Shown here: piece after piece, positions 1-35,293 of the stretch | Layout: each line of letters opens with the position of its first letter | Numbering within the stretch: the stretch's first letter is position 1 | IMG/VR virus record: IMGVR_UViG_2778261341_000005 | DNA: 35,293 nucleotides | Source: a virus | Lineage: Duplodnaviria > Heunggongvirae > Uroviricota > Caudoviricetes | Reading direction: 5' to 3' (one strand) | Notes under the pieces: model-generated | The model's input: only the letters and a program-made list of their open reading frames with translations | Told to the model about the DNA's origin: nothing | The model's database searches: none | Position numbers and translations under genes: made by a program

Positions 1-1293
<1,293 letters not shown>

Positions 1294-1407
1294 TACCCAA
1301 TTTTTCTGAATCTAAAAAGCGCCTGCGGGTGGTTTTAGTGGGAGATTAACATATTGAAAATAAAGATTTTTTATTTTCATGTGTCCAGATAACGTCCATC
1401 TTTGAAA

Positions 1408-1450
1408 CAAAAAGCCCGCAGTTTTTTTACGCCGCGGGCTTTGTTTTTCT
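1408..1450. terminator. hairpin terminator downstream of serS, apparently bidirectional
   Basis: aaagcccgc ... gcgggcttt stem with A-run on the 5' side and tttgttttt on the 3' side; read on the minus strand it is the counterpart of the terminators that end hok units 2 and 3. Confidence 0.55.
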
Positions 1451-1533
1451 TTGTGACTTTTGTGTGAGGGTGCGACTTTCGACCGAACCTTTGGCAACCG
1501 GATAGCGGGGGCTTTCACCCCCGCTGCGGTTTC

Positions 1534-1674
1534 TTACGGTTTACACTGCAAGAACGCCGCAAATTCTGACCACATGATGTTAAGTCTGAACTCACACGGA
1601 GAACGGTGTATCATCCAGACGGTCAACAACATGGTTAAGCATAAAATGCTCACGATGATCGTTTTTTGCGGCAT
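1534..1674 (-). CDS. Hok/Gef-family type I toxin, copy 1 (46 aa)
   Basis: Minus-strand ATG with AAGGAG Shine-Dalgarno; product MPQKTIIVSILCLTMLLTVWMIHRSPCEFRLNIMWSEFAAFLQCKP: one TM helix then a C-E-F-R ... E-F-A-A-F block as in Hok/Gef. Six substitutions relative to copy 2 without frame disruption. Below the 60-aa track threshold. Confidence 0.7.
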   Translation of the reverse strand: MPQKTIIVSILCLTMLLTVWMIHRSPCEFRLNIMWSEFAAFLQCKP

Positions 1675-1715
1675 AGCGCTTGACTCCTTTTACAGGGAGG
1701 CGCTAACCTTCCACT

Positions 1716-1775
1716 TGTCTAGGGTAGGAAGGGTTAGGCCTCGGGTTAAACAAATGTTTTACTCGGGGCCTTTCC
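1716..1775 (+). ncRNA. putative Sok-like antisense RNA, unit 1 (boundaries approximate)
   Basis: Plus-strand TTGACT (1680-1685) and TAACCT (1704-1709) promoter-like hexamers antisense to the hok leader, then ggccucggg ... cucggggcc hairpin plus UUU. Confidence 0.3.
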
Positions 1776-1891
1776 ACATCCGGCCTTCAGGTATTCCTTC
1801 CAGCCGTCAGCCGAAAGGCACCCGCATGTAATTTACTGATTTCCCTTTGTGTGCGCAATGCTCAGTATTGAAGCTGTTGAGGGGAGACGGC

Positions 1892-1916
1892 AAAAAAAAG
1901 CCCGCATATTGCGGGC
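1892..1916 (-). terminator. intrinsic terminator ending the hok unit-2 transcript
   Basis: gcccgca-tat-tgcgggc hairpin preceded on the plus strand by A8, i.e. followed by U8 on the minus strand. Confidence 0.55.
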
Positions 1917-2006
1917 AATGAAGTCAGTACGCTAACCCAAAAGGGTGCCATATCAGCCGAACCCGGCAACCGGATAGCGGGGGGCTTTCACCCCCGCTGC
2001 GGTTTC

Positions 2007-2147
2007 TTACTGTTTACACTGCAAGAACGCCGCAAATTCTGACCACATGATGTTAAGCCTGAACTCACACGGTGAGTTGTGTATCATCCAGACAATCATC
2101 AAAATAGTTATGCATAAAATGCTCACTATGATCGTTTTTTGCGGCAT
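2007..2147 (-). CDS. Hok/Gef-family type I toxin, copy 2 (46 aa)
   Basis: Translated codon by codon from the sequence: MPQKTIIVSILCITILMIVWMIHNSPCEFRLNIMWSEFAAFLQCKQ; AAGGAG 10 nt upstream of ATG; TAA stop at 2007-2009. Confidence 0.72.
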   Translation of the reverse strand: MPQKTIIVSILCITILMIVWMIHNSPCEFRLNIMWSEFAAFLQCKQ

Positions 2148-2188
2148 AGCGCTTGACTCCTTTTACAGGGAGGCGCTAACCTTCCACT

Positions 2189-2248
2189 TGCTTAGGGTAG
2201 ATGGTCAGGGCCTCGGGTTAACATTAAAGTTGACTCCGGGGCCTTTCC
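2189..2248 (+). ncRNA. putative Sok-like antisense RNA, unit 2 (boundaries approximate)
   Basis: TTGACT 2153-2158, TAACCT 2177-2182; hairpin 2209-2243 (ggccucgg / ccggggcc with a G-U pair) followed by UUUCC. Confidence 0.3.
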
Positions 2249-2364
2249 ACATCCGGCCTTCAGGTATTCCTTCCAGTCGTCAGCCGAAAGGCACCCGCAT
2301 GTAATTTACTGATTTCCCTTTGTGTGCGCAATGCTCAGTATTGAAGCTGTTGAGGGGAGACGGC

Positions 2365-2389
2365 AAAAAAAAGCCCGCATATTGCGGGC
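2365..2389 (-). terminator. intrinsic terminator ending the hok unit-3 transcript
   Basis: Identical hairpin plus A8/T8 tract, 473 bp from the unit-2 copy. Confidence 0.55.
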
Positions 2390-2479
2390 AATGAAGTCAG
2401 TACGCTAACCCAAAAGGGTGCCATATCAGCCGAACCCGGCAACCGGATAGCGGGGGGCTTTCACCCCCGCTGCGGTTTC

Positions 2480-2620
2480 TTACTGTTTACACTGCAAGAA
2501 CGCCGCAAATTCTGACCACATGATGTTAAGCCTGAACTCACACGGTGAGTTGTGTATCATCCAGACAATCATCAAAATAGTTATGCATAAAATGCTCACT
2601 ATGATCGTTTTTTGCGGCAT
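2480..2620 (-). CDS. Hok/Gef-family type I toxin, copy 3 (46 aa)
   Basis: Nucleotide-identical to copy 2 over the ORF (shifted by 473 bp). Its upstream promoter differs from copies 1-2 but keeps TTGCAC-N17-TAAATT on the minus strand (~2776-2806). Confidence 0.68.
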   Translation of the reverse strand: MPQKTIIVSILCITILMIVWMIHNSPCEFRLNIMWSEFAAFLQCKQ

Positions 2621-2661
2621 AGCGCTTGACTCCTTTTACAGGGAGGCGCTAACCTTCCACT

Positions 2662-2718
2662 TGTCAGGTAGGAAGTGTCAGGGCCTCGGGTTAACGTTAG
2701 TTGACTCGGGGCCTTTTC
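2662..2718 (+). ncRNA. putative Sok-like antisense RNA, unit 3 (boundaries approximate)
   Basis: Same promoter hexamers as unit 2 shifted by 473 bp; hairpin 2682-2713 with a different, shorter loop than units 1-2. Confidence 0.28.
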
Positions 2719-2775
2719 ACATCCGGCCTTCAGGTATTCCTTCCAGCCGTCAGCCGAAAGGCACCCGCGCGTAAT

Positions 2776-3440
2776 TTACCTTTTACGTCCGTTACGTGCA
2801 ACGGATGACGTGGCTGTTTTTCCTTCCCCTTCGCCATCCTTTTTCGGAGCAGTTGTGCAAAAGTGTGCAAAAGTGATTTTTGCTGCCACTCCCCGCCAGG
2901 CCGCGCCAGTTCTGGCTTTCCTGATTTTTTCGTTTTCGTCGTCGGATCCTTTTTCAGATCTTCGATCGTGACGTAATTTTAAAAATCTCTTGTTATTCAG
3001 TGCATTAAATTTTTTCGGGATCCTCAGAAAGCCGGAGTTTTTGCACACTTTTGCAAAACCTTGCACAAAGTGCAAAACCATTCAGAAGGGAAAACCTCAG
3101 TAATGGCGCGCCCTGGCGGGGTGTTTTGCACCCATTTCGATTTGCAAAATTTATCGTACACAAATACCGGAGGCGTGTGCGGGGTAGCGCCGATTACGTC
3201 ACTTTACGCGTTACGTCGCCCCCGAAAATTTCCGGCCATTTGCGGCGATTCTGGGGCGCAGAAATCGTTTTCTGATGTCAGGGGATCGAATCGGGCCGGC
3301 GGGGTTATCTCTTCGTTACGTGGCGTTACGTGACGTTTTACGCGGGGATTACGTGGGGCGTTTCGTCCATCTTTTTTTCTGCTGCGGGTGGTTTTTTCGT
3401 GGTGGGTGATGTCCGGTGATGAATATTTTTTATTGTCGTG
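2776..3440. promoter_or_regulatory. non-coding block with operator-like and iteron-like repeat arrays (function unknown; possible att or regulatory region)
   Basis: No convincing ORF. Inverted copies of tgcaaaagtgtgcaaaa at ~2861-2884 and ~3040-3060 flank an AT-rich GATC-containing spacer; palindrome TTGCACaaaGTGCAA at 3061-3075; further TTGCA half-sites at ~3124 and ~3141. Direct (c)gTTACGTg repeats cluster at 2786-2806, 3193-3220 and 3314-3356. Confidence 0.35.
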
Positions 3441-3446
3441 GGAATA

Positions 3447-3476
3447 AAAAAGGCCACATTGCGCGGCCTGTTAAAA
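3447..3476 (-). terminator. intrinsic terminator at the end of the late/tail operon
   Basis: Minus-strand ggccgcgcaatgtggcc hairpin followed by ttttttatt, immediately after the stop of the 557-aa gene. Confidence 0.55.
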
Positions 3477-3483
3477 TGAATAA

Positions 3484-5157
3484 CTATTCGATTATTGGTG
3501 AATATTTATTTTTAAGCTGGCGGCACTCCTGAGCGACCTGGCTGAACTGTGCGGCCTGCGGAGACGTGCCCGTTTTGGGGTGGGTATGTGATGCTGTAAT
3601 ATCTGCCAGCTCTTCCACCACATCGGCAAGGTCCGTCAGCATGGTCAGTACATTAATGCCCTCGTTTCCCAGCTTCACCGTATCGCCAACCAGCTTCTGC
3701 GCCAGCGCAATACTGTGACGGACGCCCTTAATCTTTTCGGTAAGGCTGCCGCCCACGGTGTCCTGGGTGTCGCCTTCCACGTCGCGCTCACAGGTACCGG
3801 CAACCACCATCATGTGCCCGCCCGTGCTGATGCTGTAGTTCTCTTCAGTGATATGGGTGACCGCGCCAGCCTGAAGCGTGGATACGCCCAGGACGGTGGT
3901 TGTGTCGGTTGCCTGTATGGTGGTCTCCCGGCTGGTCAGGCTCCGCTTTTCCTCGTCTGCACTCACCACGCGCTCGCGTGATGTCTCCTGTATCCGCTGG
4001 TCTGTCTGGCGCTCCCAGTCTCCGGCGACCGTCACGCGCTGCGATACGCCGTCGCGCTGTTGCTGCAACTGCTCGCCCGGCTTCACGTCGGGCAGATTGT
4101 GGCCCTCTGCCATTATCTGGCGGATGAAGGGCTTATCCGCCCGGCCTTCCACAAATCCCACTTCCACCAGGGTTCCGGGCGGCGGGAACTGGAACATGCC
4201 GGACTCACTGCCCGCCATGGGAACGGGGAGGGGAACGGCGTTATAAACGGGCGTATCCGCTGCCGGGTTGCCGTTCTCGTCAAGCAGCTGGAGATTCACC
4301 GCGTAGCGGGGTCTGAACGGGTCGGCAATATTGCCCGCGCTGACGGCTTCGGTCGGCGCCTCAACACGTGCCAGTTTGGGCAGGTGAAGCCCTGATGCCA
4401 GTTCAGGGAAGGCCTTTTCAGCCTGGCGACGGAAAGGGGACTTCTGGAGGGGGGCGCCGGTGGCTTTATTGCGTGGTGTCCACGTGATGGTCATGTTGTC
4501 ATCTTCCAGCATGACCATCGTCAGGCGCTGACCGTTCACCTCCACACCCGGTCGCAGCGTCGGAATCATCGGGAGGGTCATACTGTGCCCGCCCGTTGAT
4601 GCCTGGCTGAACTCGTGCGGGATGGTGACGGGGCGACCGGAAAACATCCCCTGCGCGGCAGCAGCGGCCATAATGCCGCCGTCCGGTAACGGATGCCAGA
4701 TGTAATCCGGTACGGAGAAAATACGCCCCAGACTGGCCAGCAGTTCGTAGCCCGTGCCGCTGTGTGTGAAATGCGGAACGGGTCTGTCAGTGTAAGCCGC
4801 GTTGTCCGGCAGGATGATTTCCAGCCCGCTGGCCTCACTCAGCCACTGTGTGACCGTGCGCATTGTCGGGTGCTGAAATGAACAGGGGAAGGGGTGATCA
4901 AGGATCCCCGCCATTTCACGAATCAGAAGCCGCACCGAGCCGTTTTCAGCGGGCTGGCTGCGTTCAACGTATCCGGTAAACCAGCGCACCAGGTCGTTTC
5001 CGTATCCGATATCGAGACGAACGGGGCGCCCGGTGTAGTTCTGCTCTGTTCTGGCCGTGATAAATCCGCGTCCGCACGCGTTCAGCTCAAGCATGACGGA
5101 ACAACTGACCAGCTGAATGGTGTCGTTACCCAGTAACAGACGTTTAGTGGGGTTCAT
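3484..5157 (-). CDS. baseplate hub / central spike protein (gpV-like OB-fold; possibly a gpD-gpV, VgrG-like fusion)
   Basis: 557 aa; mid-protein segment VPLPVPMAGSESGMFQFPPPGTLVEVGFVEGRADKPFI resembles the gp5/gpV/VgrG OB-fold motif; C-terminal SHTHP near the tip (His-x-His apex as in spike proteins); last gene of the tail operon. Confidence 0.5.
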   Translation of the reverse strand: MNPTKRLLLGNDTIQLVSCSVMLELNACGRGFITARTEQNYTGRPVRLDIGYGNDLVRWFTGYVERSQPAENGSVRLLIREMAGILDHPFPCSFQHPTMRTVTQWLSEASGLEIILPDNAAYTDRPVPHFTHSGTGYELLASLGRIFSVPDYIWHPLPDGGIMAAAAAQGMFSGRPVTIPHEFSQASTGGHSMTLPMIPTLRPGVEVNGQRLTMVMLEDDNMTITWTPRNKATGAPLQKSPFRRQAEKAFPELASGLHLPKLARVEAPTEAVSAGNIADPFRPRYAVNLQLLDENGNPAADTPVYNAVPLPVPMAGSESGMFQFPPPGTLVEVGFVEGRADKPFIRQIMAEGHNLPDVKPGEQLQQQRDGVSQRVTVAGDWERQTDQRIQETSRERVVSADEEKRSLTSRETTIQATDTTTVLGVSTLQAGAVTHITEENYSISTGGHMMVVAGTCERDVEGDTQDTVGGSLTEKIKGVRHSIALAQKLVGDTVKLGNEGINVLTMLTDLADVVEELADITASHTHPKTGTSPQAAQFSQVAQECRQLKNKYSPIIE

Positions 5158-5159
5158 GG

Positions 5160-5702
5160 TTACTCCAGCGCATCATTGACGGGTTTGAGGACCTTTTCTT
5201 CGAACCAGGTCATTTTCTCCGGTGTTTCGTCGGCCACGGTCCCGCCTTTTGCGCCGGGCGTCTGCGGTGTCTGTTTACGGCTGCTGCCGGGGGTGGCGCG
5301 TGCCTGGCGTTTTTCCGGTACGCTTCGTCTTTCGCGTAATGTGAAGCTGACCTGCCAGGCGAGGCGGTCGGTCTGCTGCTGTGCGTCTATCTGCCCGGAG
5401 AATGTCCCTTCACGAAAGTTAATGGCGGCAGCGGTGGCGTTTGCGATACGGTAAACTTTCAGGGCACCGTCCCCGGTGGTGGCAGAGGCCAGCTGGAAAA
5501 TGCGCTGAAGGGCCCGCTCATTGTCAAAGGTGATCATCCCGGTTACGCGAAGCTCTTTGGCCTTGATGCCCTGCTCGGCGTTCGCGGTGCTCGATGTCTG
5601 ACCGGACTGGTCCTTTTCCTGGAACTGCATCGAGGGCGAAATAACCATGTTCTGCATGAAAATACCCTCACCATCAAGGGCGAGCAGTGCGGTCTGGCTC
5701 AT
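5160..5702 (-). CDS. hypothetical protein in tail operon (180 aa)
   Basis: Translationally coupled between the 241-aa gene and the spike gene; no motif recognised. Confidence 0.35.
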   Translation of the reverse strand: MSQTALLALDGEGIFMQNMVISPSMQFQEKDQSGQTSSTANAEQGIKAKELRVTGMITFDNERALQRIFQLASATTGDGALKVYRIANATAAAINFREGTFSGQIDAQQQTDRLAWQVSFTLRERRSVPEKRQARATPGSSRKQTPQTPGAKGGTVADETPEKMTWFEEKVLKPVNDALE

Positions 5703-6399
5703 GGATCATTTTCCCCAGTTCAGTTAATGAGTCTGCCGCCAGGAGTGCGGCCACAGTATGTACGGCGGTCGGTGCCGGGATATCCTTCACCATGGCCGCC
5801 GCTGCGGCGCGGTGATACCCCCGGTACTGAAATACCCAGGCCTGCGCCTTCTGTTCTGCCAGTGTTCTGATCCCCTCTTCCAGTCCGGCAAGTGCGCCAG
5901 CCCGTCTGCTGATAAAGCGGCTTATCTGGCGGCGAAGCCCTGCGGCATCCGGGCGTTGTGCTGCCAGCTGCCTGGCCTGTGCTGCACGGGCGGCGCTGAC
6001 TGCGTTGCGCATTGTGGCAACGGAAAGATGCACAGGTGCGGGCAGGGTGTCGGTGGTGATCGGGATTTGCATTTTGTCAGTGCTCAGACTGGCGGCAGCC
6101 TGTGCCATGCGCTGTGCCTGCGTGAATACCGGCACGGGCAGAACGGCGGTCAGTGCCGCCATTGACTGTATAAAAAGATCGTGGGTGTTTTCGGCAATCA
6201 TGATAATGGTCACGTCGCCGGATGCACGGCTTCCGGCCATTTTCCCGGCCAGCCAGTTTATGGCGTTCGGAGGGCTTAAATATACCCCCGATTCTTCATA
6301 TCGTCCCAGCCCGTAAGTCCACGGTGTGACGGGGATGACGGAACAGCTCAGCGGGGGCATGTCAGCGCTGACGCTGATTGTTTTTCTTGTCCACGTCAT
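5674..6399 (-). CDS. hypothetical protein in tail operon (241 aa, Ala-rich)
   Basis: GGAGG Shine-Dalgarno 5 nt upstream of ATG at 6399; starts 11 nt after the fibre-assembly stop; no motif recognised. Confidence 0.35.
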   Translation of the reverse strand: MTWTRKTISVSADMPPLSCSVIPVTPWTYGLGRYEESGVYLSPPNAINWLAGKMAGSRASGDVTIIMIAENTHDLFIQSMAALTAVLPVPVFTQAQRMAQAAASLSTDKMQIPITTDTLPAPVHLSVATMRNAVSAARAAQARQLAAQRPDAAGLRRQISRFISRRAGALAGLEEGIRTLAEQKAQAWVFQYRGYHRAAAAAMVKDIPAPTAVHTVAALLAADSLTELGKMIHEPDRTARP

Positions 6400-6410
6400 G
6401 GTGCCTCCGG

Positions 6411-7007
6411 TCAGCCTGCGTGATGATCCGGCGAAGGAGATTCAGGCCAGACAATATCCGGCGCGTTGCCCGTGTCTGTCCGGTTCAGTAATACCCGGTA
6501 TTTTTTCCACAGGGGAAGCAGGGCGCTTTCATCGTCGGTCGCCATATTTAAATCCACGGCATCCTGGAGGATGTTTATTGTATTTGTTGCTTCCTGTATT
6601 AATTCCCGTTTTTTGTTCTCCGCCTCGCTCACCCGGTAAGCCTGTTCTGCTGCTTCATCCTTAACCCATGATGAACCATCCCACCGGCAGAACTCCCCGT
6701 CCGGTTTTATTATGGTCACGTTTTCCGGTAACGGGCCCGGCTCAGTAATCAGTAAGGCGCTTCCCGACTCCAGACGCCAGACGGTTTTACCCCGGTGATC
6801 TTCCATGAGGTGCCAGGTGTTTTCATCCTCATCAAAGATAGCCACGTGTCCTTCAGGAATGTCAGGCGGGGCAATGTCCGTTGAGTGCGCAGGCAGTCCG
6901 GTATGCGGAGGGATCCATGCATCGCCTTCGCCGATAAATTCATTTGTTCCGGCTGACAGGTTGTAGATTTTAATTGTCTGCGGGTGTTCGCTCATTTTAA
7001 AGGTCAT
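6411..7007 (-). CDS. tail fibre assembly protein (gpG / Tfa-like chaperone)
   Basis: 198 aa immediately downstream of the fibre gene; N-terminal pattern (IKIYNLSAG...WIPP...[17 protein letters not shown]) typical of tail fibre assembly proteins. Confidence 0.7.
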
Positions 7008-9067
7008 TATGCAAGCCTCACGATGTAGTTAAATGCGATGTTTTTAACGGTGTTTTCGGCATTACCGGTGGGGTTAATGGTCAGGCCGTGACCATGTGAA
7101 CCCAGTGCGATCGTGTGGGCGTGTTCGCCAATGCCTACAGGGTGCGTGTGTGCCGGAAAGTTAACCGTCAGGCTTGCCCCTGAACCCGGCCCGTATGCGG
7201 TCCAGTCACCGCTGCCTTCCGGTGACGCGGTGGCGGTTCTCAGTGCTATGCTTGCAGAGCCTGAACCCGCGCTTCCTGTTGTTTTTGTGCCGTAATTGAA
7301 GGATGAGGTCGTTTTCGTGCCAAGGTTAGTGTTTGAGACGCTCCCCCCGTGGGTGTGGGATTTGATACCGTCCTGCTCCTGTGACAATACCGCACGACCG
7401 CTGGCGGGTTTCCCCTTGATTGTCCAGCCGCGCATATCCGGGATGCGACCGTCCGGACAGGCTTTTGCCAGCAGGGGGTATTGCGCTTTATCGAATGTCT
7501 GCCCCACCATGATGGCGTAACCGTCAGGCGGGGTGTCTGACGGCCACGGAAAAGGAATACCAGCCGGTAATGCCTCAGTTGCAGGCAGTGCGCCGATGTC
7601 CTGTGGTGTGGGTTTGTTTTTATCCGTGTAAGTGCGGTACCAGGTGGTTTTTCTTCCCCGATCCAGTATCACCCCGGTAAATTGTGCCCGGTGTTCTTTT
7701 GTGGCCGGATCTGAATCTTCCAGACCTGTGGTGATCCTGACTATTCCACCGATGAGTTCGCCAAACACTTCAATCAGGCAGCCACCCAGGCAGATATCGC
7801 CATACCCCGTGTCAGTAAGCACGCTGTGCTGTGACAGTGAAATATTGGCCCTTAATACCCAGCTCCCCGTTCTGAATGCACCGCGCTCATTCAGCCATTC
7901 CACGAACTGTTCTGTTGTCCAGCGTTGCCCTGCTTTACCCACGTATCCGTCAGCATCATAAACCCGGGGAGCACCGATGTTGATAATAAACAATTCCTTG
8001 TTGGGGATGTCCTCACCATTGCGGTTTTTCGCAAGCCGACCATCGGCGTTGTCCATGGCGATCTTTATCGCTTTTGGCGTGGCTGCCTGTGTTTCTGATG
8101 TACTGGTGGTGGCGCTGCTTAACTGTGTGAAGCCCTTTTCTTTCAGCGTTGCGTCCGGGTGATTACGTGATCTCTCGTGTTTTTTCAGGGCGTCCAGACT
8201 GCGGCGCTCTTCCGGGGTTCCTCTGGGGCGGAGGTCAGTCACGTTGCCGTCTTCATCAATTTCAGCGATGGCACAAAAATATTGCTGAATGCCGTCCCTC
8301 GGATACGTTTTCCGTAAACGCTCTTCCGTAACGTCCGGGTCGGCTGTTATGATTTCGTGCTCTGTCGCCCATTCACTGGTGAGCGTGCCGGTCCACCACA
8401 CATTCAGCCAGATACGGGACGGGGAGGTGGGCGTGACCATTGGTGTGTCTTCGGTCAGCTCTGCGCGTAGCCCCTCCACGTAACCCACCCCTTTGTTGAC
8501 TGTCCAGGTTTCGCCTTTCTTAACCAGCCACCCGTCATCAAAAAAAGTTGCCTTCCCGTAGATATCGACGTTTTCGCGGCGCTGGCGTTCGTCCATGGAT
8601 GCCAGGCGTGCCGTGAAGTCTATCTGCCAGGTCTGCGCCGGGGTGGTGATACCAGTGGCTTCTTTCGCACCGCTGTACTCCATGAGCATGGAACGAACCA
8701 GCACATTACCTTCGTTACCGTTGTGGGTTCTGATTTTTTTCTGTGTGGGTGCATGAACAATCATGGCCAGCGTGCTGGTTGCTTTGCTGACCAGTCCCAC
8801 CCAGTTAAATTCAAAATCACCCAGCTCTGCCCCCAGGGTGACCGAATAAACCACGGCATTCTCATTCACCACGCCGGTTTTACCAACGGCCTGGCGGTGA
8901 ACAATCTGATCTTCAGGCGGCAGGATTTCGTCGGGGGATACCGGCGTTTCCAGGTTGAGGTCCGGGACGTTTGCAAAAATAAACTCATCCAGCACAACGG
9001 GGGTGCCTTCCACCGCCTGCTGTGCCTTGAGCCGGATAAAGGCGCTGGTAATTACAGATTTCGCCAT
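7007..9067 (-). CDS. tail fibre protein (gpH-like)
   Basis: 686 aa; contains [35 protein letters not shown], closely matching the conserved motif of P2 H and related fibres; C-terminal Gly/Ser/His-rich domain with repeated HxH. Confidence 0.85.
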
Positions 9068-9089
9068 AAAGTCATACTCCTTCAGTCAT

Positions 9090-9638
9090 TCACTCTGCCC
9101 TGGCCGTCCAGCAGATATACTCCCCTTCGTATGCGCCATAATGGATGATGAAGGGGTTAAGGGTTTCCACCTCAAAACGGTAACGGCGGCATGTCCTGCC
9201 ATATTTGCGGATGATCTCCAGAAGAAGATCGCTGTTGTCGGCTATCTGGCTGTCTGTCACCCGCACCAGGATCACATCCCAGTCCACGCCGGGCTGGCGC
9301 TCGAGTAACTCCACGTAGCCGATGCCCAGCCGTTCAAAAATGGCGATAAAGCCCGCCACCTCGCCAGCCTCCTGTGCATTGATGAAGGCGTAACTGATGC
9401 GGCGGCGGTAGATCTCCGTGGGTTCCCCTTTAAAGCGGGTGATGTCCCGCTCCCATGCCAGCAAATCAAGTACAGGCTCTGCACATGTCATGGGGTCAAA
9501 CTGGCGCACGGGCCAGGTGATCCATTCCCATACGCGGGACCAGAAAGCCTGCGCGGCCCGCAGCAGTTTGTCGGGTTCCCCCCTGTCCATCCAGGAGGGC
9601 AGTTTCAGCGAGCGAAGCCGCTGCAAAAAGTTATTCAA
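9090..9638 (-). CDS. baseplate protein (P2 gpI-like)
   Basis: 182 aa directly upstream of the fibre gene; W..P..C...L.LLAW motif pattern of the P2 tail protein I family. Confidence 0.6.
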   Translation of the reverse strand: MNNFLQRLRSLKLPSWMDRGEPDKLLRAAQAFWSRVWEWITWPVRQFDPMTCAEPVLDLLAWERDITRFKGEPTEIYRRRISYAFINAQEAGEVAGFIAIFERLGIGYVELLERQPGVDWDVILVRVTDSQIADNSDLLLEIIRKYGRTCRRYRFEVETLNPFIIHYGAYEGEYICWTARAE

Positions 9639-10815
9639 TGACCACCTCCACTGTCAGGGATTCGAGCCGTGGCACGGCCAGATCGCTGATGATGTCTTCC
9701 AGTGAAAACTGAACCGAAGCCACCATCGGGAAGGTCTGATGAATTTCCTTGCCCAGCGTGGAAAACGAAAAGCGCGAATAGGGCCAGACTTTTTTCACGT
9801 TAAAGCGGGCGTTCTCCCTGAAAGCGCAGCGTATCAGGTCGTCGATATCCTGTTTCAGCCCTTCCGCGCCGTCCGGTGGCAGGGTGGTTGAACTTCTGAT
9901 GTATACGGTGACCTCCAGACGGTGACGCGTCTCCGGCATGGCGAAACACTGCAAATCATCCCCGTGTCCGTGGTGCCCCTCTTCGTTGATGTAGCGGTTG
10001 ACTGCTTCAATGAAAGGGGCAGAGGCCTCGCCGCTGTCCAGTAACAGGTAGGCGTTGGCCGTTCCCGGTCCTCTCGGGGCGTCGTGCTGAAAGTAGATCC
10101 GGTCGATGCTCAGGCCCGCCACGCTGGCAATAAGTCCCCGGTAGACGGCGTCCGTGTGGTAACTGCTCACGAGGTTAAACTGGTTGCGTATTCTGTCGCG
10201 CAGTTCGTCGTCGCTTTCCTCATCGGCACCCGGTACGGTCAGCCAGTCCTCCCGGTTCACCACGGATGCAATGCCGGGAATGGCAACGGGAAGGATACGG
10301 AAGTACCCCGGCGCGAGGTTGTGCCCGCTGCCTTCGGTGGTGGCTTCCACGGGAACGGATGCGCCGCTTTTACCGCTGCTGATAAGCGTTTCCTCCGTGA
10401 CGGCCATGCTGTGTATCACGCCGTTGATTCTGGCGGTCTGGACGATGGTCCCTTCGGGGATGAGGACGTCATCATTTGCCCTGGTTTTGGCAAACCAGAT
10501 CACGCCACGGGCCTTACTGGCCGGTTTTGGGGTGATGTTGACGTCGTGCGCATGAAGCAGAAGAAGTGACCGGTCAGCCGTGGCGACAAACATACCGGGC
10601 AGCACAACGTCAACCAGTGCATCACGCAGCCACTGAACGGGTCGTATGACAATGGTCAGAATGAGCCGCCAGAAGGGACTCATGGGCGAGGTGTTGGTGA
10701 TGAGTCCGGTTTTCTGTACATCCTCATGAAAGAGGGTGGCGATCTCTTCTTCTGTTTCCGGCATACCGCTTTCACGGAATACCTGATTAAAATCAACGTC
10801 CGGTTTCCCTTTCAT
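9631..10815 (-). CDS. baseplate protein (gpJ-like)
   Basis: 394 aa; position between the gp25-like and gpI-like genes as in P2 W-J-I; size-compatible. Confidence 0.5.
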   Translation of the reverse strand: MKGKPDVDFNQVFRESGMPETEEEIATLFHEDVQKTGLITNTSPMSPFWRLILTIVIRPVQWLRDALVDVVLPGMFVATADRSLLLLHAHDVNITPKPASKARGVIWFAKTRANDDVLIPEGTIVQTARINGVIHSMAVTEETLISSGKSGASVPVEATTEGSGHNLAPGYFRILPVAIPGIASVVNREDWLTVPGADEESDDELRDRIRNQFNLVSSYHTDAVYRGLIASVAGLSIDRIYFQHDAPRGPGTANAYLLLDSGEASAPFIEAVNRYINEEGHHGHGDDLQCFAMPETRHRLEVTVYIRSSTTLPPDGAEGLKQDIDDLIRCAFRENARFNVKKVWPYSRFSFSTLGKEIHQTFPMVASVQFSLEDIISDLAVPRLESLTVEVVIE

Positions 10816-11164
10816 AGTTCACCCTGGTGTTTATGCGTCCAAAATCCTGTGTCTCTGCTGTCACATGCAGCCTGCCCGGTGCCTCTTCGTTAATGAACAC
10901 CGTCCCCGGAACCAGCCGTTCATCATCCTCAACCAGGAGGATAAGCCGGGTAATGATGTCGCTGCGCAGCGTCGGGCTGCGTTCGCCGATAAGCAGGGCG
11001 GCGATCCCGCTTTCGATAATGCTGTGCACCACGTCCTGGCCGATGCTGACCCGGTTATCACATCGCTGTGGCTCGTTTCCGCTGTTCAGCGTAAAACTGC
11101 CGTCAGTGATAAGCAGGTCGATGTAAAGCGATGGCGTGTTCATCCCGCGTAAAGCTCCGTCCAT
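10793..11164 (-). CDS. baseplate wedge protein (gp25 / gpW-like), tentative
   Basis: 123 aa; N-terminal RGMN and IGERSP (GER motif) reminiscent of gp25-like proteins; overlaps tape-measure 3' end and gpJ-like 5' end. Confidence 0.4.
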   Translation of the reverse strand: MDGALRGMNTPSLYIDLLITDGSFTLNSGNEPQRCDNRVSIGQDVVHSIIESGIAALLIGERSPTLRSDIITRLILLVEDDERLVPGTVFINEEAPGRLHVTAETQDFGRINTRVNYERETGR

Positions 11165-13326
11165 TCATCCAGTTGCCCCGGCGTCATCGGGTTCTGCGTG
11201 TTGATTGTCAGATTGCCGAACGTCCGGCTGTTGTCGATACGGGTTGAGGTGTCCGTGCGTATCTGGTTGCGTATGCCTCCGGGTGGCAGCTCTGCGCTGA
11301 TGCGGTTGCCTGCCAGTGCCGGGACGGCGGTTTCTGCAATCTGCGGAGGTACGGTGCTGCCCGTTGCGCCCCGCGTCATGGTGTTCACCTGCTCCGTGGG
11401 CTTCATGTCGATACTGATACCGGGGATTTTGTTCAGCTTTTCCGCAAGCCAGTTCCACGTCCGGTTAAACGAGTTTTTAATGACGTTCCATAAGTCCCCG
11501 AAAACGTTACCGATGATCCCCGCCATTTTCCGGAAGGATTCGACCGGGGCGGTCGGGTCAAATGCAGCCACCACGTCCTGCCACCCTCTGATGACGATGG
11601 TGAAGATGTCGATCAGGTCTCTTATTGCGCCGATCACCATTTCCAGCGGGGTAGAAATCAGGCTGACTGCGGCGGCCACCAGGCGTCCGCATGTTTCCCC
11701 GGCACGGGTGACGCTGTTCATCTGTCCCGTGGTCAGCTGTACCGGTGTAAACAGATCGGAGAAGGCACCGAACAGGGTTTTTATGCCCTGCCATACCGGG
11801 GCCAGCGCCCGTGCAATGTCGCCGAACGCGGCAGTCACCGGGCTCATGGCGTCCAGTGCGCCGGTAAAACCATCAATAAAGCCGCGAATAAAGGCTTTGA
11901 TGGGCTGCCAGAACTTAATGGCTACCACCACCAGAGCGGCGATGGCGGCAACAACCAGGAGGACCGGGGCGCCCATGGTCAGAAACGACACGCCCGCCAG
12001 ACGCGCGGCAAGACTGGTGGCAATGATGACGCTGCGTACTTTTGTGAGTGCGAGCGTGTACAGACCCCAGGCTGCCCTGGCGCCCTTTATGATGGCCTTA
12101 TGGCCTTCCATGATGAAGCTGAACACACCCAGCACGATGTTCGTGACCGCACCGGCTGCGCCCAGCGCCAGCATGGTCAGCGTGATGTAACCCAGCCAGC
12201 GGGCGATGTTCGGGAACATGTTCAGCCAGCGCACGAACGTCGCGCCGATATCGGCAAAACGGCCAGCCAGTGGTGCGAGAATGGGGTAGAGGGCGTTACC
12301 GATGGCGGCCCGGATGTTGTAGAAGGAGGCCACAAGGCGGTCCCACGGGTCGGTCATGGCTTCCGCCATTTCCGTGGCACGCTTCATGCCGTCATTACGC
12401 CCCAGCGCTGATATGCTCCGGTTAAGCATTTCCTGCTGTCCCCAGAGTTTTTTAATCACGTCCGCACCACTGCCGAAGGCGTCATCCAGCGCCTGTTGTG
12501 CCGCCACGTTACCCTCAATGTTCCTGCCGAACCTCGCCTGCAGACGGTCGAGGATGTCACCCATGGGTAAAATCTTCCCGGTGGCATCGACGAAACTCAT
12601 CCCCATTTTTTGTGCGGCAGCGGGGGCACTGCGCAGGAACTCCTCATAGATGCCTGATGCCTCGGTACCCATGGTCCGTGACAGGGTGCCCAGTATGGCA
12701 AACTGCTCTGCCATGCTGACGCCAAAATCCGCGCCAGCGTTTTTGGTGCCCTCAATAAGCTCCTGCATGGTGCTCATTTCCACGCCGAACTGCTGAACCA
12801 TCCACGCGGTTTTACCAGCCAGATCTTCAGCAAAACCCACGGCACCCATGGCAGAAAACTCACTGCGGAAACGGGCACCCATGGCGGCAAGGTAAGTACT
12901 CGCCTCTTCACTGCTGACGCGGGCAGCCACGGCCAGGGTACTGGTTGCTGCCGTCACACGGGGTAAATCCCCGTCGCTCAGCCCGTCCAGTGCGCCGCGA
13001 ATATGCCATGCGGAACGGATGATCTCCGTGGAAGACTGACCGAATGCGGTCCCCAGTTTCATGGCCTGCGTGGTGAGGGCGGTCAGCGCCTGCGCTCCGA
13101 CGCCTTTGGCCTCAAGCTCGCTCAGCGCCTTCTGCATCTCCCACGCCGGATCCATTGCGGCGCGGATACCTTCAGCCACACCCCACAGTCCGGCCACACC
13201 CACACCGATACGCGCGAACGCGCCCTGCGAGCGTTCGGCGAATCCCGTCACGGATTCCTGAACCTGCCGCAGCGGGCGGGTAAGCTGGTCTGTCAGATTG
13301 ATAATGAAATCCAGCTGGCTGGCCAT
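11140..13326 (-). CDS. tail tape measure protein
   Basis: 728 aa, Ala/Gly-rich with internal hydrophobic segments; preceded by a chaperone gene with a frameshift site. Confidence 0.85.
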   Translation of the reverse strand: MASQLDFIINLTDQLTRPLRQVQESVTGFAERSQGAFARIGVGVAGLWGVAEGIRAAMDPAWEMQKALSELEAKGVGAQALTALTTQAMKLGTAFGQSSTEIIRSAWHIRGALDGLSDGDLPRVTAATSTLAVAARVSSEEASTYLAAMGARFRSEFSAMGAVGFAEDLAGKTAWMVQQFGVEMSTMQELIEGTKNAGADFGVSMAEQFAILGTLSRTMGTEASGIYEEFLRSAPAAAQKMGMSFVDATGKILPMGDILDRLQARFGRNIEGNVAAQQALDDAFGSGADVIKKLWGQQEMLNRSISALGRNDGMKRATEMAEAMTDPWDRLVASFYNIRAAIGNALYPILAPLAGRFADIGATFVRWLNMFPNIARWLGYITLTMLALGAAGAVTNIVLGVFSFIMEGHKAIIKGARAAWGLYTLALTKVRSVIIATSLAARLAGVSFLTMGAPVLLVVAAIAALVVVAIKFWQPIKAFIRGFIDGFTGALDAMSPVTAAFGDIARALAPVWQGIKTLFGAFSDLFTPVQLTTGQMNSVTRAGETCGRLVAAAVSLISTPLEMVIGAIRDLIDIFTIVIRGWQDVVAAFDPTAPVESFRKMAGIIGNVFGDLWNVIKNSFNRTWNWLAEKLNKIPGISIDMKPTEQVNTMTRGATGSTVPPQIAETAVPALAGNRISAELPPGGIRNQIRTDTSTRIDNSRTFGNLTINTQNPMTPGQLDEWTELYAG

Positions 13327-13327
13327 G

Positions 13328-13791
13328 TCACCTTCCGTTAAATGCGATCGCTATACCTTCAGCGGTCTTGTTGGCGCGGGTACGGGCAAAATATTCATCC
13401 AGCCAGATGGCCCGGGCGATGCTCTCTTCGTCGTCCGGCTCTCCGGGGAGGTAGTGACGCCGCAATGCCAGATACTGCTCAAGGGGATTGCGGCGGATGC
13501 TTTCGACCCGCGCGGTCAGTTTTTTAACTCAATCTCCAGTTTCGGGGAGTAAACCTCGTTAATCTTCTCGACGATCTGCATCTCACAGCCCGGATAACGC
13601 GCAATCAGGTCAGCCAGTGCGTCGCGGCTGGCAGGCGTCACGATGCGGTTAAGATAGGTGCTCATCGGCGCCACCTTGTTGGTCATCGTGATTTCGTTGA
13701 TGAGGTTGTTAAATGCCGTTTTGTTCGGTTCAAAGCTCAGGGTTACGCCCGCAACGGACAGGATGATGGTGCCGGTGTTCTTCGTGGTCAT
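13328..13791 (-). CDS. tail assembly chaperone, predicted -1 frameshift product (E+E'-like, ~154 aa)
   Basis: After a -1 slip at A_AAA_AAC (plus coordinates 13519-13525) the reading frame stays open for 63 codons and stops at TGA 13328-13330, overlapping the tape-measure ATG (13324-13326). Confidence 0.5.
13516..13791 (-). CDS. tail assembly chaperone (gpE-like, 91 aa)
   Basis: 91-aa ORF immediately upstream of the tape measure; ends ...GAG TTA AAA AAC TGA with slippery heptamer A AAA AAC. Confidence 0.6.
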   Translation of the reverse strand: MTTKNTGTIILSVAGVTLSFEPNKTAFNNLINEITMTNKVAPMSTYLNRIVTPASRDALADLIARYPGCEMQIVEKINEVYSPKLEIELKN

Positions 13792-14024
13792 TGCAGTTTC
13801 TCCGTGTTTCGTATGGTTTCCACCAGGCTGTTATGCCTGGCGGCACATTCGGTGTAGCGGCTCGTGAGGGTTCGCAGTGCCGCATCAAAATCAGCGCCCG
13901 TCGGGCCTGCCAGTCTCGGCAGTGTCTTCGGGCATTCCGTCAGCTGGTTTTCCTGCCAGGGTACGCTCAGCGGCTTCAGCACGGGCGTTGAACAGCCGGA
14001 CGTAATCATCAGTAGCGCACACAT
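13788..14024 (-). CDS. o-spanin (Rz1-like lipoprotein), start approximate
   Basis: ORF in an alternative frame overlapping the 3' part of the Rz-like gene; signal peptide with lipobox (LLMITSGC). Confidence 0.5.
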   Translation of the reverse strand: MCALLMITSGCSTPVLKPLSVPWQENQLTECPKTLPRLAGPTGADFDAALRTLTSRYTECAARHNSLVETIRNTEKLQ

Positions 14025-14277
14025 TGCGGAATACCGGGCGGACGGTTTCCGTGTGAATAACGCGTTCAGTGTGAATTTCATTGCCCTTTAACGCCTCCAG
14101 CCGTTTTTCCAGTATGCGGGCGGACTGCTGCCCGGCTTCTGTCACCGCCCGTCGCGTGGCTTCCATGGCTTCCTGTTCGGCAAGCACCACCCTGGCGTCA
14201 TGCCAGTCATGGGCCAGCCAGCCCGCCCACATGGCGGCAAAGAGGATCACCAGGCAGCCCGCCAGCTGTTTCATCAT
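13891..14277 (-). CDS. i-spanin (Rz-like)
   Basis: 128 aa, N-terminal TM segment then charged/helical periplasmic domain; start overlaps the endolysin stop; embedded Rz1-like frame. Confidence 0.65.
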   Translation of the reverse strand: MMKQLAGCLVILFAAMWAGWLAHDWHDARVVLAEQEAMEATRRAVTEAGQQSARILEKRLEALKGNEIHTERVIHTETVRPVFRNVCATDDYVRLFNARAEAAERTLAGKPADGMPEDTAETGRPDGR

Positions 14278-14612
14278 TTCACCCCGTTGTGCTCAAGGCT
14301 GAAATGATTGCCGTCTGCCCGGCTGAAGCGTCCGCCCCATGTGCCGCCGATGGATTCCCAGTATTCCCCCAGCGGCCTGTAGGCGTCGGTGTCGGTCTGG
14401 TATTCGCCGTTAATAAACAGGTTGAAGTCCACCGCGAGGCGCAGGGTGTGAAGGCTGTTGCGGATGCCTTTTCCGGTTTTCGCATTCAGTGCTGCCTGCT
14501 CCGGCGTGCGGTATGCCTCACCGAAGGTCAGGCGATAGCCGTGCTCCTGCGCCCAGTGAATAAGGTCGGCAATCATGACGGCAAACAGCTGTTGTTTTTC
14601 GCTCAGATTCAT
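14274..14612 (-). CDS. endolysin, peptidase M15 family (L-alanyl-D-glutamate peptidase type)
   Basis: 112 aa with HTLRLAVD ... DGNHFSLEH (His-x6-Asp ... His zinc-ligand pattern of M15 endolysins). Confidence 0.75.
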   Translation of the reverse strand: MNLSEKQQLFAVMIADLIHWAQEHGYRLTFGEAYRTPEQAALNAKTGKGIRNSLHTLRLAVDFNLFINGEYQTDTDAYRPLGEYWESIGGTWGGRFSRADGNHFSLEHNGVK

Positions 14613-14662
14613 GGGGTATCTCCTGTGCGTTATACAGGTTCAGGGAAGGTGAAATGTAAGGC

Positions 14663-14968
14663 TTATGGGTCATTTCTGCGTTCCTTATGCTTCAGGTAGC
14701 GGTCTGCCAGACGGCAAAAGCATTCTTCAATAAAGGCGCTGCCCATAATGCCCAGCGCGCACGCCAGACCGACCACAACCAGTTCCGGCATGTCCGGAAA
14801 TTTAAACAGCGGAATGGCGGCAACCGGCGCCACGGCAGAGCCCATAATCATTCGCCCGATAAGCAGACGGGCTGTGATGCGATCGCGGCTCACCATGAGA
14901 CGCCCCAGCCCGATGGCGGCACCGATGATAATCAGTTTTGCCAGGAGTGAAGTCTGACCGTCCGGCAT
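14663..14968 (-). CDS. holin (putative, 3 TM segments)
   Basis: 101 aa with three hydrophobic helices and a charged C-terminus; directly upstream of the endolysin. Confidence 0.6.
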   Translation of the reverse strand: MPDGQTSLLAKLIIIGAAIGLGRLMVSRDRITARLLIGRMIMGSAVAPVAAIPLFKFPDMPELVVVGLACALGIMGSAFIEECFCRLADRYLKHKERRNDP

Positions 14969-14972
14969 GGCA

Positions 14973-15434
14973 TCACCCCTTCAGATCGCGGGTGTCACGG
15001 GCTGACAGGTAGGGCACGCCGTCAATGCTGATAAAGTCCGGGCTTGTGACCATGAACTTGATTTTTTTCGTGGTCTTTCCGGCTTCGCCTGCGCTGATGT
15101 TCACCACGTCCGACAACATGGGGACGCAGCCGAACACCTCGATTTTTTCCTCCTCGCTGCCGTTGTTGGCATAAAAGAGAAAATCCTTTTCAGGAATGGC
15201 GCGCCACGACCCCGCAGAGCGGGCCACGGCACCAAACTTTTTAAAGTTCTGTGCGTCGACTTCCACCTCCACATCGGCAGAAACAGAACCACGGGTGTAG
15301 CCGTTCGGCACGCCGCGCGTCTGTGCCACGGCGCTGTTGTCGGTGATGGTGACGGTGGCGCTTTCCACGTGGATCATGATCCCGTCGTAGTTGATATCAA
15401 ACGCGCCGCCGCTGATACGTTCATTTCCGGCCAT
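14973..15434 (-). CDS. tail tube protein (FII-like); start placed at internal ATG 15432-15434
   Basis: About 153 aa following the sheath gene; GGAG 8 nt upstream of the ATG; track ORF extends to 15464. Confidence 0.5.
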   Translation of the reverse strand: MAGNERISGGAFDINYDGIMIHVESATVTITDNSAVAQTRGVPNGYTRGSVSADVEVEVDAQNFKKFGAVARSAGSWRAIPEKDFLFYANNGSEEEKIEVFGCVPMLSDVVNISAGEAGKTTKKIKFMVTSPDFISIDGVPYLSARDTRDLKG

Positions 15435-15435
15435 G

Positions 15436-16581
15436 TCAGATCTCCAGTGCTGTGTCGAGTTCAATACTTACGCCAATGGCTTTTGCGCTCTCGTAGGGGC
15501 GTACCACAATGTAAATCTGCACGTGTGTACTGCTGGTCCAGACGATGGTGATATCCCCGTCCTGTGGCGGTTTAACCTCGCCGGGGAACGGTACGCCGTT
15601 AATCTCCGTGGCGAGCGCCATTTCACGCAGCGTGCGGCTGAAATATGTCTGGCTGGCGGCAATGCTGCCCGGTGTGCTGTTGAGCGCGCGATCCGCAAGG
15701 CGGGCAATGGCGCGCAGACGTACACGGCGGGAGACCTTATCCACCACGCGCACGTTTTCGATGACCTGGTAATCGCCACCCTCCACATCAAGGGTGCGTC
15801 CGTCTGACCAGTAGAGCCCGTCGAAATCGTGATACCACATGGGCACGCTGAAGCGTTTGCCTTCCAGCGAGCGCAGCGTGGCCAGCTCAAGGGGCTGTTT
15901 CTTGCCGTCCTGCGGGATCTCATCGTTACCCATCGCCACCAGGGCACCGGTTGCCACACGTGCCGGACTGTCCGCAACGGTGACGGAAGGATTACAGAGA
16001 CGGCCCGCCAGTACGCCGGGCTCATTTCCCCATAAGCGGGGAACCACCATCACGCCAGGTGCTGCCACGCCGTCCTGTATGGCACTGATGCGGGTGACGT
16101 ATGCCGCCCATGCCTCATCCTTGCCCGGTCCGGCCACGCACAGCATGAACCAGACAAAACGGCCATAAGCGGACTGAAGCAGGGCGCGGGTTTCGGTGGC
16201 GCGGTTAACGGCATCTTTGGCCGTGATGTCAATGGCAATCACCACGCCCTCGGCAGAAGCAATGGTCTGCGCTTTTTTCACCGCGTCCACCCATGCGGCG
16301 TTAGCGTCGCCGCCCTCCGGTGCCGGGGGTTTGGGTTCAGACAGAACGTGAACATAGGCAAACCAGTTCTGGCCACCGTTGGCGATTGCGGCGGTAAGCG
16401 TGGATTTAAGCAGGCTTTCATCCGGTCCCAGCACGTCGTCCAGGTCGGTCTCAGGGGAGACGGAAAGGGTGTTACCTGTGTTCTTTTTGCCATAGCCCAC
16501 AAAAAGCAGCGTGCGCTCCACTTCACGGGTGGCACCGTTGAAACGGTTCTGATGGCTTACGGTTACATTCGGCCAGCTCAC
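15436..16581 (-). CDS. tail sheath protein (FI-like)
   Basis: 381 aa, position and size as P2 FI upstream of the tube gene; no motif recalled with certainty. Confidence 0.55.
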   Translation of the reverse strand: MSWPNVTVSHQNRFNGATREVERTLLFVGYGKKNTGNTLSVSPETDLDDVLGPDESLLKSTLTAAIANGGQNWFAYVHVLSEPKPPAPEGGDANAAWVDAVKKAQTIASAEGVVIAIDITAKDAVNRATETRALLQSAYGRFVWFMLCVAGPGKDEAWAAYVTRISAIQDGVAAPGVMVVPRLWGNEPGVLAGRLCNPSVTVADSPARVATGALVAMGNDEIPQDGKKQPLELATLRSLEGKRFSVPMWYHDFDGLYWSDGRTLDVEGGDYQVIENVRVVDKVSRRVRLRAIARLADRALNSTPGSIAASQTYFSRTLREMALATEINGVPFPGEVKPPQDGDITIVWTSSTHVQIYIVVRPYESAKAIGVSIELDTALEI

Positions 16582-16592
16582 GGTGTGACTCC

Positions 16593-17303
16593 TTATCTGA
16601 TATCCTGTGCGTCAACGTCCAGGCCGTAGCCCATTGCGTTCATCTGGCGTGCCAGGATGTGTGAAAATTCTTCGTTTGTTACCCCCAGAAAGACGCGCGA
16701 CGGAAGGGTAATGGTCCATGTCCGGGCCTTCTGTTGACGTGGTCCGGCGATAATCTGATCTTCCATAACGGTGATCAGCAACCCGGCCTGCGCCCGCGAA
16801 AGCGTTAACAGGTATTTCATGGATGCTTTCCGCCAGCGCCCCTTCTGACGTACCTTAAAGCCCAGCTCCCGCAGTCGTTTTGCCTGTCGGCGGGTGGCGG
16901 TCTGCCCGCTCTGGTCCTGACCGCTGAAGCTGTCAGCACTGACCCGGATTTCTGCGCCGTTGTGGTGAACCCAGCCCACGGCACCGGCACTGATGCGGCT
17001 CCTGCCACTGGTGTGATTGCCGTTACGGAAATAAACCTTTACGGCATCCTGTCCGGGCATCTCACGGACCGCCAGAAGACGCGGCAGCTTTCTGAACATT
17101 TTCCCCTTGCCGCGTTTCCGGGGTGCCCATGCTGTGCCGTCCGGCGCGGTCTGATCGCGCTGATGGCGTCTGGCTGCGGCGATAATGCCGTGCCGGGCAA
17201 TACGCCATAACAGGCGACGGCGTTTTTTCGGGGGCAGATCCAGCGACTGAAGCATCGCCTGCGCTTCTGCCAGCTGCTGCGGGTTCAGCTGGCCGCTTAT
17301 CAT
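16593..17303 (-). CDS. tail completion / virion morphogenesis protein (gpS-like)
   Basis: 236 aa, basic; start overlaps the stop of the gpR-like gene; position as P2 S. Confidence 0.5.
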   Translation of the reverse strand: MISGQLNPQQLAEAQAMLQSLDLPPKKRRRLLWRIARHGIIAAARRHQRDQTAPDGTAWAPRKRGKGKMFRKLPRLLAVREMPGQDAVKVYFRNGNHTSGRSRISAGAVGWVHHNGAEIRVSADSFSGQDQSGQTATRRQAKRLRELGFKVRQKGRWRKASMKYLLTLSRAQAGLLITVMEDQIIAGPRQQKARTWTITLPSRVFLGVTNEEFSHILARQMNAMGYGLDVDAQDIR

Positions 17304-17773
17304 TCGCGGCTCCTGCTGACAAACAGATCCATGGTTTCCGCCGTCCAGATTTCAGGGTTAACCAGTGTCCAGCGTTTCCCCCTGTACGGAACGGGGCCGT
17401 CCTCCTGCACCCGGATGATCAGCGGGTCAGCCAGTCCCACCGTGATATCGAGAAGGCACGAGTCCTCATCGTTAAACTGCGGGTCGACGTTCACATCCTC
17501 CGGGCGGAATTCCTCCCTCAGCGGGTCCGCGTGCTCTTCCAGCCAGGCCATGACCAGCGCGTAAACCAGCCCCGGTGAGTATTTGCGGAACGGGAAGTTA
17601 TCCCATGCAATCACGCCGGTGTACGTCATCACGCCCATGCGGATCTGGTCGTTACCCAGCGCCTTCTGACTGCGGATAAGCTGCGCGTCTTCCTGACTGC
17701 TCATGAAGAACTGCATGGCGTCAGGCGGCAGATTTTCGGTAATGAAGGCGGTCAGGCTTTCCAGCTGGTTCAT
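17300..17773 (-). CDS. tail completion protein (gpR-like)
   Basis: 157 aa; LVYALVMAWLEEHADP resembles the P2 gpR region around VLAWLRENQPD; start overlaps the gpL-like stop. Confidence 0.5.
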   Translation of the reverse strand: MNQLESLTAFITENLPPDAMQFFMSSQEDAQLIRSQKALGNDQIRMGVMTYTGVIAWDNFPFRKYSPGLVYALVMAWLEEHADPLREEFRPEDVNVDPQFNDEDSCLLDITVGLADPLIIRVQEDGPVPYRGKRWTLVNPEIWTAETMDLFVSRSRE

Positions 17774-18243
17774 ATGATGTGCACTCCCGCGCGTCTGTGC
17801 CCCAGCATGTTACGCATGACCAGCGAGGCTTCAGCCAGTAAGGTGGCGCGTGTGTCCTCGCTTTCCTGCCCCGGATAGGTTTCACGGCGACCAATGGTGG
17901 CGAACTCGCCCATAAGATCGGCCTTGGCACGGGCATAAACGGCCTTTTTGTACTGTGCGACCAGCTGGGTTTCATCGCCCAGCCTGGCCCCTGGTACGTC
18001 TGCGGCGCGTTCATGCCCCTGCGCCTTCCAGTGCGCCACAACCGGCGCCAGCGTGGTGTTCACCTCGGCCACTGCGGCAAGCAGCGCCATGGCCGCCGTG
18101 TCGTCGGGTAAATCAGCCGGAAGCGTGCGTGACCCCTGAAGCTCAGCCAGATCAAGGTCCGGCCAGAACGGCTCGCCGTTTGTCACCGTCTGCGGTGTGG
18201 ATTTCAGCGGTTTACCGCTGACGCTGAAGCTCGGTTCACTCAT
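17770..18243 (-). CDS. head completion / stabilisation protein (gpL-like)
   Basis: Start placed at internal ATG 18241-18243 (GAGG Shine-Dalgarno); follows the small terminase as in P2. Confidence 0.6.
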   Translation of the reverse strand: MSEPSFSVSGKPLKSTPQTVTNGEPFWPDLDLAELQGSRTLPADLPDDTAAMALLAAVAEVNTTLAPVVAHWKAQGHERAADVPGARLGDETQLVAQYKKAVYARAKADLMGEFATIGRRETYPGQESEDTRATLLAEASLVMRNMLGHRRAGVHII

Positions 18244-18350
18244 GACGTGCCTCATATGAATAAAAAGGCGGGCTGTCCGGGATTCCACGGCCATACAGTT
18301 TCCGTCACTGATGCCTCCTCCCGCGCCCGCCCGGCCCTGCGGGTAGTCGT

Positions 18351-19049
18351 TTACGCTGCATTAAGGGCGCTGATGCGTGCCCTGATGCGCGCCCTGATAC
18401 TTTTTACGCCAGCGGTCCGGCTCAGTGCCGCGGCCTGTGCCAGGTAGTCGTCTGCCTTCTCCAGCACGGCAATATCATTAACCGCAGTGGCTTTCGGTTT
18501 GCCGTCCCTGTCACGAAGAAGATTCAGTCCGGCGAGCCTGAACCATTTCGCGCGAATTTCCTCGTGTAACCGCCATTTCGTGGTGACGTTCTCAAAGGTG
18601 CGTGAAAAGTACGGCTCAATGCTGTGCCCGGCCTCGCTGTTATCGGTCGCCCACTGCAGCACCGTGTCGGCCACAAACGTGGGCAGGGTGCTCCGGAAGT
18701 TGTCCGGTGTGCTCTGCCCTTCGCTGATGGCAATATCCGCCCAGTCAAGGGCACGACCCAGTTCGCCCGTGTCAAACAGCCAGATAATGCAGTACACCAG
18801 TACAGGGCAGGAGAAGCGCCTGCCGTCTGCGATATACCGCTCCGCGACGGGCAGCCAGCGCGGCAGGAGCGTGTCGCGCTTGAACTCCTGCCGCTCTGCA
18901 CGGACCGGAAGGCTGCGCAGGCGTGCCACGTCGCGTTCAAGTTCCGCGTGTAACAGGTGGAAGCTGACCGGAGAGGCGGTCATCGCCTCCCGCCGTTCCA
19001 GTGCCTCCTGTGTGCGGATTTTTGCCCGGTGTCGCTGGCAGGGTGTCAT
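18351..19049 (-). CDS. terminase small (endonuclease) subunit (gpM-like)
   Basis: Start at internal ATG 19047-19049, 17 nt after the capsid stop; LLPRWLPVAE resembles P2 gpM LLPFWLPWV. Confidence 0.7.
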   Translation of the reverse strand: MTPCQRHRAKIRTQEALERREAMTASPVSFHLLHAELERDVARLRSLPVRAERQEFKRDTLLPRWLPVAERYIADGRRFSCPVLVYCIIWLFDTGELGRALDWADIAISEGQSTPDNFRSTLPTFVADTVLQWATDNSEAGHSIEPYFSRTFENVTTKWRLHEEIRAKWFRLAGLNLLRDRDGKPKATAVNDIAVLEKADDYLAQAAALSRTAGVKSIRARIRARISALNAA

Positions 19050-19066
19050 TGCGCCGCCCTCTGTGC

Positions 19067-20095
19067 TTATGCACCGCCACCTGCGGGTTCTTCTGCCGCT
19101 TCTGCGCCCCTGATGGTCAGTTTGTCGTAGGCCGCGTAAATTTCGTCGTGCTCCACGGCGTAACCTTCCATGCGCAGATAGTTGTTTTCGAAACGCTTGC
19201 GATCGTCGTTCCACTCTGCCCGGCGCTGACGGGTGCCGCGCTGCGTGTAGATGTGAAGGTTCGCCAGCGTGGTGACAATCAGGCGGCCTTCCGGCATGAA
19301 CGGCGGGGTGTATGCCGTCAGTCCGGCGATCTGGCGACCGATAAGCTGCGCGGCCACTTTTTCGGTTGGGGCGTCGATGGCATTAAGCAGCGTCACCTTG
19401 TCCTGTGCCACAAGGTCGGGGGCTACCAGTACCACCAGATCCGGATGACCGCGATACGATTCATCAATGAGGGTGTGCACGAGATCTGCCACTGCCGCAT
19501 CCAGCCCGATAAAGTCGCCACCCTTGCCCAGCGTCGGGCCTGCGTCCACGATCTGTTTTGCGCTTCGGGCTTTGACGATGGCATGCCAGCCGGTGTTGAC
19601 GTCCTCGCCGTTTTTGTTGGTTGTCGGGTCGGTATCCTCAGCCACGCTGGTACCGTTAAAGGCGATGCGGAGGATATCCAGCGCAATCTGTCTGTTAACG
19701 AAATTCTGAATGCGGTTAAAAAACTCGTTTTCACCACCGGCGTTTGCCCAGGTCACCAGTGTGGTGTACAGGAGGTGGGCACCCGAATCGGTCTCAGCCA
19801 GCTTGTATTCATTCCCGGTAACACCCAGCGGAAGGGTGAAGCGGGCATTTTTTTTACGGCCGGTGTGAAGGCCCGGCACGCCGGTGGTGACCACCTGGCC
19901 TGTCACCTGTTCAACATCCAGCACGTTTGGCAGTTTTGATAAAAACTCATCGGAGTGCATGATGGCGTCACGCAGTGCGGTTTCTTTCGGGTCAGACAGC
20001 GCAAAATAGCGTGAGACGTCGTCGGTCCCGTTTGCCGCGCCCAGCCCGGCTGCGTACTTGCGAAGCAGGGCTTCAGTTTTCTGGTTCAGTTGCAT
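19067..20095 (-). CDS. major capsid protein (gpN-like)
   Basis: 342 aa; GKGGDF and PDLVVLV blocks as in P2 N. Confidence 0.85.
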   Translation of the reverse strand: MQLNQKTEALLRKYAAGLGAANGTDDVSRYFALSDPKETALRDAIMHSDEFLSKLPNVLDVEQVTGQVVTTGVPGLHTGRKKNARFTLPLGVTGNEYKLAETDSGAHLLYTTLVTWANAGGENEFFNRIQNFVNRQIALDILRIAFNGTSVAEDTDPTTNKNGEDVNTGWHAIVKARSAKQIVDAGPTLGKGGDFIGLDAAVADLVHTLIDESYRGHPDLVVLVAPDLVAQDKVTLLNAIDAPTEKVAAQLIGRQIAGLTAYTPPFMPEGRLIVTTLANLHIYTQRGTRQRRAEWNDDRKRFENNYLRMEGYAVEHDEIYAAYDKLTIRGAEAAEEPAGGGA

Positions 20096-20106
20096 GTTGC
20101 GTATCC

Positions 20107-21162
20107 TTAAACAAAGTCAAACGGTTTTTCGTTTTCTGTCGGCGCGCCTGCCGGGCGTGGCGTGATGCCGGTGGCTGACAGCTTCGTGGTCAGTTCATCA
20201 AGTTTTTCGGCAATGGCTTTGATTTCTTCTTTGTCGGTGTTGTCCCGGCGACGGGCGGTAAAGCGGCGGTAACGTTCGCCTTTTTCCGGTGTGATGGTGC
20301 TGAAGGCTTTGATGGCGTCTTCCAGCTTCGCTTTTGCAGCGGTAAAGGCTTCGGCTTTAACCTCGTCTTCCGGGGCGGCTTTCACTTCTTCTGCCAGCTC
20401 TGCCACCTCTGCGGCGGCGTCGGCGATTTCGGCGGCGATTTCCGCGACTTCGGCTTTTGCTTCTTCCGGTGTGTCTGCTGTACCCTCGCCGCTGGCAGCG
20501 GCGCTGCCGCCTTCCACCAGGGTGATCAGCTTTTCAAGCAGTGCTTTAATTTCGTCCATTTTTGCGTCCTCGCCTGTGTCAGGCTTTTCGTTGTCGGTGT
20601 TACCGTTCTGCTCTGTGCTGAACAGGCGGCGTAAAAAAGACTGCGGTTTTCCGGCAGGTGTGGGGGCTGTACCCTCACGTGGCACGAGCGCTCCCATCGA
20701 GAACGCCTGCACATTTGCCCGCTGGCATGTGTATTCCTGGTCGTTCATGATGAAGCGGATTTTTTCGGTGCTCAGGCTGGCGGGGATATCCGTCACCGCC
20801 ACGCCCAGGAGATAGTCGCGTCCGCTCTTTGCAAAATTCCCCGCCAGCTCTGCGGAGGTGAAGAGCTTCTGCCCGTAGCTGTTGGCCTCAATCAGGAACC
20901 GGTTAGGGATAAGGCGGGCGTAAAGTTTCACCTTGTCGCCTTCGGTTTCCACCTTCAGAGCATCCACCTCGCCAAGGTTGTTTGTGAACTGGCGACTGGC
21001 GTAATCGTCTGTATGCCAGGGCCATAACATCGCGGTATAGGTGTTGCGGGAATAGGTTTCAGCGGCATCAATCAGCCACTGCGGATCAATTTCGCGACCG
21101 TCAGCGGTCGGCCCTGATGTGGCGATGCATGTCCAGTCGGTCATCAATGTTGGCTGCGGCAT
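20107..21162 (-). CDS. capsid scaffolding protein (gpO-like)
   Basis: 351 aa; N-terminal domain similar to P2 O (LGVAVTDIPASLSTE), acidic Ala/Glu-rich coiled-coil C-terminal half. Confidence 0.8.
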   Translation of the reverse strand: MPQPTLMTDWTCIATSGPTADGREIDPQWLIDAAETYSRNTYTAMLWPWHTDDYASRQFTNNLGEVDALKVETEGDKVKLYARLIPNRFLIEANSYGQKLFTSAELAGNFAKSGRDYLLGVAVTDIPASLSTEKIRFIMNDQEYTCQRANVQAFSMGALVPREGTAPTPAGKPQSFLRRLFSTEQNGNTDNEKPDTGEDAKMDEIKALLEKLITLVEGGSAAASGEGTADTPEEAKAEVAEIAAEIADAAAEVAELAEEVKAAPEDEVKAEAFTAAKAKLEDAIKAFSTITPEKGERYRRFTARRRDNTDKEEIKAIAEKLDELTTKLSATGITPRPAGAPTENEKPFDFV

Positions 21163-21308
21163 TATGGTCTCTTTTACGTGAAAATCTGAAGAAACTGCGG
21201 TGAGTGTCGGGATTTTTACGGCAGGGGGCTACTGACTTAATTCGGTTGCTTTCGGATAACACGGAATAGCCGAACACAGCCGAAATTCTCTGCCTGAATG
21301 CGGACCGG
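21163..21308. promoter_or_regulatory. divergent late promoter region between O and P operons (putative)
   Basis: Only intergenic space between the divergently transcribed head operons; no clean TGT-N12-ACA Ogr-type dyad could be confirmed. Confidence 0.35.
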
Positions 21309-23132
21309 ATGCGCCGCCATAATGGGCGCATGGCTAAATATTCTGACGAAATTAAAGAGGCGGCCCGCTCGCTTTATCTGAAGCGGTGGCATCCCCGGGA
21401 TATTGCGGCGGAGCTCTGTATTCCGCCGCGCACGGTTTACCACTGGTGTGATGTGGGGCAGTGGGCCGCCCTGCTGCCCGCTGAATCCGTTGAGGAGGTG
21501 ATCGCCCGGCGTATTGATGTGCTGACCGGGCGCGAGGGCAAGACGGAGTGCGAACTTGCCGAACTGCGCGAGCTTATCGCACAGCACGTGAAGATTATCG
21601 CCCAGAAAAACAAACACGCTGAAAGGATGGCGGAAATTGCCGCCACGCGTCCGGCAGTGTGCGACGACGGTGTGGCGGCGACCAGCGGCGGGGGTGAAGG
21701 GAAAAAGCGGCGCTACCGGAAAAACGACGTTTCCGGGCTGACTGCTGAAATGCTGGATGCATGGGCGCGTAAAAATCTTTATGCCTACCAGCTGCACTGC
21801 CGCGAGAACCGGTACCGTGAGTGGCGTTTCATTCTCAAGAGTCGCCAGATAGGCATGACCTGGTATTTTGCATGGGAGGCGTTCGAAGATGCGGTGGTGA
21901 CCGGTGATAACCAGATATTCTTTTCTGCGTCACGGGTTCAGGCGGAAATCTTCCGCGAATATATTATTAACTTCGCCCTGCAGTTCGGGATCACGCTCAC
22001 GGGTAAGCATATCCGTTTAAGCAATGGCGCAATGCTGCGTTTCCTGTCCACCAATGCCAGTACCGCCCAGGGATTTAACGGCCACCTTTACGGCGATGAG
22101 GTGTTCTGGATCCCAAAATTCACGCGACTGCATGAAGTGGCCTCGGCAATGGCAACCCACGACAAATACCGAACGACGTACTTTTCCACGCCCAGCGCCA
22201 AAACCCACCAGGCTTATCTGGTGTGGAACGGTGACGAGTGGCGCGGCGATGATCCGGCGCGTCGTGCGGTTGAGTTTCCGAAAGAAAGTGCGATGCGTGT
22301 GGGGTGCGAATGTCCGGACGGGATCTGGCGCTACATTATCCGTCTGGAAGAGGCGGTGGCGGGTGGCCTGTCCGCGCGGGTCAATATTGAACGTATCAGG
22401 AATCGCTATAACCCGACCACCTACGCGATGCTGTACGGCTGCGAGTTTGTTGACAGCAAGGATGCGGTATTTAAGTTCTCCGAACTGGTCAGGTGCGAGG
22501 TGGAGATGGAGACGTGGGGGGACTACGACCCCACCGCAGCACGTCCGTTCGGCAATCGTGAGGTGTGGGCGGGCTTTGACCCGTCAAGGTCCGGGGATAA
22601 TTCCACGTTCGTGATTGTGGCTCCGCCGCTTCATAAGGGCGAACGTTTCCGGGTGCTCGCCGTCTGGCAGTGGCAGGGATTTAATTTCAGCTGGCAGGCC
22701 GAACAGATCCGCGAACTGATGCAGCGCTTTAACATTACCTATATCGGCATCGATATTACCGGCATCGGGAAAGGGGTGTTTGATATCGTCAGTCGCTTTG
22801 CGCCGCGTGAGGCTAACGCCATTCTTTACAGCGTGGAGAGCAAAAACCGCCTGGTGATGAAGATGATAGACGTGGTGGCCCATAAGCGTATCGAGTGGGC
22901 GAAAGATGCCATTGATGAGGCCAGCCGTGAACGCACGGAGATCCCCGCGTCGTTTATGGCCATACGCCGCACCACCACAAAAAGCGGTAACGCGCTGACG
23001 TTCGTGGCGGAACGGTCAGATGTTACGGGGCATGCGGATGTGTTTTTTGCCATTTCGCACGCCGTGATTAATGAGCCTGTTGATTATGACTATGAGCGCC
23101 CGTCCACATGGGCCTTCGGGAAAGCCGCATGA
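21309..23132 (+). CDS. terminase large (ATPase) subunit (gpP-like); start may be the ATG at 21330
   Basis: 607 aa; position and size as P2 P; stop overlaps the portal start (ATGA). Confidence 0.8.
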   Translation: MRRHNGRMAKYSDEIKEAARSLYLKRWHPRDIAAELCIPPRTVYHWCDVGQWAALLPAESVEEVIARRIDVLTGREGKTECELAELRELIAQHVKIIAQKNKHAERMAEIAATRPAVCDDGVAATSGGGEGKKRRYRKNDVSGLTAEMLDAWARKNLYAYQLHCRENRYREWRFILKSRQIGMTWYFAWEAFEDAVVTGDNQIFFSASRVQAEIFREYIINFALQFGITLTGKHIRLSNGAMLRFLSTNASTAQGFNGHLYGDEVFWIPKFTRLHEVASAMATHDKYRTTYFSTPSAKTHQAYLVWNGDEWRGDDPARRAVEFPKESAMRVGCECPDGIWRYIIRLEEAVAGGLSARVNIERIRNRYNPTTYAMLYGCEFVDSKDAVFKFSELVRCEVEMETWGDYDPTAARPFGNREVWAGFDPSRSGDNSTFVIVAPPLHKGERFRVLAVWQWQGFNFSWQAEQIRELMQRFNITYIGIDITGIGKGVFDIVSRFAPREANAILYSVESKNRLVMKMIDVVAHKRIEWAKDAIDEASRERTEIPASFMAIRRTTTKSGNALTFVAERSDVTGHADVFFAISHAVINEPVDYDYERPSTWAFGKAA

Positions 23133-24181
23133 GCAAGAAACGCAGAAACAAAACGTCACGCGTGACGAAAAAAGCATTCACGCCTGCACGTGGCAGCACA
23201 ATCACCTTCGGTCAGCCGGAACCGGTACTGACCACCGGCACGGATTACCACAACATCTGGTATGACAACGAATATAACCACTGGCAGCTGCCGATTAACC
23301 GTCTGGCACTGGCGCAGCTCCCGAACCTTAACGCCCAGCACGGTGGGGTACTGTATGCCCGTCGTAACATGGTGGCGGGGGGCTATACCGGTGGTGGTCT
23401 CACAACGGACCAGATGGAACAGGCGGTGTTTGACTACCTGTTGTTCGGCGATCTCGCTCTGCTCAAGGTGCGTAACGTATTCGGCGACGTCGTGGCACTT
23501 GAGCCGCTTCCGTCGCTGTATCTCCGGCGCCGCAAGACCGGCGAGTTTGTGGTGCTTCAGGAAGGGCCCGCGCTGGTCTATGTGCCGGAAGATATTATCT
23601 TTCTGCGGATGTATGATCCGCGCCAGCAAATTTACGGCCTGCCGGACTATATCGGAGGCATCCATTCGGCGCTGCTGAACAGTGAGGCCACCCTTTTTCG
23701 TCGTCGTTACTACAACAACGGGGCGCATATGGGGTTCCTGCTGTATACCAATGATCCCGGAATTACCACGGAGATGGAGGATGAGATCCGCGAGAAGGTG
23801 GCGGAGTCCAAGGGACTGGGAAATTTCCGCAATCTGTACATCAATATCCCTAAAGGGGCACCGGACGGGGTGAAAATTATCCCGATTGGTGAGGTGAGCG
23901 CCAAGGATGAATTTTCAAACATCAAGGGGATCAGTGCCCAGGATGTGTTTACAGCACACCGTTTTCCTGCCGGGCTTGCGGGTATTATCCCAACAAACGG
24001 AGCCACCATCCCCAACCCGGAGACGACGCGTGAAACGTACCGCAAGGATGAGGTGATACCGCTTCAGCGTAAAATCATGAATGCCGTGAACAGCGATCCC
24101 GATATACCGGAACACCTTCACCTCCGTTTTGATGCAGACGCCGGGCATGTGGCGGAAGAAAAAGTGGTGCCGGTCGGGTAA
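23129..24181 (+). CDS. portal protein (gpQ-like)
   Basis: ATLFRRRYYNNGAH and GLGNFRNLYINIPKGAPDGVKIIPIGEVSAKDEFSNIKGISAQD match P2 Q blocks; start ATG 23129-23131 overlaps the P stop. Confidence 0.9.
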   Translation: MSKKRRNKTSRVTKKAFTPARGSTITFGQPEPVLTTGTDYHNIWYDNEYNHWQLPINRLALAQLPNLNAQHGGVLYARRNMVAGGYTGGGLTTDQMEQAVFDYLLFGDLALLKVRNVFGDVVALEPLPSLYLRRRKTGEFVVLQEGPALVYVPEDIIFLRMYDPRQQIYGLPDYIGGIHSALLNSEATLFRRRYYNNGAHMGFLLYTNDPGITTEMEDEIREKVAESKGLGNFRNLYINIPKGAPDGVKIIPIGEVSAKDEFSNIKGISAQDVFTAHRFPAGLAGIIPTNGATIPNPETTRETYRKDEVIPLQRKIMNAVNSDPDIPEHLHLRFDADAGHVAEEKVVPVG

Positions 24182-24218
24182 AATGTCCTCCCCGGGATAC
24201 ATGTTATCGGGAGGTAAG

Positions 24219-24482
24219 ATGCGGATTTTTAAAGCCCGGTGTCCGGACTGTGGCGCACCTGCTGTCATCCGGAAGACAGACTGGAAAACCCCTGAACTTG
24301 CGGATCTGTACTGTGCATGCAGTGATGTCGAATGCGGGCATACCTTCGTCTGTACGATGACCTTTTCCCACACACTCAGTCCCGGTGCCCGCTCCGGTCG
24401 CAATCTGGTGAAGTTCCTGGTGGATACCATGCGGCCGGAAGATCGCCGGTATGCGCTTGAACTTCTGTCGCGGCATTCCTGA
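24219..24482 (+). CDS. Ogr/Delta-family zinc-finger late transcription activator
   Basis: 87 aa; C-x2-C-x22-C-x4-C (Cys8, Cys11, Cys34, Cys39); GGAGG Shine-Dalgarno upstream of ATG 24219. Confidence 0.8.
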   Translation: MRIFKARCPDCGAPAVIRKTDWKTPELADLYCACSDVECGHTFVCTMTFSHTLSPGARSGRNLVKFLVDTMRPEDRRYALELLSRHS

Positions 24483-24499
24483 CGCGCTTCGCTTGTCTG

Positions 24500-24542
24500 C
24501 TGCTTCACCGGGGCAAAAAGAATTTTTGCCCCGGTGAAGCAG
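24500..24542. terminator. perfect 20-bp-arm palindrome (3-nt loop) between convergent genes; putative bidirectional terminator
   Basis: ctgcttcaccggggcaaaaa-gaa-tttttgccccggtgaagcag; no flanking U-tract, so terminator function is an inference. Confidence 0.4.
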
Positions 24543-24544
24543 CT

Positions 24545-25108
24545 TCATGAAAAATCTGGTACTGAATACAGTGGTATAACCTGAAATCCGTTACACTTCC
24601 AGGACTGCGCTATATCTGGTGACTGCGTGATGGCGGGTAACGGGATTCTGTCATTACAGGTCACCCATGCCTTTGGCTCAGAGGTCAGGATCATTAACGC
24701 AATGCGGTAACTTTGTAGCCTGGCCTCATCATCCTCTGAAAGCCCGAACGGGATATCTGATTTTACCTCATCCATCTGTTCGATTCTCTTCCCTAAAAAT
24801 ACCGCGAGGAAGTTTCTGCTCTCCTGGCATAAGGCCATTTCCGGTATTGTGTACAGTGATTCAACATGTCGGCCTGCATGGTTCCAGGCTTTCACAGCGA
24901 CATCGTGTCGTGTAATGTCGAAAGAAAGGCTTTCTTTGCCCGGAGTGGGTGATCTCCATGCTACCGCCTTTGCGGTAAGTGCCTCCAGTGCAATACGGTG
25001 TACGCATAAGAGCATGAGGGTGTCATCGTCAGGAATCGCCAGTGTGTTTATTTTTTTCAAGCTGATCAATTTCATGGAGGTTATATTTTTTAGTTGTCTT
25101 CTTTTCAT
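24545..25108 (-). CDS. hypothetical protein (187 aa), lower-GC cargo gene
   Basis: Start placed at ATG 25106-25108 with AGGA Shine-Dalgarno (track ORF extends to 25240 over the upstream small gene); no motif recognised. Confidence 0.45.
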   Translation of the reverse strand: MKRRQLKNITSMKLISLKKINTLAIPDDDTLMLLCVHRIALEALTAKAVAWRSPTPGKESLSFDITRHDVAVKAWNHAGRHVESLYTIPEMALCQESRNFLAVFLGKRIEQMDEVKSDIPFGLSEDDEARLQSYRIALMILTSEPKAWVTCNDRIPLPAITQSPDIAQSWKCNGFQVIPLYSVPDFS

Positions 25109-25125
25109 ACGTTTTTTCCTTTCAG

Positions 25126-25290
25126 TCACGAGAGCAACCAGATAACCGCAACGGTTGCCGCATAAATTCTGGCGATAAAGCCCGGTGTGAAGTGGCGAAA
25201 CGGGTTTTCCCACGTCAGGAATGCCATTAAAGCAATCCATGCAATGGTAAAAATCAGCGCGCCCTTAACGGCGATAAACAGTTCGTTCAT
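25126..25290 (-). CDS. small membrane protein (54 aa, two predicted TM helices)
   Basis: AAGGAG 8 nt upstream of ATG 25288-25290; product MNELFIAVKGALIFTIAWIALMAFLTWENPFRHFTPGFIARIYAATVAVIWLLS; below track threshold. Confidence 0.4.
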   Translation of the reverse strand: MNELFIAVKGALIFTIAWIALMAFLTWENPFRHFTPGFIARIYAATVAVIWLLS

Positions 25291-25364
25291 TGTGGTGTTC
25301 TCCTTTGTTTATCGGGTGAATGAATTTCGTTGCTGTGAGAAAAATCAGGCGTGCCAGCGCAGCC

Positions 25365-25553
25365 TTACTGCTGACGGCGTTCCCGGAGTTCGGTCAGTGC
25401 TGCAAGTAAATTCTCCCACCACGTTTCTTCCACGACCGGATTTTGTCGTGAAAGCAACTGCTGCGCCGACTCAATCATCTTCTTCAGGTCTTTGTCGCTG
25501 ATCCTCCTGGTGTCGTTCATGGTGCGCTCCTTTAGTTGGCTGTTTCTGGTCAT
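25365..25553 (-). CDS. hypothetical small protein (62 aa or shorter)
   Basis: ORF abutting the stop of the 138-aa gene; charged and helical; no motif. Confidence 0.3.
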   Translation of the reverse strand: MTRNSQLKERTMNDTRRISDKDLKKMIESAQQLLSRQNPVVEETWWENLLAALTELRERRQQ

Positions 25554-25555
25554 GT

Positions 25556-25972
25556 TTATGGTCTTTGTTGTCTGCGTGATTGTCTGCTGGCGGTTGAATT
25601 CACATAGCGGGCAATTGCTGCTTTGCGGTTAATCAATGCCAGTGTTCTGGTCAGTTCTGCGTTGTGTTTGTGTGCCTGCTCTTCGTGGTACTGCCGCATG
25701 ATTTTTCCGGCAGGCGTGAGCGGCTCCGGCTCCCCGGGCGGACGGCGCGGACGAACGGCGACAAGCCAGCTGCGGTTAGTGCTGTCCGGTCGTCCGTTGA
25801 GTATGTCGGTGATGATGGTCGTGGTGGTTCTGTCGGGGCTGACGACCGTGATTTCCAGCTCGTCGCCCGGTTGTGGTCTCGTGGCAATGTTGTTCAGGGG
25901 CAGTAAGGGCGTGCGCTGGCGCATCATTTCGTCAAATTGCCGGTGCTGCATGCTGCAATAAAAGCGGGTCAT
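25556..25972 (-). CDS. hypothetical protein (138 aa) downstream of A
   Basis: Start overlaps the A stop (translational coupling). Confidence 0.45.
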   Translation of the reverse strand: MTRFYCSMQHRQFDEMMRQRTPLLPLNNIATRPQPGDELEITVVSPDRTTTTIITDILNGRPDSTNRSWLVAVRPRRPPGEPEPLTPAGKIMRQYHEEQAHKHNAELTRTLALINRKAAIARYVNSTASRQSRRQQRP

Positions 25973-28497
25973 TGTGGCGCCTCCGTATTCGGTGCGGGGG
26001 TGATATCAATGCGGCGGGTGCTGTCATTCCAGTACGCGGTGCGTCCGTCAGCCAGGCGAACGCGGGCACCGTGACGGACGGAAACGACGGCGCTTTCATG
26101 CAGATGCACGCCCAGCGCATTGAGCTCGCGGGTGATTTGTGCGGTGATGTGTGGTTCAGAGGTCAGAGCGACACTCACGCGAACGCCGCCAGCGGGCGCA
26201 CTGATGCCGCCGTTTTTCACGGTTTCCGTGTCAGGTGGCAGGTTTTTCAGCTGCCTGGTGAGTTGTTTTCGCTCTGTGGGGGTCAGTGACCTTAACCATT
26301 CACCCAAATCACCTTCCGGCAGGGTAAGTCGCTGCTCCCTGCGTCCGTCCGGCTGCCTTTCTGGCGGGTCGTTTATGGTCAGATTCTGGTCAGGGGGACA
26401 GTTATTGCCACGAGTCCAAGGTGCGGCAAAGCCGCACTCAACGTCAAAACCCTCGTCCGTGCGGTCTTCGTTTTCCGGCTTACGTCTGACCAGTTTCCAG
26501 GTGTCCGGGTGGGTGCATATGGTGTAGCGCTCCCCGAGTGACGGGGCGCGGACGCCGTAAATGCGTTGCGGGAATTCGCCGTAGTCGTTGGCCTCTTCGG
26601 CAGTTTCGTATGCGGTGCGGACCAGGTACGTGTTGCGGGGAATGAGCACACCACCCTGGCGGGTGATATATGTGGCAAAACATCCCACGTCGGCGGCGGC
26701 CAGTATGGCGTCAATGTCGTCATGGTCCAGACGCTGCGGGACAGCCGGGTTACGGGCCATCTGCCCGGCAAGGCGGCGGAGTTCTCGCCATACCTGGCGG
26801 GGAGGGATACCGAAGAACTGGAACTGGCGGATGCGGTGAAGGGCCGCCCAGCCGATGGCGTTCTCCACGGTTTCGGCCATGGTTTTGCCTGATTCCTTAT
26901 CGACGTAAGGTTTGCCGGTTTTCGGGTCATTCCCCATGAAGGCGCTGGCGTCCAGGTTCTTACCGATATAGGTCGCGATATAGCTCGCCGGTGTGCCTTT
27001 TGCCGGGTCGATTTTTTCGCATTTAAAACGCGGGGAGATATCATCACCCAGCTCTGCGCGGTCCTCCCTGATGGCGGCGTTGCGCATGATTTCAGTGATA
27101 CGGGCTTCGTTTTCCGGGCTGGTGAATACCAGCATGTGCCAGTGCGGTGTACCGTCGTGGTGGGGCTCCACGGTGCGCACGCCGTACCAGCCCAGCCCGG
27201 CCTTGTTGATGGCCCTGCGGACGGCGGCGAAAAAGCGGTAAACCAGATAATCACTGGCATCACGTACCGTTGCTCCGCAGTATTTCGGGTTCAGGCTGCC
27301 GTCATCGTTCACGCTGTGAAAACGGGAAGGGGCTGTGACGGTGACGAAAAACGCCAGGTCGCCGCGTGCTTCGGCGACCTGCTCCATTCCCCGGACGCAG
27401 GCCATCATCTCGTTACGGCGGTTACGCGGATTAGAGAGACCTGCCCAGTAGATATCCTCAAGGCTGAACCGTTCTCCCTCTTCGTTCTCGATGTCCCAGG
27501 CCTTCAGAAAATCGCGGGTGCGCTGGCGTTTTTCGCGCCAGTCCAGTAACGCTTCATGGCTGATATATACCGATGTCTTACGTGACACCAGACCTGCGGC
27601 GCGTAACAGCTCTTCACGCCAGATGTCCCGGAGGTGTCTTAACTGACTGTTCCACCATGTCGCACAGGAAAGGCGCATGACCGCACCCGGCACCTGTTCC
27701 GGGTCGGGGGCGGTGCGGCGGTCGGGTCTGATTTCCAGCGACGGCCAGCAGGGTGGCGTGATACCCAGTTTTAACGCCATGTGTGCCAGTGGCTGGTAGG
27801 TCAGTAACCAGGTGAACAGGTCATCGTCACCCCTGCCGGTCTTTTCGATGACCTCATCACATGCGCGCTCCAGTGCGGCGGAAAACGCGGTGGCGGTCAG
27901 GGTGGCAAGGCGCTGGATTTCGTCACGGCTCAGCTGCGGCAGCATAAGCAGTTCATCCAGCCGTTCGCGGGCGGCGGTGGCCTTAAAGGCCGGGGTGGCA
28001 AAGCGTTCATTCACACGGGCGATACGTTTCAGGCGGGCACGCAGCCCGTGACGAACGAAGTTATCCGCCGCGTATGCGCTGTTGTTCTTAAGCCCTTCCC
28101 GGCGTGCGCTCTCCTGTTTGCGGCTCAGGCGTGCCAGGTCCCGGATGAGCGGACCGGCAAGAAACGGCGGCAGGGCGCGCAGCTCTGCCATGGCTTCAGA
28201 TACCAGCGTGGGTGGATTTTCGCGTTTGTGCCGCGCCAGTTTTTCCAGCCTGATCCGACGCTCTTCGTCGTGGTGAAGATGCGAATTAATTCGCTTGCCT
28301 TCGTCTGTGTTTGTCAGGAAGTCGACGGTCTCTTCATCCAGTCTTGCATCAATGCGAATGTCTTCGTTGATGTAGCTCTGAATGGCCTGGCGCAATGCGG
28401 TTGGTTGCGCTCTGCCGAATGTTTCAGGATCGATAACCGGTAGCGGGGCGTTCCACGGGTACGCCAGTTGTGCGTTATGGTCGCTCATGCGTCGCAC
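25969..28497 (-). CDS. replication initiation protein A (HUH rolling-circle endonuclease, P2 gpA family)
   Basis: 842 aa; HUH motif (HHDGTPHWHMLVF) and twin-tyrosine motif (YIATYIGKN). Confidence 0.9.
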   Translation of the reverse strand: MRRMSDHNAQLAYPWNAPLPVIDPETFGRAQPTALRQAIQSYINEDIRIDARLDEETVDFLTNTDEGKRINSHLHHDEERRIRLEKLARHKRENPPTLVSEAMAELRALPPFLAGPLIRDLARLSRKQESARREGLKNNSAYAADNFVRHGLRARLKRIARVNERFATPAFKATAARERLDELLMLPQLSRDEIQRLATLTATAFSAALERACDEVIEKTGRGDDDLFTWLLTYQPLAHMALKLGITPPCWPSLEIRPDRRTAPDPEQVPGAVMRLSCATWWNSQLRHLRDIWREELLRAAGLVSRKTSVYISHEALLDWREKRQRTRDFLKAWDIENEEGERFSLEDIYWAGLSNPRNRRNEMMACVRGMEQVAEARGDLAFFVTVTAPSRFHSVNDDGSLNPKYCGATVRDASDYLVYRFFAAVRRAINKAGLGWYGVRTVEPHHDGTPHWHMLVFTSPENEARITEIMRNAAIREDRAELGDDISPRFKCEKIDPAKGTPASYIATYIGKNLDASAFMGNDPKTGKPYVDKESGKTMAETVENAIGWAALHRIRQFQFFGIPPRQVWRELRRLAGQMARNPAVPQRLDHDDIDAILAAADVGCFATYITRQGGVLIPRNTYLVRTAYETAEEANDYGEFPQRIYGVRAPSLGERYTICTHPDTWKLVRRKPENEDRTDEGFDVECGFAAPWTRGNNCPPDQNLTINDPPERQPDGRREQRLTLPEGDLGEWLRSLTPTERKQLTRQLKNLPPDTETVKNGGISAPAGGVRVSVALTSEPHITAQITRELNALGVHLHESAVVSVRHGARVRLADGRTAYWNDSTRRIDITPAPNTEAPQ

Positions 28498-28901
28498 TCC
28501 CCGGCAGTCGCCGCCTGAAACGCCGCGCGGTACAGCACGAGAAGGCGCTGGTATTCACCGATAAAGTCTTCTGCGGTGTATATGCCTTTCACGGCCACGC
28601 TGTGGTTTGTCATTTCCAGAACAAGCGTCATCTCTGACGACGACCAGCTGATGGCGGTGCTGTCGGTTCCGTTGATGTGAAATAAACCAAAACCATCACC
28701 ATCACCTTTCACGTCCACGCGGTAACGGTCGTCAACGGTGAAGGAGAAATCCCCGTATGTGGTGACGCGTCTGGCGGCCCGTTTACAGGCGCGGCGGTAA
28801 TAGTCGTGCCAGTCGTTCAGGCGGGAAGCCAGCCGGGGATCCACTGCCCACATCCAGTTAAAAAAATCCTGAATATCTGAAAGTCCCTTAACGCTCTTCA
28901 T
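28485..28901 (-). CDS. hypothetical early protein (138 aa)
   Basis: Overlaps the start of A by 13 nt; no motif. Confidence 0.45.
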   Translation of the reverse strand: MKSVKGLSDIQDFFNWMWAVDPRLASRLNDWHDYYRRACKRAARRVTTYGDFSFTVDDRYRVDVKGDGDGFGLFHINGTDSTAISWSSSEMTLVLEMTNHSVAVKGIYTAEDFIGEYQRLLVLYRAAFQAATAGECDA

Positions 28902-28969
28902 GAGAACCTCCGGTAACAGACGTGCGGAAGCCTCCCGCGCACGGGTGCGGGATGGCTTCAGGATGTTGT

Positions 28970-29197
28970 TTAGTGGTGGTGTTGCTGGTTGATGAGGCTT
29001 TGCAGTTCTGCCATATCTTCGGCGAGATAGCTGAAGACAGCAGCGCAGTAACGGTTTGATAGCGCGTGCGTGCGCTCATGCAGCATGTTGATATGCATGA
29101 TTTGCGCGACGCGTGATGCGCGCCAGAGTCTGCGGTTGATTTCAGTGCGGATGTGAAGACGCTCAGCGCGGGCGCGCTGTTGCCTGCGGTTTGCCAT
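28970..29197 (-). CDS. hypothetical early protein (75 aa, basic)
   Basis: Preferred over the overlapping 206-aa ORF 28888..29508, whose product is low-complexity S/T/R-rich. Confidence 0.4.
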   Translation of the reverse strand: MANRRQQRARAERLHIRTEINRRLWRASRVAQIMHINMLHERTHALSNRYCAAVFSYLAEDMAELQSLINQQHHH

Positions 29198-29376
29198 GGT
29201 GTTTGGCCTCTTGTAGTAAGTTCTGAAAACTCACCATCCAGAGCTGCGAAACAGTGGGTGGCGAGACGTACGAGGTTCGCAGTACCGGCTACAAGAGATC
29301 CCGGCCCGACCGAAGTCGGCCCCGTACGCCCCGCCATAATTCTGACGCGAAAAAGACGTGGCGATACAGTACGCAC

Positions 29377-29397
29377 AAAAAAACCGCTGGCGCGGTT
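29377..29397 (-). terminator. intrinsic terminator inside the early region (putative)
   Basis: Plus strand aaaaaaa + accgctggcgcggt: read on the minus strand a GC hairpin followed by T7. Confidence 0.4.
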
Positions 29398-29519
29398 GTG
29401 CGCTCTTGTAGTCGGCAGGCTGCGAAACCCGGCACCCGTTTTATGAGGTGCAGCGGGAATGTAACCTGACTGATTGCGGCATGGCAAGCGGTTTTTTTGT
29501 GTGTGCATGTTCTGGTTTC

Positions 29520-29819
29520 TTACTGGTTCAGAAAAAAATCAAAAACCTTGTCAATGCGTTGCAGTAGCTCTTGCTGTATTGCTTCCGGCGTTTCCGGTTC
29601 ACCTGGCGCCTCCAACGTCGCGCAGAAATCAGCGATTTCATGATGGAGCGCCAGGCGAATGGCAGGAGCCGTGGTTCTGGCGTGCTCCAGCTCATCCAGC
29701 AGTGCCAGCACAGCAGACGGCGAGAGCATTGCGCGAAATGCCAGTAATTTTTGAGGCGTTGCCATTCGTTGCAGGGCAAATGCCAGTTCGCGTAGCTTCT
29801 GGTGGTTGATGGTGCTCAT
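29520..29819 (-). CDS. hypothetical early protein (99 aa), paralogue of 30108..30359
   Basis: Shares ADFCATLEAPGEPETPEAIQQELLQRIDKVFDF with DDFTATLSGPGAPVTPGEIHRDLKRRIENAIDY of the neighbouring gene. Confidence 0.45.
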   Translation of the reverse strand: MSTINHQKLRELAFALQRMATPQKLLAFRAMLSPSAVLALLDELEHARTTAPAIRLALHHEIADFCATLEAPGEPETPEAIQQELLQRIDKVFDFFLNQ

Positions 29820-30082
29820 GCTCTGGCTTCCTTCAGTAGCTGGTTAAACATGTGAGTAAGTGGATTGCTACACCCGAACGGCATCGGGTTTACGTGGTAA
29901 GAAGCCCGGCCTCCTGTTTTGCGAGCGCGACCACCTGTGCTGCGGTTTGTTCTGATGACTAAGCCACCGCGCCAGAGTCGGCGTAACTCAGCATTAATGG
30001 CTGTGGTCTGGGTATTCAGTGCCGTGGCGATTTCACTTCCGCTGCACCCCGGATTGGCTGCGATGTAGTCCAGAATGGTCAT
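29816..30082 (-). CDS. small winged-helix-like DNA-binding protein (88 aa), putative
   Basis: LDYIAANPGCSGSEIATALN ... LRRLWRGGLV pattern typical of wHTH regulators. Confidence 0.4.
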   Translation of the reverse strand: MTILDYIAANPGCSGSEIATALNTQTTAINAELRRLWRGGLVIRTNRSTGGRARKTGGRASYHVNPMPFGCSNPLTHMFNQLLKEARA

Positions 30083-30107
30083 CGTGAGATCTCCTTTGCA
30101 GTTCCGG

Positions 30108-30359
30108 TTATTCAGTCGGGTTCAGGGTGTAATCAATGGCGTTTTCAATACGGCGTTTAAGGTCCCGGTGGATCTCACCTGGTGTTACTGGTGCGCCCGG
30201 ACCGCTCAGCGTTGCCGTGAAGTCGTCGATTTCCTCCAGTAACAGATTGCGGAGTACGGCGATGTGGTGGCGTGCGTCTTTACCGGGTTTACGTGCGTTG
30301 GTGGTGTACTTGCTGATCATGGCCGCAGCTCTCCGTGGGCTTGTGTTTCTGATTTCCAT
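30108..30359 (-). CDS. hypothetical early protein (83 aa), paralogue of 29520..29819
   Basis: See paralogue. Confidence 0.45.
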   Translation of the reverse strand: MEIRNTSPRRAAAMISKYTTNARKPGKDARHHIAVLRNLLLEEIDDFTATLSGPGAPVTPGEIHRDLKRRIENAIDYTLNPTE

Positions 30360-30574
30360 GCCCCTCTGATGGCCGTTACTTCGCGAACGGTACTGGCAAT
30401 CGCGGTGATTTGTGTTCCGTCAGCCAGATGGATGTAGAGATAATCAGCGTCTGACGGGCACGGCGTGGTCGTTGTGATCAAATGACTTTCCACCATGAAC
30501 TCGTGGCCCACGGCATCGGTGAAACGCGTCAGCATGGTGGCGGTAAATATGCTGTTCATCGACCTGCCCCTCAC
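30317..30574 (-). CDS. hypothetical early protein (about 80-85 aa)
   Basis: ORF in operon context; start uncertain. Confidence 0.35.
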   Translation of the reverse strand: MRGRSMNSIFTATMLTRFTDAVGHEFMVESHLITTTTPCPSDADYLYIHLADGTQITAIASTVREVTAIRGAWKSETQAHGELRP

Positions 30575-30849
30575 GCTGAAAACTGGCCGGACTGTGTCCG
30601 GAGTTCTGCCAGTTCGCGCTCGAGGCGCAGGTTTTTCATATAGAGTTCACTGATGGTCTGTTTTGCTGTCACCATTGCCATGCTTTGCATTTGCAGGGCC
30701 ATGTAGGTGGCAAAATGCTTGTCTTTATCTATTTCTGATATTCTTTCATCCAGTACATTGGTTATTTCAGTCAGCGTTTTTTGCGTAAATTCAATATGCG
30801 CCGGGTCGGTAAATAGTTTGTTTATTTCTGTAGGTGTATTGATGCTCAT
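30571..30849 (-). CDS. hypothetical early protein (92 aa, coiled-coil-like)
   Basis: ORF in operon context; no motif. Confidence 0.4.
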   Translation of the reverse strand: MSINTPTEINKLFTDPAHIEFTQKTLTEITNVLDERISEIDKDKHFATYMALQMQSMAMVTAKQTISELYMKNLRLERELAELRTQSGQFSA

Positions 30850-30928
30850 AGCTGTTTCTCCGTTTCTGGATTGAGTGAAGCCCTCCGCAGATGCGGATGG
30901 TTTTAATGTTTTCTGTCCGGTTGGTTAT

Positions 30929-31054
30929 TTATTTACGGCGTTCTTCGCCAGTAAATAAAGATTCGATATTTTTCAGCGCTTCGATAATTCGCATAATGCC
31001 AATCGCCATAAGCACGGAAATAATCAGAATCACCCATGAAAGAAATACGCTCAT
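30929..31054 (-). CDS. small membrane peptide (41 aa), putative
   Basis: ATG overlaps the TGA of the upstream gene (ATGA); product MSVFLSWVILIISVLMAIGIMRIIEALKNIESLFTGEERRK (one TM helix plus charged tail); below track threshold. Confidence 0.35.
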   Translation of the reverse strand: MSVFLSWVILIISVLMAIGIMRIIEALKNIESLFTGEERRK

Positions 31055-31293
31055 GCTGCATTCCCAAGTGCGTATGGCTCAATATGTACTCCGCATTCTG
31101 CATCACGAACAAGCTCAGACAGCTCATTGAGAGCATCCAGATCGTCAGCGTAAAAAGCTGCATCATACAGGCTGCGAATTGCTCTGGTCAGTGAGTCTCT
31201 TGCTGCATGTTCTGCGGCAACTCCTGACATACTCAGGCGAAAGTTAAAGCGCTCAAGGGCTTTATTGATGAGAACCTTATATTCTTTGTCCAT
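31051..31293 (-). CDS. hypothetical early protein (80 aa)
   Basis: ORF in operon context. Confidence 0.4.
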   Translation of the reverse strand: MDKEYKVLINKALERFNFRLSMSGVAAEHAARDSLTRAIRSLYDAAFYADDLDALNELSELVRDAECGVHIEPYALGNAA

Positions 31294-31313
31294 TGTATTT
31301 CCCCGGAAAACAA

Positions 31314-31568
31314 TTAAACAAAATCGCTTAATGATTTACCTGATTCAATCTTCTCTATCGTGTCTTCAATAGCCATGTATGCGGCGTAATCGCCTGCGAG
31401 GTCGGCGCATTTCTGTAGCCCCTGTAATGCGCTGATGATATCTTCTTTTGCTTCCCATAAAGGTTTTGCTGTATTTAGTGCATTACGGGCATTATTAGCT
31501 ATGAGCCGGTGTATGATAATTGTGTAGGCTGATGCTATCTCTGCCATGTCTTTTGTCGTTGTTGCCAT
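31314..31568 (-). CDS. hypothetical early protein (84 aa)
   Basis: ORF in operon context. Confidence 0.4.
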   Translation of the reverse strand: MATTTKDMAEIASAYTIIIHRLIANNARNALNTAKPLWEAKEDIISALQGLQKCADLAGDYAAYMAIEDTIEKIESGKSLSDFV

Positions 31569-31571
31569 GTA

Positions 31572-31907
31572 TTAATTCCCCCATGGATGCTGAAAACTGC
31601 GACCGCTGATTAACCGGTCTGCCGTTCTTAATGCTTCGTGCAGGGTGAAATCCTGCCCGAACTGCTCATCTCCGCGAGTCAGGGAGTAACAGGTATTTCC
31701 GGTAATCGGGTTGCGTGCGCCTCTGTGTATGACAATTCCGGCATCATTAATCAGCCAGGTGTGTTTACCGGTTTGTTTAACCAGATGCCCGTCAGGTGTG
31801 GCGTGCGTTTCCTGCAGGCTGTAGTGCGAGTTGCTGCGTGATGCGCTGGTTGAGAAACGGTTAGCGTGGCGTTCTGTTCCGGTGCGGAAGCTGCGTCTCT
31901 GTGTCAT
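31572..31907 (-). CDS. hypothetical early protein (111 aa), first gene after the 31908-32015 promoter/operator region
   Basis: Upstream intergenic region carries palindrome ccacgc-ccggc-gcgtgg. Confidence 0.4.
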   Translation of the reverse strand: MTQRRSFRTGTERHANRFSTSASRSNSHYSLQETHATPDGHLVKQTGKHTWLINDAGIVIHRGARNPITGNTCYSLTRGDEQFGQDFTLHEALRTADRLISGRSFQHPWGN

Positions 31908-32015
31908 ATCGGAAAACCCCGTTTAAGTTAAATGAAAATCAGTGCCGGGATGTTTAACCACGCCCGGCGCGTGGTATTCTGGTGTTTCCACACAACCAGA
32001 AAAAAGGTAACTAAC

Positions 32016-32339
32016 ATGATTGATAAAAGCGTTAAGGACGCTATCACTGAATACCTGGTTAGCATTTACACAACTAATCTTGCTGTGGCTCCTGTTGATA
32101 AGTTGACCGACCCAAGAGACTCAGTGGGAGTGGTGTCCGATCTGCTTATTTCGCTCCTCATTAGCGAACTTCCCGATGATAAAAGGGATGCATTGATGAA
32201 AACTGCGTCAGAAATTTTGCGTCAGATAGAGGGGCAACAAGCCTTTGCTCCCTATGCCGTGAATATAAGGACACGCTTTCATAGTATTAATCATCTTGCG
32301 TGCTTTATTCGCGCCTCTAAAGACAAACCAGATCTCTGA
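32016..32339 (+). CDS. hypothetical protein (107 aa), AT-rich cargo cassette
   Basis: Start placed at ATG 32016; convergent with and overlapping the 3' end of the 172-aa gene; no motif. Confidence 0.4.
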   Translation: MIDKSVKDAITEYLVSIYTTNLAVAPVDKLTDPRDSVGVVSDLLISLLISELPDDKRDALMKTASEILRQIEGQQAFAPYAVNIRTRFHSINHLACFIRASKDKPDL

Positions 32340-32835
32340 CTTGTTCAACAATATATTTTTCCACCCCTTCTTTGACTGGCAGGTTCCGGTCAAGGGAGGG
32401 GAAAAGAATCAATGGTTTTTGTAAAAATCCCATTAACGTCGATAAAAACTCAATTTTCACATTGAAGCCTTCTGATTTTCGTCGCATTATTTCGCGTTGT
32501 ACGATTGGCCACATGTAGTCCAGGTTAATTTCCTTTAGCTCCGCAACATAATTAAGGTATGCCTCGCACCCCTGAATGCTTACAGGTCTAAAAGAAATAT
32601 CCAGATAATTATCAGGAATAATCGTACTGGTTGAATAAATAATTCCACCCACAACCCTATCTTTGTGCTTTATTGCTCTGACAAAAAATGTTTTGCCTTC
32701 TAAATCCCTTTCTGTTGCCAGCCAGGGGTCTCCTGTTATCAGGCAATCCTCATCAATGGCGATTACTTCGCCAGCCTTACTCCCGTGTTCGCTGTATTTC
32801 TTATGCATACCTTCTTCTTCTGGTGTAATCGTCAT
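32317..32835 (-). CDS. hypothetical protein (172 aa), AT-rich cargo cassette
   Basis: Visibly AT-rich coding sequence relative to flanking phage genes; no motif recognised. Confidence 0.5.
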   Translation of the reverse strand: MTITPEEEGMHKKYSEHGSKAGEVIAIDEDCLITGDPWLATERDLEGKTFFVRAIKHKDRVVGGIIYSTSTIIPDNYLDISFRPVSIQGCEAYLNYVAELKEINLDYMWPIVQREIMRRKSEGFNVKIEFLSTLMGFLQKPLILFPSLDRNLPVKEGVEKYIVEQVRDLVCL

Positions 32836-32855
32836 ATATCCTCCTTCGTGCCGGG

Positions 32856-33251
32856 TTATTCCGTCGTTTTGCTTTTGTAAATAGTGGTTTTATTAAGTGC
32901 CATTTCTCCGAATATATCCACAGCCTGATCAACGGGCAGATTAATCATTATTCCACGGGTTGCGTATAGCATTATTCCGATGCATCCATTTTCTCTACTT
33001 TCGCAAAAGTGCCCGAACTCTGCTTCTGGTTTAAGTATCAGGTCATCAATGTTTTCATTCGCTTTTAGCTTTGAACAAAAGTTAATTAATCCTTCAAGCT
33101 CTTTGTGTAACTCGCTATAGGTTGTTGTGATTGTTATTTTCGGTGAGCCTTCCAGATGCATCAGTATCGTGGCGTCCTTGTGTTCCTCTTTCAGGAGGCT
33201 TAACTGCTTAAGGACGGTTGCGGTTTTTTCTGATTTATTTTTGCCGCTCAT
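32856..33251 (-). CDS. hypothetical protein (131 aa), AT-rich cargo cassette
   Basis: Visibly AT-rich; lies directly downstream of the Cox-like gene; no motif recognised. Confidence 0.5.
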   Translation of the reverse strand: MSGKNKSEKTATVLKQLSLLKEEHKDATILMHLEGSPKITITTTYSELHKELEGLINFCSKLKANENIDDLILKPEAEFGHFCESRENGCIGIMLYATRGIMINLPVDQAVDIFGEMALNKTTIYKSKTTE

Positions 33252-33257
33252 CGATCA

Positions 33258-33782
33258 TCACCGTTCGTTTACATCCTGGCTCTGTTCCAGCTTTGACTTT
33301 CTGCCTTTGTAAACCCGTTTTCCATTGACGGTCTGGCAATCTTCCTTATCAGCCGGGGTAAACTTTCTTTTCTGGCGGTCGTATGTCCAGTAGCTTTTCC
33401 AGTTGTGCCATTCTGGTGGCTCGCATTCCGGGAGTTCGTCGGCCAGCTTGTCCCACTCTCTGACGTTAAACCACCAAACACCATCCGAATTCTCATCTTC
33501 AGGGTTTGAGCGGGTTTTATGCCCTGGCATCTGGTTACGCTGAAGAGCTGCGCGTAATGCTGTTTTTGTTAATCCGATGTAGGCGGCCCCTTTTTCAAGT
33601 GAGCAAAGCCCGGCTATTGGGCCATCTAGCCGCAGGGTTGCCCCTTTTTTATATGTGCGCTGTGGCTTTTGTTCGTCGTTGTTATCTGTTGCTTCTTGTT
33701 GACTGGTATCGGCGTTGATGTACGCCGCTCCAGTTGTGTGATCGGTGTCAGATAACTCTTTATCGGCAATGAAGTCCCGCAT
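33258..33782 (-). CDS. Cox/Apl-like excisionase-regulator (HTH), extended form; true start uncertain
   Basis: Core ATLRLDGPIAGLCSLEKGAAYIGLTKTALRAALQRNQMPG ... DGVWWFNVREWD aligns with P2 Cox (VTLMTDAIPYQEFAKLIGKSTGAVRRMIDKGKLP ... EYWVYLPAWN); divergent from the C repressor gene. Confidence 0.5.
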   Translation of the reverse strand: MRDFIADKELSDTDHTTGAAYINADTSQQEATDNNDEQKPQRTYKKGATLRLDGPIAGLCSLEKGAAYIGLTKTALRAALQRNQMPGHKTRSNPEDENSDGVWWFNVREWDKLADELPECEPPEWHNWKSYWTYDRQKRKFTPADKEDCQTVNGKRVYKGRKSKLEQSQDVNER

Positions 33783-33883
33783 TTGTTATCCTCTCGCACA
33801 GGTGCGCCTATTGCACCTTATGAAGGTTTGTTTTGGTTTGTTTAATGTCGAAATTACGACACTTTTGCGAGGATTTTAGTGGT
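33783..33883. promoter_or_regulatory. immunity switch region between cox-like and C genes (putative early and repressor promoters/operators)
   Basis: Position between divergent Cox-like and C genes; contains GCAC-N2-GTGC and a further TTGCACC repeat. Confidence 0.4.
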
Positions 33884-34231
33884 ATGAATTCGACACTGTC
33901 AATAAGTATCGGTGAAAAAATCTTGATGATCCGGAAAAGTGAGAGGCTTACAAGGAAGCAATTCTTTGAGCTTACAGGGATTCCTGTTAATACGCAGAGG
34001 TATTACGAAACGGGAAGGCAAGATGGAATCGGAAGTGAGATCTTATTAAAGATCACAAAAAATTTACGTTTTAAAAAATATGCACTTTGGTTAACAACTG
34101 ATGAAACGTTTGAAGCTGGGGGTCAAATTGCCCCGGCTCTCTCTCTTGATGGATCTTCTCAGTCGGAGGGCGATCTGGCTTCAATCGACGTTACCCAAAA
34201 ATCATCCCGATCAGGCCGCAATGCTGGCTGA
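33884..34231 (+). CDS. immunity repressor (P2 C-type, HTH)
   Basis: From ATG 33884 (GAGGA Shine-Dalgarno): MNSTLSISIGEKILMIRKSERLTRKQFFELTGIPVNTQRYYETGRQ ... GGQIAPALSLDG closely parallels P2 C (EKIVLMRKSEYLSRQQLADLTGVP...YYESGR...SGQIAPALAHFG). Confidence 0.8.
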   Translation: MNSTLSISIGEKILMIRKSERLTRKQFFELTGIPVNTQRYYETGRQDGIGSEILLKITKNLRFKKYALWLTTDETFEAGGQIAPALSLDGSSQSEGDLASIDVTQKSSRSGRNAG

Positions 34232-34300
34232 CGTTACACATCGAGCGGGTTTCATCCCGCAGGGAGTGTTTGGTTAATTTATCCGTTGGAGGGGCTAATC

Positions 34301-35293
34301 ATGTCGATTAAGCAACTCAAAGACGGACGTTATAAGGTTGATGTAAGGCCACAAGGGACGGAAGGAAAGCGGATTCGTAAGATTTTTACCCTGAAGTCAA
34401 AGGCGCAGGAGTTTGAAAGGTATGTTTTGCAGAATTTTCATGATAAGCCATGGCAGGCTAAGCCAGCAGATCAGCGTCGGTTATCCGAACTGATAGAGGC
34501 CTGGTGGTTGCTTGATGGTCGTAACCAGGATTACGGGGATACCTACAGGGTCAGACTGGAAAAGATAAACCGTGAGATGGGTGATCCTCGTGCCAGTCAG
34601 ATGACGCGAAAATTTATGCTCGGGTACCGGTCCGACAAATTACAGGCCGGGTTAATGCCTTCCAGCATTAACCGCGATTTGTGTGCCTTGTCTGCAATGT
34701 TCAGCTCGCTGATTGAGGGTGAGGTGTTCCATAACGAAAACCCGGTTCGGGGAATACGTAAGCTGAAAGTCAGGAACACAGAGATGGCCTTTCTTTCAGA
34801 TGAGGAGATTGAACGACTGCTTGAACGACTCGATGGAGATGCGCGGCGTGTTGCCATTCTGTGTCTTTCCACGGGGGCAAGGTGGGGCGAAGCAGCTGGT
34901 TTACGTGGGGAACATATTGTAGGTAACCGCGTGATGTTCTTTAACACCAAGAACGGAAAATCTCGCGCCGTTCCCGTTTCTGATGCGGTACTTGCGTTAA
35001 TTAAAACCCGCAGAACCGGATTGTTGTACCAGGCTGATTACCTCAGATTTCGGGAGATCCTTCAGGAGGTGAAGCCGGACTTGCCGAAAGGGCAGGCCAC
35101 CCATGTCATGCGTCATACATTCGCTACACATTTCATGATGAATGGCGGAAATATCGTTACGCTACAACGAATCCTGGGCCATGCCACGATTCAACAAACG
35201 ATGACGTATGCGCATTTTTCGCCGGACTTTTTACAGGATGCAATCAGCTTTAATCCGCTGGCTGAAAGTGTCCATAAACTGTCCATCGATTAG
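34301..35293 (+). CDS. int: tyrosine integrase (P2 Int family)
   Basis: MSIKQLKDGRYKVDVRPQGTEGKRIRKIF ... ILCLSTGARWGEAAGL ... HVMRHTFATHFMMNGGNIVTLQRILGH ... YAHFSP matches P2 Int blocks including the catalytic R..H..R..Y region; stop is the last codon of the window. Confidence 0.93.
   Translation: MSIKQLKDGRYKVDVRPQGTEGKRIRKIFTLKSKAQEFERYVLQNFHDKPWQAKPADQRRLSELIEAWWLLDGRNQDYGDTYRVRLEKINREMGDPRASQMTRKFMLGYRSDKLQAGLMPSSINRDLCALSAMFSSLIEGEVFHNENPVRGIRKLKVRNTEMAFLSDEEIERLLERLDGDARRVAILCLSTGARWGEAAGLRGEHIVGNRVMFFNTKNGKSRAVPVSDAVLALIKTRRTGLLYQADYLRFREILQEVKPDLPKGQATHVMRHTFATHFMMNGGNIVTLQRILGHATIQQTMTYAHFSPDFLQDAISFNPLAESVHKLSID

Follow-up and report, generated by a model that had tools for sequence, protein, structure and literature searches.

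The region spanning positions 29198-29519 of the window (the whole stretch of 35,293 bp that was analysed) very probably constitutes an IsrK–C4 antisense-RNA immunity module of the P4/P1 type, read from the minus strand and lying upstream of the replication gene A. Members of two known RNA families, IsrK and C4, follow one another here, and two short elements of the C4 RNA are complementary both to sites in IsrK and to sites in the leader of the next gene, which encodes a homologue of the P4 epsilon protein (Table 1). The module lies mid-operon, with at least 10 ORFs of the Pe early operon ahead of it, in a 35-kb P2-like (Xuanwuvirus) prophage that also has Cox, a C-type repressor, an integrase and GPA. 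The finding contains no new principle, the RNA families and their logic having been known since 1990-2016; it is an already known kind of RNA-based phage immunity, present without annotation inside a P2-like prophage. The term "IsrK-C4 immunity system" is that of Barquist 2013, where IsrK is equated with seqA and C4 with CI (PMC3632133).

Table 1. Features of the module and of the genes downstream of it, in the order of minus-strand transcription
Feature	Position	Strand	Basis or description
Upstream arm ACACACAAAAAAACCGCUUGC of the 21-nt long-range helix	29504-29484	minus	inverted repeat I1, 90% complementary
Sigma-70-like candidate IsrK promoter	29487-29458	minus	consensus match
IsrK-like small RNA	29451→29377	minus	Rfam RF01394 isrK
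b1 GUUUCGCAGC, core UUCGCAG 29426-29420	29419-29428	minus	in IsrK; complementary to C4 b'
a1 CUACAAGAG	29403-29411	minus	in IsrK; complementary to C4 a' loop
IsrK intrinsic terminator AACCGC-GCCA-GCGGUU + U-run	29397-29377	minus	terminator scan; matches the isrK-model terminator helix
C4 antisense RNA (CI RNA in P4)	29341→29254	minus	Rfam RF01695
a' CUCUUGUAG	29289-29297	minus	12-nt loop of the GCCGG/CCGGU hairpin of C4
b' CUGCGAA	29276-29282	minus	single-stranded C4 junction
b2 GUUUCGCAGC	29252-29243	minus	downstream target of b'
a2 CUACAAGAG 29216-29208	29207-29216	minus	downstream target of a'
75-aa epsilon-like gene, regulated gene	29197-28970	minus	Pfam PF25738
138-aa ORF	28901-28485	minus	phrog_3237, function unknown
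Replication gene A	28497-25969	minus	Pfam Phage_GPA E = 1.4e-106; PHROGs

Two small RNAs on the minus strand

The region is marked by short repeats. The 9-mer CTCTTGTAG has plus-strand copies at 29208-29216 and 29403-29411 and its reverse complement at 29289-29297; these three copies, all in this region, are the only ones in the 35,293-bp window, against 0.06 expected by chance, and none of 100 shuffles contained three. A further direct repeat (D7), GCTGCGAAAC, is found at 29243-29252 and 29419-29428, with a 7-nt core, CTGCGAA, complementary to 29276-29282. This 7-mer is by itself common in the window (5 seen vs 6 expected), and it is meaningful only because it adjoins the 9-mer, not through rarity. 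The sequence features described in the sequence-only reading are all present, with coordinates at most 1 base off, including the ccgac-cgaa-gtcgg hairpin (29306-29319) and the minus-strand terminator (AACCGC-GCCA-GCGGTT followed by a T-run, 29397-29377). As a whole, the minus-strand RNA 29451→29180 folds better than its shuffled versions (z = -4.7; 0/200 shuffles equally good).

The suggestion that the region could encode a small RNA is borne out by two Rfam families, both matched above their curated thresholds on the minus strand. The first, RF01394 isrK, is matched over the full model (positions 1-77 of 77) with 65.5 bits (gathering score 50; E = 5e-12), and the corresponding RNA consists of a 5' hairpin, a second hairpin with b1 in its loop, a single-stranded a1 and the intrinsic terminator. 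Publications on P4 refer to RNAs of the IsrK type as seqA, and those on P1 as a1b1. The Rfam model RF03163 c4-a1b1 remains below threshold here (20.7 vs 46.7 bits); since this model overlaps isrK and even P4 itself reaches 44.1 bits only, the element was assigned to isrK and not to c4-a1b1. The second family, RF01695, is also matched along its whole model (positions 1-87 of 87), with 81.1 bits (gathering score 45; E = 1.4e-14). Its fold comprises a 17-bp closing stem, an inner UUCG hairpin and the hairpin that presents a', and the segment alone is more stable than its shuffles (z = -4.2). Structure prediction and covariance analysis across relatives, which the sequence-only reading had proposed for this region, revealed both folds and compensating changes: among 16 diverse sequences the 27 pairs of the C4 helices are 100% paired, with 12 of them changed on both sides, as compared to 34-46% pairing in slid controls. 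The C4 scaffold is almost invariant among 63 relatives and folds alone with a' and b' exposed. Moreover, the isrK and C4 pair is found on the same strand and in the canonical order in 7/7 related and lambdoid phages tested, and P4 carries it too, upstream of epsilon.

Ahead of IsrK, the candidate promoter has a -35 TTGCCA (29487-29482), an 18-nt spacer and a -10 TACATT (29463-29458), which lies 6 nt from the first IsrK base, G29451, and nothing else in 28800-29900 resembles a promoter. In 72 of 76 diverse modules, a TTGnnn-17/18-TAnnnT motif precedes the first IsrK hairpin, with 6-7 nt between the two. The PLE promoter of P4 occupies the same position, which is also that of the isrK promoter shown experimentally in Gifsy-1 (PMC4825925). 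As to other regulatory signals, the sequence CTGTATCGCCACGT between IsrK and C4 is not a LexA box. SOS control by LexA was rejected, as a perfect box is absent from the window: a search of the whole window for CTGT-N8-ACAG with at most 1 mismatch returned 15 sites, none of them perfect, with about 9.8 expected by chance.

Recognition elements and control of the downstream genes

The link between the two RNAs and the next gene is given by the a' and b' elements of C4, which are exactly complementary to their targets over 9 nt (a') and 7 nt (b'). On minus-strand RNA, CUACAAGAG occurs in the whole window only as a1 and a2. The strongest evidence of recognition comes from comparison with relatives. 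Scanning of genome contigs with the 75-aa protein yielded a single locus, L089 (Salmonella), and scans of IMG/VR added more diversity. Across 63 relatives, a' and b' vary in concert with their four targets, all of them hypervariable: pairing is maintained in 99.5% of cases for b1-b' (6/7 pairs changed on both sides; duplex -12.0 kcal/mol), 98.8% for a1-a' (7/9; -12.8 kcal/mol), 98.0% for b'-b2 (6/7; -10.5 kcal/mol) and 94.2% for a'-a2 (7/9; -13.6 kcal/mol), while slid controls give 30-54%. Among 56 relatives, 14 a' loop alleles and 6 b' alleles form 19 a'/b' combinations, and the median Watson-Crick run is 9 nt (a') and 7 nt (b') with own targets, against 4 and 3 with the targets of other alleles. 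Co-folding by RNAcofold gave no energy gain for C4 with the leader and -3.8 kcal/mol for C4 with IsrK, values that are uninformative because loop-loop contacts cannot be represented; the pairing of C4 with its targets was therefore judged by segment duplex energies and co-variation.

These data do not support, in the form given, the picture of a single long nested hairpin that had been drawn from the same complementary blocks. The blocks are the antisense elements a' and b' of C4 and two sets of targets; in the conserved C4 fold, a' occupies the loop of a hairpin, and b' falls in a junction that is single-stranded. Co-variation at three separate sites in 63 sequences is a signature of RNA-RNA recognition and not of one static hairpin. 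In the relatives, the positions of the repeats are kept in every genome looked at, and their sequences are hypervariable with compensating changes. What survives of the nested hairpin is pairing within the same transcript: the geometry allows it, and the predicted fold of the long read-through RNA contains it.

This same-molecule pairing is also the core of an alternative in which the region is an attenuator acting within its own transcript only, through alternative hairpins that include the terminator and with no trans-acting small RNA. The minimum-energy fold of the read-through RNA pairs a1/b1 with a'/b' in the same molecule, the terminator and a competing upstream arm are both present, and an inactive same-molecule "structure A" has been shown in Gifsy-1 by Hershko-Shalev 2016 (PMC4825925). 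However, the short RNAs of the characterised relatives accumulate and act on other molecules (PMC4825925; PMC3632133), trans action being attributed also to Citron & Schuster 1990 in a passage of PMC12197685, and the near-invariant C4 scaffold folding alone with exposed a' and b', together with the position-conserved promoter motif ahead of IsrK, makes a purely internal attenuator improbable. The more general proposal of an attenuator separating early sub-operons comes close in spirit to the IsrK–C4 module: an intrinsic terminator does lie in the middle of the operon, and in the P4 and P1 relatives the module blocks expression of the downstream genes.

The gene immediately downstream encodes a 75-aa protein that passes marginally the cut-off of the Pfam PF25738 Derepression (P4 epsilon) family (29.6 vs 27 bits) and shares with P4 epsilon 34% identity over 50 aa (pairwise E = 2e-8). 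Its substitutions by codon position (38:37:71) are enriched in third positions, and its frame is conserved above the other two. The a2 site overlaps its Shine-Dalgarno sequence AAGAGG (29212-29207), the end of which is 9 nt from the ATG at 29197. By analogy with P4, the protein is presumed to be an anti-repressor that would bind the P2 C-type repressor of the phage, and the repressor that the window encodes at 33833-34231 is 41% identical to P2 C. No NCBIfam match was obtained for the 75-aa, 138-aa and 99-aa proteins; icd and ant are absent downstream of C4, where the proteins match only Pfam Derepression and PHROGs of unknown function.

On these grounds, a mechanism may be proposed in which the candidate promoter starts transcription at about 29451 and most transcripts would end at the terminator, giving an IsrK-like RNA of about 75 nt that displays b1 and a1. 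Read-through transcripts would contain C4, presumably cut out as in P1 and P4, and its a' (loop) and b' (junction) would pair with a2 and b2 in the leader of the gene that follows. Since the Shine-Dalgarno sequence lies partly within a2, the a'-a2 pairing would block translation of the 75-aa epsilon-like anti-repressor; the untranslated RNA would likely be terminated prematurely, and the 138-aa ORF and gene A would also be silent, which we infer to place both under control of the module through polarity. The a1 and b1 sites of IsrK may serve as decoy or partner sites for C4, tuning the block, with sign and role of IsrK uncertain here since the outputs of P1, P4 and Gifsy-1 differ. Furthermore, the variable a' and b' would decide which phages are mutually immune at the RNA level.

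A variant of this explanation shifts the main task of the module from control of the anti-repressor to RNA immunity over the replication gene, as in P4. The C4 RNA of the prophage would prematurely terminate any transcript entering the block formed by the epsilon-like gene, orf138 and gene A, acting as a second immunity layer that does not depend on the C repressor; the 75-aa gene would then merely be the first cistron blocked. It agrees with the gene order, [isrK–C4–targets]–epsilon–…–replication gene, which is the same as in P4, with the location of gene A directly after the epsilon-like gene in the L104/L210 clade, and with the hypervariability of a' and b' (14 × 6 alleles, 19 combinations), which fits diversifying selection on specificity. 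The CI RNA of P4 is said to terminate transcription, at sites including seqA and seqC (PMC4825925; PMC3632133). On the other side, P2-type phages already have immunity through the C repressor, and the two versions are not separable by sequence alone; the replication-gene version is a serious candidate to which we give a little less than an even chance.

A long-range helix across IsrK

The transcription unit of IsrK is spanned by a further helix, in which an upstream arm pairs with the terminator loop, its 3' arm, the U-run and the flank (29391-29371). The upstream arm is located 15 nt past the stop codon that closes the preceding ORF, and it shares its final 4 nt with the -35 hexamer. This helix is kept in all Xuanwuvirus-type relatives despite a differing upstream gene: 90% of the cells in the alignment are paired, with 2 pairs changed on both sides, the distal 6 nt are altered on both arms in the L104/L210 clade, and L064 has matched 1-nt deletions in both arms. 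It was not found in P4, and the lambdoid versions are without a co-varying helix. The A-tract was also considered as a promoter UP element only, an explanation that leaves the matched changes 50-58 nt upstream in the L104 clade unaccounted for.

Equilibrium folding of four P2-like sequences predicted the terminator with a probability of 0.46-0.93 in transcripts from the IsrK start, and of 0.00-0.27 at the stem end (at most 0.04 including the U-run) in longer transcripts. The controls were mixed, in that the terminator of a lambdoid phage was also lost with at least 110 nt of upstream RNA and that of P4 at 1/3 lengths; for this reason the folding test alone is weak, and co-variation of the arms is the stronger evidence. 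The long-range helix, possibly a new feature, could disable the IsrK terminator only in transcripts coming from upstream. A terminator upstream of an essential replication gene needs a bypass, which is hypothesised to be provided in this way: transcripts from the module's own promoter would lack the upstream arm and terminate, yielding short IsrK, and transcripts from Pe, which contain the arm, would continue past the terminator into the epsilon-like gene and the replication gene A. That the helix wires the module into the P2-like early operon, with termination depending on the promoter from which a transcript originates, is a tentative proposal that we hold to be rather less probable than not. 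Alternatively, the 21-bp duplex may be an RNase III site that releases IsrK; in this case, too, termination would be tied to the promoter of origin.

The 21-bp inverted repeat around the promoter and body of IsrK can also be read at the DNA level, and, with several direct and inverted repeats adjoining a replication gene, it might suggest a cis-acting DNA element, either a replication origin or a protein-binding inverted repeat. The sequence-only reading had likewise considered a cis-acting replication element. Such an element has hardly any likelihood: both Rfam matches are strand-specific and structure-aware, the region is conserved in the manner of RNA helices and antisense sites, and the compensating changes keep RNA pairing, including G·U pairs. 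Moreover, the replication systems that adjoin this module in different genomes are unrelated, being alpha in the satellite P4, primosomal genes in lambdoid phages and A in P2-like ones, and iterons or an AT-rich unwinding element were not seen in the region. An origin of replication was rejected as having no supporting feature; the replication origin of P2 and 186 is located inside gene A.

Annotation and comparison with known systems

Of 5,426 complete E. coli genomes, 1,282 contain the stretch, some of them in 2-4 copies, and the RefSeq records listed have nothing annotated under it. Phage records mislabel it: it is called a "transcriptional regulator" or an "ash family" pseudogene, or is included in an anti-repressor ORF that has been extended too far. 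These labels raise the question of whether the minus-strand ORF of 206 aa (29508-28888), annotated as "transcriptional regulator" (NC_049391) and "similar to ash family protein" (PV468777), is the real feature. Most relatives have no stop codon in this frame for about 148 codons from the AUG at 29337, at the C4 5' end, and among them is a phage with no more than 62% identity in the epsilon-like protein. The Gifsy-1 orf45 (45 codons), downstream of isrK, with its start at transcript nt 107, has been shown to be translated (PMC4825925), and this start is probably equivalent to the AUG at the C4 5' end. The ORF also has a weak match to Pfam PF10554 Phage_ASH (22.3 bits), but the match is under the 26-bit cut-off and coincides exactly with the RNA module; a conceptual translation of the P4 CI RNA region matches this family as well (59.7-82.9 bits), and the real P4 epsilon protein is in another family. 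The variable patches change through compensating RNA pairs at three sites, and the frame is broken in L064, L075, L030 and L062. Identity in the overlapping frame (0.45-0.64) resembles that in the stop-containing frame (0.47-0.64) and differs from that in the epsilon frame (0.62-0.83), about 5% of synonymous recodings leave the alternative frame open, and the listed RefSeq E. coli records do not annotate it. A protein-coding function is accordingly very unlikely.

Labels for the IsrK and C4 RNAs would correct the current annotation, and in the literature no description of this module in P88/Xuanwuvirus phages was found. In P2-like prophages of the P88 type, an antisense RNA of many specificities would govern an epsilon-like anti-repressor and probably also the replication gene, which bears on the induction of these very common prophages and on mutual exclusion among them. 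Should the promoter-dependent role of the long-range helix be true, the module, together with its at least 19 shuffled a'/b' combinations, would be an RNA-level immunity layer in helper-type phages, and the RNA-plus-epsilon cassette of P4 would be common to the phage family that P4 parasitises.

Within the P2 family, 186 offers a functional likeness in Tum, a small anti-repressor that lets a prophage exit lysogeny. Tum acts on the CI-type repressor of 186 and is controlled by LexA; here, the repressor is of the P2 C type, control would be exerted by RNA, and a perfect LexA box is absent from the window.

Gifsy-1 (isrK – orf45/STnc1160 – anrP), whose layout is shared by the lambdoid phages found in the searches, has an IsrK with its own promoter and leaky terminator, to which the candidate promoter and the terminator of the present module correspond, and an anti-repressor whose translation is silent until the RNA balance shifts. 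For Gifsy-1 isrK, a promoter, terminator read-through and a processed downstream RNA complementary to IsrK have been described, anti-repressor translation being controlled and extra IsrK switching the downstream anti-repressor on (Hershko-Shalev 2016; PMC4825925). The two systems differ in that the Gifsy-1 target is of the AnrP type and is reached via translational coupling to orf45, whereas the ribosome-binding site is covered directly here, and in that the published model is without C4-type repression.

The immI locus of P1/P7, from the work of Citron and Schuster in 1990, reportedly has the order a1 b1 – c4 – a2 b2 – icd – ant1/2. The C4 RNA of P1/P7 is cut from its precursor by RNase P, and the output is a translation block with Rho-dependent polarity in P1 and premature termination in P4. 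The likeness to P1/P7 extends to an antisense RNA of the same Rfam family and an upstream a1/b1 copy, and would include the excision of this RNA from its target's own transcript, the pairing of a' and b' with a2 and b2 over the ribosome-binding site of the next gene, leading to an anti-repressor, and heteroimmunity corresponding to a'/b' differences. Unlike P1/P7, which is a plasmid prophage, the phage studied here is a P2-like integrating phage; an Icd/Ant homologue is absent, the target being the 75-aa epsilon-family protein, and a1/b1 sit in a separately terminated small RNA.

A further counterpart is P4, with the order PLE – seqA – CI RNA/seqB – seqC – kil/eta – epsilon – orf151 – alpha. 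The two modules differ in their position, which in the satellite genome opens the operon behind the only early promoter and here is mid-operon; in the distance to the target, as a2 covers here the ribosome-binding site of the epsilon-like gene itself, 57 nt past C4, while in P4 kil/eta intervene and epsilon starts 245 nt past C4; in the replication protein, which is P2 GPA instead of the alpha primase; and in orf138, which is unrelated to P4 orf151, no similarity having been found between them. The likeness is nonetheless extensive: P4 scores 60.8 bits for isrK and 74.9 bits for C4, in the same order and strand as here, the two-part a/b sites lie up- and downstream, a2 of P4 overlaps the Shine-Dalgarno sequence, AGGAGG there, of the first downstream ORF, the promoter, a candidate one here, directly precedes the IsrK-like hairpin with a -35 CTTGCC in both, and an epsilon-family gene and then a replication gene follow downstream. 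A published survey found "very little homology" between P4-like elements and phages (PMC8628076); the P4 immunity RNA and epsilon have close structural counterparts inside the helper-type phage family.

A pair of RNA families in the early operon

The window comprises a complete P2-like prophage, and its nearest phage records belong to Xuanwuvirus (P88 group, Peduoviridae), with 85-93% identity across the full region; P88 itself shows 87% identity over 77% of the region. An Rfam scan of the entire window, under curated thresholds, returned just two matches above threshold, isrK and the C4 antisense RNA, both in one module on the minus strand, like the genes around it, while the c4-a1b1 model overlaps isrK below threshold (20.7 vs 46.7 bits). 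C4 carries the recognition elements a' and b', and their targets are a1/b1 in IsrK and a2/b2 downstream. Further upstream, paralogous ORFs flank a MarR-like gene (29520-29819 and 30108-30359, minus strand) and both match phrog_4144 (E = 1e-61 and 1e-10); the one adjoining the module shows a weak Ead/Ea22-like match too.

Features of the prophage and of the IsrK-C4 module (module in 5' to 3' order on the minus strand)
Feature	Position	Strand	Details
Integrase	34286-35293
Repressor	33833-34231		41% identical to P2 C
Cox-like gene			Head of long minus-strand early operon
Upstream 99-aa ORF, stop codon	29522-29520	minus
21-nt segment	29504-29484	minus	ACACACAAAAAAACCGCUUGC
Predicted sigma-70-like promoter		minus	TTGCCA, 18-nt spacer, TACATT, then 6 nt to G29451
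IsrK (isrK, RF01394)	29451→29377	minus	65.5 bits (cut-off 50); 5' hairpin; second hairpin with b1 (UUCGCAG) in loop; single-stranded a1 (CUACAAGAG); terminator
IsrK intrinsic terminator	29397-29377	minus	Terminator scan
Spacer between IsrK and C4		minus	35 nt
C4 antisense RNA (RF01695)	29341→29254	minus	81.1 bits (cut-off 45); 17-bp closing stem; CCGAC-UUCG-GUCGG hairpin; GCCGG/CCGGU hairpin
a'		minus	CUCUUGUAG, loop of GCCGG/CCGGU hairpin
b'		minus	CUGCGAA, C4 junction
b2, then a2		minus	b2 GUUUCGCAGC; conserved spacer hairpin; a2 CUACAAGAG
Epsilon-like gene (75 aa)	28970-29197	minus
Replication gene A	25969-28497		Pfam Phage_GPA, E = 1.4e-106

The 9-mer CTCTTGTAG occurs on the plus strand at 29208-29216 and 29403-29411 and as its reverse complement at 29289-29297, with no further copies in the window (chance expectation 0.06; three copies were reached by none of the shuffles). 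GCTGCGAAAC is found at 29243-29252 and 29419-29428, and its CTGCGAA core is complementary to 29276-29282; by itself this 7-mer is unremarkable in the window, and it is meaningful through its fixed placement beside the 9-mer. The ccgac-cgaa-gtcgg hairpin lies at 29306-29319. These repeats, the hairpin and the minus-strand terminator, described by the sequence-only reading, are all real and its positions hold to within one base. The symmetric order b1 a1 / a' b' / b2 a2 explains the pattern, since in the DNA this layout reads as inverted repeats nested within one another, with a second direct copy added. Structure prediction and covariance across relatives, which that reading had named as checks, gave a three-site co-variation in 63 sequences and a minus-strand RNA (29451→29180) that folds far better than shuffled sequence (z = -4.7; C4 segment alone, z = -4.2). 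Moreover, the Rfam C4 fold is 100% paired on 16 diverse sequences, taken from the window, P88-type phages, three lambdoid phages, P4 and metagenomic relatives; both sides have changed in 12 pairs, and slid controls reach 34-46%. Nothing supports the further suggestion that the region is an origin of replication.

Hypervariable recognition elements and their target gene

The a2 element overlaps a Shine-Dalgarno sequence, AAGAGG, ending 9 nt ahead of the ATG at 29197, and besides a1 and a2 no exact a' target exists on the minus-strand RNA of the window. Duplex energies of the isolated segments are -13.6 (a'-a2), -12.8 (a'-a1), -10.5 (b'-b2) and -12.0 kcal/mol (b'-b1). The gene whose ribosome-binding site is covered in this way encodes 75 aa, in a coding frame confirmed by the substitution pattern, and belongs to the Pfam "Derepression" (P4 epsilon) family (29.6 bits vs cut-off 27; 34% identity to P4 epsilon over 50 aa). 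P4 epsilon is an anti-repressor that binds P2 C (PMC2995052), and we infer that the 75-aa protein binds the repressor. No tum-like gene was noticed in the window, though P88 was recovered through mitomycin C induction (PMC5285337), and the whole prophage window holds no perfect LexA box (CTGT-N8-ACAG).

Relatives were retrieved as 80 IMG/VR loci with the protein encoded just downstream of the module, giving 56 distinct upstream regions. In these the scaffold is almost invariant and a', b', a1, b1, a2 and b2 are hypervariable, with 14 alleles of the a' loop and 6 of b' in 19 combinations; for a' the median Watson-Crick run is 9 nt with the RNA's own targets and 4 nt with other alleles, and for b' it is 7 and 3 nt. 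In an alignment of 63 sequences, which includes a second, more distant clade, individual pair positions are paired in 94.2% of cells for a'-a2 and 98.8% for a'-a1 (both sides changed in 7/9 pairs each), and in 98.0% for b'-b2 and 99.5% for b'-b1 (6/7 pairs each), with slid controls at 30-54%. This is the signature of many-specificity antisense recognition, as known from P1 and P7, whose specificities differ.

A few natural recombinants have mismatched parts: in one relative (L017, 115-480) the IsrK a1/b1 are of another specificity and misfit their own C4, which a2/b2 do fit, in two others (L016, L026) a2 matches a' in part only, and in L021 b1 is partly deleted; they could act as natural tests of the role of IsrK. 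Some lambdoid-type contigs contain tandem modules, two or three units about 656 nt apart (L123 9289-11266, minus strand; L106, L107, L166), each with its own promoter, IsrK, C4, target site, ~120-aa gene and different a'/b' specificity.

Protein annotations over the module

The same region has been annotated as a protein-coding gene, a 206-aa ORF called "transcriptional regulator" or "ash family". Its Pfam Phage_ASH (PF10554) score, 22.3 bits, is under the cut-off of 26, and the match (29211-29463, minus strand) spans exactly the RNA module. PF10554 also matches the conceptual translation of the P4 seqA-CI RNA-seqC region (L088 8168-8710, minus strand; 59.7-82.9 bits) and the module ORF of L104, from the second P2-like clade (4437-5045; 39.4 bits). 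The real P4 epsilon protein falls in another family, PF25738 (170 bits), so the Ash family looks like a shadow that the IsrK-C4 RNA module casts in protein space; a survey of P4-like satellites took PF10554 as the "epsilon" marker (PMC8628076). A coding reading could also draw on the frame from an AUG at the C4 5' end, open for ~148 codons in most relatives, but this frame is broken in several of them and has no protein-level conservation, and it may be a by-product, because ~5% of synonymous recodings give an open alternative frame. The frame (28888-29337, minus strand) passes through the entire epsilon-like gene, out of frame with it, and ends 11-13 nt past the start codon of orf138, a 138-aa ORF. 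In Gifsy-1, orf45 (45 codons, just downstream of isrK), which we take to be its equivalent, is translated, with coupling to the gene that follows (PMC4825925).

The module is mis-annotated as a 206-aa "transcriptional regulator" in NC_049391 (L001 4792-5409), as "similar to ash family protein" in PV468777 (L002 5149-5409) and as a plus-strand hypothetical protein in P88 (L003 5159-5347); in phage 1720a-02 (L005 1930-2793) a "putative antirepressor" CDS is extended upstream over isrK and C4. The stretch is present in 1,282 of 5,426 complete E. coli genomes, and among the matches listed no RefSeq E. coli chromosome has an annotated feature over it. In an Stx2a phage locus the C4 module lies ~2 kb from an ALIL pseudoknot (L007 547-663; RF01497, 120.9 bits), which serves an IS3-family insertion sequence as its frameshift element.

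Proposed regulation, a long-range helix and known systems

The predicted promoter of the module is probably active in the lysogen, since in Gifsy-1 the equivalent RNAs show high expression under every condition tested (PMC7067206). This promoter would yield mostly short IsrK and some read-through RNA, from which C4 would be processed; a' and b' would then pair with a2 and b2 and block the epsilon-like gene at its ribosome-binding site. RNA left untranslated would be terminated, by analogy with P1 and P4, so that orf138 and gene A would be silenced too through polarity, and a1/b1 of IsrK would compete for C4, setting a threshold. An attenuator, as first suggested from the DNA, is possible as part of such a system, but a purely same-molecule version is at odds with the known behaviour of every characterised relative.

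The 21-nt segment 29504-29484 is 90% complementary to 29391-29371, which spans the loop, 3' arm, U-run and flank of the IsrK terminator, and together the two stretches form an inverted repeat that encloses the promoter and body of IsrK (window 29484-29504 and 29371-29391; L104 4441-4461 and 4552-4574). In every P88-type relative the conserved block begins, at its 5' end, with the 21-nt segment, despite at least 5 different upstream genes. One relative (L064) lacks one A of the A-run and one T of the T-run, and in two (L042, L070) the pairing has become perfect through a change in the loop. In the second P2-like clade (L104, L210-L218), where the epsilon-like gene abuts gene A, the distal six bases have changed on both arms together, from ACACAC/GUGCGU to CACGUA/UACGUG. 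Of the 78 modules compared, only the P2-like ones have this pairing (ΔG -27 to -32 kcal/mol, z -3.3 to -5.9), and the inverted repeat is conserved in all P2-like versions; P4-like and lambdoid modules lack it. The helix may be a new feature.

Equilibrium folding of four P2-like sequences gave terminator probabilities of 0.46-0.93 in transcripts from the IsrK 5' end, and of 0.00-0.27 at the stem end (<=0.04 including the U-run) in transcripts starting upstream; the controls were mixed, as lambdoid and P4 terminators are likewise lost at some upstream lengths. To reach gene A, early-operon transcripts would have to pass the IsrK terminator, which the upstream arm would allow; transcripts begun at the module's own promoter, without this arm, would stop there. 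The helix might be a terminator bypass dependent on the promoter of origin; alternatively, it might be an RNase III site excising IsrK. In P88-type variants (L003 5420-5470, minus strand; L109) a moron (lipoprotein/serine protease gene) just upstream of the module is followed by a hairpin, CCGGCCAG-UGAAAACCG-CUGGCCGG, holding a 12-nt perfect complement (AAAACCGCUGGC) of the IsrK terminator 3' half, either another possible pairing partner or a vestige of the moron's insertion.

The closest known system is that of P4, whose genome has the same two Rfam families, isrK at 8692→8615 (60.8 bits) and C4 at 8507→8420 (74.9 bits), in a region historically annotated as "cI gene product"; there a2/b2 come next, covering the AGGAGG of the first ORF downstream, and after them epsilon, orf151 and the alpha replication gene. 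Such systems are of a kind already known, since IsrK and C4 were described as structural homologues of P4 seqA and CI RNA, under the term "IsrK-C4 immunity system", with comparable ones noted for P1, P7, N15 and lambdoid prophages (Barquist et al., 2013; PMC3632133), and since Gifsy-1 has an isrK promoter, a leaky terminator and a processed downstream RNA, STnc1160, complementary to IsrK, with a translationally silent downstream anti-repressor that extra IsrK switches on (Hershko-Shalev et al., 2016; PMC4825925). The module is a new, unannotated member of this known RNA system, in P2-like phages, in which the link between helper-type phage and satellite and the long-range helix are the parts worth experiment.

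Follow-up and report, generated by a model that had tools for sequence, protein, structure and literature searches.

The window, by which we mean the whole stretch of 35,293 nucleotides that was analysed, contains on its minus strand a 41-codon open reading frame that begins with ATG and encodes MSVFLSWVILIISVLMAIGIMRIIEALKNIESLFTGEERRK (Table 1). Its start codon overlaps the stop codon of an 80-aa gene upstream in the tetranucleotide ATGA, and a 77-aa open reading frame, which lies in a different frame and shares 116 nt with the same upstream gene, also runs through the locus. An earlier note on this DNA had described both frames and had taken the shorter one, opening at the ATGA, for an early gene encoding a membrane peptide; both frames are present as described, and the overlap with the 80-aa gene is not only present in the window but conserved in its relatives. 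The 80-aa product is a DUF4754 family protein, matching positions 1-80 of the 80 positions of Pfam PF15946 with 146.3 bits against a gathering cut-off of 27.

The element carrying these genes is a P88-like E. coli prophage (Xuanwuvirus, Peduoviridae, P2-family). A region of 1.2 kb around the peptide gene matches 17 complete E. coli genomes and, at lower identity, P88-like phages of Escherichia and Citrobacter. As judged from the sequence, the gene order corresponds to that of a P2-type early operon: a Pe-like promoter, a Cox-type gene and replication gene A share the strand of the peptide gene, as the placement in the early operon proposed earlier demands. The counterpart of the Cox-type gene in one related locus (L001) has the same length (174 aa) and is named as a member of the Cox family. 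Downstream of the peptide gene follow several small genes, a MarR-type wHTH gene and an Ead/Ea22-like gene, and then gene A. The immediate surroundings are variable among related loci, with an upstream gene of 84, 90 or 92 aa being present or absent and the downstream gene differing. P2-type switches keep the cox-side early operon repressed in the lysogenic state. If the present operon follows P2, the early transcript carrying the peptide gene would presumably begin at the Pe-like promoter upstream of cox, and the peptide would appear upon infection or induction but be absent from the repressed lysogen. With its place between cox and gene A, the gene is outside the late genes, and no family match assigns it to the holins or other lysis proteins.

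Table 1. Features at and around the peptide gene (positions refer to the window)
Feature	Position	Strand	Basis or remark
Integrase	34286-35293	opposite to early operon	
Pe-like sigma-70 promoter, TTGACA-18-TAAAAT	33873..33902	-	11/12 consensus; upstream of cox
Cox-type gene	33258-33782	-	Phage_Cox E=3e-6, 27.4 bits vs cut-off 27.5
DUF4761 gene	31572-31907	-	
84-aa gene	31314-31568	-	upstream of DUF4754
DUF4754 family protein, 80 aa	31051..31293	-	Pfam PF15946 E=3.2e-43
77-aa alternative-frame ORF, judged not to be a gene	30933..31166	-	stops, dN/dS, unannotated in relatives
Weak Shine-Dalgarno-like GGGAA	31061..31065	-	6 nt before ATG, in last DUF4754 codons
ATGA stop/start overlap	31051..31054	-	peptide ATG 31054-31052, DUF4754 TGA 31053-31051
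Gene for 41-aa small protein, predicted membrane protein	30929..31054	-	ORF list, relatives, selection
Predicted transmembrane helix, codons 3-21, VFLSWVILIISVLMAIGIM	30992..31048	-	19-residue Kyte-Doolittle mean 2.74, AF2
Juxtamembrane R22 and predicted amphipathic helix, codons 22-36, RIIEALKNIESLFTG	30947..30991	-	hydrophobic moment
Hairpin, 5-bp stem and 4-nt loop, sense RNA UCCGC-AUCU-GCGGA then GG	30884..30897	-	covariation
Replication gene A (gpA)	25969-28497	-	same strand as peptide gene

Taken by itself, the 41-aa frame is no more than would be expected by chance from its hydropathy and size. The whole window holds 212 ATG-initiated open reading frames of at least 35 aa, and eight of these reach a mean Kyte-Doolittle hydropathy of at least 2.5 over 19 residues. 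The verdict that we are dealing with a real gene is therefore based on its conservation in relatives, and not on hydrophobicity. We approached these relatives from both members of the gene pair. When loci were collected through DUF4754 (ten annotated or genome loci and 80 IMG/VR contigs), the ATGA and an intact peptide frame were found in 90 of 91 cases, and the sole exception (L008) is an assembly that is frameshifted in DUF4754 too. When the peptide served as the query, all 80 IMG/VR loci retained the ATGA and the intact frame; here, the upstream open reading frame measures 79-81 aa except for three cut by contig ends, and two loci in which an additional in-frame ATG makes it longer. In total, approximately 170 related loci keep the ATGA, and all but the one frameshifted assembly combine it with an intact frame of 37 or 41 codons. 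The same arrangement is retained in five further, more diverged lineages recovered by profile search and contig look-up, whose upstream protein is only 30-55% identical to that of the window; diverged lineages of this kind include L091, L095, L096 and L097. The peptide remains 51-100% identical where identity of the upstream gene falls to 31-44%.

The pattern of substitution within these sequences is that of a coding region, and it is confined to one frame. Across the first 37 codons of 40 distinct nucleotide versions, 19, 11 and 27 of the 37 sites vary at codon positions one, two and three, respectively. The pooled dN/dS of the peptide frame is 0.25 and none of the 40 versions contains a stop, whereas four other frames (two sense and two antisense) show ratios of 1.14-1.41 and stops in 39 or 40 of the 40. 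The antisense frame of the same phase has a dN/dS of 0.30 because it mirrors the peptide frame through shared third positions, and it is interrupted in 28 of 40 versions. Raw pN/pS values between the window and six separate lineages range from 0.30 to 0.49, at a pS of about 0.55-0.60. A few relatives carry a C-terminus that is frameshifted (45 aa) or truncated (30 aa); therefore, either the last 8-10 residues are dispensable, or the prophages concerned are decaying.

The 77-aa frame behaves differently. It carries stops in 39 of the 40 distinct related sequences and has a dN/dS of 1.15, and only the lineage of the window itself has it open over the stretch of the first 37 codons. It is annotated in none of the related records inspected, Pfam provides no match near the gathering score (the best being SAA at E=0.11), and PHROG and NCBIfam return none. 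Several database 'proteins' of 103-116 aa run from DUF4754 into this alternative frame. These fused entries are frameshifted, mostly stem from Logan assemblies, and in several cases switch frame twice; we treat them as assembly errors rather than as real proteins. One could still argue that the 41-aa frame is untranslated, the conserved entity being an element at the nucleotide level or the 77-aa frame being the real gene, given that hydrophobic small frames do arise by chance in the window, that the 77-aa frame is open there, and that the fused entries extend into it; yet the excess of third-position variation and the low dN/dS are seen only in the 41-aa frame, the peptide varies by conservative exchanges among hydrophobic residues, and no Rfam family covers the region, so that we consider this reading scarcely credible. 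The earlier note had proposed that its gene call would fall if related phages disrupted the 41-aa frame and conserved the alternative one. The relatives show the reverse, keeping the former and breaking the latter. Comparative evidence thus identifies the 41-aa frame as a genuine protein-coding gene, whose product is predicted to be a tiny, single-helix membrane protein, and indicates that the mechanical ORF track misassigns the locus by reporting a spurious 77-aa frame in place of the gene.

Contrary to what the earlier note had implied, the gene is not new to the databases. The exact 41-aa sequence is RefSeq entry WP_000110304.1 and also has GenBank and UniRef entries. In E. coli N51, WP_000110304.1 is annotated at the equivalent place as a CDS of 126 nt for a 'hypothetical protein' with a 4-nt overlap with DUF4754, and an E. 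coli genome bearing this protein is 99.4% identical to the window over the 1.2-kb query. More distant E. coli prophages likewise have a CDS of 37 or 41 aa in this position, and overall the gene has been called by PGAP as well as by phage annotators. The counterpart in Escherichia phage P88, gp07 (YP_009113050.1, 37 aa), is labelled 'membrane protein', that of vB_EcoM-569R5 'putative membrane protein'; WP_000021656.1 is a further relative, and some entries are named 'Prophage membrane protein'. The window sequence is the representative of a 47-member cluster present on at least 1000 contigs, and the 37-aa form belongs to a cluster of 183 members from E. coli, Shigella and Salmonella, again on at least 1000 contigs. 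Sequence relatives with 78-98% identity to the window peptide were found as well. The gene is thus already known to databases, only as a hypothetical or prophage membrane protein. A literature search with DUF4754, the accessions and strings of the peptide yielded no mention of either protein, and the gene is not taken up in the P88 genome paper.

By similarity and position, the peptide belongs to the P88 gp07/WP_000110304 family, which is uncurated and has no Pfam or NCBIfam model. A tblastn search with the peptide reached P88-like phages at E=2e-9, and the P88 region itself aligned with 63% identity (E=6e-9); in a global alignment, the 37-aa P88 form and the window peptide are 61% identical. 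Like its counterpart, P88 gp07 follows directly after DUF4754, shares the ATGA overlap and has the same hairpin downstream. It differs in stopping at codon 37, whereas the window allele adds E-R-R-K. Similarity ends at the borders of this family. A profile search with the peptide against 1.84 billion representative proteins returned 14 hits, all of them members of the family or its frameshifted versions and with E-values reaching 1.7e-24 to 1e-10, and detected no distant relatives; tblastn against phages gave no hit beyond the family either. The peptide has no Pfam family, its only NCBIfam similarity is to a TatA-like transmembrane segment (E=0.11), and its only PHROG match is phrog_5315 (E=0.045), to which no function is assigned.

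How might translation of such a small gene be initiated? The Shine-Dalgarno-like GGGAA preceding the start codon is weak. Its predicted duplex with the anti-SD sequence has an energy of -4.2 kcal/mol, whereas the local background averages -2.6 and has its 10th percentile at -6.1. At the same spot, other lineages carry GAGGAG (L091), AAGGGGA (L095) or GGTGGTGG, although the C-termini of the upstream proteins encoded there differ (LGNAA, IEELA, IEGET or LTVVA). An SD-like, purine- or G-rich stretch is hence kept across lineages despite the differing ends of the upstream protein. The same-strand overlap of stop and start codon is itself conserved, being found in approximately 170 loci and at least six allele classes of DUF4754. 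The combination of a weak Shine-Dalgarno sequence and an invariant ATGA would fit coupling by termination and reinitiation. Most likely, ribosomes that finish DUF4754 would reinitiate at the ATG of the peptide and thereby link the synthesis of the two proteins, as suggested by the anatomy of the junction and its conservation. Given the weak Shine-Dalgarno sequence of the window, the expression level of the peptide is uncertain.

The predicted product is simple in outline. The hydrophobic segment, starting at residue 3, ranks among the most hydrophobic stretches of the window, and AF2, run with a shallow family alignment, models one continuous helix over residues 2-39 (pLDDT 83) with block means of 89-95 across residues 1-30. 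Hydrophobicity, charge distribution and the modelled helix therefore agree with the single transmembrane helix and charged tail that had been proposed from the sequence. Among 49 distinct full-length peptides, M1, S6, W7, G19, I24 and F34 are invariant and L10, I11, A17, I23 and I30 nearly so. Within residues 3-21, the only changes exchange one hydrophobic residue for another or one small residue for another (S13/A13), and residue 22 is basic in 46 of the 49 variants. With a hydrophobic stretch that could span the bilayer and is under purifying selection, the peptide would take its place among the small (at most 50 aa) single-pass membrane proteins.

The segment following the membrane helix also bears signs of constraint. 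For residues 22-36, the hydrophobic moment amounts to 0.50-0.61. Positions 23, 24, 27, 30 and 33/34, which are apolar, are conserved, whereas the polar ones (25, 26, 29 and 32) vary, a pattern pointing to an amphipathic helix with a constrained apolar face. The extreme C-terminus appears to be the least constrained part of the peptide, and its last four residues, E-R-R-K, are missing from the 37-aa alleles of the P88 type. Only Met-Ser precedes the membrane helix, and the tail carries five K/R and four D/E in the 41-aa form and four K/R and two D/E in the 37-aa form. Membrane helices are oriented by charge according to the positive-inside rule. On this basis, we predict a single-pass inner-membrane protein with an N-out/C-in topology: the Met-Ser N-terminus would face the periplasm, the transmembrane helix would span residues ~3-21, R22 would mark the cytoplasmic face of the membrane, and the amphipathic helix (22-36) and a basic tail would extend into the cytoplasm.

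Several small inner-membrane regulators of E. coli, such as AcrZ, MgrB, MgtS, PmrR and CydX, act by binding larger membrane proteins. Similar to these, the peptide is shorter than 50 aa and has one transmembrane helix with a short polar tail; in contrast to them, it is phage-borne and encoded by an overlapping gene in an early operon, and there is no sequence relationship. A second point of reference is provided by DicB and YdfD of Qin and by Kil of lambda, small proteins from prophage early or immunity regions that act on membrane or division proteins of the host. The peptide shares with this group, whose members are not needed for virion production, its small size and its origin in the early region of a temperate phage, and it may likewise act on a host protein. 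It has no homology to any of them, and DicB and Kil are soluble, whereas the peptide is predicted to be embedded in the membrane.

With moderate confidence, we favor an explanation in which the peptide is the product of a genuine, translationally coupled early gene, resides in the membrane with an N-out/C-in orientation, and may serve as a modulator. As to how it would do so, we tentatively suggest, by analogy with the small regulators above, that the conserved helix packs against a larger inner-membrane protein or complex of host or phage and modulates it. The packing surface could be formed by the invariant S6, W7 and G19 together with the small residues at positions 13 and 17, and the hydrophobic face of the cytoplasmic helix would rest on the membrane or on the partner. 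Modulation of this kind would fall in early lytic development.

The relationship between the peptide and DUF4754 is relevant for any functional proposal. Wherever the open reading frame upstream of the peptide is complete, it is a DUF4754-like gene of 79-81 aa. Within this fixed arrangement, however, the two partners do not diverge together: measured against the window, the identities of DUF4754 and peptide correlate negatively across 63 distinct pairs (r=-0.43). In the P88 type, the peptide is 61% and DUF4754 84% identical, and in two other loci (L108 and L110) a 78-80% identical peptide follows an upstream gene of 31-32% identity. The most instructive case is L101, in which an identical peptide stands behind a DUF4754-like protein of 42% identity. 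At the nucleotide level, L101 and the window are 97-98% identical over 32000-31585 and again over 31059-30301, and only about 50% identical in between. We conclude from this pattern that a cassette composed of the 84-aa gene and DUF4754 has been replaced, with the right breakpoint 5 nt before the ATG of the peptide. To judge from these exchanges, the peptide is the constant component of the pair and DUF4754 the exchangeable one. Two further searches concerned the cassette genes themselves. A weak hit to a shared PHROG raised the possibility that the 84-aa gene is a paralogue of DUF4754, which we rejected on the basis of a 3% probability in hhalign. A scan of genome contigs with a single DUF4754 sequence returned one locus, labelled Vagococcus.

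These observations bear directly on the idea that the peptide is a membrane anchor or an obligate partner of DUF4754. Here, DUF4754 would be tethered to the inner membrane by the amphipathic helix, the two proteins would act there as a pair, and coupled translation would supply them in fixed proportion. Strict co-occurrence and the ATGA in every sampled lineage, including those collected through the peptide, would be expected for such a pair, which stays together while the flanking genes vary, and the peptide's cytoplasmic helix has a conserved hydrophobic face. Yet the two proteins show no co-divergence, and the L101 exchange left an identical peptide next to a strongly altered DUF4754. Re-assortment of alleles therefore weakens the case for an allele-specific complex between DUF4754 and the peptide; contact through a conserved surface would still be possible. 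Moreover, AF2 confidently (pLDDT 91) folds DUF4754 on its own into a self-contained bundle of three helices plus an extended C-terminal tail, and this model has no informative structural neighbors: Foldseek against the PDB returned generic helical bundles only (E>1), and PDB sequence searches with DUF4754 and the peptide profile gave nothing below E=0.2. On balance, we regard the anchor as doubtful.

A soluble gene upstream of a small, very hydrophobic peptide with a 4-nt overlap is also reminiscent of toxins and their neutralizers. According to this scenario, the peptide would damage or depolarize the membrane, resulting in host shut-off or abortive killing, and DUF4754 would restrain it, in loose resemblance to GhoS/GhoT or to type II toxin-antitoxin operons whose stop and start codons overlap. 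In GhoST, a soluble partner gene likewise lies upstream of a membrane peptide, and GhoT, Hok, TisB and Ldr resemble our peptide in being very small and hydrophobic. In addition, the deeply diverged, exchangeable DUF4754 alleles in prophages that are otherwise 97-98% identical form a pattern similar to that of conflict systems. Against this scenario, the pair is part of a long, multi-gene early operon, and the peptide has no dedicated promoter, antisense RNA or long structured leader of its own, which sets it apart from GhoS/GhoT and from Hok, TisB and Ldr; eight promoter-like sites were found there compared with 6.3 expected from shuffled sequence, none scoring above 9/12. That DUF4754 alleles re-assort freely with a single peptide allele speaks against a specific antidote pairing, and Pfam, NCBIfam and PADLOC revealed no toxin or antitoxin family. 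A toxic pair of this design is thus improbable. We also considered the established toxin-antitoxin classes individually. A type I system of the Hok/TisB/Ldr kind was rejected since the gene is embedded in an operon, lacks its own promoter and matches no Rfam antisense family; specifically, the two plus-strand promoter-like sites inside the gene score only 9/12, a chance frequency. A pair of type II or type V was rejected as well, as Pfam, NCBIfam and PADLOC contain no matching toxin or antitoxin domain or defence model.

The earlier note had suggested a role in superinfection exclusion or host takeover. No match from our sequence, family and defence-system searches links the peptide to either, and PADLOC reported no defence system for the peptide or DUF4754. 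An exclusion factor would block entry of incoming phage DNA at the inner membrane, and a small inner-membrane protein of a temperate phage fits this general description. T4 Imm, HK97 gp15 and P22 SieA are phage membrane proteins that mediate superinfection exclusion, and each comprises at least 83 aa; Imm is expressed early in infection, and the examples from temperate phages are expressed from the prophage. The peptide is likewise phage-encoded and predicted to lie in the inner membrane, and Imm shares its presumed early timing. It is, however, smaller than these proteins, shows no similarity to a known exclusion protein or defence model, and is encoded in an early lytic operon. Protection by a resting lysogen is unlikely because the gene lies in the repressor-controlled, cox-side early operon. 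The hotspots that hold P2-family defence genes are located outside the early operon. One account of P2-family phages (PMC9122126) describes their defence cargo in dedicated hotspots, which also argues against an exclusion gene at the present position. We therefore rate superinfection exclusion as highly improbable. Exclusion or takeover early in lytic growth is possible, and early-lytic action is compatible with our findings.

A last element of the locus lies beyond the peptide gene. The hairpin listed in Table 1 lies 31 nt past the peptide stop and is shared by all related loci, even though different genes come next. Among 29 distinct versions, 99.3% of cells are paired, compared with 36-63% in slid controls. 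Two of the five pairs show compensatory changes from C-G to U-A, and the two single changes are G-U and U-G wobbles, which allow pairing on the sense strand only. No U-run accompanies the hairpin on the sense strand; it occurs only once in the window and has no match among the Rfam families. Two other RNAs, a C4 antisense RNA (29254-29341) and isrK (29377-29451), are identified by Rfam on the minus strand in a more distal part of the operon.

What does the membrane peptide favored here add to the biology of these phages? In the first place, it is one more conserved small protein with a predicted membrane helix in the early region of a prophage family, and this family is widespread among E. coli, Shigella, Salmonella and Citrobacter. 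As such, it holds nothing surprising for the specialist and opens no long-standing question. Small membrane proteins of phage early operons are, at the same time, a poorly explored class, for which a phenotype would be useful. The more interesting leads are the swapping of DUF4754 alleles against a constant peptide and the covarying hairpin at the boundary. Together, they might suggest that DUF4754 and the peptide constitute an undescribed two-part early module, in which a constant membrane effector is co-translated with a rapidly exchanged soluble component providing specificity or counteraction, and which is delimited by an RNA hairpin. We consider this module rather unlikely at present. If it were true, the cassette swap ending 5 nt before the ATG would be the footprint of an arms race, DUF4754 would set specificity or counteract a factor of the host or of a competitor, and the boundary hairpin would process or stabilize the early mRNA.

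The intergenic region downstream of the gene for the 41-aa membrane peptide contains a conserved RNA hairpin, which lies 31 nt past the peptide stop codon and is retained in all related loci despite a differing next gene. Two of the five pairs in the stem show compensatory changes, and the wobble changes preserve pairing on the sense strand only. An A-rich run (at about 30898-30915) lies with the hairpin. The sense strand carries no U-run at this site, and a search of the hairpin against Rfam returned no match. The hairpin could act in processing or stabilising the mRNA, or it could be bound by a protein.

On the other side of the peptide gene, a whole cassette has been exchanged. Compared with L101, a related prophage that is 97-98% identical to the window outside of this segment, window positions 31060-31584 (the 84-aa gene and DUF4754) are swapped for a DUF4754-like gene of 42% identity (L101:1227-1495), with one breakpoint where DUF4761 ends and the other 5 nt upstream of the peptide ATG. 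DUF4754 circulates as six or more deeply diverged allele classes, which re-assort with the peptide alleles. The 84-aa gene is missing in several related lineages (L091, L095, and L101) and weakly matches a PHROG that is also matched by DUF4754 (E=0.077); however, a relationship as DUF4754 paralogue was not demonstrable, given a profile comparison probability of only 3%.

Database records of these genes include two anomalies. The locus L010 (NZ_JBQPOM010000071.1), a 226-kb contig titled Vagococcus sp. WN89Y, from a genome labelled as this Gram-positive genus, carries a DUF4754 gene of 85% identity together with the P88-type peptide and an enterobacterial-type flank; this assembly is likely contaminated or mislabelled. 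Public collections, mostly Logan assemblies, also hold 'DUF4754' proteins of 103-116 aa (P0029, P0034, P0035, P0037, P0043, P0046, P0048, P0049, and others), in which a frameshift fuses DUF4754 to the alternative frame and sometimes leads back into the peptide frame. Such fusions seem to stem from indel errors and not from genuine variation.

Additional open reading frames were found in the window. The 45-aa ORF ends 20 nt upstream of the DUF4761 start and is overlapped by a plus-strand ORF (31932-32339), part of which is annotated by PGAP in a related genome (window-equivalent 32015-32209). In PADLOC, the 92-aa gene has weak matches to PDC-M64B (E=4.6e-4) and to PDC-M64C (E=2.5e-3), both of them candidate components of defence systems. 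The tandem repeat contains two identical 46-aa hydrophobic ORFs (starts 2147 and 2620, minus strand).

Features of the window and their positions
Feature	Coordinates	Strand	Details
Tandem direct repeat	1507-2780		3 copies, 473-bp spacing, 91-100% identity
C4 antisense RNA	29254-29341	-	Rfam gathering-level match, 81 bits
isrK Hfq-binding RNA	29377-29451	-	Rfam gathering-level match, 65.5 bits
92-aa gene	30571-30849	-	3' of hairpin
Hairpin	30884-30897	- (sense RNA)	UCCGC-NNNN-GCGGA, then GG
84-aa gene	31314-31568	-	between DUF4761 and DUF4754
45-aa ORF	31928-32065	- (early-operon strand)	very hydrophobic; 19-residue Kyte-Doolittle mean 2.69

Two known RNA families, C4 and isrK, are also matched within the early operon, in the stretch that separates the Ead/Ea22-like gene from the genes upstream of the replication gene gpA. 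These matches suggest that a P2-family prophage carries an antisense immunity element of the P1/P7 type.

Follow-up and report, generated by a model that had tools for sequence, protein, structure and literature searches.

The interval at positions 32016-33251 of the window (the whole stretch of viral DNA that was analysed, 35,293 nucleotides) is real accessory cargo: a mosaic of accessory modules in a variable slot of a P2-like prophage, whose three genes encode new protein families of unknown function. One of them, orf107, runs antisense to the early operon behind a conserved leader with covarying stems, which precedes a diverse set of other antisense genes. For orf107 and its convergent neighbour orf172, we tentatively propose a function in exclusion and escape that would be organised as in the sieB locus.

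Genomic setting and gene content of the interval

The prophage belongs to the P2-like phages (Peduoviridae), resides in E. coli and is sited between serS and dmsA, the latter being the next host gene beyond the integrase in near-identical E. coli prophages. In a near-identical prophage of E. coli, the counterparts of the repressor and the integrase are annotated as "helix-turn-helix domain-containing protein" and "phage integrase", respectively. Following gpA, a string of small early genes leads to DUF4754, DUF4761, the interval and the Cox-like gene. The early operon is transcribed on the minus strand from a promoter-like site, and the Cox-like gene is its first gene as well as the upstream border of the variable slot. 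The landmarks of the window are the following:

1-1293, window start: serS (matches to tRNA-synt_2b and Seryl_tRNA_N)
23108-24181: portal gene, landmark of the P2-like prophage
25969-28497: gpA (Phage_GPA, 1e-106)
31572-31907, minus strand: DUF4761 gene (Pfam DUF4761, 6e-49), first conserved early gene past the slot and its downstream border
33258-33782, minus strand: Cox-like excisionase/regulator, 174 aa (Pfam Phage_Cox, 27.4 bits; phrog_23196, 3e-95)
33833-34231, plus strand: C-type immunity repressor with helix-turn-helix (phrog_147, 5e-27)
33902..33873, minus strand: promoter-like site TTGACA-18-TAAAAT from a consensus scan, putative early promoter Pe
34286-35293: integrase, running off the window end (from the ORF list)

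Three open reading frames had been placed in the interval by the initial annotation, and the ORF list agreed with it on their positions, strands and lengths:

32016-32339, plus strand: orf107, 107 aa, cargo gene that follows the conserved leader, antisense to the early operon
32317-32835, minus strand: orf172, 172 aa, early-operon gene in sense orientation, paired convergently with orf107
32856-33251, minus strand: orf131, 131 aa, sense gene of the early operon directly after cox

The convergent genes orf107 and orf172 overlap at their 3' ends by 23 nt. A strong Shine-Dalgarno sequence stands before orf172 (AAGGAGG), and weaker ones precede orf107 (AAGG) and orf131 (GGTGA). All three are real genes, because intact homologues at 30-59% identity are found in other elements. 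The encoded proteins are acidic (orf107 has a pI of 5.6) and predicted to be soluble, with no transmembrane segment (maximal 19-residue hydropathy of ~1.3). The AlphaFold2 model of orf131 was unusable (pLDDT 37).

The GC content of the interval is 41.6% compared to 55.3% for the window, which makes it approximately the stretch of 1,236 bp with the lowest GC content in the window (a value this low is reached by 0.3% of sliding windows). The AT-richness described in the initial annotation was thus real, but it does not exceed that of every flanking gene, as had been claimed. Since the repressor gene (41.6% GC), orf84 (42.4%) and orf41 (38.1%) are equally AT-rich, the interval contrasts with the late genes and with only some of the early genes.

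The slot between cox and DUF4761 is variable

Using DUF4761 as an anchor, we gathered 69 related viral loci. Of 71 loci, 54 had an empty slot, with cox adjoining DUF4761 and a minimal distance between integrase and DUF4761, while at least seven other gene sets fill it in the remaining loci. Among these fillings were:

a sense 64-aa gene
orf131 together with an antisense 64-aa gene
orf131-like proteins (26-33% identity) together with an antisense 60-aa gene
antisense genes encoding 149-151 aa
a sense 99-aa gene preceded by a homologue of orf172 (54-59% identity), with neither orf131 nor orf107

In eight further complete E. coli genomes, the same prophage occupies the same site and carries an orf131 that is 97-98% identical, and a single 64-aa gene on the plus strand (antisense) replaces orf107 and orf172. 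The edges of this swap are sharp, with the alignment breaking at ~32005 and ~32865. From the variable fillings across loci we conclude that the slot is truly variable and that orf131 and orf172 assort independently. The orf131 family ("X-domain") recurs after Cox in a subset of P2-like phages, with homologues of 26-33% identity at the same position; it is a separate, more conserved unit, sometimes fused to a Y domain, and pairs with several different antisense cargos. Both features by which P2 hotspots are recognised are seen here, namely unrelated contents between the same core genes and a composition that departs from the backbone (some early genes being similar).

These data bear on three points of the initial annotation. 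The check it proposed, whether homologous prophages carry different genes at this position, had a positive outcome. The view of a single three-gene cassette has to be abandoned, given that orf131 is kept where orf107 and orf172 are swapped and that orf172 homologues occur without orf131. Regarding a fixed cargo position of P2-like prophages, the slot is indeed a variable one, but it is not the classical P2 site, as the main cargo hotspot of P2-like phages lies between gpA and gpQ (PMC9122126).

The three proteins are rare and form new families

As the initial annotation had anticipated when it recognised no motif, none of the three proteins gave a match in Pfam, PHROGs, PADLOC, NCBIfam or PDB. 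In PADLOC-DB v2, zero families matched at E<=1 for any of them. No toxin or antitoxin family was matched by any of the three in Pfam, PADLOC or NCBIfam, no helix-turn-helix or CII match was obtained for orf131 and orf172 in Pfam, PHROGs or NCBIfam, and the SieB domain (PF14163) is absent from orf107, orf172 and orf131 according to Pfam.

The genes are also rare. Among 5.8 billion proteins, we found four clusters for orf172, two for orf131 and one for orf107; the source names given for these clusters are all E. coli, with two clusters lacking an organism name. When 1.84 billion representatives were searched exhaustively with a profile of the orf172 family, a single further homologue that is remote but credible came up, P0011 (153 aa, E 3e-4). 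Of 5,426 complete E. coli genomes, 3 carry the interval in full. The cassette of E. coli O22:H8 strain 154 (NZ_CP067426) is 99.6% identical. The three proteins were not found by tblastn in 50,697 GenBank phage records, and a search of IMG/VR with the orf172 alignment yielded no further relatives.

The convergent pair is kept in an unrelated backbone

P0011, which shares 18% identity with orf172, is encoded in a P4-like element (L075), whose gene content comprises a Cox/Vis-like gene, a 72-aa gene, P0011, a Toprim primase and an Ogr/Delta gene. Directly beside P0011 and convergent to it, with a 3' overlap of 38 nt, lies a 96-aa gene whose product is a homologue of orf107 (pairwise E 2e-6, 31% identity over 90 aa), the two proteins having the motif VSDxLISLLISEL in common. 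The same leader stands before this antisense homologue. Therefore, the arrangement of a sense orf172 and an antisense orf107 has been kept in a different backbone.

The pair is also kept with a variant of orf172 that is 89% identical. Between the window and this variant, nucleotide divergence amounts to 5.8% in orf172 compared to 0.3-0.9% in orf131 and orf107, and the pN/pS of orf172 is 0.59. Together, the divergence pattern and the pN/pS point to local recombination and no more than moderate constraint.

The pair is documented in two independent lineages only. The orf172 homologues of 54-59% identity that lie beside the sense 99-aa gene have neither orf107 nor the leader, so the partnership is not obligate. 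Two sense partners of 199 and 135 aa were considered as relatives of orf172 and rejected (hhalign E 0.005 with a probability of 7%, and E 0.22, respectively). A resemblance to the orf172 family in the motif "EHVGxxxY" is all that is left for these two proteins. A comparison of orf107 with other helical cargos, including the 91-aa ORF of SopEPhi, gave an hhalign E of 0.007 (probability 6%), which we regard as a lead only.

A conserved and structured leader precedes antisense genes

The palindromic region at 31908-32015 that the initial annotation had described does exist, and it contains a conserved leader of the plus-strand gene with the following elements, all on the plus strand:

31933-32015: conserved leader of ~80 nt, before the antisense gene orf107
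31933-31939: TGnGAAT-like motif of the leader
31944-31949 with 31963-31968: hairpin A of the leader (GCCGGG / CCCGGC)
31953-31975: 23-nt core of the leader
31957-31963 with 31969-31975: hairpin B of the leader, mutually exclusive with hairpin A
31977-31983 with 31995-32001: stem of the leader adjoining the Shine-Dalgarno sequence
32004-32007: Shine-Dalgarno sequence AAGG of orf107

The core sequence GCCGGG-ttttaRCCAYG-CCCGGC-RCRTGG can form the alternative hairpins A (GCCGGG/CCCGGC) and B (CCAYGC/GCRTGG). In hairpin B, covariation of the Y and R positions holds in 113 of 113 copies. In 18 distinct short-form leaders, hairpin B is 99% paired with C:G to U:A and A:U to G:U changes, and the stem next to the Shine-Dalgarno sequence, not itself part of the search pattern, reaches a pairing of 93.7%, and five of its seven pairs show compensatory changes. 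The exchanges between A:U and G:U in hairpin B favour a structure that would be formed by RNA of the plus strand. Conservation upstream of hairpin A is limited to ~11 nt (TG-n-GAAT-nn-GT, with the weak TGnGAAT-like motif), and no -35-like motif is conserved there. Downstream of orf107, whose 3' end overlaps orf172, no terminator-like site was found.

We took a census of the leader by exact matches to the degenerate pattern of the 23-nt core. The pattern occurs once in the window, where none is expected by chance, and gave 104 exact matches in IMG/VR viral stretches and 12 among species-representative genomes, all of these in Enterobacterales. The leader is found in P2-like, 186-like, P4-like and lambdoid/P22-like phages of this order. 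It stands before every antisense gene found in the slot (L002, L009, L062, L064 and L075) and is missing from loci in which the slot is empty or holds sense genes only. In the ~65 loci with P2-type markers, it is located between the gpA/DUF4761 side and the C/int side, always directed against the early operon; in another prophage, it precedes a 78-aa gene between cox and the repressor. Moreover, the leader is carried with antisense genes to other positions and phage families. In SopEPhi, it lies between fil and cII, is followed by a 91-aa ORF without annotation and is directed towards cI and int; orf3 of this phage is a true CII homologue, and such homologues are present in other loci. In the lambdoid phage HK225, the leader is followed by an antisense gene of 136 aa that is located between Q/tR' and the holin gene. 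In SPN9CC, a P22-like phage of Salmonella, a diverged copy directly adjoins the annotated sieB on its upstream side; this sieB lies antisense just after N.

In 96 copies, an ATG with a Shine-Dalgarno sequence follows 35-183 nt past the core. These 96 ORFs represent 31 families that are unrelated to each other, most with lengths of 56-100 aa. A SieB homologue (PF14163, 5e-26) is among these cargos, with the exact core upstream of the SieB-family ORF in L077. A further cargo resembles the antitoxin GhoS just above threshold (22.7 bits, cut-off 21), and a zinc-ribbon cargo family matches the PADLOC candidate PDC-M14A (5e-7). Among the ten cargo families scanned, SieB was the only one with a known function that bears on a role in defence. 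For most cargos, a partner ORF on the sense strand abuts or overlaps the 3' end of the cargo, and the partner families track the cargo families; for example, the 151-155-aa cargo is always accompanied by a Y domain. Some cargos, such as the 78-aa gene in L074, have no partner.

The leader's absence from empty and sense-only slots means that it is no restart promoter or operator for the early operon, and a sigma-70 consensus scan of the palindromic region found no promoter on either strand. On both grounds, the restart of the early operon from this palindrome, which had been suggested initially, is rejected. Two other roles were rejected. Against an intrinsic terminator for the early operon, most copies lack a U-tract after the hairpins on the minus strand, and as a target of phage C4-like or isrK RNAs, the leader gave duplex energies not clearly beyond those of shuffles (the best being isrK against the minus strand, z -2.35). 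C4 and isrK are the only Rfam matches above the gathering score in the window, and both lie outside the leader. The leader itself has no match above the gathering score in Rfam 15; at a lax threshold, STnc490 was best with 12.6 bits (E 3.1). The core sequence was printed in none of the papers searched.

Possible roles of the convergent pair

Our working proposal, which we advance tentatively, is that the pair is a moron in the style of sieB, in which orf107 would be expressed by the lysogen and orf172 would be its partner in the early operon, giving a candidate exclusion-plus-escape function. The interval would then comprise two modules. The first is orf131, of the family that recurrently follows Cox, which would be transcribed from Pe. 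The second is the convergent pair, with orf172 presumably read from Pe and orf107 in the opposite direction from behind the structured leader of ~80 nt, which may serve as a portable "moron" front end for small genes placed antisense inside lytic operons. As long as Pe is repressed, orf107 would be made in the lysogen and might act on incoming phages or on the host. Upon induction, or upon superinfection by the same phage type, Pe would fire; transcription across the overlapping 3' ends would then oppose expression of orf107, and orf172 would be supplied as the cognate partner, either a neutraliser ("escape") or a co-factor. As the leader contains only the weak TGnGAAT-like motif and no sigma-70 consensus, its promoter activity and the expression in the lysogen are assumptions. 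Besides lysogen expression, we infer the exclusion activity and a physical or functional coupling of orf107 and orf172. What speaks against a sieB-like role is that orf107 is soluble and acidic and, according to PADLOC, has no homology to any defence protein; the defence or toxin cargo envisaged in the initial annotation is a candidate function, and the PADLOC check gave no match.

Several observations could also be accommodated if orf131 and orf172 were accessory genes of the lytic cycle that aid the phage, for example in anti-defence or host take-over, with orf107 as an unrelated small moron or regulator. We consider this doubtful. The location of both genes in the Pe operon directly after cox and the strong Shine-Dalgarno sequence of orf172 would fit, genes that are expressed only when Pe fires could not protect a lysogen, and orf172 homologues exist without orf107 just as the orf131 family occurs with several different antisense cargos. 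However, the convergent layout of orf172 and orf107 with its 3' overlap persists in an unrelated backbone where the proteins are 18-31% identical, the families of partners and cargos change together in many loci, and no anti-defence family was matched in Pfam, PHROGs or PADLOC. The two genes might instead be a toxin-antidote or abortive-infection pair, in which one product is toxic (for example, a Kil-like early product) and is restrained in the lysogen by the other or by antisense transcription, and the pair would work as a module for addiction or abortive infection. Such a pair would agree with two small, tightly linked and overlapping genes with mutually antisense transcription across their 3' ends, with convergent sense/antisense pairs being the rule behind the leader, and with the GhoS-like cargo behind the same leader (with its score close to the cut-off). 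It appears improbable to us, since the genes are convergent, unlike the co-directional operons of type II toxin-antitoxin systems, neither protein shows a toxin or antitoxin domain, a membrane segment or a nuclease motif, and some leader cargos stand without any partner.

Least expected of the alternatives, and in our view very unlikely, is a role in the decision between lysis and lysogeny, with the genes as lineage counterparts of 186 cII and pE and the leader as an establishment-type promoter towards C and int. The slot does match the position of apl-cII in 186-like phages, the leader of SopEPhi lies immediately downstream of cII and points to cI and int, and a transcript of orf107 would head towards the repressor and integrase genes. 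Yet most relatives, presumably viable as temperate phages, have nothing in the slot, so no core regulation should reside there; a helix-turn-helix or CII-like domain is absent, the leader is followed by hypervariable genes, and it also stands before sieB and, in lambdoid phages, before a gene located between Q and the lysis genes.

The leader may also be looked at independently of its cargo in the window, as a so far undescribed portable control element that would mark cassettes of one class, embedded antisense in temperate phages and satellites of Enterobacterales and in many cases made up of an effector and a partner. In this rather unlikely generalisation of the sieB-style proposal, the element, with its two alternative hairpins and the stem adjoining the Shine-Dalgarno sequence, would act as an operator or a structured 5' leader, many cassettes would pair a lysogen effector with an early-operon partner (exclusion plus escape), and orf107/orf172 would be one new family among them. 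If true, the leader could be used to search for dozens of uncharacterised small proteins with exclusion or host-modulating functions, which present defence finders miss. Prophage genes for defence and exclusion are now found mainly by domain content and in a few known hotspots, and the proteins described here are small, domain-less and invisible to PADLOC. The leader tag offers a position-independent way to list such genes across P2-like, 186-like, P4-like and lambdoid backbones and suggests that they may share a regulatory logic, with expression in the lysogen that is overridden once the lytic operon is active. The recurrence of convergent partner genes suggests the idea of a built-in self-immunity. 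For the window, an anonymous AT-rich cassette is now resolved into defined modules with clear cloning boundaries.

Comparison with known systems

Like the P2 cargo genes old, tin and fun/Z, the genes of the interval are of foreign composition, highly variable and inserted at set positions between core genes. In contrast to the classical hotspot between gpA and gpQ, the slot adjoins cox. The interval between int and gpA has been described as a minor defence hotspot of P2-like phages that holds 8% of their systems (PMC13586616). A term search of the main texts of PMC9122126 and PMC13586616 returned no mention of cox, and neither main text describes a conserved leader or an antisense or convergent architecture. 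Compared to typical defence systems, the genes found here are much smaller and have no PADLOC match.

A prophage defence with cognate self-immunity, BstA/aba, was reportedly presented by Owen and colleagues in 2021, the immunity element being a DNA site inside the gene. The proposed roles of orf107 and orf172 would resemble it in concept, as a prophage defence near the repressor with a built-in self-escape. There is no homology between the systems, and the self-immunity proposed here would be conferred by a second protein instead of an intragenic DNA site.

The moron of lambdoid phages is said to be an autonomous unit of promoter, gene and terminator, a definition attributed to Juhala and colleagues in 2000 and Cumby and colleagues in 2012. 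As in lambdoid morons, orf107 is an extra gene between core genes with a different composition and a putative control element of its own upstream, and the same leader is shared with lambdoid HK225, where it lies between Q and the lysis genes. The unit departs from morons in that one structured element is common to more than 30 cargo families and several phage families, and in that it is systematically antisense to the surrounding operon, often with a convergent sense gene. It also departs from the definition by the lack of a terminator-like site downstream of orf107.

SieB mediates a superinfection exclusion that aborts lytic growth of superinfecting phages. While SieB is membrane-bound, orf107 has neither a SieB domain nor a membrane segment. 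The escape factor of the P22 sieB locus consists of an internal translation product and a small RNA, whereas the candidate escape partner here is a separate 172-aa protein on the opposite strand. The sieB locus of P22 and lambda, together with the product esc and the antisense RNA sas, was reportedly described by Ranade and Poteete in 1993. Overall, sieB and orf107 have in common that an accessory gene lies antisense in the early lytic operon near the immunity region, that a related leader stands upstream (an exact core at the SieB-family gene of L077 and a diverged copy at the sieB of SPN9CC), and, if the role proposed for orf172 and orf107 holds, that an escape or antisense layer would be provided from the same locus.

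Distribution of the leader beyond the window

Copies of the conserved structured leader that precedes the antisense gene orf107 were found ahead of small genes in other phages. In Salmonella phage SopEPhi (AY319521; L180), a 91-aa ORF lies at 3071-3346 of L180, between orf4/fil and orf3/cII. It has a Shine-Dalgarno sequence and a leader copy of 95% identity directly upstream, but the GenBank entry carries no annotation for it; further members of this cargo family are present in two IMG/VR loci (L099 and L130). The core of the leader was also observed in Enterobacteria phage HK225 (L181, 1849-2363), ahead of an antisense 136-aa hypothetical gene between Q/tR' and the holin gene, which is the classical Q-S moron slot of a lambdoid phage. 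Because this copy sits at the Q-S slot, the leader is not bound to immunity-proximal positions.

Local variation in and near the AT-rich interval

Comparison of the window with a second E. coli prophage (L182) revealed a nucleotide divergence of 5.8% in orf172 (32317-32835 versus 4001-4516 in L182), whereas the flanking cox, orf131, and orf107 differ by less than 1%. This contrast indicates a local recombination patch inside orf172. The early operon contains another variable gene:

31314-31568, minus strand: orf84, between DUF4761 and DUF4754; AT-rich (42.4% GC)

This gene is carried by the window and L182, whereas prophages L001 and L002, near-identical in other respects, lack it; it represents a second small presence/absence polymorphism of the operon.

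RNA immunity module and the portal-gpA interval

Two RNA matches are arranged in tandem in the early operon (28970-29451, minus strand), directly followed by a small ORF:

29377-29451, minus strand: isrK-like RNA (Rfam, 65.5 bits)
29254-29341, minus strand: C4 antisense RNA (Rfam, 81.1 bits)
28970-29197, minus strand: 75-aa ORF

Equivalents of the 75-aa ORF in related prophages are annotated as "derepression protein" or match PF25738. Together, these elements form an RNA module for immunity and derepression of the P4/P1 type, carried by a P2-like phage. We observed that the isrK-like RNA contains, in its 5' part, GUGCCGGGUUU, which nearly matches the 5' arm of the leader's hairpin A (31940-31955), a resemblance that may reflect chance or shared ancestry. 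The duplex predicted between the isrK-like RNA and the leader minus strand was only marginally better than shuffled sequences (z -2.35).

The window's second set of uncharacterised cargo lies elsewhere:

24204-25972, minus strand: three ORFs (114, 231, and 138 aa) between portal (gpQ) and gpA

Searches of these ORFs against Pfam and PADLOC returned zero matches. The portal-gpA interval is the canonical P2 defence hotspot, the position occupied in P2 by old and tin.
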